Origin: a virus | Taxonomy: Duplodnaviria > Caudoviricetes | IMG/VR virus record: IMGVR_UViG_3300030451_004344 | Span: 1 to 34,940 of that record | Direction: 5' to 3' (one strand) | DNA: 34,940 nt | Shown here: one piece after another, positions 1 to 34,940 of the stretch | Layout of the letters: each line of letters opens with the position of its first letter | How positions within the stretch are numbered: the first letter of the stretch is position 1 | Notes under the pieces: generated by a model | What the model saw: the letters and a program-made list of their open reading frames with translations, nothing else | Databases searched by the model: none | What the model was told of the DNA's origin: nothing | Translations under genes and position numbers: made by a program

Positions 1-87
1 CTAATGGTAATGTTGAAAAATTGTATGAAATCGCTAACAAACGGGAGGAGGCATAAGCCTCTTCCAGAAAGGAGAATCAAATGAAAA
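1..87 (+). repeat. Left cassette flank, copy 1 (matches 34376-34462); contains the 3' end of the upstream gene, a hairpin and an RBS
   Basis: Positions 1-78 identical to 34376-34453, one mismatch (A79/G34454), then AATGAAAA shared. Confidence 0.97.
44..83 (+). promoter_or_regulatory. Hairpin + RBS element (GGAGGAGGC-ATAA-GCCTCTTCC-AGAAAGGAGAATCAAATG)
   Basis: 9-bp stem with the upstream TAA in the loop; variant at 34110-34149 shows a compensatory A-T/T-A change. Confidence 0.75.
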
Positions 88-545
88 ATAATAATATTAA
101 AGTTTATAGTAACAAGGATTATGTAAAGTTTCATAATACAAAGGCTGATGTTGTAACAAGGGTATGTCTAAAGACCGGTAAAATTAATATTTATCACCCT
201 TATGGTAGGTCAGTAATGACAAAAACACATTCAGAATTGCATTATACTGACATCGAATGTAATGGAGATAGAATGATAACAATAACTGATTCATTGCATA
301 TAGATGAGGTTACAAGTGGTCCAGAGCAAGAAGAAGATTCATATGTAGATACTCTATATGTAGATGAGGGTGCAGATGATACAACTGGACTATTCACTGT
401 ATACACAGAGAAAGATGCTCTCAAACTTATCAGAGATTTGATGAGTGAGGATGAGCATTTACCAGAGTATTACAAAAAAGGTGATTGCTCTGACGATGAT
501 GCTTTTGAGTATGCATCAAATCATTACTCTATATATCGGAAATAG
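81..545 (+). CDS. Hypothetical early protein with acidic C-terminal half (cassette allele A)
   Basis: 154-aa ORF with strong AAAGGAG RBS; no recognisable motif. Confidence 0.8.
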   Translation: MKNNNIKVYSNKDYVKFHNTKADVVTRVCLKTGKINIYHPYGRSVMTKTHSELHYTDIECNGDRMITITDSLHIDEVTSGPEQEEDSYVDTLYVDEGADDTTGLFTVYTEKDALKLIRDLMSEDEHLPEYYKKGDCSDDDAFEYASNHYSIYRK

Positions 546-685
546 TCGAAACCCCTTCGGGGGTCTGCAAGGATTGGTCACCTTGTACTGATGAGACAGA
601 CCGACAATTTAAATAGGAGAATCAAAATGTCAGAACGATGCGAAGAAATATACGATTACTTGGTTGACTTTGGTATAGCAACCGA
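540..685 (+). repeat. Right cassette flank, copy 1 (matches 34795-34940)
   Basis: 146 bp with one mismatch (T608/C34863). Confidence 0.97.
545..604 (+). ncRNA. Type II hammerhead ribozyme with loop I pseudoknot; predicted cleavage after C565
   Basis: Stem II GUC(545-547)/GAC(595-597); GAAA 548-551; stem III CCCC-UUCG-GGGG; GUC triplet 563-565; stem I UGCAAGG/CCUUGUA; CUGAUGA 588-594; loop UUGGUC (574-579) complementary to GACCGA (599-604). Confidence 0.93.
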
Positions 686-815
686 GAAAGAGATTAGTCT
701 TGTAACCTCTATCAATGGGACTAATGAAGATAGCCTTAACGCTATACTCTATAGTAGAACCGGATATAGAAGTGTTGAACAGTTACAAGAATGTGAACCT
801 TTTTTAGAATGTTAG
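627..815 (+). CDS. Small acidic hypothetical early protein (62 aa)
   Basis: ATG 627 follows TAGGAGAATCAAA; the track start at 591 lies inside the ribozyme core. Confidence 0.8.
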   Translation: MSERCEEIYDYLVDFGIATEKEISLVTSINGTNEDSLNAILYSRTGYRSVEQLQECEPFLEC

Positions 816-826
816 GAGAATCGATA

Positions 827-1057
827 ATGACTTATTGTGATAACTGGAGAGTGTGTGATAATTGTGAGAGCCCATTTCAAGAGGGTTGGACTATAGGTGA
901 AACAAATTATTACTGCTCTGAAAAATGTATGGATAGCCACGGGATAGTAACATATAAGCAGTTCTTGGAGAGCTATGCTGATGAAGGTGACTCGTATTGG
1001 TCATCTTGGGCAGACCAAGAAGAGTGTACTACCGGATGTTGTGAGGAGGTAGAGTAA
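827..1057 (+). CDS. Cys-rich acidic hypothetical protein (CxxC...CSxxC, probably Zn-binding)
   Basis: AGGAGAATC RBS before ATG 827; CDNC and CSEKC motifs. Confidence 0.75.
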   Translation: MTYCDNWRVCDNCESPFQEGWTIGETNYYCSEKCMDSHGIVTYKQFLESYADEGDSYWSSWADQEECTTGCCEEVE

Positions 1058-1245
1058 TGATTTGTGTATGTGGTAGTGAATTATGCGATTCATATTGGGA
1101 TACCGATGGAATCGAATGGGAAAGTTATACTTGTAAAAATGAAAAATGTGAGCGTGTCTATAGAGTAGATATTACCAGAAATAGTGATGATTTGGATCTT
1201 GACATTGATAGACATTGGAACACAATAACAGAGGAGATAAAGTAA
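1057..1245 (+). CDS. Small zinc-ribbon-like hypothetical protein
   Basis: CVC...CKNEKC; TAATG coupling; GGAGG RBS. Confidence 0.75.
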   Translation: MICVCGSELCDSYWDTDGIEWESYTCKNEKCERVYRVDITRNSDDLDLDIDRHWNTITEEIK

Positions 1246-1400
1246 TGGAGAAACTAGAAATCCCAATTTGCCTTTATGATGATGGTAAGTATCAAACTGA
1301 ACCCCAATATGACTTTGAACAAATGTCTAACGATTTAGAGGATATTGTACTTGATAAACTTGGTAAGGATATTTGTGTTGTGATAAAGGAGATAGAGTAA
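1245..1400 (+). CDS. Small acidic hypothetical protein (51 aa)
   Basis: GAGGAG RBS and TAATG coupling at both ends. Confidence 0.7.
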   Translation: MEKLEIPICLYDDGKYQTEPQYDFEQMSNDLEDIVLDKLGKDICVVIKEIE

Positions 1401-1645
1401 TGGTAGAAATAGTTGATTTGCCTCAAGATGCTTGTGTAATTTCTGATGTGGATTCAGTACAATTAAAGAAGTTACGTAAGGACTTGGGGTTTAACCAAGA
1501 ACAGATGGCCAAGGCTTTAGGTCTTTCTGGTAAGCATTATATTTCAATGCTAGAGAGTGGTAAGTATAAGTTTACACCATCTGTTACGAAGTGTATGGAG
1601 TATATTAGAGTCCTATTAGAATTAGGACATAGAATCAATCTGTAG
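1400..1645 (+). CDS. XRE/Cro-family helix-turn-helix regulator
   Basis: LKKLRKDLGFNQEQMAKALGLSGKHYISMLESGK is a typical HTH_3 pattern; AAGGAG RBS and TAATG start at 1400. Confidence 0.88.
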   Translation: MVEIVDLPQDACVISDVDSVQLKKLRKDLGFNQEQMAKALGLSGKHYISMLESGKYKFTPSVTKCMEYIRVLLELGHRINL

Positions 1646-1653
1646 TTCTTCCA

Positions 1654-1675
1654 GATGAGCTTTCTTTAGCTCGTC
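1654..1675. terminator. Hairpin between convergent operons, possible terminator
   Basis: GATGAGCT-TTCTTT-AGCTCGTC; no clear U-tract. Confidence 0.4.
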
Positions 1676-1689
1676 GCTAACCGATGACC

Positions 1690-2082
1690 TTATGTTATGG
1701 GTTGGTTACTCTCAATCATACTTAAAGCTCTTTCAAGGGGATACTCGTGGAAGAGCTTTTTGTTTATAGTCATCTTCCAAAGATTGACCTCGCTTATATG
1801 AAACCAAGCTACCTTTTTACCATCCAGCCAGACCAATGCAAATAGGTCTACATCTTCAAAGTATGGAGAATTTTTCGTGTTTCTTTTTGATACTGCAAAT
1901 CTAATTGTCTCCAGATTAGTAGTGTAATTAGATGCCTTTACTTGAACCTTACGTAGCTTTCCATAATCTAGTACCAAATCATACGGGGCATCATCAGATG
2001 TCATATAGCATCTTATCCCATTAATGAATGCATCACCACAAGCGAAGTGCTCACCAGAGGTTCCTTGCATTCTAGCATTCAT
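1690..2082 (-). CDS. PD-(D/E)XK endonuclease (group I intron-associated type)
   Basis: GTSGE...PYDLVLD...KVQVK...VDLFALV motifs. Confidence 0.8.
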   Translation of the reverse strand: MNARMQGTSGEHFACGDAFINGIRCYMTSDDAPYDLVLDYGKLRKVQVKASNYTTNLETIRFAVSKRNTKNSPYFEDVDLFALVWLDGKKVAWFHISEVNLWKMTINKKLFHEYPLERALSMIESNQPIT

Positions 2083-2287
2083 TTTCTCTCACTATATCCT
2101 CTATCCTACTAGATGATAAATGATACTCTTTACCTATTAGGTCTAGTCGTTTTCGGTAAGTTAATTCAGTGTGCATTTTTAATGCATACCACATAGTGCA
2201 TATCTCTGCATTCCTAATAGCATCATCAATCAATTCACCGATGCGAGATTGTTGTAGATTTAGGCCATTGTATTTTGCTCTACTCAT
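2072..2287 (-). CDS. Hypothetical protein, possible HTH
   Basis: In-operon ORF; C-terminal LIGKEYHLSSSRIEDIV resembles an HTH. Confidence 0.6.
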   Translation of the reverse strand: MSRAKYNGLNLQQSRIGELIDDAIRNAEICTMWYALKMHTELTYRKRLDLIGKEYHLSSSRIEDIVRENEC

Positions 2288-2288
2288 A

Positions 2289-2612
2289 TTACTCCCAAGC
2301 TAAAAATGATGGTGTGTTTTCACCTAGATGAGTCCCACGGGTATTGTAATCAAAGTAATCCCAAGCATCTTCTTCTGACATATCTTTTTTAAGTATCTCA
2401 ATACATTCTTCGGTTGAATAAAGTGCAGTGTAATTATGGCTCGTGGATATTATACCAATCAATGCATCTTCGTATTCTGGATATACAATTGCATCTGGAT
2501 TTAATTCGGACAACTCCTCCAGAATTTCCTTTGCACGTCTCTTATGATTTAAATCTTGAATTGCGATGCGATATTCTTCAGATTTTGGGTCAATTGCTTT
2601 GCATTTACTCAT
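2289..2612 (-). CDS. Conserved phage hypothetical protein
   Basis: In-operon ORF with RBS; DALIG...MSEEDAWDYFDYN..G...GENTP pattern recalled from phage proteins. Confidence 0.7.
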   Translation of the reverse strand: MSKCKAIDPKSEEYRIAIQDLNHKRRAKEILEELSELNPDAIVYPEYEDALIGIISTSHNYTALYSTEECIEILKKDMSEEDAWDYFDYNTRGTHLGENTPSFLAWE

Positions 2613-3091
2613 ATCTCCTCCAAATTAGTGAACTCTTCCCAAATGGTTTTCATACATTCTTTAGGTGTAAGGTGACCCTCTTTGAGAGCCTTTGATTTCT
2701 TTTTGTAGAACGATTCTAACTTTAATCGGTAGTCAACATTGTCAAGTGGTGTACCTTTGATGGTAGGGTTTCGTGTAGCAAATGTTTCTAGTTTAACTGA
2801 TGTACCAGCACCCCAGAGCTCATCAATCTGGTCGTTCATAGGTTTGTTTATTCCCATCCCCCATTTGTTATGACAACCACGACATTGAGCTATTGAATTA
2901 CGCTCATCCCATCTTAAAAATAAATTGTTTCTGGATACTTTGTGAGACCAGTCAAGAGTGTTACTTATAGTGGATAGCTTATGACATCCACACGTCCTAC
3001 ATCGGTCTTCATCACGGAGTTTAATATATTCTCGGACTGCATTGTCCAAGCGAACTTTCATACGTTTTTTGGTCGGTTTATTTCTTCCCAA
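2609..3091 (-). CDS. NinG/Rap-like HNH recombination nuclease
   Basis: YIKLRD..CRTCG...DWSH..SR....RWDERN..AQCRGCH matches the NinG pattern. Confidence 0.8.
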   Translation of the reverse strand: MGRNKPTKKRMKVRLDNAVREYIKLRDEDRCRTCGCHKLSTISNTLDWSHKVSRNNLFLRWDERNSIAQCRGCHNKWGMGINKPMNDQIDELWGAGTSVKLETFATRNPTIKGTPLDNVDYRLKLESFYKKKSKALKEGHLTPKECMKTIWEEFTNLEEI

Positions 3092-3275
3092 AAATCTTAT
3101 TCAATCGTTTGGTGATTGCTGGACTGCTCCATCCCGGTAATCTGTTTTTATCACCTTTACCGGCTTGTCGATGTTTCTCCCATCCATCAACATATCTGGA
3201 GTCTTTAGGTTTGCACGACTTTTTAGCTTGTCGTTTAGCATTTTCTTCTTTTTTATGTACTAATTCATCATTCAA
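3078..3275 (-). CDS. Small basic hypothetical protein
   Basis: In-operon ORF; AGKGDKNR motif; start uncertain (TTG). Confidence 0.6.
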   Translation of the reverse strand: MNDELVHKKEENAKRQAKKSCKPKDSRYVDGWEKHRQAGKGDKNRLPGWSSPAITKRLNKIFGKK

Positions 3276-3390
3276 TCATAGACTCGGTTTCTCCCTTTTC
3301 TTTTATTAACTCTAGCTCATTTTTGTAAAACTTAATCTGTCTTTCCAGACCTTCGATTATTTCATTTAATGTTTTTTCCATTGTAGTCAT
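3268..3390 (-). CDS. 40-aa coiled-coil peptide (not in ORF track)
   Basis: Manual translation MTTMEKTLNEIIEGLERQIKFYKNELELIKEKGETESMIE; AGGA RBS; fills an operon gap. Confidence 0.6.
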   Translation of the reverse strand: MTTMEKTLNEIIEGLERQIKFYKNELELIKEKGETESMIE

Positions 3391-3407
3391 ATTATCCTAA
3401 AATTTTA

Positions 3408-3430
3408 AGGGGAGACCTCATATCTCCCCT
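3408..3430 (-). terminator. Intergenic hairpin, possible weak terminator or processing site
   Basis: AGGGGAGA/TCTCCCCT inverted repeat. Confidence 0.4.
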
Positions 3431-3436
3431 ATGTAA

Positions 3437-3553
3437 TTATTTAGTGGTCAGCCAAATAATCACTTGAAAGCATAGCAAATAAATAAACAGAGATAGTACC
3501 AACATACCAATCCATACAAAAATATTAATCAGAATCTGCTTTATTAAATTCAA
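3437..3553 (-). CDS. 38-aa hydrophobic membrane peptide (not in ORF track)
   Basis: Manual translation from TTG: MNLIKQILINIFVWIGMLVLSLFIYLLCFQVIIWLTTK; AAGGA upstream. Confidence 0.5.
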   Translation of the reverse strand: MNLIKQILINIFVWIGMLVLSLFIYLLCFQVIIWLTTK

Positions 3554-3719
3554 TCTCTATTTCCTTCTTAAATTTGTCCACTACATCTGGGACAAAGTGA
3601 CTGAAAGCCTCAATCGCAGACAAGGCCATCTTAAATAATTTTTTATACAATTCTAATCGTTTCTGGAGGAGTTTTACTTGCTCCCCCAGATTTCGATTCT
3701 CATTAACAAGGTGTTCCAT
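3525..3719 (-). CDS. Coiled-coil hypothetical protein
   Basis: TAATG-coupled to the upstream gene. Confidence 0.65.
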   Translation of the reverse strand: MEHLVNENRNLGEQVKLLQKRLELYKKLFKMALSAIEAFSHFVPDVVDKFKKEIEIEFNKADSD

Positions 3720-4087
3720 TAGAATGGAATATCTACATCCGATGTTGTAGTTTTCTTTGGTGCTTGACCGAACTGAATCATATTCCCGTTGCTATCGTAA
3801 GGTTTATAATCCGGTTTATCCGGGTCGTAGTGATTAGCAACCAGCTCATTTAATGTCTCTCTGTGCTCTGTTGGAAACCACACTATATCTTCATACTTGA
3901 TAGTGTCACCATTCTTATTAACATAAGGCTTGTTTAACTCTTTGCTTGGAGAAACAACAAATATGCCGTTAGCACCATCAATTACCTTACATTCTTTGAT
4001 ACCGAATCCATCCACCTCAACCGTACACGTTGCTTTAACTTTTGGGGATTGAGTCCAGTTTACGTTAGTCATTTGAGTTATCTTCAT
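3719..4087 (-). CDS. SpoVG-like nucleic-acid-binding protein with SSB-type acidic tail (probable phage SSB)
   Basis: KATCTVEVDGFGIKECKVIDGANGIFVVSPSK...YEDIVWF resembles SpoVG; ends in SDVDIPF. Confidence 0.75.
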   Translation of the reverse strand: MKITQMTNVNWTQSPKVKATCTVEVDGFGIKECKVIDGANGIFVVSPSKELNKPYVNKNGDTIKYEDIVWFPTEHRETLNELVANHYDPDKPDYKPYDSNGNMIQFGQAPKKTTTSDVDIPF

Positions 4088-4097
4088 TTACGTTCCT

Positions 4098-4412
4098 TTA
4101 TTTACGCTTTTTTGTTTCTATTAAAGCAGACAACAACATAAGATAGGCTACTGAATCGTGTATCCGACCTTGTACATCCTCTCTTTGTGAATCGTGACCA
4201 CAACAGAATGCACCGATGCCGTCAATATGCTTTAGTAAGTAAGTTAAAATTGCTTTCTCTGGTGATGATTCGGTTTGTATTGCTACTCGCTCAAAGTTTG
4301 CGAATACATTGTCCTCATCACGTGCATACTCTTTCTGTCCAGAGTTTCTAACCTTTTCAATCTCTGGTATGAATACCCTCTCGATAAAATGTTTCATCTC
4401 ATTGTGTGTCAT
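4098..4412 (-). CDS. Nucleotide-modification-associated / DUF1599-like all-helical protein
   Basis: KEYA...FANFERVA...KHIDGI...RIHDSVAYLMLL pattern. Confidence 0.6.
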   Translation of the reverse strand: MTHNEMKHFIERVFIPEIEKVRNSGQKEYARDEDNVFANFERVAIQTESSPEKAILTYLLKHIDGIGAFCCGHDSQREDVQGRIHDSVAYLMLLSALIETKKRK

Positions 4413-4861
4413 TGATTCTCCTTAAATACATTGTTTATATGTTTGAATTTTGTTGATGGTATCTTCTCTACTACCTTTATGTCATATTGGTTACGAGTCT
4501 TTGTAGTTCTTCCCCCGTATTCTATCTCGAATACTTGTCCAGTGACCTCATACACAAAAGTCCCATCGAGATATGTAATTACCAGATAAGATGATTGATT
4601 AGAGCCTTCTTTATGTTCCCTTAATTTTTTCATCTTATTATGATCTATAACTATGTACTCATACTGGTCACTTTTTATTTGTCTATGCTTATATTCAACA
4701 AACCCAATTACATCCTTACCATCTACCATTATAAAATCTATCGGTGCAAATTTAGATGGGTACTCGATAAGTTGTTGTTTATACTTATGATTAAACATCT
4801 GCATAAACATCTCTTGGTCTGCTTTACCTTGCATCCAATCTTTATTAGTCGAGTTCGTCAA
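4409..4861 (-). CDS. PD-(D/E)XK-fold nuclease-like protein
   Basis: PIDF...FVEYKHR motif. Confidence 0.7.
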   Translation of the reverse strand: MTNSTNKDWMQGKADQEMFMQMFNHKYKQQLIEYPSKFAPIDFIMVDGKDVIGFVEYKHRQIKSDQYEYIVIDHNKMKKLREHKEGSNQSSYLVITYLDGTFVYEVTGQVFEIEYGGRTTKTRNQYDIKVVEKIPSTKFKHINNVFKENQ

Positions 4862-5030
4862 GATGTTTTTTCCCTACTATCGCTTTTGCACACTTCAAAC
4901 ATATTCTTTCTGATACGACACTCCCAGGATTGATATACATATCCATCCATCGATACCACGTTGTGTTTGATGATTGACCACAAGATAAACACTTATTTAC
5001 TCCCTTTTTGAGCTTTATCATTCTCTTCAT
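4845..5030 (-). CDS. Small zinc-finger protein
   Basis: CLSC...CLKC. Confidence 0.65.
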   Translation of the reverse strand: MKRMIKLKKGVNKCLSCGQSSNTTWYRWMDMYINPGSVVSERICLKCAKAIVGKKHLDELD

Positions 5031-5157
5031 AGCTATGGATTCTTTCGTTTAACCTTGCTATTTCTTTTTGAGCCATCTCTAATTGATTGATTGTATAAAC
5101 CAGTCTAGACTCTATCTCATCTATATATTGTTTGTCGATTATTGTCATATTGCTCAT
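4993..5157 (-). CDS. 54-aa coiled-coil protein (not in ORF track)
   Basis: Manual translation MSNMTIIDKQYIDEIESRLVYTINQLEMAQKEIARLNERIHSYEENDKAQKGSK; ATGA overlap with the upstream gene. Confidence 0.6.
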   Translation of the reverse strand: MSNMTIIDKQYIDEIESRLVYTINQLEMAQKEIARLNERIHSYEENDKAQKGSK

Positions 5158-5354
5158 TTTGAATCGTTCTTTTTTTTTAAGCGTAACTGGATAAGCCTTC
5201 TTCGTGTTGCATTTATAAGGTTTTCAGTAATAACTACTCCAGCAAACTGATAACCTTCTTCGTAAGTTGATCCACCTACACCTATCTTGAGGTACCTCTC
5301 CAATTGATATTCATAGAATGCAATTAAAGAGCTTGGCCCTCCAAAACTAGCCAT
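5154..5354 (-). CDS. Hypothetical protein
   Basis: Abuts the initiator gene within the operon. Confidence 0.65.
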   Translation of the reverse strand: MASFGGPSSLIAFYEYQLERYLKIGVGGSTYEEGYQFAGVVITENLINATRRRLIQLRLKKKNDSK

Positions 5355-6140
5355 CTATGCGACCTTTTTTTTTAGTTTAAGAGCCATTGCTTTTAAGTCT
5401 GGTACGTAACCTTCAGACTCTTCACTAGCTTTTTTAACTTGCTCTCTGTAACGAGCCTCACGTGCCTTACGAGCCTTCTCATTACGCTCAATTCTTTCTA
5501 ACTCAAGTTCTTCTTTAGACTTTTGTTTTTTGATAATCTCATCATTATAAACCTCATTCCTTAAATACCTTACCGGGTCTGGCCTATAAGTTTTATCTGG
5601 TTTAGCTTGTACAAACTCTTTAGTATGAGATAATATTTTTGAATGTAGGTCTGGAGATATTTTTAACCACTGCACAATAGCTTGTTTCTTTGTAGTTTTT
5701 TTGTTGTATAACGAATACCATTCCTCAAACACACTCAAGTGTTTTTTATTAATATCTTTATTAACTTCTTTATTAATGGTAGAAGAGTTCTTCGTGGGGG
5801 TCTTTGTCACTACAGCTTTGGGGTATGGAAGACTACTTCCACGGGGTCTTAATATCCTATGTTTAATAGATTTAGTACCTTCTTCATACTCATAACTCAA
5901 ACTTACAAAACCTTTCTTTACTAGAGCAGAAATAGTTGTAGATACTTGTCTTTTGGATATTTGAAAAAAATCAGAAAAATATTTGTTGGTAGCAAAACAT
6001 CCTTTATCACCATCCAACATATAAATCTTATAAAGCATCAATGTCTGGTTGGCCTCTAAACGCTTTGTCTGTCCTTTTTCATTTTTATACGTTAATGAAA
6101 AGGCATCAATTGGTATCCATACTCCATCATTCTTTTTCAT
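5355..6140 (-). CDS. Phage replication initiator (N-terminal winged HTH)
   Basis: GCFATNKYFSDFFQISKRQVSTTISALVKKGFV HTH, low-complexity linker, C-terminal FEEWYSLY..K..KK.A...W...P.RYLRNE.YNDE typical of phage replisome organisers. Confidence 0.85.
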   Translation of the reverse strand: MKKNDGVWIPIDAFSLTYKNEKGQTKRLEANQTLMLYKIYMLDGDKGCFATNKYFSDFFQISKRQVSTTISALVKKGFVSLSYEYEEGTKSIKHRILRPRGSSLPYPKAVVTKTPTKNSSTINKEVNKDINKKHLSVFEEWYSLYNKKTTKKQAIVQWLKISPDLHSKILSHTKEFVQAKPDKTYRPDPVRYLRNEVYNDEIIKKQKSKEELELERIERNEKARKAREARYREQVKKASEESEGYVPDLKAMALKLKKKVA

Positions 6141-6142
6141 AA

Positions 6143-6409
6143 CTATACCCCTTGGTATTTAACGAGTTCACTTGCCCTCTCTGCTGTACAACGTGGGCAA
6201 TTTTTATGTTCTTTCCCTATTCGGGGAATATGTTTTCCATAATAAAAAGTCCTATAAGTACGTATTGAATTAATATAACTGTGCTCATAGGTTTGTTCGC
6301 ATACTTCACAATACTTAATCAGATCATCAGTTTTCTCTGTATGGAAGTTTGTTTCTGTTGTAAGAATATTTGAAAAATATGTTTTGTATGCTGATTTCCA
6401 ATCGCTCAT
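6143..6409 (-). CDS. Zinc-finger hypothetical protein
   Basis: CEVC...CPRC. Confidence 0.65.
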   Translation of the reverse strand: MSDWKSAYKTYFSNILTTETNFHTEKTDDLIKYCEVCEQTYEHSYINSIRTYRTFYYGKHIPRIGKEHKNCPRCTAERASELVKYQGV

Positions 6410-7203
6410 ATATCTAACCTAAATGTATCGGCCAAAGGTGTACGCTGACGTGGCTTACCTAGACCGGTTTCAAAACCTTTATAAAAACGCTTAAACATTT
6501 TATACGTATCACGTACCAACTCTTCATCATATTGATATTCATATGTTTTTTGAACAGATGAGGGTGGTGTATTACGTGTATAATCTTTCTTCGCCCAGAT
6601 GATACCAAGCCTATCAATCTTTCTGTCTTGTGTAGCATCCCATAGCATTTTATAAATTGACAATTGACACTGCATAGATGGTTGATTTTCAACAACTTTA
6701 GATGTTTTGATATCCAACATCCAAAGCTCACCATCTATCTCTGCTACCATATCACATCTACCAGCAAACGGGAACTTGTAGTTCTTTCCTTTTTTGGCTA
6801 ATGAATGCAGTAATTTTTCTGTAACAACAACCTTTGGTTTGTGCAGATTATGCCAAGCTACATAAGATGCTAGTGCTTTCTTGATCTCCACAGATGCTTT
6901 GTAAGTTGGGTAATATCCTTTGCCCTTTATATGGTCCAGAGGATTTGGAGATATCTTAATCTGCTCACCATCTAACATCTTCTCTATACAATCGTGAACG
7001 AATGTACCAACCTCACTAGCTTGACCATTATATTTAGTATGCCTATCATAATCACCTTGTGATTGCTCTATATACCACTTTAAAAGAAATGGTGCAGTAG
7101 GCATTCCATATGCTGGAATGGTTGAAACAGAGGGAAAATAAACTCCCTCTGCAACCTCGTATACTCGCCCATAAGTAGTATCCGGGACTATCCGTGGGTA
7201 CAT
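6406..7203 (-). CDS. PD-(D/E)XK (RecB/Cas4-like) exonuclease, probable annealase partner
   Basis: PSVSTI, GTFVHDCIE, FAGRCDMV, LDIKTS and QLSIY motifs. Confidence 0.88.
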   Translation of the reverse strand: MYPRIVPDTTYGRVYEVAEGVYFPSVSTIPAYGMPTAPFLLKWYIEQSQGDYDRHTKYNGQASEVGTFVHDCIEKMLDGEQIKISPNPLDHIKGKGYYPTYKASVEIKKALASYVAWHNLHKPKVVVTEKLLHSLAKKGKNYKFPFAGRCDMVAEIDGELWMLDIKTSKVVENQPSMQCQLSIYKMLWDATQDRKIDRLGIIWAKKDYTRNTPPSSVQKTYEYQYDEELVRDTYKMFKRFYKGFETGLGKPRQRTPLADTFRLDI

Positions 7204-7856
7204 TATGCTACCCCGTTAGATGGTTCCGATAGAATTGCTCTCTTATAGCCAAGTAAAGTGTTTAGATGCTGAATGTTTTTAGCTGTAGGGGTTTTTAGTC
7301 TTTGGTAGTATTTTATATGAGTTTCAATTTGACCCAAATTATCACAATAAACCTCTTCATATGTCTTACCCTCACCAGCACCACACGGGATGATCAATTG
7401 ATCATTATAAAGAACGTGCCCCTCAGTAGAAAGGGAATCTACCGAGGGTGCACTTGCCTCTTTAGAGATCGGAGAATCGCTTACGGAAGGCAAATCTTCT
7501 CCATCATAAATATAGTGTCCCAAACCAAACATAGCTATACACTTAACCAAACACCTCATCTTTGCTTTATTAATATCAGCAGAAGTAGGATTGGCTATAG
7601 CTTTGTTTCTAAAATCCATAACCGGGAGCCACATTGAACGGCCACAATCACCAATCTGGATTGAGCAGTTAACTGTTACGGTCCCATTCTCTTCATAGTT
7701 GTTGTCATAAAACGTATACGTAGCATTAGGGTACTTCTCCATTAGTATTCCCCAAGCACTTGCCCAAGATAAATAACTTAAACCATTCTTTTCTTTTTTA
7801 AGATTATTACAATCTACCGAGGACAAGGTAGACCAGATTTCACTATAATTATTCAT
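7203..7856 (-). CDS. Sak/DUF1071 single-strand annealing protein (Rad52-like)
   Basis: LSYLSWASAW, MWLPVMDFRNKAI, DINKAKMRCLVKCIAMFGLGHYIYDGEDLP. Confidence 0.9.
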   Translation of the reverse strand: MNNYSEIWSTLSSVDCNNLKKEKNGLSYLSWASAWGILMEKYPNATYTFYDNNYEENGTVTVNCSIQIGDCGRSMWLPVMDFRNKAIANPTSADINKAKMRCLVKCIAMFGLGHYIYDGEDLPSVSDSPISKEASAPSVDSLSTEGHVLYNDQLIIPCGAGEGKTYEEVYCDNLGQIETHIKYYQRLKTPTAKNIQHLNTLLGYKRAILSEPSNGVA

Positions 7857-7994
7857 ATATTCTCCTTAATGTATTTATTAAACGTAATAATTAGTAATGA
7901 AAAGTAAGTATAAGTTAGTTTACGTTACAATACTTTATTTTACTTTTTTTACTTTTTTTGTTGCATACGTAATAATAAGTAAGTAATTTTTAGT
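7857..7994. promoter_or_regulatory. Divergent lysis/lysogeny control region with a sigma70-like promoter and operator-like repeats
   Basis: AT-rich; TTGCAT(7961-7966)-17 bp-TAATTT(7984-7989); 15/16 direct repeat ACGTAATAATWAGTAA at 7882-7897 and 7967-7982. Confidence 0.65.
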
Positions 7995-8846
7995 ATGAAA
8001 TCGGAGAATCATTCAATAAATTTACCTATTGGAGAATTATCTAACCTTACAAACAAAGGGAATATGGGTAAATTATATATAGCAAATTCAGTTAGAGAGT
8101 CTTTACTCTCTAGCACAAAGTCGTTAGTTGAACTTTCCGAAGAAATTAACGTATCAGAAAATACAATCAGAAGATGGGCAAACGGCACCTTTCTCACAAT
8201 AAGAAGAAACAACCTTAATGCATTAGCCATAGCTTTAAACAAAAAAATTGTGTTTAATAATGATACAGTAGAACTTGAAGACATTACTATTCCGACAGAG
8301 ATAGAAACTGATCAGAACCTACAAGGAGACACAATGATATTAAATGCTGAGGAGATAATAAAAGACTTACGTGACGATAAACGTGACCTTCGTGACACAA
8401 TAACAAATTTAAAAGAAGAAAATAAAGCTCTAATCACTACAATGCAATCTATGGAAAAAACAATTGCAAACTTCAAAGAGGAGCTTGAGTCTTGTACAGC
8501 ACAAATGCCACTTTTAGAGCTTGACAAATATCAAAATGTAGTCGATATAAAGGCTGGAGTGTTTATTAATGTTAGTCCATTATATGCAAAAAAATTAGGA
8601 TACACTGTATTTGAGTTAGTTGGTGCTAGTTGGGAAATTGTTACACCTCCAGAAGATAGGCCAATGTGGCAAACAGACATTGAAAGACAATTAGCAGAAG
8701 AAAATAAACCGTGTGTTGTTCCTACTGAATTACAAAATCACAGTGTAAGACTTCTTCATAGGGATGGCCATATTGTCAATGCTGAATGTCAGACCAAAAA
8801 AATATCTAGCGTGATATCAATGAATGAATGTTACTTTAGTGATTAA
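7995..8846 (+). CDS. Putative repressor: XRE-like HTH + coiled coil + C-terminal PAS domain
   Basis: SLVELSEEINVSENTIRRWANG HTH; heptad stretch at residues ~118-168; PAS-like FINVSPLYAKKLGYTVFELVGASWEIVTPPEDR...VRLLHRDGHIV; divergent from the lytic operon and upstream of attP/int. Confidence 0.8.
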   Translation: MKSENHSINLPIGELSNLTNKGNMGKLYIANSVRESLLSSTKSLVELSEEINVSENTIRRWANGTFLTIRRNNLNALAIALNKKIVFNNDTVELEDITIPTEIETDQNLQGDTMILNAEEIIKDLRDDKRDLRDTITNLKEENKALITTMQSMEKTIANFKEELESCTAQMPLLELDKYQNVVDIKAGVFINVSPLYAKKLGYTVFELVGASWEIVTPPEDRPMWQTDIERQLAEENKPCVVPTELQNHSVRLLHRDGHIVNAECQTKKISSVISMNECYFSD

Positions 8847-9043
8847 TGGGTGATAAAGGGACACGTAAAACCGAGATTTAGAAAATAAATTATAGAAGAG
8901 AAACGAAGGTTTTATAGGATTAACAGTCCACTGCTCTAACCAACTGAGCTATACCGGAATAAAAATTTTCTCTTCTTAAAATCGTAAATCACAACTCAAT
9001 TAGTGAGGGGTATTTTACCCCTTAGTGATAGATAGGTGATAAA
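8836..9043. other. attP region with candidate arm-type integrase sites
   Basis: 19/22 direct repeat TTAGTGATnnATRGGTGATAAA at 8836-8857 and 9022-9043 flanking the tRNA fragment. Confidence 0.7.
8917..8958 (-). tRNA. 5' half of tRNA-Asn(GTT); attP identity segment, not a complete tRNA
   Basis: TCCGGTA-TA-GCTC-AGTTGGTTA-GAGC-A-GTGGA-CTGTTAA-TCC; no T-arm or 3' acceptor strand follows. Confidence 0.9.
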
Positions 9044-9055
9044 AAGGAGAATCGT

Positions 9056-9994
9056 ATGTATAAAAAAAATGGTAAATACTACTCTAGCTTTATGTGCAAT
9101 AACTGTTGCAACAAGCAAATAAGAGTTCCACTTTTAAAAGACAAGAAGTTGTCAAAAAACCTTGAAGAAAAATTAAAGTTCGAACACCTATCGGGTCAAT
9201 ATAAAAAACAAATTTATTTGCAAGATGCCCTAAAAACTTATAAAAACTCTAAAAATGACATCACTGATAAGCAAAAAAACATACGTGTTTTTAATGTAGT
9301 AAAGCTATTTGAGTTCGCTAAAGCTAAAAAAATCAAAGATATAACACCAGCTCATTGTGTAGATTATATATTTAGTTTGGGTGATTTAGCAGTATCTACT
9401 GTTAACCGTAAGAAACAATATATCAAGAGCTTTTTTGATTTCTGCATACAGATGGATTGGTTGGATAAGAATCCAGCTCTACGATTAAGACCAGAGCGTG
9501 ATAAGACGGCTAAAAAGAGACGATACTTTAATGATCAAGAAATTAATCAAGTTATGGAATACGCTGGTGACTATAAAGAGTTCTGGACTTTTTTACTTGA
9601 AACCGGTATACGTTGCACTGATGTCTGGTTATTATCAACGGCCAACTTTAATGGTAATATATGTAGGTGGTTTGAGAATAAAACCAAACGATGGATATCT
9701 ATACCTATAAATGAAACTGCAATGGATATTGTAAAAACAAAGAAGGGATTATTGTTTCCACAGTTTGGGACCAATTTTTCTAAACGTAAAGCAGTACAAC
9801 ATTTAAAAAGCATTGTCCCGGATGCTAATCATCATACATTTCGCCACACCTATGCCCAAAGAGCTGGTAACAAGGGGGTACCAAAAGAAATTTTACAAAG
9901 GCTCCTTGGGCACAGTAGTGTAACTACAACGGAAATCTATTTTAACGAATTTAATAATAACGAGACTTTACAAGATTGGGTTAACGAACTATAA
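9056..9994 (+). CDS. int: Tyrosine integrase
   Basis: ETGIR, HTFRH, LLGH and TTEIY catalytic motifs; SAM-like core-binding domain ending NPA; AAAGGAG RBS. Confidence 0.96.
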   Translation: MYKKNGKYYSSFMCNNCCNKQIRVPLLKDKKLSKNLEEKLKFEHLSGQYKKQIYLQDALKTYKNSKNDITDKQKNIRVFNVVKLFEFAKAKKIKDITPAHCVDYIFSLGDLAVSTVNRKKQYIKSFFDFCIQMDWLDKNPALRLRPERDKTAKKRRYFNDQEINQVMEYAGDYKEFWTFLLETGIRCTDVWLLSTANFNGNICRWFENKTKRWISIPINETAMDIVKTKKGLLFPQFGTNFSKRKAVQHLKSIVPDANHHTFRHTYAQRAGNKGVPKEILQRLLGHSSVTTTEIYFNEFNNNETLQDWVNEL

Positions 9995-10168
9995 TTATTT
10001 AAGGATTTCTTTCTTAACAACTTCTTCTACCGTGTCATAGATAGCAGAGATTATCTTCTCTTCTGTCTTTTCTCCAATAATCGGGATATCTACGTTTTCA
10101 TTTAAAGCAGTGACAATTTTATCTTTCATTTCATCATTAAAGATATAATTTGCTATCATTTCTTTCAT
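9995..10168 (-). CDS. 57-aa protein at the end of the lysis cluster (not in ORF track)
   Basis: Manual translation MKEMIANYIFNDEMKDKIVTALNENVDIPIIGEKTEEKIISAIYDTVEEVVKKEILK; ATGA overlap. Confidence 0.75.
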   Translation of the reverse strand: MKEMIANYIFNDEMKDKIVTALNENVDIPIIGEKTEEKIISAIYDTVEEVVKKEILK

Positions 10169-10356
10169 TTACAATTACACTCCATATTTATTAGTTTTAC
10201 TTTTACTTCATCGAGTTCGTCTCGAAGAATCTTGACTTGCTTATCTAAATTATTATCTTTAAACACGTAGTCACTAATACGGTCAATCTTTAATTGATCA
10301 ACAAGAATGCTCATTACTTTAGTGACTATCATCTTTATTACAAATGGTGGTATCAT
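10165..10356 (-). CDS. Small coiled-coil protein, lysis cluster
   Basis: ATGA-coupled ORF. Confidence 0.7.
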   Translation of the reverse strand: MIPPFVIKMIVTKVMSILVDQLKIDRISDYVFKDNNLDKQVKILRDELDEVKVKLINMECNCK

Positions 10357-10514
10357 TTTAATCCCTCAAATTTTTTCTTTTCGTTTAGTGCCTTATAAAA
10401 CATATATACTAATGATGCTAATCCAACTGCTACCCTTACTGTCCAAGGTATCCATTCCATCCACGTTACTGAAACCCCACCAACCCCAACAGATAATGTT
10501 TTTAATGTATCCAC
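10353..10514 (-). CDS. 53-aa membrane protein, holin candidate (not in ORF track)
   Basis: From GTG: MDTLKTLSVGVGGVSVTWMEWIPWTVRVAVGLASLVYMFYKALNEKKKFEGLK; hydrophobic with a basic tail. Confidence 0.65.
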   Translation of the reverse strand: MDTLKTLSVGVGGVSVTWMEWIPWTVRVAVGLASLVYMFYKALNEKKKFEGLK

Positions 10515-10774
10515 TAATCTTCCTTTTTAGTTTCTATTTTTGCAAGAATGTCGTTTAATCCTTCTATGTAACCTTTTACTTCTTCTATCTTTAATTGTGC
10601 TAACTTGATCTGTGAAATCAACTGGACTATAATGGCCTCTAAACGACCAAAGTCCTCATTCATTTCTCTGGTGAGTGTTTCTTCAAGAAATTTGGTCCTC
10701 TGGATGATATACCATCCAAAGCCCACCAGCATAGCAATTGGAAGACCATATTGATCTATTATATTTAAATCCAA
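10514..10774 (-). CDS. Single-TM + coiled-coil holin-like protein
   Basis: IDQYGLPIAMLVGFGWYII TM segment; next to the lysin. Confidence 0.65.
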   Translation of the reverse strand: MDLNIIDQYGLPIAMLVGFGWYIIQRTKFLEETLTREMNEDFGRLEAIIVQLISQIKLAQLKIEEVKGYIEGLNDILAKIETKKED

Positions 10775-11223
10775 AGTTTATTAGCCTCTAGGTAGTGTTT
10801 AGGAGTTCCTTTCCCACCCTCTGTATTGAAAAATTTCTTCCAGTAATTGGCTCTACCCTCTGGAGTCTTTGGAATTGCTCCCGGTTGTCTGTAATAATAA
10901 ATTCTACACATTGCTATTGCTACTGCTATATTAGATGTTACACTAAATACTGGATCGTCTTCTATATAGCCTAATTTATATAACTGTTCTATAAGAGGTT
11001 TACGGTACGAGATGTAGTTCTCCCAGTTATCATTTATTGTGTTGATTTCAATCTGCCAAAAAGACTTCGCTGGGCCATTCCCCATTTGTTCCAGATGCCT
11101 ATAGCCAGTTTCAGCATTCCCAGTTTCAAATACAAGCTCCATAGCCTCTTTACTGTATGGAATACCAGCATCATCTAGTCTTTCTAACACCTCTACTATG
11201 AGTCCTCTGATTGTTTCCTTCAT
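10765..11223 (-). CDS. Putative endolysin (lysozyme/transglycosylase-like fold)
   Basis: TGNAETG..HLEQMGNGPA.SFWQIE...AMCRIYY...YWKKFFNT.GGKG; adjacent to membrane proteins. Confidence 0.75.
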   Translation of the reverse strand: MKETIRGLIVEVLERLDDAGIPYSKEAMELVFETGNAETGYRHLEQMGNGPAKSFWQIEINTINDNWENYISYRKPLIEQLYKLGYIEDDPVFSVTSNIAVAIAMCRIYYYRQPGAIPKTPEGRANYWKKFFNTEGGKGTPKHYLEANKLWI

Positions 11224-14200
11224 TAATTACCCCTTCTAGCTTTTCTCTGTGCTTTGTTGAATTTACCTAGTAACCTTCTGTAGTTTTTAGTATCTATTGT
11301 TTTACTTGCACGTGCCTCATTTAAATATTTTCTAAACAGTTTTCTGTCTAGCTTTTTATCTTCTGCTACATCAAGCATTTTTTTTGCTTTTTCATATGAT
11401 CTGTAGTCACTCTTCCCTTTGACAAACTGTCTTAATACTGGAATTTTACTAATATCTGGAAGGGTGCCTCTGCCAGTTTCTATTGCTGTAGTTACATTGT
11501 TTGCTACAAACTTTCCAGCACCACCGGTATATGATTCTATGATGTGCTCTATAGTCTCTGGACTTACATCTAAACCAGTTAAATCATACAACCCTTTAGT
11601 TCCACGGTCAATGGTTGGAGAAACACTTTTAAACCCTCTCTCGTAATCCTTAATAGTCTTACCATAATAATTTTTATCTTTCATTATTTTACCACCAAAA
11701 AAGTTTTTATTTTCACTCAACTGTATAGCTGGATCAAATATAGTAGGTGCTAAAAACTGGGATAAACTTCCTCCAGAGATAGGTGCAAAGGCATCTACAG
11801 CATTTTTAGCTGTTCTAGTTATTAACTCGCCATATGTAGTGTCTCCAAAAATAGTTTGTTCTACTGCACCACCAACACCAAAAAACCAGTTCCAACCGTA
11901 AGGCAGTTTTATTGAGAAGGCTTTTTTGTTTGGAAGTAAAATCATAAAATAATTGTCTTTATTATTTTCATCGAACTGGTTCCACTCATCTTCATCCCAG
12001 TATCTATTTAATGCAGACATTAAAAATCCAAAAGCAGTTATACTTGATGCAACTTTTTTACCATTCTTGCTTTTTAAAGCTCTCCATATTCTATTTGAAC
12101 CTTGCATACCAGCATTAGAAAATGTCCATAAAGTATTCATTGCTGTACCCCATTCACCTTTACGGTTAAAGTTTACAGTAAGGTCTTTTGCATAGTGTGC
12201 TGACTTCTTTTTACTTATTCCAGAATCCACTAAATTTTTATAAGTTGATAGACGTACAGCGTTTTCTATTATCTCATTATAATTTTCAATAAAATCACGT
12301 ATTTTTTGTACTGTTGAGTTTCCTTCTTGTGCACGTTTTATATCTTTTTCTATGTCAGCCATTTTTTGCTCAATCGTACCAAAATCTAACCAACCAGCTT
12401 TACCACCATTAGCTTTAAACTCTTCATATATTTTAGCCCACTCGTGGCTACCATCTTTACGCAGTAAACTTCTAATGCCACTCATAGCTAGTTTTATATC
12501 TTTAACAATTTTACGTTTGATATTTTTCTTACCTTCAGATGTCATATTAAGAAGTGCCGTCTGTAGGTCACGCTCAAAGTTTGTTATCATAAACTCTGGA
12601 TTTATGGTAGTATTTATAGCACGATAATATGTGTTGAACTTATTTAAAAATCGCATTGCACCATTCTGTGTTGTAGCATTAAGATTTTTCATAGCTCTTA
12701 ATAAATCTTTATCTCTAATCTTAATTACATATTGATCGCCATTAACATAAGTTTGGAACTCATCATCTTTTAGGTTCGTTGGACTATAGCTAACTTCACC
12801 TTCTTCATTATAAACTGGCTTAAACTTTCTTTTAGTTACATTCCATATTGGTGATTCATTATTTTGTACCATTTTTAAGAATGCATTCCCAACCTTATTA
12901 TTTTCAGCTATATAAACTGCACTTTCATAATCTATAACAGCTTGTATAAGTGGGTTCTGTGCTTTTGATTCTCTACCAAATGCAGACATAATACCAGTAG
13001 ATGTAGTGCTAAAACCTTTTCCAGAAGTGTGTACATATCCATCTTCTTCTAAAAGGCCTTTTAGTGGTACATAGTTTTTAAAATTAGATTTTAAATTTTG
13101 GTAAGTCTCTTTATCTATAAGACCGGCATCTAGTCTAACTTTTAGAGCTTTATTAGTTACTTCTCTGTATAATTCAAGAGCATATTTATGGATACCAGTT
13201 CCACGATATTTTTTTAATATCGCATTTGCATCAGCATCAGTCATACCAGAACCAGTTTCTAACTTTGGATTCTTTTCTTGCATTGCAAGGTTACGCTCTA
13301 TAGCGTGACGGGCATATAAATATTCACCTATATCATCAAGACTGTGACCATCTTTTTTAGCTCTGCTTAAAATAGATTCTTTGCCATCATACACCTTCTT
13401 ACGAAATTTTTCTAACTTTGTTGATACTGTGCCGTGTAGAGTTTCTGCAACTTGAATTGCATCCTCATCTTCTTGTAAGTCTGGAACACTTTCTTGTACT
13501 AGCTTTAAGCGATTTAATTTATCAATAAACCTACGCTCAAATCGTTGAGGTATAGTCATATCAGTTAAGGCATCTAGCTGATATGATTCTTGGCTATCAA
13601 TACTTACAACATTGTCATCAAATACTACATAGTTTTCACTATCACCAAACTGACCACGAACACCACCTTGTGCTGGAAAGCGTATACCATCTATACCAGC
13701 CTCAAGTAAAAATTCAGATGCTTTTTTCTTACTACCATTCATAAGTATAGCTATTAAGGTGTAGACTTCACTTCCTCTTTTCTCAAACTCTTGCATAGAG
13801 TCTTTAAACTGATACACATCAACACCTTCAGCTAGGTGTGCTCTATATTCTGATTTTCTTTTTCGGAGGAGCTTATTAATCTTCTCCATTTGTTCTGGAG
13901 TAAGTGAGTCAGTCCAGCTCATATAATCATAGTCTGCTGGTTTTTTACCTTTATGTAAGGTTACTTTGTATAATGATCCGTTCTTCTTGGTACCACCATT
14001 AACTTCATCTTTTTCAATTGGGATATAATTTCTAGCTACGTCCTCTTTAGATGAAAAATATAGACCAAAGCCATATGCTTGGTTGCCTTCACCAGAACCT
14101 ATTCTGGAACTATCGAATTGATCAAATTTATAGGGGGAGCCGTGAAAGGCTGTTATTTGATAGGATTCTCCCTTTTCGGACTTGTTCCGGTCAGTAGTCG

Positions 14201-17200
14201 GTCGCTGTTTTCGCTCTGCTTTTTCATAGCGTTGAATTGCATTCTGCGTTTCTTCACGAACGGATCGTCCTTGCCATATTTGGCTTCCAGATTTTTGAGA
14301 TTTTCTTTGTATATATTCATCTATATTTTCCCTTCCAACTACTTCAGTAATATAAGAATAAAAGTATGAATCCTCTACATCATTTCTTTTATCTAGTTCA
14401 CGGGCTACATCTTCTAGTTCAGCATTCTTTTCTTTGATATAATTATCTAAAAATTTAGGGTCTTTTAATGACTCTCTAAATTCCATATCATATCGTGCTG
14501 TTATCTCTGGAATTATCTGTAATCGAATCCCAGTATAAAGCCCTTTTTTATTTCTTTTCTCACGGGATAATGTGAACCCATCGTGACCACGACCACGAAT
14601 AAAAGAAACAATACCTTCAACTTCAGATTCACTTAAAGGATTTTTAAATTCAACTTCTATACCCGGACGAGCATTTTCACTGACTTCATTTGCTCTTAAT
14701 ACTTTTGAAAAGAAAGTATCAACTTGATTATTTTCTTTAGATATTTTTAATACTTCATTGTAAAATTCTACTGGAACGTAGCCCTTTTCAACTGTTAGTT
14801 CTGTATCAAATGATTTCTCTTGATCTGGAATAACCTCTCCAGAATCATCTAAATATGTGTATAGACCTTTGGAGTCTTCATAGCGAATAGCCCTAATGTT
14901 ATTATCTTTAGAGGCTACAGCTTTTAAGCGTTCTCTGGCTTTTTCAATATTGACTTTTGTTGGTTCTTCAAGTTGTTGAATTGAGTGACCTACTTGTTGT
15001 CTATCATAATCTCGTGGTTTTGTGCCACCACCTTTATATTTAGGAAGATATTCAACTATAAGATTATCTTCAAAACTTCCACCTTCACCAGAGACAGTAG
15101 TCCAGTTATTTTTAGTCCAATTCTCTTTTTCTAAAAACCAATCTACTGCTTGTAGGTCAATAGATTGAGTGTCCTCAAAGCCTTCAACTCCCATTTCTTT
15201 TAATTTTTGTTCTGCATATTTATAAGCATCTCCACCCACACCAAATTGACCAGTTATATATGTTCCATCAGCAGAATATTTTCCTTTTACTCCTTGCTCT
15301 GCTTGTACTGGAATTCTTTTCCCACCAGACCTTCTTTGCCAAGCCCTTGCTGACCAGACATCTATAGTAGCGTGATCAGATTTACCAAGGATATTTAAAG
15401 CAAAGTTTTTTGCTTTAGGAGATGATCCCGGTTCAGTTAAAATCCATCTACTTGCTAGTACATCTAATACTGCTGGAGAATTAGTTCCATATTTAGCTCC
15501 ATTAGATTTTTCTGGGACTGGTCCTTTATATTTAGAAGGAACACCACCATCTTCAATATATTGTACATATTGCTGAACGATGTCATCATAACCACCTTTA
15601 TTAAAAGTCTCTAAGGCTTCAAGAGCATTTTTAAAATTATCCGATACTGGAGTTTGGGGAGAAGTCGCTCCCAATAGTTCTCCAAATATTTGAGTTTGAC
15701 CACCGAATTGTTGATGAATTTTAGCTTTTAAAGCACTATACCAAGTTGCTTGTTCAATAATAGCTTGAGCATTCTTATCACCAGCCTTTGCTCTTTCTGC
15801 TACTTCAATAAAATCATTAACAGCTTTCTTCCCTAAACTGGTAACCATTCGCTTATATACTGGAGATTTTTTATTGGGTGTCTTTCCTTTATATTGCTGA
15901 AAAGTATAGGGGATTGGTTTGTATTCTACTTTAGGATTTTTCCCAGAAGTATCTACCTTATTAACTTCTAATTTTGCCCAGCCATCATTTACGGGATGTT
16001 TTGATTTATAAAGCTGGACTTTAGATAAGACCTCTTTCTTATTAAAATCAGTTCCCTCAACAGCAGTATTTATTTTTTTCTTTTCAAGCGTACTAAATTT
16101 TACATTCTTAGGGTTTATAGTTTTTCGCTCTGATCGCTCTACTTTTAATTCTTTCTTTAATGAAAATGACTCATCTGTACTGGTAGCCCCTTCACCTACT
16201 TTAGCGTACCCAGCATCTTCCCACATCTTTCTTATTTTAGGATCAATTTTACTTCTGCCGATAATGTTGTTTAGAAACTGCTTAACTCTTTGTAATATTT
16301 TTGCAATTGTGGAGTTCTCATAAAGACCCTCATCAAAATAATATTGAGTGCCTTCTTTTTCGAATAGCTCTTGCTTTGTAAGTGTTTCACCCTCTCTTAC
16401 TTTTTCAGCGTAATATTCCTCCCAAATCGACTTTTCTTCTGAACTGAGGTTACGGTATGCATTTCCATAAAACTCTTCTATAACAGTATCTGGACGGGCT
16501 CCTTTGTATAGGTTAATAAGAACTTGTCCATTCTCTTCTAATGTTGAACCTAAAACTTGTGCTTCTTTAGTATCAGCCTCTAACCCTTCACCTACAAAAA
16601 ATTTGTCTGGATTTTCACCTTTAGCTTTTAAAGTCTCACGTGTTATTGTCCTTACTTCACTAATAAATTGTAATGCAGAATTATTTTCAAAAGCCTCTGG
16701 ATTTTGTTTGGCAAACCTTTCAGCCATATCAAGCGTAACATCTTCAAAGTCTCCGGTATCTCTAGCTCTTTCAATCTCTATACCTATCTTTGATACTTTG
16801 AATTTTTCATCAGCCTTTGATTGTGGTATACCGGCTACCTCTGATATTGAACTAGACCCAGCACCGAGCACTACCCCAGCATAAAATTCTTGACCTAACT
16901 GTGACCAATCAAAATCTTTAAATAGCTCCTTTTCTTCTTGTGTAAGTTGTTCTGCTATTTGTTGATTAAGACCTTGAAAAGCCTCTGTTGTACCTTCCGT
17001 TGCTGATGTTAATAAAACACTTGCAATTCTACTTTTTAAGCCCGGAAAACCTTTTAAAATTCTATCAATACCGGTTCTTTCTAATGAGGCATTTAGAGCA
17101 CCAACAATTAAAGGTATACTTCTTCTTAAATGTTCTGGAACACGTTTACCAGTACGCTCTTCATATTGAAGAATTTCAGACTTAGTTTGCCCACCTTCAA

Positions 17201-17834
17201 TAGCACCCATAAGTAAGGCTCCAGCAAAAGGATTAGCAATAGTTGTTGCAATCATACCACCCATTAGAGGTATATTCTCTCCAGCAACCATAAACAACCT
17301 TTTAGGGTCTAAATAACCAAATATAGACTCTGGGGGTCTGGTAAATCTTCCAGTAGCTGGTTTTGCCTCAATCTCACTAAAATAATTAACTATATCATCA
17401 GCTTTTTCTTTTAGATACTTTTCTCTTTGTTCATCTGTTGTAATGTTTTTCTTGATCTCTTCTGGCATATTTTCAAACATTCCAGATTGATCCATATTTT
17501 GTATAATTGTAGGTATGATATTAACTGCATTCCCTAAAGCTACACCGGCATTTTTAAATCCTCTGGTCCATACATCCCCAACAGAATCAACCTCATCTTT
17601 ACGTCTTAATATTTGCTCTACATCTGTTGCATCTGGCTTTACATCTATAGGCTGTATAGACTCTGGAGATATAATAGGAGAGTAGGGTTTAAATTTAGGC
17701 TCTTCTGGTTTTTGTATTTGAGCGTTGTATTCTGGATATTTTTTTAATATTGAATTTCCAAGAGTATCGTCATCTAAATCATTATACTCTGGGTATTTAG
17801 CTCTTATGCTGGATACAAATTCTTTAAATGTCAT
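11223..17834 (-). CDS. Large polyvalent / DNA-ejection protein (degenerate zincin-like, glycosylase-like, ART-like and LPD38-like domains)
   Basis: 2203 aa; FHGSPYKFDQF...IGSGEGNQAYGFGLYF; ATSPQ...PKAKNF...TIDVW...LQAVDW; KDLTVNFNRKG...IKLPYG...NKNFFG.KI...SPETIEHIIESYTGG. Confidence 0.85.
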   Translation of the reverse strand: MTFKEFVSSIRAKYPEYNDLDDDTLGNSILKKYPEYNAQIQKPEEPKFKPYSPIISPESIQPIDVKPDATDVEQILRRKDEVDSVGDVWTRGFKNAGVALGNAVNIIPTIIQNMDQSGMFENMPEEIKKNITTDEQREKYLKEKADDIVNYFSEIEAKPATGRFTRPPESIFGYLDPKRLFMVAGENIPLMGGMIATTIANPFAGALLMGAIEGGQTKSEILQYEERTGKRVPEHLRRSIPLIVGALNASLERTGIDRILKGFPGLKSRIASVLLTSATEGTTEAFQGLNQQIAEQLTQEEKELFKDFDWSQLGQEFYAGVVLGAGSSSISEVAGIPQSKADEKFKVSKIGIEIERARDTGDFEDVTLDMAERFAKQNPEAFENNSALQFISEVRTITRETLKAKGENPDKFFVGEGLEADTKEAQVLGSTLEENGQVLINLYKGARPDTVIEEFYGNAYRNLSSEEKSIWEEYYAEKVREGETLTKQELFEKEGTQYYFDEGLYENSTIAKILQRVKQFLNNIIGRSKIDPKIRKMWEDAGYAKVGEGATSTDESFSLKKELKVERSERKTINPKNVKFSTLEKKKINTAVEGTDFNKKEVLSKVQLYKSKHPVNDGWAKLEVNKVDTSGKNPKVEYKPIPYTFQQYKGKTPNKKSPVYKRMVTSLGKKAVNDFIEVAERAKAGDKNAQAIIEQATWYSALKAKIHQQFGGQTQIFGELLGATSPQTPVSDNFKNALEALETFNKGGYDDIVQQYVQYIEDGGVPSKYKGPVPEKSNGAKYGTNSPAVLDVLASRWILTEPGSSPKAKNFALNILGKSDHATIDVWSARAWQRRSGGKRIPVQAEQGVKGKYSADGTYITGQFGVGGDAYKYAEQKLKEMGVEGFEDTQSIDLQAVDWFLEKENWTKNNWTTVSGEGGSFEDNLIVEYLPKYKGGGTKPRDYDRQQVGHSIQQLEEPTKVNIEKARERLKAVASKDNNIRAIRYEDSKGLYTYLDDSGEVIPDQEKSFDTELTVEKGYVPVEFYNEVLKISKENNQVDTFFSKVLRANEVSENARPGIEVEFKNPLSESEVEGIVSFIRGRGHDGFTLSREKRNKKGLYTGIRLQIIPEITARYDMEFRESLKDPKFLDNYIKEKNAELEDVARELDKRNDVEDSYFYSYITEVVGRENIDEYIQRKSQKSGSQIWQGRSVREETQNAIQRYEKAERKQRPTTDRNKSEKGESYQITAFHGSPYKFDQFDSSRIGSGEGNQAYGFGLYFSSKEDVARNYIPIEKDEVNGGTKKNGSLYKVTLHKGKKPADYDYMSWTDSLTPEQMEKINKLLRKRKSEYRAHLAEGVDVYQFKDSMQEFEKRGSEVYTLIAILMNGSKKKASEFLLEAGIDGIRFPAQGGVRGQFGDSENYVVFDDNVVSIDSQESYQLDALTDMTIPQRFERRFIDKLNRLKLVQESVPDLQEDEDAIQVAETLHGTVSTKLEKFRKKVYDGKESILSRAKKDGHSLDDIGEYLYARHAIERNLAMQEKNPKLETGSGMTDADANAILKKYRGTGIHKYALELYREVTNKALKVRLDAGLIDKETYQNLKSNFKNYVPLKGLLEEDGYVHTSGKGFSTTSTGIMSAFGRESKAQNPLIQAVIDYESAVYIAENNKVGNAFLKMVQNNESPIWNVTKRKFKPVYNEEGEVSYSPTNLKDDEFQTYVNGDQYVIKIRDKDLLRAMKNLNATTQNGAMRFLNKFNTYYRAINTTINPEFMITNFERDLQTALLNMTSEGKKNIKRKIVKDIKLAMSGIRSLLRKDGSHEWAKIYEEFKANGGKAGWLDFGTIEQKMADIEKDIKRAQEGNSTVQKIRDFIENYNEIIENAVRLSTYKNLVDSGISKKKSAHYAKDLTVNFNRKGEWGTAMNTLWTFSNAGMQGSNRIWRALKSKNGKKVASSITAFGFLMSALNRYWDEDEWNQFDENNKDNYFMILLPNKKAFSIKLPYGWNWFFGVGGAVEQTIFGDTTYGELITRTAKNAVDAFAPISGGSLSQFLAPTIFDPAIQLSENKNFFGGKIMKDKNYYGKTIKDYERGFKSVSPTIDRGTKGLYDLTGLDVSPETIEHIIESYTGGAGKFVANNVTTAIETGRGTLPDISKIPVLRQFVKGKSDYRSYEKAKKMLDVAEDKKLDRKLFRKYLNEARASKTIDTKNYRRLLGKFNKAQRKARRGN

Positions 17835-18639
17835 CAGTAAATATTCCTAAAGGATCAGAGTTTATAATTTTATCATTTTCTTTTTGAAGTTTTAAATCAT
17901 CAAGGGCTTGTTCTTGTGCCCAAGAATAACCGTTATCATTACCCTTTATTTTTTTCAATTCTTCTTTTGACAAATTCAAGCTCTCTATCCCCTCTTTTTG
18001 CCAATACTTCCTCCTCTCTTGCACATATTTTTTATCGGAGACATTTTTTCTAAAATCCCCAAAAGTTTTTTTAGCCCACTCTATTAACATATTTTTTTTC
18101 TCTGGCTCTGGTGCTTCCATATAATCCTTTGGGCTGTCTTTTATTATTTTTTTATATATTGGAAGTTCTCGAACAAGTATTTTTCGTGCATCCTCTAGTG
18201 CTTTTATTTCGTCTTCTGGTAAGTCTTGCAATAATATTTCATCTATATCTGATATTTGCTGATTAACAGTTGGCTCTTTTTTTTGAGCTTTAAATCGCTC
18301 TGGTATAAAAGGACCTCCAGCAGTTAAACTATCTCTGGTTGAAAATCCAGTAGCCGGGTCAATAAAATCACCACCTATTTTAAGTTGTGATTGGATTTTC
18401 TTTTCTTTTTCAGTAAGGTTTTTTGGAGCTTTTTCTTTACGCTCTTTTTCTTCAGCTTTAAGTTGGTTTTCAATTAATTTTCTTCTTGCTAACGCTAATT
18501 TCGTTTCATCATCAGCACCCTTACTATATATCTTTATTGCTCTTTTTCGTGCCTTTTCTTTGTCAGTAAAGGGCTCGTCATTAACAAAATAAGTTAATTT
18601 ACCGTCAATAAGTTGCTTTCTCACTAAAGGTCTAGTCAT
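17824..18639 (-). CDS. Putative internal virion/ejection protein
   Basis: Charged helical protein ending DPLGIF, just upstream of the large ejection protein. Confidence 0.6.
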   Translation of the reverse strand: MTRPLVRKQLIDGKLTYFVNDEPFTDKEKARKRAIKIYSKGADDETKLALARRKLIENQLKAEEKERKEKAPKNLTEKEKKIQSQLKIGGDFIDPATGFSTRDSLTAGGPFIPERFKAQKKEPTVNQQISDIDEILLQDLPEDEIKALEDARKILVRELPIYKKIIKDSPKDYMEAPEPEKKNMLIEWAKKTFGDFRKNVSDKKYVQERRKYWQKEGIESLNLSKEELKKIKGNDNGYSWAQEQALDDLKLQKENDKIINSDPLGIFTDDI

Positions 18640-18656
18640 TTTTTACTCCATAACTA

Positions 18657-19367
18657 TTAACTAAAAAAATCATCTAAATAGCTTTCATATTGTGAATTAC
18701 TCATTGCATCAATTTCCGATTGTGAAATGTTATAGTCACCACCACCACCTTGATTAGCAAGACTATCAAAACCACCAGAGTTTATAAATGCCTCACTAGC
18801 ATCAAGATTTATTTTAGCTATATCTCTTAACCGTTCTCTCCAGCCGTATCCGGGTATACTTGGCATTCCAGCTATTTGAGATTCTATCTTTCTTGACCTA
18901 TCATCTTTCATCATATTAAACTGCTCTAGTTGATCTTCAGCTCTTCTCTTGGCTTCAGCATTGGCTAGTGCCATCTTACGTGCTTGTTGTGCAATACTGG
19001 CAAGGACATCCTTATCAACTTTTCTTCTTAATTCTTGTGCAACTATTGAGTTTTCTAAGCCTTGTTGTATAGCTTGACCTTGTGAGCCTATACGGTTAAA
19101 TTGACCTTGCTGACGAGTTCTTTGCATAGCCTCTCTACCAGCCTCATTGATTAGAGGGTCACCTTGTTCTATTATGTCTCTTCTACGTTTTTCGTATTCA
19201 CGTTCTGCTGGAGTTACTTCAGCTAGTTTTCTCAATCCAGCAATCTTTCTTCCTTGGTCTTTTCTTGCTTGTTTTCGGGCTTGTTCATTTTGATATGCAT
19301 TATAAACACCCTTTCCTACGGCTAGACCAGCTTTAATACTGCCTAAAGCTAAAACTGGTAATGGCAT
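18657..19367 (-). CDS. Putative ejection (pilot) protein
   Basis: Gly/Ala hydrophobic N-terminus followed by Q/A/R-rich coiled coil; typical podovirus position. Confidence 0.7.
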   Translation of the reverse strand: MPLPVLALGSIKAGLAVGKGVYNAYQNEQARKQARKDQGRKIAGLRKLAEVTPAEREYEKRRRDIIEQGDPLINEAGREAMQRTRQQGQFNRIGSQGQAIQQGLENSIVAQELRRKVDKDVLASIAQQARKMALANAEAKRRAEDQLEQFNMMKDDRSRKIESQIAGMPSIPGYGWRERLRDIAKINLDASEAFINSGGFDSLANQGGGGDYNISQSEIDAMSNSQYESYLDDFFS

Positions 19368-19945
19368 TAGACTTCCCTCCTTATCTGATGTATTAACTCT
19401 CTATCAGCATCTTGTCGCTTTATCTTTTCTATACTACTCATCCAGAGTGGCCAGAATTTTTCCATTATGCCATCTATTTTTGCACCAGCTATAGCGACTG
19501 CATAGTAGCATAAGTCAGTATGATATTGTTCTGGAATAGTAGGTGAACCATTTATATATGGCTCACCATCAGTGGGTGATTGGTCTACTGTTCTATAGTA
19601 AGATAGGTTTACAGTTCCAGTAGGGATTGTGTCAAAGTGGAGCTCTTGGTTCCGAATAAAATACCCACGAGGGTCTCCATCTGATTTAGTTCCATCTGAT
19701 TTATATACAATATCAGACTCGTTAATTGGCACGAGCTTATCGCCCTTATGTGTAATTAAGATTACACTCTTAAAGGTATTTGGCAATGTAGCTACTCCAG
19801 CCGTTATAGATAATGATTCGCTGTTTTCAACAATATCAACCTCACGTGTTAGCTCAAACTCTGCCTCAACAAGCAACTGCTTTAGTGCTCCCTTTTGTGC
19901 ATCCACATATAAAAGTGATCTATCTGCTAATTTTTCAAATGTCAT
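19367..19945 (-). CDS. Head-tail adaptor / tail ring protein
   Basis: TLP..F..V...G.P..YF.....L.F..IP...V.LSYY...PTIPEQYHTDLCYYAV pattern. Confidence 0.75.
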   Translation of the reverse strand: MTFEKLADRSLLYVDAQKGALKQLLVEAEFELTREVDIVENSESLSITAGVATLPNTFKSVILITHKGDKLVPINESDIVYKSDGTKSDGDPRGYFIRNQELHFDTIPTGTVNLSYYRTVDQSPTDGEPYINGSPTIPEQYHTDLCYYAVAIAGAKIDGIMEKFWPLWMSSIEKIKRQDADRELIHQIRREV

Positions 19946-20077
19946 TTAAGGCTCCAATACCTTTATTCTATTTTCTAATGCTGTTATCTTTGTTTCTAAA
20001 TCACGAACCTTCTGCTCGAACATTCGTATAATTCTTGCTGTTACCTCTGAATCTCCTCTGGTTGAAATACTACTCAT
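19946..20077 (-). CDS. 43-aa coiled-coil virion-region peptide (not in ORF track)
   Basis: Manual translation MSSISTRGDSEVTARIIRMFEQKVRDLETKITALENRIKVLEP. Confidence 0.65.
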   Translation of the reverse strand: MSSISTRGDSEVTARIIRMFEQKVRDLETKITALENRIKVLEP

Positions 20078-23036
20078 CTACATCTACCTCTATTCTTCCA
20101 ATTTCAACTGTTGAGACATCTTGTGGTCCATATATTTTTAGTTTATAATTCTTTGCTCTCACGCCTACACGGAATGAATCAATTTTATTAGTACCTATAA
20201 GACGATAGTTGCCGTTCTCATCATTACTTGTCCATCTAACTTTTGTATCGTTATCATCTGTGTATATTTCAGCGACAATACCACTAGGAGCAGTATATCG
20301 AATATCCAAAGAGCGTATAATCTTATTGAACTCCATATCTGATATAGGTATCCAACCAGTTTCATATACAAAGTCTGTAACCTCTACTGGTGTTGTAGGG
20401 TCTAAAGAGTTAAATGATGTATCGTTTTCAGAAGTTTGTACTTCGTGTTCAAGAGTGTAAGTGACTAAATTTTCATCAATTGCAAATAAGTTAGTTTTTT
20501 CTGATCCAGCATTGAGCTTTGACCATCCATTATCTTTTAGGCTATAGGCATATATAATATTTACTTCATCACCAAACTTACATAGTAACCTATCTTTTTT
20601 AGGGTCTAAGTGAAGTATTGTGTTTGCATTTGCTAGAGCTTGATAATCATCTCTTATAGGGCCAGTAATCGGCACTGCATTAAAGTTTGCATCCAAAAAG
20701 TATATGTCACTCTCATTAGCAAAAAATAAATTACCCTCATTCTTTATTATTGAATCTGGAGCAGTACACCCAATATTTTCTTCAGCCTCAACCAATGACC
20801 ATTGTGTTGGGTCAGCAGAAGGAACATTTATTCTATATATTCCACGACTCATAAACACAACAACGTCACCCAGGAGGGTCTCTAATCCAGTGATTTCACC
20901 ACCTTGCTTATCATTTAATTGTATGTAGTTTGTAATTGGCAGTACATCGAACTGGCCAAGTTCAGAGTAAATAATCCAATCTTTGTGTAATTCATTTTCA
21001 CCAGTTGGATCAAGTGCAACATTACCAGCAAATAATCTTCCATCAGATAAGGTAGAATACTTGTAGTAAGTATCTATTTTAGTTTCATCATAAGGATGGA
21101 CTACTCCATCTTGCAAACCTTTGTCATAAAAAGTTAGTAGCTTATAATCACCGACATCTCTCCACTGATAATTATTACATATGCTCAACTCCCCAGTATA
21201 GGTTGACTCATTGTATGGGAATGTAGTTGAAGTAGAACTAAAATGGGTTGATTTGTAAAACTGTATAGCTTTATCAGTATTTTGATAAATCCATCCATAC
21301 CTTGTGCTTGTTCCAGATAAACCGTGTTGAAATGTCCAGCCTTGATGAGAGTTATTGGTTCCTAGCTTAGGCTCAGTAAAAACAACTGTATCTACACCAC
21401 CAAAGCCCTCTGTTCCAGATTTTAAAAATTTACCAACAGACATAGCGTCTGCAACAAATTGACTATCTACATTAAATTCTATAGTAAGTTTTACTTGCCC
21501 ACTTCCAGTAGTTCCTCTTATTGATAACTTTTCCCATCCAGTTTTACCATTACCTAGTCTGTACGTATCTGTATCCTTGTTTGTAGTGGTGATAGTACTA
21601 CTTACAGAACCTAAAACTGTCCCATTTTGTGCAATCTGATTAGCTGTGCCGGTAGAATGTGCTCTCATTTTTAGTTCAAGGTCTCCAGCATTAGCAGATG
21701 ATTGATATGTTGTAGCCCAAATTTCAAAGTAATACTCAGTATTCTCATCAACATCATAAACTGGACTATATACAGTACCACTACCACCAGTTAATCCTAA
21801 TGCTCCGTGTCCAGTAAAAGACTCTTGAAATGTTGTATTATGTACGGGAGTTGTAGGACTAAAGGCATCCTCTTCCCAGTCTGTAAAGCTACCACCAGTA
21901 GTACTATGAAATGATCCATTTGTATTTTGTGTATGAAGATTGCTTTCAATAATTGTAAAGCTATCATTCCATAATCGCTGAGCTTTAGAAACTAATTGTA
22001 AACTTCCAGTTTGTGAATAGCCATTACCAGTTGGATTATTCTCTAAAGAACCAACTCGATGAATTTCTTTTGTGTGTGATGAATCTACTGAAGAATGAAT
22101 GGGTACAGTCCACCCACTAAACAATAAAAGTTTATTAGCATATTCAGATGTAACTCCATTTAAATACACGTAGCTATATGTTGTATCTGATGAATCACTT
22201 GGGTATACTCCAGATGTTATATGTGTTCTATTAGGGTCTGTAGCCAATGTAGATACTGAACCTATCTTGTAATACACCCCATTGCTTTGTGTAGACCTAT
22301 AAATATTTATTCCAGTAATACGCTTATTAAAACTTTGGTAATCTGCATCTGACTCGGTTGCTGTTACGTGTAAACCTATTGAAGGTACTGATTCTGTATT
22401 TGTGTTCCCAGACGTATCGCCTAAAAATGTATCTAAAGGACCTTCTTGAATGCCATCATAAACAAATGAGCATTTATAATAATATGTTTTATTTGAGAGA
22501 TCGTGAAAGGCTGTTAAACTTCCAGTGGTCATTCCATCTTCTGTTTCGTATTCATTTGATGCATAAAACCATCCAGAGTTGTTACTACTTCTAATAATTG
22601 AACTCTCAGATAATCTTCTTGGAGTAGCTGTATCTAAATTAAAGTTTGTATACGCTCCTTCATTTGCATCCCAAAAAAAGTCTCTGTTTATGTATTGATA
22701 TACTTGTGGTGATGCAGTTAAACCCCGTGATATTCTTAATATGTCACCGTGATTAAATAAGCGTATAAATGAGTCTGCACTTAGTTGATCTTGAATTTGT
22801 GTAAACCCAGTGCTTTGATATATTACAAATGTTTGTCCAGTATGAGACACTTCTGTACCATCTGGAGTAGTTTCAGTAATATCAATTCTAGCATTAAGTG
22901 GGTAATCAGTAGGACCAATCCCGGTTAAAGTATTAGGAATTTCCCAAGTGAGGTTTCCATTGGCATCTAATCCACTACTTATTGTCTCTATTAAACTACC
23001 ATCTGAAACTTTTATTAATTCTAATCTAACAGACAT
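20070..23036 (-). CDS. Tail nozzle/stabilisation protein (P22 gp10-like beta-propeller) with inserted beta-sandwich domains
   Basis: GRLFAGNV...IIYSE..QFD...GGEITGL...IGCTAPDSI...YETGW motifs; likely start at ATG 23036 (TGATG overlap). Confidence 0.78.
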   Translation of the reverse strand: MSVRLELIKVSDGSLIETISSGLDANGNLTWEIPNTLTGIGPTDYPLNARIDITETTPDGTEVSHTGQTFVIYQSTGFTQIQDQLSADSFIRLFNHGDILRISRGLTASPQVYQYINRDFFWDANEGAYTNFNLDTATPRRLSESSIIRSSNNSGWFYASNEYETEDGMTTGSLTAFHDLSNKTYYYKCSFVYDGIQEGPLDTFLGDTSGNTNTESVPSIGLHVTATESDADYQSFNKRITGINIYRSTQSNGVYYKIGSVSTLATDPNRTHITSGVYPSDSSDTTYSYVYLNGVTSEYANKLLLFSGWTVPIHSSVDSSHTKEIHRVGSLENNPTGNGYSQTGSLQLVSKAQRLWNDSFTIIESNLHTQNTNGSFHSTTGGSFTDWEEDAFSPTTPVHNTTFQESFTGHGALGLTGGSGTVYSPVYDVDENTEYYFEIWATTYQSSANAGDLELKMRAHSTGTANQIAQNGTVLGSVSSTITTTNKDTDTYRLGNGKTGWEKLSIRGTTGSGQVKLTIEFNVDSQFVADAMSVGKFLKSGTEGFGGVDTVVFTEPKLGTNNSHQGWTFQHGLSGTSTRYGWIYQNTDKAIQFYKSTHFSSTSTTFPYNESTYTGELSICNNYQWRDVGDYKLLTFYDKGLQDGVVHPYDETKIDTYYKYSTLSDGRLFAGNVALDPTGENELHKDWIIYSELGQFDVLPITNYIQLNDKQGGEITGLETLLGDVVVFMSRGIYRINVPSADPTQWSLVEAEENIGCTAPDSIIKNEGNLFFANESDIYFLDANFNAVPITGPIRDDYQALANANTILHLDPKKDRLLCKFGDEVNIIYAYSLKDNGWSKLNAGSEKTNLFAIDENLVTYTLEHEVQTSENDTSFNSLDPTTPVEVTDFVYETGWIPISDMEFNKIIRSLDIRYTAPSGIVAEIYTDDNDTKVRWTSNDENGNYRLIGTNKIDSFRVGVRAKNYKLKIYGPQDVSTVEIGRIEVDVDE

Positions 23037-23758
23037 CAGCTTGTCCCATCTGAAGTTGTCCACGACATATCTAGTTTTTGTCCTATAAATATATCATCGA
23101 CTGGGTTAAGAGTTATTGAAGGTAAAGTGTCTTGACCATTCCATCCCGGTTGTAGATTTGTATAAGGACCTAGTTTATAACTGCTTGAAAGCGTATCTCC
23201 AGCAAGTGGTGTGCAATCGAATTTAGCTTTAAAAAATGGCCTTATCCTAAAATACGTTCTACCTAAATCTGTAAAAAGATTTATGTAGTGTGATAAAGAA
23301 GATGACGGTAGTATGTATCCATTTTCTCTTGTTGCCCCACCAGATGTCCCATACAAATCACTTGGCTTGACGGTTATATCTTGTTGCATCGCATTTTCAG
23401 CTATTGTGTAAAATTCACTCTCCCCTTTATCAAAAACGTAAAAGTTAGAATGACCATTAGGGTCAGTGTCAAATGAGGCATCTAAATTAGTTGTTATAGA
23501 TGGGTTATAGTAAGGGTATGATAACCTCACTAAATTGCCTTGTGTGTATTCTGGGTCTGCATATGCATAAAATCGCCAAGACATCGATACTGCAATTGGC
23601 TTCCCATAGTAATACAATGGGTCAGACGATCCAGTAGCCGATGGAAGGTTTCTTTGAATCGTTATATTTATATTGTTAGTTTCATTTGTATGAATACCAT
23701 CAACACTATGGTCGGGAGACGTTTGAATTAAATTAATATATGCTCTTACAATAGCCAT
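23036..23758 (-). CDS. Virion structural protein (beta-rich)
   Basis: S/T/N/Y-rich, TAATG-coupled, in the tail region. Confidence 0.7.
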   Translation of the reverse strand: MAIVRAYINLIQTSPDHSVDGIHTNETNNINITIQRNLPSATGSSDPLYYYGKPIAVSMSWRFYAYADPEYTQGNLVRLSYPYYNPSITTNLDASFDTDPNGHSNFYVFDKGESEFYTIAENAMQQDITVKPSDLYGTSGGATRENGYILPSSSLSHYINLFTDLGRTYFRIRPFFKAKFDCTPLAGDTLSSSYKLGPYTNLQPGWNGQDTLPSITLNPVDDIFIGQKLDMSWTTSDGTS

Positions 23759-25263
23759 TAATTTGGTGTATTATTCCAAGTTAGGTCTATGTTTTGACCA
23801 ACAAATAATGAGCTTATTGTTGTTGTCATCCCTATTTGATATGATGCAACAGTAAAATTAGCACCTTTTGAATATGCTCGTGTTCCATCTTCTACAATAC
23901 TATATCCCTCAAGCCTATATGTCCCCGGGGTCAATGATACTCCTCCAGAGTCTGTTGCTGATCCAAGAGCTAATGTTATATTGCTTTCCTCTGTTGGAGC
24001 TGTTGGCCACGTACCAGCAAAATACTTACTAACAGTGTTTCCGTTTGCATCATAAATAGCTGGAGATGTTTGACCAGCACTATCCCAGTATGTAGTGCCA
24101 CCACTAACTGGAGGGGCATTTACATCTACAAGCCAGACATAAAAATTATTTCCATCAGCTATTGTATTTGTACTGATTGCATCTGTCATACGATCAAATT
24201 GGAAAACTACATCACCAATTGATGTGTCATCTGGTTTTGCCATTTCAACTGGGTTTTTAACTGTCACATCTTGCGATGCTGAAACCTCACCAGATGATGC
24301 ATTAGTTACCTCTAATGTAAAAGTAACCCCAGAAACTTGTTCTGCAATTCCATCATCATTACTTGTAATCAAGGTTGTAGCTATACCTAATTTTTGAGCA
24401 TCATCGTGACTTAGAGCGATATTTGTAAGACTACCATTACCACCAGATGTTATACTTCCACCATTAAGGTCTGTATTTGTAATCCCAGTTGCAAGTGTCG
24501 CTGAATTTCCATTATATGAGGCTACAAGGTCCATAAGCCAGTTTGTTGGGTTAGATTGTGTTGTTGTTGAATAAGCTATAGTAGCTCCACCACCATAAGA
24601 CTCGTCAACTACCTCTTCTGTCCCATCTGCTTGTACTCCAATAATCTGAATAACTGAACTATCATATATGGTCCCAGCCGGAACTGATGGGCTTGATGCA
24701 TTTGTACTTGGTATTGCTATTTGATTTGAGATTGAGATTGGATATACACCAGTGCTACCAGTCTGTGTTAATGTTGCAGAGTAGCTTGATGTAAACTCAT
24801 TATCTTTAAATGAAGATGTTGCATCCGAGTACCCATTCTGGATCATTGCTTTTACATTAATTTTGTAAGAGCTGTAAATACTACCAAGGCCAGAAGATTC
24901 CCACTCACCAGTAATATTATAATGAGTAGAGGTTAACTGTCTGTTTACAAATATGTGAGACAAATCTGCACTTCTAACTGAAGTATTACCTATGTAAATT
25001 ACTTGTAGCACCCCAGTCGAGGGCTTGACATTTAATACACGATACATATCACCGGGTGCTGGTGGACCAGATTTCTTCGCTTGATCTAAAACATAATGAA
25101 CACTACTAGGTGTTGGGCTTAAAACCGGATAAAAATCTGGGTTATTAATTAATTTAAATGAATCACCTCGTACCAATCTACCTCCGACATCATCAAATAA
25201 AAATCCTCCAGATGATAGAGCTGATGAAATTGATAAAGCTCCGTGAAAATTTACTTCGTGCAT
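23758..25263 (-). CDS. Virion structural protein with Ig-like, S/T/G-rich domains
   Basis: 501 aa, beta-rich composition, AGGAG RBS. Confidence 0.7.
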   Translation of the reverse strand: MHEVNFHGALSISSALSSGGFLFDDVGGRLVRGDSFKLINNPDFYPVLSPTPSSVHYVLDQAKKSGPPAPGDMYRVLNVKPSTGVLQVIYIGNTSVRSADLSHIFVNRQLTSTHYNITGEWESSGLGSIYSSYKINVKAMIQNGYSDATSSFKDNEFTSSYSATLTQTGSTGVYPISISNQIAIPSTNASSPSVPAGTIYDSSVIQIIGVQADGTEEVVDESYGGGATIAYSTTTQSNPTNWLMDLVASYNGNSATLATGITNTDLNGGSITSGGNGSLTNIALSHDDAQKLGIATTLITSNDDGIAEQVSGVTFTLEVTNASSGEVSASQDVTVKNPVEMAKPDDTSIGDVVFQFDRMTDAISTNTIADGNNFYVWLVDVNAPPVSGGTTYWDSAGQTSPAIYDANGNTVSKYFAGTWPTAPTEESNITLALGSATDSGGVSLTPGTYRLEGYSIVEDGTRAYSKGANFTVASYQIGMTTTISSLFVGQNIDLTWNNTPN

Positions 25264-25272
25264 TTTTTACTC

Positions 25273-25518
25273 CTAATCAAATTTTATAAGTCTGTCTGCC
25301 TCTGAGTCGTAAGCAACCCAGTTCTGAGTCCCGTTTGCATCCCATCTAATCACACGGGTTAAAGTCATATTGTTAAAATATTTTGTAAAGGCCCTTCCTT
25401 TACGTTTATAAATCATTCCCTTTTTGTTACCTTCTAAATTTTCAGCATTTAAAACATCGACATCCTCTGAATCAGATTGTGTGTCAATGTATGGTGAGAG
25501 CTTGATAACGTACTTCAT
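25273..25518 (-). CDS. Short protein resembling the N-terminus of nozzle proteins
   Basis: IDTQSDSEDV...ENL....KGMIYKRKG; directly follows the adaptor gene. Confidence 0.55.
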   Translation of the reverse strand: MKYVIKLSPYIDTQSDSEDVDVLNAENLEGNKKGMIYKRKGRAFTKYFNNMTLTRVIRWDANGTQNWVAYDSEADRLIKFD

Positions 25519-26075
25519 ATAGTCTGTATCTGTGCCAATGCACGTTGTTCAGCGTATTTAGCACGTTCTGGTTTATTATCTGTATTCCATAAGATTGATT
25601 CTGCCATATCAGATATAATATTATAATGTGTATCTTCCAGTGGTAATACACTTGCTGTATTTGCTATATCAGTTGGTAGTGTTAAATAAACAATAACCAA
25701 ACCAATAGTGGGATTGTCCCAAGCTACCGGGTAGTAAAGATTTGTGCCTAACAAATAGCACGGTGAAATATATGACGAGGTTACATCTTTTTTATCGTGA
25801 GGTATTACAGTGCCATACTCTAGTGTTGTGGCATTTTGCACAGATACAATATGATCTCTTAATATATTTAAACCACTCACATCTACATAACCACCAGATT
25901 GATTACTTGCACTGTATGTTGTCTCTAATAAACGTAATTTGTCAACTGGCAATGTAGCGACAAGAAAATCTTGTGCTTGATTTAAGGCATTTACCTTCTG
26001 TGATGTAGTATATCGAGTATGAGCGTTATCCTCAAGACGATCTGATAATAATGTTACTAAACTTGTTCCAGTCAT
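25515..26075 (-). CDS. Head-tail adaptor protein
   Basis: LSDRLED...RYT...ALNQAQ...YL..PT...LPL...H..I.DMA; follows the capsid gene. Confidence 0.75.
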   Translation of the reverse strand: MTGTSLVTLLSDRLEDNAHTRYTTSQKVNALNQAQDFLVATLPVDKLRLLETTYSASNQSGGYVDVSGLNILRDHIVSVQNATTLEYGTVIPHDKKDVTSSYISPCYLLGTNLYYPVAWDNPTIGLVIVYLTLPTDIANTASVLPLEDTHYNIISDMAESILWNTDNKPERAKYAEQRALAQIQTI

Positions 26076-26088
26076 AATTCCTTCCTTA

Positions 26089-26114
26089 TAAGGGCCCTCC
26101 GAAGAAGGCCCTTA
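26089..26114 (-). terminator. Post-capsid hairpin with C(UUCG)G loop; probable leaky terminator or stabiliser
   Basis: Minus strand AAGGGCCTTC-TTCG-GAGGGCCCTT with a weak U-tract. Confidence 0.75.
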
Positions 26115-26136
26115 AAAGTTTTCAATTAACTACTTA

Positions 26137-27264
26137 TTAGTATCCAGTTGGTCCACCAACAAGTAAACCTTGCATACGTGGATTTGTGCACACTAATTGT
26201 CCCATCCAAAAGATTCTTGACTGGATAGCATCTTTAGTCTCAAGAGGCTTAAAGTCTTCCATAGCGAAGTTTCTTTTAGAGTGTACTTTAAAGTCTAAAT
26301 ACTTAGTATTTAAAAAGTACATATGACCAGCCGGTACGTGTGAATCAACTACAACTGATGCACCTTTGAACCTTAATGATTGGAACCCAGCATCACCTAA
26401 TGAGGCATCACCGTCAAATCTCTTATTACCTTGAAGAGAAGACTCATATGCATCATAGATAACTTGTGTGGTTACTATCATATCTGGAGCATCGCCATCA
26501 ATAGTACAAGCACCGTACATTTGTGTCATTTTTTGTACACCTTTTGATACACCATCAGTAGTAGATGTAAACTCAGCAAATGTTGGAGCTACATTATTTG
26601 CACCATCAGCAAGTATTGTTGAGAATGTACCAAGTTTAGCATCCCACCACGCTTGTGAGTCTGAATCAATGCCACCAAGTGATCTATTATAACCACAAAC
26701 AGCATTATCTTTATTACCCGGAGCGTGAAACAATGAAGTGTCACTTGCTGGAGTATCAATAAGCTCACTAGCAGTAGTATAATCAGAACTAGCTACTACA
26801 CCAGCACCATTCAAAGTTGTCAATCCATCTTGTACAGCATCTGATGCAAACAATCCATCGCCAATTAAGTCTTTGAATGTTTTTTCTGCATTAGCCATAC
26901 GTGCTTTAAGGATTGATAGCACTTGTGATGCACCAGAGTTAACAAACTGCTCTTCACCAGAAAGAACTACGTTGTTGTATCCAGTTGCCCAATTCCACTC
27001 AGCTTTCTGTGCTACTTCAGTCATAGCTTGACCTAATGCTACGTAAGAACTACCGTCATATGTTGTTCCAGCGTTTGGTTTAACCCAGCCAGAGTTGCCG
27101 TTTTCAGCATATTCTATAGGAGTAATAATTTTAGCACCACCGTCTAACAATTCTGCATTTTTAAGCAGTTTGAAACATAAAACATTGGAATTAAAAATAT
27201 TGTCCACAAGAATAGGCATAAATTTGTCTCTTGTTAAAGCAGAGACTGTATTTGATAAAGACAT
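26137..27264 (-). CDS. Major capsid protein (HK97 fold)
   Basis: 375 aa after the scaffold; DNIFNSN, GG..I..PIEY, GFQSLRFKGA.VV.D, YFLNTKYL, GQLVCTNPRMQG. Confidence 0.9.
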   Translation of the reverse strand: MSLSNTVSALTRDKFMPILVDNIFNSNVLCFKLLKNAELLDGGAKIITPIEYAENGNSGWVKPNAGTTYDGSSYVALGQAMTEVAQKAEWNWATGYNNVVLSGEEQFVNSGASQVLSILKARMANAEKTFKDLIGDGLFASDAVQDGLTTLNGAGVVASSDYTTASELIDTPASDTSLFHAPGNKDNAVCGYNRSLGGIDSDSQAWWDAKLGTFSTILADGANNVAPTFAEFTSTTDGVSKGVQKMTQMYGACTIDGDAPDMIVTTQVIYDAYESSLQGNKRFDGDASLGDAGFQSLRFKGASVVVDSHVPAGHMYFLNTKYLDFKVHSKRNFAMEDFKPLETKDAIQSRIFWMGQLVCTNPRMQGLLVGGPTGY

Positions 27265-27282
27265 TTACCTTATCCTACCTTT

Positions 27283-28137
27283 CTATTCGAAATATTTCGC
27301 AATTTCCGGGTCCTTTGCTGACAGCTCTTTAAAGCTAGAGTATTTTTTAGGAGCCTTAGCCTCCCTTGCCCCAGCCTCTGAATTGCCTACAATCTTTCCA
27401 TCATTGCGAGTTTTGTTCTCAGCCAATTTTTTATAGTGGGCAAGTTCGTCCATTTTTGCATCATATGACCATTCCTTGAATGCAAGTTCCATATTGGGGA
27501 TTCCATTTACAGTGAAACGCTCAGCATTTGCCTCTGTAAAATCCAAGAAATCCTTAGTACCCTCTTCATTTAAAAGGGTAGGATTTGCATCTTCAAGTTT
27601 TGTCAGTTGTGCATCGAGATCATTAACACGACTTTCCAATAAGCGTTCAGACTCTATTTCTTCTAATGCCTCTAGCCTTTGCTCAAGTGGGCTTTCTTCA
27701 GCAGTTTCCACAACCTCTGTTTCAAGGTCTGGGAGCGTACCGTTTAAACCTAACTTGTCAAGCTCTTCGGGATTATCAAAAAAGAAATCCTTTAAATGCT
27801 CTTTGAACTCATCGTCTCCATTAACTTTCTCAACTAACTTGTTCCACTTCGCAAGGTCTTGAGCTTTTTGAGTATTTGATTTTGACCACTCAGTTTTATT
27901 CTGAGAGTCTTTCATCCACTCTTTAATAGTGTCAGCATCATAGCGTTCACCATCTATTTCAAAACCTTCCGGTTCAGATACAGCCTCATTTACCGTCTCA
28001 ACGGATTCTTCTGTTTCTGTTGGTTGAGCCTCAGTGGACTCTTCAACCGGTGCTTCTGACTCTGTGGTCTCACCAGTATCTTCGAGACTAGCCAGTTCTT
28101 CTGGTGTAATCTCTACGTTGTTATATGCTTTATTCAT
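27283..28137 (-). CDS. Capsid scaffolding protein
   Basis: Highly acidic N-terminus, coiled coil, TQKAQDLA motif, directly upstream of the capsid gene. Confidence 0.82.
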   Translation of the reverse strand: MNKAYNNVEITPEELASLEDTGETTESEAPVEESTEAQPTETEESVETVNEAVSEPEGFEIDGERYDADTIKEWMKDSQNKTEWSKSNTQKAQDLAKWNKLVEKVNGDDEFKEHLKDFFFDNPEELDKLGLNGTLPDLETEVVETAEESPLEQRLEALEEIESERLLESRVNDLDAQLTKLEDANPTLLNEEGTKDFLDFTEANAERFTVNGIPNMELAFKEWSYDAKMDELAHYKKLAENKTRNDGKIVGNSEAGAREAKAPKKYSSFKELSAKDPEIAKYFE

Positions 28138-28174
28138 TTGACTTCCTTTCGATTGGTCATTAAAAAAGCTGTTT

Positions 28175-28483
28175 TTAAACTTTTACTTCCTCGTGTGCAG
28201 TTCCAAATCTGTTTGTATGCTTGTACAACTTGCCTTGGAATCTGAAATAATCTTTACCGTGCCCACGTTTTACATTCATTGAGTACACATTTCTGCTAGT
28301 AGAAGGTCTATCTTGGTATGTAACACCTCTATAAGTAACGGGACCTTCGTGCACATCAGATGGATTTAAATCACCATACTTCATATATTTACCGTGCACA
28401 TTGCCAGTTGGACTTTGAAAGCCAGACTTAGCTAAAGACTTTAATTTTCCTTGACGTGATTTTTTTTCTTTACTTTTTGCCAT
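28175..28483 (-). CDS. Basic hypothetical protein
   Basis: ORF between portal and scaffold; AAAGGA RBS favours ATG 28483. Confidence 0.65.
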   Translation of the reverse strand: MAKSKEKKSRQGKLKSLAKSGFQSPTGNVHGKYMKYGDLNPSDVHEGPVTYRGVTYQDRPSTSRNVYSMNVKRGHGKDYFRFQGKLYKHTNRFGTAHEEVKV

Positions 28484-28622
28484 CTGCAATTCCTTTTAGT
28501 TTTTCTCGTTTTGCTAATTTTTGTACAGCCGGGTTATCACTATTAAAAGCACTTAAGACACACTCTTTTGTGACACCATCATAGCCATTACTTTTACACC
28601 AACTACTCAGAGTCAAGTGCAT
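28470..28622 (-). CDS. 50-aa hypothetical protein (not in ORF track)
   Basis: Manual translation MHLTLSSWCKSNGYDGVTKECVLSAFNSDNPAVQKLAKREKLKGIADGKK; fills the gap. Confidence 0.5.
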   Translation of the reverse strand: MHLTLSSWCKSNGYDGVTKECVLSAFNSDNPAVQKLAKREKLKGIADGKK

Positions 28623-30309
28623 TTGTGTCGGTTTCTTTTCCAAGGCCACTCATCTCCCTTTGTCGTAATAAAGCATCCATAATCTCATCTTCATCTGTTG
28701 AATTTTGAAGTGTATCCATTTCTGCTTGTAATTGTTGTTGTTGCATTTGTTTTTGTTGTATAAGCTGTTCTAGCACATCTTTAGATATATCTTTCTGTGT
28801 CCATCTCCAGAACTGCTCTTGATCTAAAAGACCCATCTGTACAAGATCAATAGCTTGATCAAATCTAGCTGTTCTTGATTCTGGTAGAGAGCTACCCGGT
28901 ACGTATTTAAAGTCCATATCGAAATCAAGATCGTATGGAGCTATGGTACGGAAACCATATCCACCCTCATCTGAAAAGGTCCTAATTGAAATTGTTTGCT
29001 CGTAGTTTTGTGCTAACATTTGTAGAGTTATTTTATATGCATCAACTACAGCATCTGTACCTATCTCACGCTCTTTAGCACGTATAACTTGCTGTGATGC
29101 CTCTTGTAACTGACTAATAGCACGTGATGCAGTAACACCTTTTGGATTTCTACCTTGTGTGATATCGTGCACACCACTAACTGTATCTGCAAGTTGTATC
29201 ATACTCTCACTCATAGGGAGTGTAGAAGATGATATATTCCCAGCGTTCATTCTGTCGATACGCTCGTGTGGACCGTTTGTATAAAATATCTGTCCGGGAC
29301 GGTCTGTTGGTCTATTGCCTTGTGATTTAGCTAAAGACTTGCTCATTACAATAGCTGGATTACCGTGCATAATTAGGTTATCCATACCTTGTGATAGTGC
29401 TATAGATGCACCCGTGGCAAGAGACTCCACTACCTCTGGCTCACCTTTACCCCAAACAGAGTGGGCAGACTGGTAATTCTGGAACATTACTAATGGTAAA
29501 AAGTCATAAGGACTTTCTACATCTTGTAGGAGAGTTTTTCCAGCCCAAGTAGCCAGTCTCCACCCTTTTTTAGACTTATAAAATGACTCTTTAAGTAGTG
29601 TTTGACCTCCACGATAATCAGACTGTGATTTATCTTGTACTGGAGATACACTATCTAATTCGGCTAAATTAGCTTTATCTGTACCATACTTATTATCGTG
29701 ACGTACAAATGAACGATATTCATTCATTTTACCTTCAGCACTTACTTTTTTACCAAACCTCTGCTCAATATCATCCACGTATGTCGGTGTAGCGAATATA
29801 ACACACTGTGCATCTTGAAGGTTTGTAGCAAGTGGATCAATAAAGACTGTATATGGGTCTGCAACACTGTAATTAATCTCACCGTTTTGCATTGTAATTT
29901 TTATAAACCCATTACCAAATAATAAACCATCTCGTTTCATCATAGCTACAGCACGTTGAAACTTTGCACCTTCCATCACACTTTCAACAGCCTCTTGTGC
30001 CATTTTAGCTTGGTTGACTTGTTCCTCACGTTTTGGCATAATATCCACAACTGGAGCACGGTCTGTAAGGATAGAGTACATTGTCTCAATGATAGAGTGT
30101 ATAATGTTAGGCTCTATACGAGTTTTATATTTAGGTAGATTAAACGGTTTTAATATTTGACCAGCATACAGCTCTTCGTTACGTCTCCATCTAGGGATAC
30201 GACCTTTACGAGCCTCTTTAGCTGATTGAAACATTTTTTCAAGCTCGTTTATCTTTTGAACTTGACCATCAGCGTAATCATCCATATTTACATCTGGGTA
30301 CTTAGCCAT
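28603..30309 (-). CDS. Portal protein (P22-like)
   Basis: ~568 aa after the terminase; W....E.Y.G, NIIH..IE, D.LLFGNGF.K, DP....IDP, SGV.D...G, TA..ISQLQEA, Q-rich tail; start probably at 30309 (TAATG). Confidence 0.9.
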   Translation of the reverse strand: MAKYPDVNMDDYADGQVQKINELEKMFQSAKEARKGRIPRWRRNEELYAGQILKPFNLPKYKTRIEPNIIHSIIETMYSILTDRAPVVDIMPKREEQVNQAKMAQEAVESVMEGAKFQRAVAMMKRDGLLFGNGFIKITMQNGEINYSVADPYTVFIDPLATNLQDAQCVIFATPTYVDDIEQRFGKKVSAEGKMNEYRSFVRHDNKYGTDKANLAELDSVSPVQDKSQSDYRGGQTLLKESFYKSKKGWRLATWAGKTLLQDVESPYDFLPLVMFQNYQSAHSVWGKGEPEVVESLATGASIALSQGMDNLIMHGNPAIVMSKSLAKSQGNRPTDRPGQIFYTNGPHERIDRMNAGNISSSTLPMSESMIQLADTVSGVHDITQGRNPKGVTASRAISQLQEASQQVIRAKEREIGTDAVVDAYKITLQMLAQNYEQTISIRTFSDEGGYGFRTIAPYDLDFDMDFKYVPGSSLPESRTARFDQAIDLVQMGLLDQEQFWRWTQKDISKDVLEQLIQQKQMQQQQLQAEMDTLQNSTDEDEIMDALLRQREMSGLGKETDTNALDSE

Positions 30310-30623
30310 TATCCTTTTTTCCATTTCTTTGAAGGGCTCTTGGTTTTTGATGGACTCCATTTGACTTTATTAGCCCAGTACGCTGGACTTGTAGGTCCTT
30401 TAGCTATATTCTTGCTATGCCTACTTTTAAAAGCCTCTCTTTGTCCGGCTGTCTGATTTGTCTTAACACCTTGCTGTCCAAATCTTATGATCTTCACAGA
30501 GCCACCATCATTAACTGCCACGATATGACTCTTACTTGAATGGCCCGGTGTTCTCTTTGGGCTGTTCAAACCAGTAAGTCCATACTTAGCGAGTTTTTTT
30601 AGCTTATCTTTTTTTGCCGTCAC
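30309..30623 (-). CDS. Conserved basic phage protein
   Basis: KSHIV....G..KIIRFGQQG...R.AFKSRH...SPAYWA.KVKW pattern recalled from phages. Confidence 0.75.
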   Translation of the reverse strand: MTAKKDKLKKLAKYGLTGLNSPKRTPGHSSKSHIVAVNDGGSVKIIRFGQQGVKTNQTAGQREAFKSRHSKNIAKGPTSPAYWANKVKWSPSKTKSPSKKWKKG

Positions 30624-30769
30624 GACTTTTTAATTTTTTTCACTTTATTGTTGTGAGTACGTGCATATACGTATTTATCATCCTCACGAATCTTTTCACC
30701 GTAGTAGCGTTTGCCACCCCACATCCAGCTAACTTTTTTAGCTATCTTTCCTAGCTTTTCAGTTCTCAC
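30620..30769 (-). CDS. 49-aa basic protein, possibly Tudor/SH3-like (not in ORF track)
   Basis: Manual translation MRTEKLGKIAKKVSWMWGGKRYYGEKIREDDKYVYARTHNNKVKKIKKS; GTGA overlaps at both ends. Confidence 0.6.
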   Translation of the reverse strand: MRTEKLGKIAKKVSWMWGGKRYYGEKIREDDKYVYARTHNNKVKKIKKS

Positions 30770-30921
30770 TGACCACCACCACTACCACCATTAGCTAACC
30801 CTTGGTCTGCTTGATGCATATAATCATCTTCTTTTTTCTTACGCTTTTTCTTTAGTGCTTTCACGTATGCTTTAACACCTTTCTTATCGTAACTGTACTT
30901 CTTTCCATCTAGACTTGGCAT
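30766..30921 (-). CDS. 51-aa Lys-rich protein (not in ORF track)
   Basis: Manual translation MPSLDGKKYSYDKKGVKAYVKALKKKRKKKEDDYMHQADQGLANGGSGGGQ; GGAG RBS. Confidence 0.65.
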   Translation of the reverse strand: MPSLDGKKYSYDKKGVKAYVKALKKKRKKKEDDYMHQADQGLANGGSGGGQ

Positions 30922-30922
30922 A

Positions 30923-32332
30923 TTAACTCCAGTTATAAGTCCAACCTTCTGGGTTGGGGTTTATTAGTTTTTCGTACTCAATCTGGTCCTTCGTTTTAGC
31001 TTTTATTTCAACCGGGCTTTGACTGTGTGTCAGAGCGTACCTTAAAGCATCTAGTATATGATCCTCTAAAGTGGTATCTAAATCTTCTGGACGTTTTTCA
31101 TCAAAAATCATATCCGGGATGGTCCTTATCAAGTTTGGACACGTCCCTTCTAAAACATAAAAGTTCGGTTCTGTGTTCTCATCCCAGTGCATCTTCTGTG
31201 CTAGGTTTCTCCAGCCATTAACACGGTCATTGTTTGCCGGAGCTAGGTTTGGAACTAAACTACTATCTGGTCCCATTATAGCTCTTGCAATACTCTGGTC
31301 AGCGTACATCGGTGCCTCTGGTTTCCTCCACGACATTGGGTTTCTAGTCCACATACTAGGGTCACCCAGTGCCATTGTTATCTCCTCACCTTGAGAGTAT
31401 TTGGCTATTAATTCACCCCATTCTTGAGGATGTTTCTCGGTGCCATATAACTCCCTATAACAAAGAACCTTTCCTTTAGGGGTAACCTCGACCCAGATAG
31501 CACCAAACGGTGCACTGTATCCCCAGTCAATCCCTATATATCGGTAGTTTAAGGGTGAACCAAAACCAAGCTGTTTAGACATCTCTTTTGAGACAACGTG
31601 CTTTCTAGGTTCCCATTCAGAAAAATACTGCCCAGCAAATACATCCCAGTCTCCCAGTTTCCACGCTTTCATCAGTGGCTCTGGTAATGACTCAAGGAAC
31701 TTTACATACGCTGGATCAGCCTTCATAAGTGTGGGGTTATCCTCAATAGTAGCCGGTATAAAAACTCGTCTTCTGCCACTTATTGGGTCCTTAAACGCTT
31801 TGTTGGGTTCTGACTTGCCAATCTTAAACCTCTTTTTCAACCACTGATGTCCCGGACCACCGGGGTTTGCAGTTAAAAAGATTTGTGGCTTAACACTGCC
31901 AACAGAACGAACCGAACTCACTAATTTCAAATAGCTTTCTTCAGTAGGTATCTGACCTACCTCTTCAATCAATAATCTGTTTATATTCCAACCTTGGAAC
32001 GCTGTATAAGCATTCTCGTCCTTTAAATGTCCCGTATAAATCTTCGCTCCAGACGGGAAATGAAAGACTGTAGGTTTTCCAGATACCTTTGCATTGGTGT
32101 ATAACTGTACGGCCCTATCAAGCCAGTTACGTAAGTCACTATGGTTCCTACGTATAACAAGCCCAACAAAAGTAGGATCGTGTACAGCTTTAAGCATCCA
32201 TACAATACCGGCATCACTTTTCCCACCACCTCTCGCACCACCATAAAGTATCTCATATGTTTTCTCGTTTATAGATAGAGCTAGTGTCTGTGGACCTTCG
32301 TGTGGCCTCCATAGTGCTCCATCACTCATCAA
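30923..32332 (-). CDS. terL: Terminase large subunit
   Basis: Walker A YGGARGGGKS, Walker B LLIEE, TANPGG, nuclease GIDWG and DHILDALRY. Confidence 0.97.
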   Translation of the reverse strand: MMSDGALWRPHEGPQTLALSINEKTYEILYGGARGGGKSDAGIVWMLKAVHDPTFVGLVIRRNHSDLRNWLDRAVQLYTNAKVSGKPTVFHFPSGAKIYTGHLKDENAYTAFQGWNINRLLIEEVGQIPTEESYLKLVSSVRSVGSVKPQIFLTANPGGPGHQWLKKRFKIGKSEPNKAFKDPISGRRRVFIPATIEDNPTLMKADPAYVKFLESLPEPLMKAWKLGDWDVFAGQYFSEWEPRKHVVSKEMSKQLGFGSPLNYRYIGIDWGYSAPFGAIWVEVTPKGKVLCYRELYGTEKHPQEWGELIAKYSQGEEITMALGDPSMWTRNPMSWRKPEAPMYADQSIARAIMGPDSSLVPNLAPANNDRVNGWRNLAQKMHWDENTEPNFYVLEGTCPNLIRTIPDMIFDEKRPEDLDTTLEDHILDALRYALTHSQSPVEIKAKTKDQIEYEKLINPNPEGWTYNWS

Positions 32333-32720
32333 AAAGCAAAAATCCTATCAAAAAAAATATTATAAAGCCTAAAATAAAAGTAGTTACCAGAGAGCTTATC
32401 ATAATCATTAATGGCTATGATCAACATCGCAGTGTACCGGGCAACTATAGCCTACTAACTCATTGTATTCTTTTGATTCTAAAAAATTCATAACTCCAAA
32501 TATTATTATGGCTACCACAAGGATGACGTAATCATCATACCTCAATGCTATAAATCTGTTGTGCATATATACTACTATACGGCAACTCGCTCTCCCGTCT
32601 CCTCGGAAATCATAATCACGTGATGCCCATACATTGGTGACGATTCCCATAAAATCTGACCCATTGCAGTACCATATTTATCACTGCAAGAGTAGTTGTC
32701 GAGGAGAGTGCAGTGGACTA

Positions 32721-33116
32721 TCAATCCACGTCCTCTACATCTTGTTGGGATGGTAGGTAGATAAGATTGTCTTCACCATTAGTATCTACCTTCAACTCTG
32801 ATGCCTTTAAACTAGGTACTAAACGCTCTACAATAAGCTTTGCCGAGGCCAATGCATCCTTATGAGGTTTATCTTCAGTTAGAGTAGATGCGACCTTATA
32901 TAAGCTCTCTATGATTTTCTCTGCATCGGAGTGGTCTCTGAAGATATCCACGATAGTATGCTCTTTCTTTGGCCTTCCAGCTGGATTACCACTATGACCG
33001 GGTAATATTTGACCGTTCTCTCCACGTTTAGGCTTATTTTTAGCTTGTATTTGAAGTCTTTCTTCCTCTGTGAGGTTTCTTTTGACCTTCTTGCCGTTTT
33101 TCTCTACTAGTTCCAT
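32721..33116 (-). CDS. terS: Terminase small subunit
   Basis: GQILPGHSGNPAGRPK motif; upstream of terL. Confidence 0.8.
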   Translation of the reverse strand: MELVEKNGKKVKRNLTEEERLQIQAKNKPKRGENGQILPGHSGNPAGRPKKEHTIVDIFRDHSDAEKIIESLYKVASTLTEDKPHKDALASAKLIVERLVPSLKASELKVDTNGEDNLIYLPSQQDVEDVD

Positions 33117-33340
33117 TAGTTGTACATCTTCTTTAAAATCTTGTTGACCTTACCCTTTAGCTTTTTGTTCCCACTTAAGGTGGCTCCTTGCTTTAGACCT
33201 TTGTGAAATCCTTGGTCGTATGCTTCACCCATACCTTGGTCTAGAATGAATCTAACTCTTGGCACTTTGGTTAGCACCCAGATGATTGCTCTATCGTAGA
33301 GTGTTGGCTTTATATTAGTTTGGGAGTTTTGGGTCTTCAT
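33116..33340 (-). CDS. Hypothetical protein
   Basis: Coupled to terS by TAATG. Confidence 0.65.
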   Translation of the reverse strand: MKTQNSQTNIKPTLYDRAIIWVLTKVPRVRFILDQGMGEAYDQGFHKGLKQGATLSGNKKLKGKVNKILKKMYN

Positions 33341-33563
33341 CTTCTTTTTGTTCTAGTTCTTCTATATACTCTGTGTATGTATCGTAGTTATAGGAATCTG
33401 CTATAAGTTCATCCAGATTCTCTTCTGTAGGTGAATCTTCTGGTGGGTCTGTTATGATTTCAATTCCCATCTTAAACGTGTTGGCTCCGAGTCTAAATGC
33501 AATCGCAGTTATCCCAGAACCAATCAATAAACCAGATATAAAGAAAATAGTATTATTCACCAT
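33315..33563 (-). CDS. Membrane-anchored acidic hypothetical protein; first gene of the late operon
   Basis: N-terminal TM segment IFFISGLLIGSGITAIAF. Confidence 0.7.
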   Translation of the reverse strand: MVNNTIFFISGLLIGSGITAIAFRLGANTFKMGIEIITDPPEDSPTEENLDELIADSYNYDTYTEYIEELEQKEDEDPKLPN

Positions 33564-33711
33564 AGGTATTATAAGCTCGAATTGGTCTTTTTTGTTGCCT
33601 CGTTCCGTCCAGAGTTAAAATTATTTTAACTTTTTATTAGGATGTAATGTTAAAACCATTATAACTTTCGTAAGCCAACAACGGCAAACAACTAAACGAT
33701 TGGAGAATCAA
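33564..33711. promoter_or_regulatory. Divergent early/late intergenic promoter region
   Basis: AT-rich gap between divergent operons; minus-strand TATAAT at 33568-33573; plus-strand TATAAC near 33660. Confidence 0.5.
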
Positions 33712-34431
33712 ATGAAAAGAGAAACATCAAGTTATTTAGAGAATGACCCAAACTATGTACCATCAGCTAAATCACCAGTAGCACCTAAAAAGAAGAATGG
33801 TATGAAAGTACAAGTAACAAAAAAAGAAATGGAATTTTTAAATCAAATATCAACAAGTGATTTCGCAAACGAAGGCTGGGAAGAGGCAGAAGATGGTGCA
33901 GTGGGTGATTGGGTAGGTGCAGATGGAAAAGTAAACCTTCCAACAGACCAATATAATATGAAAGTTGTTAGGGGTCTTATGTCATCCTTAAAGGAGAAGG
34001 GTGTTATAGAGTTAAGAGGGACAGAAGTAGGTCACGAAGGTCAACCCATAACTTGGGTAAATGTCAGTGTTGAATTTTGTGATATTGAAAATAATTGTTT
34101 AAAAAACTTGGAGGTGGCCAAAGCCACTTCCAGAAAGGAGAATCAAATGGAAGTACAAGCAACTAGAGCATTCACATTAACACCGACACACGAGGACTTA
34201 CTAACGAGATACATAGGAGTAAAAGTTCCGGTAATCTTTGTAGAGTATGGTGTAGAGGGATATAGAGAGACAACCCACAGAGTAACATCTTTTGAGGAGT
34301 TAAATCTGTTGAATAAAAAGTACACCAATGCAACACCTCAAGATGCATTTGTGTTACAAAATCTCTCAATGTTTCCTAATGGTAATGTTGAAAAATTGTA
34401 TGAAATCGCTAACAAACGGGAGGAGGCATAA
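33712..34431 (+). CDS. First early ORF; apparently two genes fused in frame (second start at 34147)
   Basis: GGAGAATCAAATG at 33702-33714 and again at 34137-34149; MKVVRGLMSSLKEKGVIE suggests a winged helix in the first half. Confidence 0.75.
   Translation: MKRETSSYLENDPNYVPSAKSPVAPKKKNGMKVQVTKKEMEFLNQISTSDFANEGWEEAEDGAVGDWVGADGKVNLPTDQYNMKVVRGLMSSLKEKGVIELRGTEVGHEGQPITWVNVSVEFCDIENNCLKNLEVAKATSRKENQMEVQATRAFTLTPTHEDLLTRYIGVKVPVIFVEYGVEGYRETTHRVTSFEELNLLNKKYTNATPQDAFVLQNLSMFPNGNVEKLYEIANKREEA
34110..34149 (+). promoter_or_regulatory. Hairpin + RBS element variant (GGAGGTGGC-CAAA-GCCACTTCC-AGAAAGGAGAATCAAATG)
   Basis: Paralogue of 34419-34458 with a compensatory base-pair change and no stop codon in the loop. 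Confidence 0.75.
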
Positions 34432-34462
34432 GCCTCTTCCAGAAAGGAGAATCGAATGAAAA
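34376..34462 (+). repeat. Left cassette flank, copy 2
   Basis: Matches 1-87 with one mismatch. Confidence 0.97.
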
Positions 34463-34791
34463 TAGATAATAAGCAAGATGTAATTAATTGGTTGAAGAGG
34501 TTGAAGGATGACCATCCTCTATCTATACAAGAGATGATTGACTATCTAGAGTCTGATGAGGTTATAAGTAGTAGAACGGATTTAAATGACCCTATTGACG
34601 ATGATGGTTTTATAGCAATAAGGTGGCATCGAGATGATGTTCGTAATCAAGCTGAAGGTATGATGGTTCACCTAACAGATGATGAGGTCGACAAGGTGCT
34701 TTATGATGTCAGAAAATATCACGATGCATCAATCGGTGTTAGTTGGGATAATATCGACTTTCATATTCAACGGCTCGTAAACGAAAGATAG
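34456..34791 (+). CDS. Hypothetical acidic early protein (cassette allele B)
   Basis: 111 aa; W..DDV...LTDDEVDKVL......HDASIGVSWDNI pattern recalled from phage early proteins; no visible similarity to 81-545. Confidence 0.82.
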   Translation: MKIDNKQDVINWLKRLKDDHPLSIQEMIDYLESDEVISSRTDLNDPIDDDGFIAIRWHRDDVRNQAEGMMVHLTDDEVDKVLYDVRKYHDASIGVSWDNIDFHIQRLVNER

Positions 34792-34794
34792 ACT

Positions 34795-34940
34795 AAATAG
34801 TCGAAACCCCTTCGGGGGTCTGCAAGGATTGGTCACCTTGTACTGATGAGACAGACCGACAACTTAAATAGGAGAATCAAAATGTCAGAACGATGCGAAG
34901 AAATATACGATTACTTGGTTGACTTTGGTATAGCAACCGA
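34795..34940 (+). repeat. Right cassette flank, copy 2, including the truncated start (34882) of the 627-815 gene
   Basis: Matches 540-685 with one mismatch. Confidence 0.97.
34800..34859 (+). ncRNA. Type II hammerhead ribozyme, second occurrence; predicted cleavage after 34820
   Basis: Identical to 545-604. Confidence 0.93.

Follow-up and report, generated by a model that had tools for sequence, protein, structure and literature searches.

The stretch of DNA analyzed here, hereafter the window, is the whole of an IMG/VR virus record of 34,940 bases, and its features are collected in Table 1. PHROG and Pfam searches identified terminase, portal, capsid, tyrosine integrase, repressor, Sak and exonuclease genes in the window, and because an integrase and a repressor accompany a structural gene set, we regard it as a temperate tailed phage. 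The runs that best match the window are marine metagenomes; no RNA data set is among those listed, which carries no information on expression. The closest terminase among cultured phages is 36% identical, genome scans with the terminase and integrase queries found no prophage, and a search of the open-licence literature found no paper on this phage family. Outside the region described below, a repressor-like protein of 283 aa (7995-8846, + strand) has an N-terminal HTH and a coiled-coil middle, while its C-terminal part, judged by eye, presumably resembles a PAS sensor domain; such a sensor part is unusual in a phage repressor. A 2203-aa protein (11223-17834, - strand), whose last 750 aa match PHROGs 14770, 616 and 10691, families with no function assigned there, is possibly a large ejected (internal virion) protein.

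Table 1. The record, its bubble nodes, and the genes and nucleic acid elements discussed in the text
Feature	Position	Strand	Remarks
IMG/VR record IMGVR_UViG_3300030451_004344			34,940 bases; classed linear, 98% complete
Left bubble node	1-78 = 34376-34453		perfect over 78 nt; end of 94-aa gene, hairpin, RBS
Right bubble node	609-685 = 34864-34940		perfect over 77 nt; ordinary backbone into next gene
First early ORF	33712-34146	+	145 codons, no stop, in frame with next gene
94-aa gene	34147-34431	+	directly upstream of the slot
Intercistronic hairpin, 9 bp	44-65	+	upstream stop codon in loop; -16.9 kcal/mol
Translation-start motif GGAGAATC(A/G)AATG	71-83	+	repeated before most early-operon genes
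Allele A	81-545	+	154 aa; N-half (N_A) and C-half (C_A); matches no Pfam or PHROG family
DEVTSG codons, internal crossover point in A	303-320	+	hybrids X5, X7, P0009; standalone N_B genes end here
Allele B	34456-34791	+	111 aa; N_B module fused to C_B (PHROG 10258-like)
DEVISS codons, B's counterpart of the internal crossover point	34555-34572	+	
Type II hammerhead (RF02276)	544-605; shown again behind B at 34799-34860	+	overlaps A's stop codon
62-aa gene after the hammerhead	627-815	+	21 relatives in IMG/VR
76-aa gene	827-1057	+	another small gene in variants
51-aa gene	1245-1400	+	deleted or replaced in variants
Xre-type HTH gene	1400-1645	+	constant near operon end
PD-(D/E)XK exonuclease-like gene	6406-7203	-	PF12705, E 8e-9
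Sak single-strand annealing protein	7203-7856	-	PF06378, E 5e-41
Phage tyrosine integrase, generic	9056-9994		PF00589

The two ends of the record repeat each other around different genes. Positions 1-87 match 34376-34462 with a single mismatch at 79, and positions 540-685 match 34795-34940 with a single mismatch at 608, which bears out the terminal matches with one SNP per flank reported in the initial annotation. The left node is a single genomic copy shown twice, and the two arms of the bubble measure 530 nt and 410 nt, a difference of 120 nt. The annotation had also noted the likeness of the perfect matches to a k~77 assembler overlap; the 78- and 77-nt "arms" are likely such overlaps, with a length given by the assembler, and ordinary backbone continues past both of them.

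Six runs (X1-X5 and X7) were compared with the window, and the depth of the bubble was assessed in X1, in which 0.93 of the sampled words are present and which is possibly the source sample. There, allele A lies on a separate contig (49-569) at a depth of 21.1 and allele B on another (34424-34824) at 15.5, and both reach the right flank, whose depth is 31.9. The left-flank contig (34174-34453) ends at the first SNP (78/34453) and has a depth of 36.4; a bubble predicts the sum of the two arms, 36.6, and a terminal redundancy about 23.4. Since these depths are flat contig means (Logan contigs) from one run, and the X1 backbone depth declines over the operon (41.6 to about 28), with the right flank at 31.9 and not 36.6, the agreement is supportive rather than exact. 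A further X1 contig (594-843) passes 685 unbroken, and no break occurs at 34376 either. In a separately assembled short-read contig of 1496 nt (L026), the two upstream genes, allele A, the hammerhead and the next gene follow one another at 99.4-99.7% identity, with only A in the slot. The annotation had explained the record as a contig running once round a circular genome through both arms of a population bubble, and it had named a tandem duplication or terminal redundancy as what would overturn this. From the separate arm contigs that rejoin both flanks, the depth sums and L026 with A alone, we infer that the genome is circular, and no signal of a duplication or redundancy was seen. An assembly chimera, with one arm taken from a phage that shares the flanks, or a linear molecule carrying both genes would agree with the linear class of the record and with the fact that the arms are linked through short-read graphs alone. 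But both arms rejoin the same backbone on either side, their depths add up, redundancy fits the left flank badly, X1 is continuous at both expected break points and L026 has a single gene in the slot, so that such an artefact is very improbable. Alleles A and B are thus real alternative versions of one gene position, and the true genome size should be read as 34,375 bp with allele A or 34,255 bp with allele B, against 34,940 in the record.

The two alleles have unrelated sequences (best BLASTP E value 0.35), in agreement with the earlier description of two unrelated genes in one slot. Their divergence begins in codon 3, and the common right sequence begins within the last codons of A and 4 nt past the stop of B. 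Neither allele matched in the Pfam search. Allele A, the left flank and the 94-aa gene gave no match as queries against IMG/VR, from which near-identical records may have been withheld, and allele B had no match among GenBank phages, while an Atlas search with B returned only unnamed viral clusters (0.83-0.84). One metagenome scan yielded a single locus, L026. Compared with its homologs, allele B lacks at 34524-34528 a stretch of 75 nt present in X5 and X7, or of 28-32 aa in proteins P0002-P0006, and it ends a few codons before four of its homologs among P0002-P0006. Loose ends in X4 and X5 reveal a third, diverged allele with an A-like start after the left flank (86/96). The longest-contig sizes 8905 and 675 are common to P0033 and P0007 and to P0034 and P0003 (94-aa homologs and N_B types), which suggests further alleles of the same slot. 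The additional alleles that had been anticipated do exist, as hybrids running from B into A, as a short allele in X3 and as other genes in relatives.

The slot is not the only place at which the early operon varies. Besides the A/B slot, five variable positions were found, giving about six in all, and X1 alone has alternatives at five positions. The first early ORF is deleted in a variant joined from 33701 to 34137 through a 13-nt repeat at 33702/34137, and an X1 loose end at 34137 is the sequence just upstream of the first RBS. In the window this ORF reads through the hairpin and RBS into the 94-aa gene, giving a 239-aa read-through (33712-34431, + strand), and the same is seen in L026. The gene at 627 is skipped by a joint from 623 to 814 (depth 10.1 in X1) with a 10-nt RBS repeat at 614/813. 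The gene at 827 is replaced in X2, X3 and X4 through joints from 822/830 to 1055 with 143-159 other letters, and it is also replaced in the relative L005. The gene at 1245 is flanked by a 17-nt RBS/start repeat (1232-1248 and 1387-1403, 16/17 nt identical), and its variation is seen as an X1 loose end at 1387, joints from 1233 or 1247 to 1386, the latter in X3, and an X2 loose end at 1244; the joints from 623 to 814 and from 1247 to 1386 may each represent a deletion or a replacement. Behind the Xre gene, joints from 1660 to 1709/1712 in X1 and X2 mark an extra variable gene, with other extra genes in L005 and L028. Four of the five further positions have no ribozyme; the hammerhead is in contact with no variable position other than the gene at 627 and the A/B slot. 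This does not support the view of a single special slot.

The breakpoints of these variants gather at gene edges. Among the listed joints and loose ends, 22/33 breakpoints are at most 20 nt away from a start or stop codon, against an expectation of 19% from the share of positions in that zone, and 11/15 are so placed after neighbours on the main axis are merged. Two weak matches of 34-41 nt (X2 82-122, X5 34700-34733) were kept in this count and left unused for the alleles. The count takes in each end of a single event, and a lineage again when it appears in several runs, so that P values are overstated; with events that depend on one another and are subject to selection, the effect size matters more. 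The words common to the junction pairs at three whole-gene positions are 13, 10 and 16/17 nt long. The 8-nt core of the translation-start motif occurs six times on the + strand of the operon of about 2.95 kb, compared with three times (+) and twice (-) in the other 31.9 kb. Hairpins of 9-11 bp stand in the operon with no U-run on the + strand; that at 44-65 has a paralog at 34110-34131, and a hairpin-RBS block is repeated at 34110 and 34419 over about 45 nt with one compensatory change. On the - strand, six T stand 3 nt behind the hairpin at 34105-34131, a terminator-like arrangement for antisense transcription. No promoter-like site lies within the hairpin-RBS blocks, and promoter-like counts are at or near the shuffle level (3 versus 4.3, and 12 versus 7.5 +/- 2.3) for a sigma-70 model that may not be the host's.

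Relatives show the same kind of variation over larger distances. L005 is 87% identical over 15 kb aligned and 90-95% around the operon; its promoter region is joined straight to the gene at 627, three more positions differ, and both the hairpins and the hammerhead are absent. L028 (77%) retains the promoter region, the Xre gene and a convergent nuclease gene, while the operon otherwise consists of other genes, including ArdC. Farther away, runs of small genes end alike in KELV/EELV (L047:342-2195) and in ESEVN/ESEVK (L048:1595-2120), because a repeated SD-stop-start motif overlaps their ends; this appears to be the same short-repeat grammar in other phages.

Exchange also takes place inside the genes. 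Alleles A and B share an in-frame DEV(T/I)S stretch, of which 16/18 nt are identical. This match alone is borderline within the window, being equalled in 24/500 codon shuffles, and the claim of an internal crossover therefore rests on hybrids. Contigs in X5 and X7, from different studies, follow B to 34569 and then A from 317, and the protein P0009 is the same hybrid, with 55/57 residues of a B-type N-half and 76/80 of A's C-half. The annotation had stated that exactly one ORF is exchanged; the clean start and stop edges hold for A versus B, but these hybrids cross inside ORFs. N_B is a small-protein family of its own. Of the 22 members examined, 7 end one residue past the motif; others go on into the C-half of B or of A, into Cys-rich tails or into short ones. 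N_B has at least five different C-terminal partners, long or short. In L045 and L046 the DEV-motif codons form the Shine-Dalgarno of the next gene, and in L028 B's C-half is joined to an unrelated N-terminus. Taken together, A and B are likely to be fusions of formerly separate small genes, and the DEV codons probably represent a fossil Shine-Dalgarno gene junction that still acts as a crossover point. A GTG after the internal GAGGT was considered as a start codon of the C-half and rejected, as it is out of frame. No paper on fossil Shine-Dalgarno sites as crossover points was found in the open-licence literature.

These hybrids also bear on whether the operon is being reshuffled at all. If the sample held two or a few long-separated clonal lineages, the alternatives would be old one-off replacements with little ongoing shuffling, and an X1 SNP bubble near 34173 does split 20.2/15.2, near the A/B ratio, among variants that are unphased. 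However, the N_B-C_A hybrids, with halves 95-96% identical to their parents, occur in the runs of two other studies and in a protein record. The minor arms of other X1 bubbles have depths of 8-10, which implies more than two types, and in X3 N_B starts at three operon positions: directly behind the promoter region, behind the gene at 627 and, in the short allele, before the hammerhead. It seems that such clonal replacement is an improbable account, and slightly more so than the cassette alternative discussed below.

The right edge of the slot carries a self-cleaving ribozyme motif. The hammerhead scored 45.5 bits against an Rfam gathering score of 37, with a full-length model match, and a pattern scan gave stems of 7, 3 and 6 bp. 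Read from the sequence, stem II pairs GUC 545-547 with GAC 595-597, GAAA occupies 548-551, stem III spans 551-564, stem I pairs 566-572 with 581-587, and CUGAUGA lies at 588-594. Loop I (575-579) and the 3' tail (599-603) have 4-5 complementary bases and likely form a pseudoknot. Core and stems are intact, and the predicted cleavage site, after C565, leaves 61 nt up to the next start codon. In the B context the leftover bases at 34789-34800 can form a hairpin competing with stem II; a 4-bp hairpin was predicted there at a pair probability of 0.66-0.75, a weak prediction from a program that ignores pseudoknots. The hammerhead pattern had no match in IMG/VR, and Rfam searches found no ribozyme in 20 loci at the gathering score and none in 15 loci by E value. 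A pattern scan of the window and L005-L044 located hammerheads also in L017, L023, L038 and L026. L038, distantly related but with its operon laid out in a similar way, has another type II hammerhead at a stop codon, recognized by pattern only. Twister-P1 candidates are present in L028 (47.5 bits) behind the gene ending in B's C-half and in L047 (47.1 bits) behind the N_B gene, both below the Rfam gathering score of 67.2, and the twister candidate ends in the same RBS motif as the window hammerhead. By comparison of these loci, the ribozyme is apparently optional and exchangeable by class (hammerhead, twister candidate or none at one junction), and this fits selection for mRNA cutting and not a fixed homology arm; the ribozyme would then likely process mRNA. 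What speaks against this is that the right junction of the slot returns at the outermost hammerhead bases in four alleles (A, B, the X3 short allele and L028), so that the hammerhead edge is a frequent anchor.

Two other loci contain parts of hammerheads. In L023 (3300-3855), a complete type I hammerhead precedes the first early gene. Genes 2 and 3 each have a further copy of its 3' (substrate) half in front of them (about 3590-3618 and 3827-3855), led by another hairpin; a single enzyme strand might serve all three sites, as a discontinuous hammerhead, or these might be cassette leaders derived by recombination. In L028, a 261-aa gene is preceded by the 3' part of a hammerhead (stem I, CUGAUGA, the stem II strand and a possible pseudoknot; reverse complement 3436-3546) and followed by a hammerhead-like 5' start and then the twister-P1 candidate (reverse complement 4322-4440). 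With the gene serving as loop II, the two parts could make up a type III ribozyme, but local hairpins compete.

The initial annotation had proposed that structured-RNA boundaries serve as homology arms in a built-in cassette system with a ribozyme insulator. In a dedicated system of this kind, [RBS-ORF-stop-ribozyme] units would be mobile, perhaps in the form of small DNA circles that recombination between structured RNA-coding repeats releases and inserts again, as with the mini-circles of T4 PeSLs. The repeated hairpin-RBS block with its compensatory change is what one would expect of it. In addition, a ribozyme lies behind a slot-type gene in 3/4 judgeable lineages (the window, L028 and L047; not L005), the hammerhead parts before and behind one gene of L028 are what insertion through a ribozyme would leave, and a hammerhead 3' half precedes three successive genes of L023. 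But the left flank of the slot is unrelated in sequence to the right one, and the two therefore cannot excise it as a circle; four other variable positions have no RNA structure, the half-gene hybrids break the unit, and L005 varies with no ribozyme at all. Crossovers inside ORFs, the lack of the hammerhead in L005 and the twister candidates after slot-type genes in L028 and L047 likewise speak against RNA boundaries as homology arms. We therefore consider a dedicated cassette system unlikely. A broader version would treat the operon as a combinatorial library with a grammar, in which Shine-Dalgarno sites, live or fossil, are where RBS-ORF-stop units and half-genes recombine and ribozymes double as insertion handles for circular cassettes, and to this we give the same low standing. 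In that version hammerhead and twister would be swapped at a position defined by function, the split hammerhead of L028 would be a footprint of insertion, and chimeric proteins would be made on demand.

Variants that co-exist in samples differ by whole small genes or half-genes, with breakpoints clustered at start and stop junctions, and we prefer the reading that the early operon is reshuffled by short-homology recombination, the slot being one of about six positions and the phage's Sak and exonuclease the probable agent (probability about 0.7). Both genes that the annotation had counted on are indeed encoded (PHROG 298 and 659 for the exonuclease-like and Sak genes), and Sak is the likely agent by analogy with Rad52-like recombinases. 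Replacements would arise via long homology in conserved neighbours and deletions at short RBS repeats, and selection would retain only recombinants whose new ORF meets an RBS in frame; such selection for in-frame, RBS-led products may explain the clean one-ORF look of the exchange. A and B would have come from gene fusion, with the old Shine-Dalgarno junction at the DEV codons yielding hybrid proteins. The hammerhead would be a conserved passenger at one junction, dispensable for exchange and replaceable by another ribozyme class, and it may cut the polycistronic early mRNA so as to leave a downstream message that is 5'-OH and hairpin-capped. The minimal efficient pairing segments given in PMC3945230 are 23-27 bp for Red-beta and 31-34 bp for RecA; because the repeats of 10-17 nt fall below these minima, illegitimate recombination or slippage followed by selection could give the same junctions.

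Several known systems resemble this operon in part. Phage mosaic junctions have been described in PMC3029335 as short conserved boundary sequences at gene boundaries, with single genes as the usual modules. The window junctions likewise fall on short common sequences at gene boundaries (the three whole-gene words above and the internal 16/18 nt), but, set against the cases described there, the words here are a translation-start motif (10-17 nt), one of which is fossilized within fused ORFs, and variants occur side by side in single samples. The PeSLs of T4-type phages, as presented by Arbiol et al. (2010, PMC2839356), are elements of about 100 bp with a sigma-70 promoter and a terminator that lie on both sides of genes and give rise to mini-circles. 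The early operon is similar to the hyperplastic regions of that account in being early and ORFan-rich and in having single genes inserted, deleted or replaced at repeated intergenic elements, and the elements of both end in a Shine-Dalgarno and start codon, some with a stem-loop. Unlike PeSLs, the window repeats measure 10-45 nt and have neither a promoter nor a terminator above chance; no promoter-like site of the sigma-70 type lies in the repeated element, and in place of homologous elements of about 100 bp on both sides the longest operon repeat is about 46 nt.

For flexible phage modules, Bellas et al. (2020, PMC7468147) reported near-identical cores, co-existing variants in one metagenome and recombination. 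Several variants per position co-exist in one sample here too, as at the five positions of X1, but the modules of that report are mainly homologous genes, while A and B lack homology over their length and are half-gene mosaics. Rad52-like recombinases (Red-beta, RecT, Erf and Sak) drive temperate-phage mosaicism according to De Paepe et al. (2014, PMC3945230). The present phage is like those they discuss in being temperate, in carrying Sak, an exonuclease and a NinG/Rap-like nuclease, and in having mosaics smaller than functional modules, whereas several of its junction words are shorter than the Red-beta minimum. Type II pseudoknotted hammerheads beside changing prophage genes, with a proposed role in transcript processing, were described by Perreault et al. 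(2011, PMC3088659), and the window hammerhead has the same permutation and core, with a likely pseudoknot. It differs from those described there in being single, and in its presence, absence and apparent replacement by a twister at the same junction within one phage family. Hammerheads and twisters share gene contexts, and their purpose is presented as still open in PMC6765202 and PMC10085705.

Two further known arrangements were considered and rejected. A moron does not apply, as A and B replace each other inside the operon and have no promoter or terminator of their own above chance. An integron gene cassette was dismissed, as no repeated palindromic site lies behind the operon genes. Integrases of the IntI type carry an IntI-specific insertion.

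Precedents exist for all the parts, from boundary sequences, PeSLs and flexible phage genes to prophage hammerheads, and the notable parts are the shuffling of half-genes at a putative fossil Shine-Dalgarno site and the series of hammerhead, twister candidate and none at one junction. For the reading of virome contigs, terminal "repeats" of 77-78 nt around different genes should be taken as bubbles. With regard to the purpose of phage self-cleaving ribozymes, a question raised in PMC6765202, the series points to optional mRNA cutting and not to a role in recombination. The operon offers a compact natural case in which the shuffling of genes and half-genes can be read at base resolution from co-existing variants, and fusion at old ribosome-binding junctions may be a route by which phages of this kind acquire new small proteins.

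Follow-up and report, generated by a model that had tools for sequence, protein, structure and literature searches.

The window, by which we mean the whole stretch of DNA analyzed (34,940 nucleotides), is an entire virus record, estimated to be 98% complete, and it encodes an SU10/P22-like portal, a terminase and a polyvalent protein of 2203 residues (Pfam/PHROG). The polyvalent protein (11223-17834, minus strand) has LPD38 and DUF7178 matches and an ART-PolyVal match below the cut-off. The gene considered here (7995-8846) stands between a leftward early operon and an integrase; this region, together with a second regulator gene elsewhere in the record, contains the following features.

1373..1645, plus strand: second small XRE HTH gene, 90 residues from a TTG start, a rival or partner regulator (above the HTH_3 cut-off)
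5355..7856, minus strand: start of the divergent early operon, with Sak annealase, exonuclease, an 88-residue ORF and replication initiator (Pfam/PHROG)
7857..7994, no strand: divergent control region of 138 nucleotides between Sak and the HTH-PAS gene
7882..7897, no strand: candidate operator, copy 1 of a 16-nucleotide direct repeat (repeat search)
7967..7982, no strand: candidate operator, copy 2, 15/16 identical and 85 nucleotides from copy 1 (repeat search)
7995..8846, plus strand: HTH-zipper-PAS gene, 283 residues, putative immunity repressor (ORF list, profile matches, predicted structure, relatives)
8836..8855, no strand: left copy of a 20-nucleotide repeat flanking attP, likely an integrase arm site, covering the HTH-PAS stop codon (repeat search)
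8917..8963, minus strand: attP core, the 5' half of tRNA-Asn(GTT) plus 5 nucleotides of leader (47 nucleotides identical to host tRNA loci)
9022..9041, no strand: right copy of the 20-nucleotide repeat (repeat search)
9056..9994, plus strand: tyrosine integrase (Pfam/PHROG)

Sak, the exonuclease and the replication initiator lie opposite the HTH-PAS gene, and the attP core starts 70 nucleotides past its stop codon and is followed by the integrase, in agreement with an initial annotation that had the gene divergent from the replication operon and directly upstream of attP and int. In the integration-dependent immunity of mycobacteriophage BPs, attP lies within the repressor gene, whereas here the attP core lies outside it. 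The left att repeat takes in the last codons and the stop of the HTH-PAS gene, a possible reason why the C-terminal residues are conserved.

In a scan of 185,579 GTDB genomes, a 40-nucleotide att stretch had exact matches at 10 loci, all of them tRNA-Asn(GTT) genes (four in Neomarinimicrobiota by title, one in TMED198), with identity of up to 47 nucleotides (8917-8963) spanning the 5' half of the tRNA; the half tRNA itself was missed by Rfam and ARAGORN. In the ESM Atlas, the nearest clusters consist of CI_repr plus PAS_3 proteins (796 and 53 members, respectively), and the commonest taxon in both is Fidelibacterota, the taxon being known for just 26 and 1 members. From the tRNA matches and the cluster taxa, the host very likely belongs to Marinimicrobia (SAR406), an abundant uncultured marine phylum. 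The HTH-zipper-PAS family was not found in the five incomplete genomes searched among the 10 with a matching tRNA.

The attP holds the 5' half of a tRNA, whereas the 3' end is usual. The repeat that flanks it was found twice against 0.01 expected, for a pattern derived from the same data, and a 10-nucleotide inverted repeat (8894-8903 and 8967-8976) brackets the core. At two related loci, L018 and L021, the integrase is 82% identical to that of the window and the att-flanking repeats are retained, with a different half tRNA, by eye tRNA-Arg(TCT), at the att place (about 4905-4955 and about 1680-1725, respectively); the 10-nucleotide inverted repeat also appears by eye to be retained there, with matching changes in both arms. 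A contig of 1326 nucleotides aligns from 8917 through the integrase (window 8917-10200) with 32 unfitted letters ahead, a possible integration junction.

Domain architecture of the HTH-PAS protein

An HTH of the XRE type, a helix resembling a zipper and a PAS fold are encoded in the ORF (7995-8846) and follow one another along the gene.

8070..8282, plus strand: HTH domain of the XRE/Cro-C1 type and its beta hairpin, residues 26-96, with the helices of the HTH at 8124-8183 (profiles and model)
8323..8336, plus strand: internal Shine-Dalgarno (SD) sequence (8323-8328) and ATG (8334-8336, Met114), predicted start of a 170-residue HTH-less isoform (anti-SD energy)
8346..8492, plus strand: coiled coil resembling a leucine zipper (residues 118-166), with Asn143 in the core (model and heptad reading)
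8529..8837, plus strand: PAS domain, residues 179-281 (model, Foldseek, VIA, TIGR00229)
8661..8843, plus strand: second half of the PAS, hypervariable, spanning residues 223-283 (comparison with P0003/P0011)

Both the N-terminal HTH and the long heptad coiled coil of the initial annotation were recovered. The ORF matches PHROG 3 'transcriptional repressor' (E 1e-7), and a Pfam scan gave HTH_26 (E 2.8e-4) and HTH_3 (E 1.2e-3), both slightly below the cut-off. The protein was modeled twice with AlphaFold2, from inputs of 10 and 45 sequences (mean pLDDT 76); pTM is only 0.40-0.41 because the domains are unlinked, and the N-terminal 24 residues and the linker 99-116 are of low confidence. The HTH helices are modeled at residues 44-51 and 55-63, followed by the beta hairpin, and residues 118-166 form a single helix of 49 residues (pLDDT 88-93) whose heptad positions (I,L,K,L,I,L,N,L,M,M,I,F,L) are zipper-like, with Asn143 in the core.

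The C-terminal segment had been read as PAS from its consensus motif; the assignment holds, but the motif reads TPPED and not HPED, and N..Y and not N..F. TIGR00229 passes at 30.6 bits (cut-off 22.9), and Pfam PAS_3 falls below its own cut-off on the same protein (E 2.2e-4). Searching with Foldseek, a check proposed earlier, returned 224 PDB matches at E<=0.001, and all among the matches listed are PAS domains; VIA gave PAS at Z 13.8, with an rmsd of 2.4 over 103 residues to FixL, and the top fold match is FG214 (10jx, Z 13.8). The modeled elements (E179-184, E189-193, H195-200, H205-208, H213-216, H219-237, E247-254, E260-269 and E274-281) include the five-stranded antiparallel sheet and the C, D, E and F helices characteristic of the PAS superfamily. 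Sequence searches of the PDB gave weak PAS, HTH and coiled-coil matches only. Among 45 relatives, TIGR00229 matches 18 at E<=0.001 and PAS_3 matches 15, and in the others PAS rests on the alignment. The best BFVD match is A0A516M3Q0 (245 residues). Another BFVD match, from Cellulophaga phi19:1 (R9ZZL0, 9% identity), appears by its length to be gp108, near a lysozyme gene and without a Pfam match, and it was not taken as a case of this architecture.

The earlier reading that S24 autopeptidase and LOV motifs are missing is borne out. Genome record G000 (98% complete) gave 0 S24 matches in a search whose control was positive in 10/14 genomes, neither an S24 nor an M78 protease was found in G000 or G403, and the cleavage dipeptides Ala-Gly and Cys-Gly are absent from residues 91-180. 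The LOV core NCRFL (from GxNCRFLQ, with the photoactive Cys) occurs in 0/45 relatives, and Trp213 occupies that helix. No heme-PAS pocket His is conserved: position 225, which we take to be equivalent to the proximal His of FixL, is Trp in 12/12 closest relatives, and His249, His255 and His259 occur in 2-3/12. None of the pocket residues conserved among these 12 indicates a cofactor, and with no conserved His or LOV Cys the redox cue suggested earlier is not upheld. Some, not all, members of the PAS superfamily bind a ligand or cofactor, and many PAS domains merely dimerize.

Relatives, exchangeable modules and an internal start

Homolog searches gave 10, 17 and 109 matches, and alignment A2 holds 45 roughly full-length proteins picked by hand, multi-domain PAS kinases and short HTH-only matches being excluded. 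Scans of viral contigs with P0001, A1, P0004 and A3 yielded no confirmed loci; only A4 gave loci (six). With tblastn against GenBank phages, P0001 found one weak HTH-only match, and P0020 and the L051 protein found none.

Upstream sequence is available for 11 phage or prophage loci (the window, L002-L007, L018, L020, L021 and L051), and at 11/11 the gene is divergent from an early operon; the loci represent about four related groups and not 11 independent cases. In L051, from a genome of the host phylum, a cro-like gene (phrog_1468, E 5e-8) lies opposite and an integrase downstream; in L047, a PAS-less HTH-zipper gene occupies the same integrase/cro layout, again with a cro-like gene opposite. 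The repressor position assigned by the initial annotation is supported. The integrase is the next gene in only 4/9 loci with a readable next gene, is not next in 5/9, and lies about 11 kb off in one further record.

Within the host phylum, 147/401 genomes have a family match, mostly partial. The best 17 of these loci comprise eight with HTH-zipper-PAS in frame (PAS being recognized by Pfam in four and by motif in the others), three split between zipper and PAS, five without PAS and one other; 12 of the best 17 sit among non-phage-looking genes. The architecture is not phage-specific, then, and is common on Marinimicrobia chromosomes too, and the non-phage contexts of the chromosomal homologs, some beside metabolic genes, imply that it also does other jobs.

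The HTH tree and the PAS tree disagree. In pairs selected by hand from the two trees, P0004/P0009 are 93% identical in the HTH and 18% in the PAS, P0029/P0052 are 100% and 21% identical, and P0018/P0009 are 34% and 88% identical. Compared with P0003/P0011, the window protein differs at 3-5/113 N-terminal positions, at 2-3/52 positions in residues 171-222, and at 29-31/61 positions in residues 223-283, which contain the F helix and the G-I strands. These elements line PAS pockets. Phages have exchanged the HTH and the PAS independently of each other, and the PAS behaves as a separable module. If the ligand were a conserved host metabolite, the pocket would be expected to stay conserved too, so that a ligand that varies, or a protein as partner, is an equally good fit, and we consider a small molecule and a protein or peptide about equally likely as the partner of the PAS.

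The SD before Met114 has an anti-SD energy of -8.0, comparable to those at the starts of Sak and the integrase. No SD precedes Met1, either in the window (7961-7995) or in L005, L007, L018 and L021, and a leaderless start or transcript at 7995 is possible. An energy of -7.2 or lower precedes the zipper-start ATG at 10/12 phage loci, as against 6/115 internal ATGs of window genes and 1/12 chromosomal homologs; the two exceptions, L018 and L021, have the internal Met and lack the SD (energy -1.1). A Met at or near the column of position 114 occurs in 39/45 proteins, although linker identity averages 18%. Translation from Met114 is predicted to give a 170-residue zipper-PAS product without the HTH. 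Truncated partners without the DNA-binding part, such as Tn5 Inh, Id and IPAS, act as inhibitors, and by analogy the HTH-less isoform would titrate the full-length protein. We know of no PAS in the phiC31 repressor. Its likeness to the present gene is that one regulator gene gives several products (three isoforms for phiC31, in the available text of PMC4557955), the isoform here being predicted only.

It is possible, though somewhat unlikely, that the internal SD and ATG are left over from a gene fusion or recombination joint and go unused in translation. Several swaps do break between HTH and zipper (P0018/P0009, P0001/P0010), the SD is missing in L018 and L021, and Gly/Glu codons of an acidic linker mimic SD sequences; yet about four groups of phages retain the SD although the peptide sequence over it and its spacing differ, the chromosomal homologs mostly go without one, and no stand-alone zipper-PAS protein was among the seven matches of a search covering 93-298 residues. 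The internal start and the domain swapping are both additions to the earlier reading of this DNA.

Known regulators of related design

With the S24 repressors of the lambda CI/LexA kind, the protein shares an N-terminal XRE-type HTH, a linker and a C-terminal domain, encoded divergently from early lytic genes and near int; it differs in its zipper and PAS, in the missing S24 domain and cleavage dipeptide, and in having no cro gene in the gap of the window phage (whose first divergent gene is Sak), the Cro-like divergent gene of a lambda-type cI/cro switch being present in the relatives L051 and L047. Besides the repressor of N15, 186 CI and SaPI Stl are non-proteolytic repressors. Repressors of the N15 type are likewise non-cleavable and need an extra factor to switch them off, that of N15 being antirepressed, according to the accessible part of PMC10432266, which sets non-proteolytic repressors aside; here, by comparison, the C-terminal domain is a PAS fold, and no antirepressor was named in the ORF scans.

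The order of XRE HTH followed by a PAS-related C-terminal module is that of MltR/MmyB (PMC3406030, in the text available to us, as for the statements on this family that follow). The MltR module binds myristic acid, and MmyB proteins are chromosomal regulators, mostly of actinomycetes; the linker of MltR spans 11 residues and its extended ligand-binding domain about 200, whereas the protein described here has a 49-residue zipper and a minimal PAS of about 103 residues. FG214 also begins with an HTH, continues through a helical linker and ends in PAS, but it is a bacterial protein with a LuxR-type HTH and bis-His heme, no conserved His being found here; the word 'phage' is absent from the FG214 paper (bioRxiv 10.64898/2026.03.15.711900). 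VqmA-phage of VP882 is a phage-encoded PAS plus HTH protein tied to lysis-lysogeny; it has an N-terminal PAS and a C-terminal LuxR-type HTH and activates qtip and is not itself the repressor, whereas the order here is reversed and the HTH is of the XRE type (bioRxiv 10.1101/2021.04.15.439952, in the sections available). The same sections describe the VqmA PAS as required for dimerization.

The phage HTH-zipper-PAS protein is real, conserved and apparently undescribed, a variant of phage repressors and of XRE-PAS one-component regulators. Searches of a literature set with few of the subscription journals turned up no phage repressor described as carrying a PAS, and no such regulator is among the Marinimicrobia phages reported in the accessible part of PMC4611503. 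The initial annotation did not recognize the architecture from characterized phages; this holds for phage repressors in that literature, but the same arrangement occurs on Marinimicrobia chromosomes, and XRE-PAS proteins are known from MltR/MmyB.

Control region and a proposed lysogeny switch

The 16-nucleotide direct repeat in the control region was equalled in 1/1000 shuffles. It is not retained in L018 and L021, which share the recognition helix with the window protein, and further copies of this candidate operator in the genome do not exceed chance. Conserved, repeated 18-nucleotide palindromes (AGTTAA-N6-TTAACT type) occur in the divergent gaps of five related loci (L002, L003, L004, L006 and L020), and rank first among the operator candidates of the family. 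A promoter scan did no better than chance (four found, 6.9 expected).

We propose, as a reading that we hold about as likely to be right as wrong, that the gene encodes a non-cleavable, CI-like lysogeny repressor dimerized by its zipper, in which the PAS serves as input and the short isoform sets the threshold. The HTH-zipper-PAS protein, having no peptidase, would likely maintain lysogeny as the repressor in a temperate phage of Marinimicrobia; it would be switched off by something binding the PAS, not by RecA-driven self-cleavage. Its zipper would form a parallel dimer that brings one HTH to each repeat half-site region (7882 and 7967), and the dimer so placed would silence the leftward recombination-replication operon. 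The PAS would be an added input, because the zipper suffices for dimers (PAS-less versions occupy the same slot), and its variable second half would determine what it binds; the Met114 isoform, to judge from its conserved sequence, may pair with the full-length protein or soak up the input, thereby setting the threshold of induction. The divergent position (11/11 loci), the cro/int layout of L051, the operator-like repeats, the missing S24 and M78 proteases, the separable PAS with its block of change in residues 223-283, the PAS-less gene in the L047 layout and the conserved internal start argue for this reading. The window gap without cro, the second XRE gene (1373-1645), which could be the repressor, the integrase directly next in only 4/9 loci, the loss of the 16-nucleotide repeat in L018/L021, the missing internal SD at these two loci, the pocket without a conserved cofactor residue and the other jobs of the chromosomal homologs argue against it. 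So does the behavior of VqmA and FG214, both of which bind DNA better with ligand, by the available parts of the two reports (bioRxiv 10.1101/2021.04.15.439952 and 10.64898/2026.03.15.711900), which is the opposite sign to that of a ligand-inactivated repressor.

A narrower version, rather unlikely in our estimate, is a one-protein chemical switch of lysogeny, in which the repressor would read a small-molecule or peptide cue through interchangeable PAS alleles while the HTH-less isoform sets the threshold; phages with a common operator could then respond to different cues.

The initial annotation had called the switch SOS-independent. This does not follow from the missing S24 domain, because an antirepressor could relay SOS: the N15 repressor is antirepressed, and the candidate hosts have RecA in 3/5 and S24 proteins in 3/5. 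The protein might be a repressor whose PAS is a ligand-free assembly domain, joining zipper dimers into higher oligomers or looping the two repeats, with induction left to a separate antirepressor, perhaps under SOS control. We regard this as possible but, on the whole, doubtful. Many PAS domains are established as dimerizing only, that of VqmA is needed for dimerization, the PAS here has no cofactor motif, its first half is conserved while its second drifts, the repeats lie 85 nucleotides apart, and non-proteolytic repressors need other factors. Against these points, the zipper already offers dimerization, and a PAS-less version holds the same slot in L047; the block replacement of half a PAS between near-identical proteins resembles a swap of specificity; and no antirepressor was named when the main ORFs and most of the small ones were scanned with PHROG/Pfam, though many of the small ORFs, indeed most, have no family.

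We think it improbable that the HTH-PAS protein is an auxiliary or activating regulator, in the manner of VqmA-phage or FG214, with immunity kept by the small XRE gene at 1373-1645 or by another gene. That gene does score above the HTH_3 cut-off, and the window gap without cro, the 5/9 loci in which the integrase is not next and the chromosomal homologs adjoining metabolic genes would all suit an auxiliary role; however, the small XRE gene comes at the end of a distant operon made up of small unknown genes and not at a divergent switch, whereas the HTH-PAS gene is divergent from early genes at 11/11 loci and faces a cro-like gene in L051.

Returning to the zipper-dimerized repressor with PAS input, its interest lies in how prophages are induced in nature without DNA damage, an open question in the available text of PMC10432266. 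The PAS-based phage route found in the literature searched, that of VP882, uses a separate receptor and antirepressor, whereas here the repressor would carry its own PAS input. The repressor hypotheses are testable in Escherichia coli without the host, and the system offers a protein that is small and can be expressed, candidate operators, pairs of natural alleles whose differences fall mainly in one half of the PAS, and, by prediction, an inhibitor made by the gene itself. A PAS ligand, if found, would give a first view of signaling in Marinimicrobia, on whose chromosomes the same family occurs.

Several arrangements at other loci are recorded as observations. At L043 (5990-7913), a chromosomal homolog in which the PAS is clear (E 8e-11) lies divergent to the gene of a Rieske oxygenase, a layout typical of small-molecule regulators, and at L048, L049 and L054, in three genomes, a chromosomal HTH-zipper-PAS-like gene stands alone between two tRNA-Ser genes. 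The zipper-PAS junction was compared in four chromosomal orthologs found in 74 genomes, and in three of them (L023, L024 and L025; G343, G227 and G157) an A_AAA_AAG heptamer is followed by a stop; the -1 frame runs into the PAS and by eye matches the fused ortholog L022 (G011), which has one extra A there. The heptamer is a candidate for a programmed -1 frameshift that would yield PAS-less and PAS-bearing forms. In the window itself, a second rightward operon (33700-34940 and 1-1645) of small uncharacterized genes ends in the 90-residue XRE gene and is a candidate location for an antirepressor.
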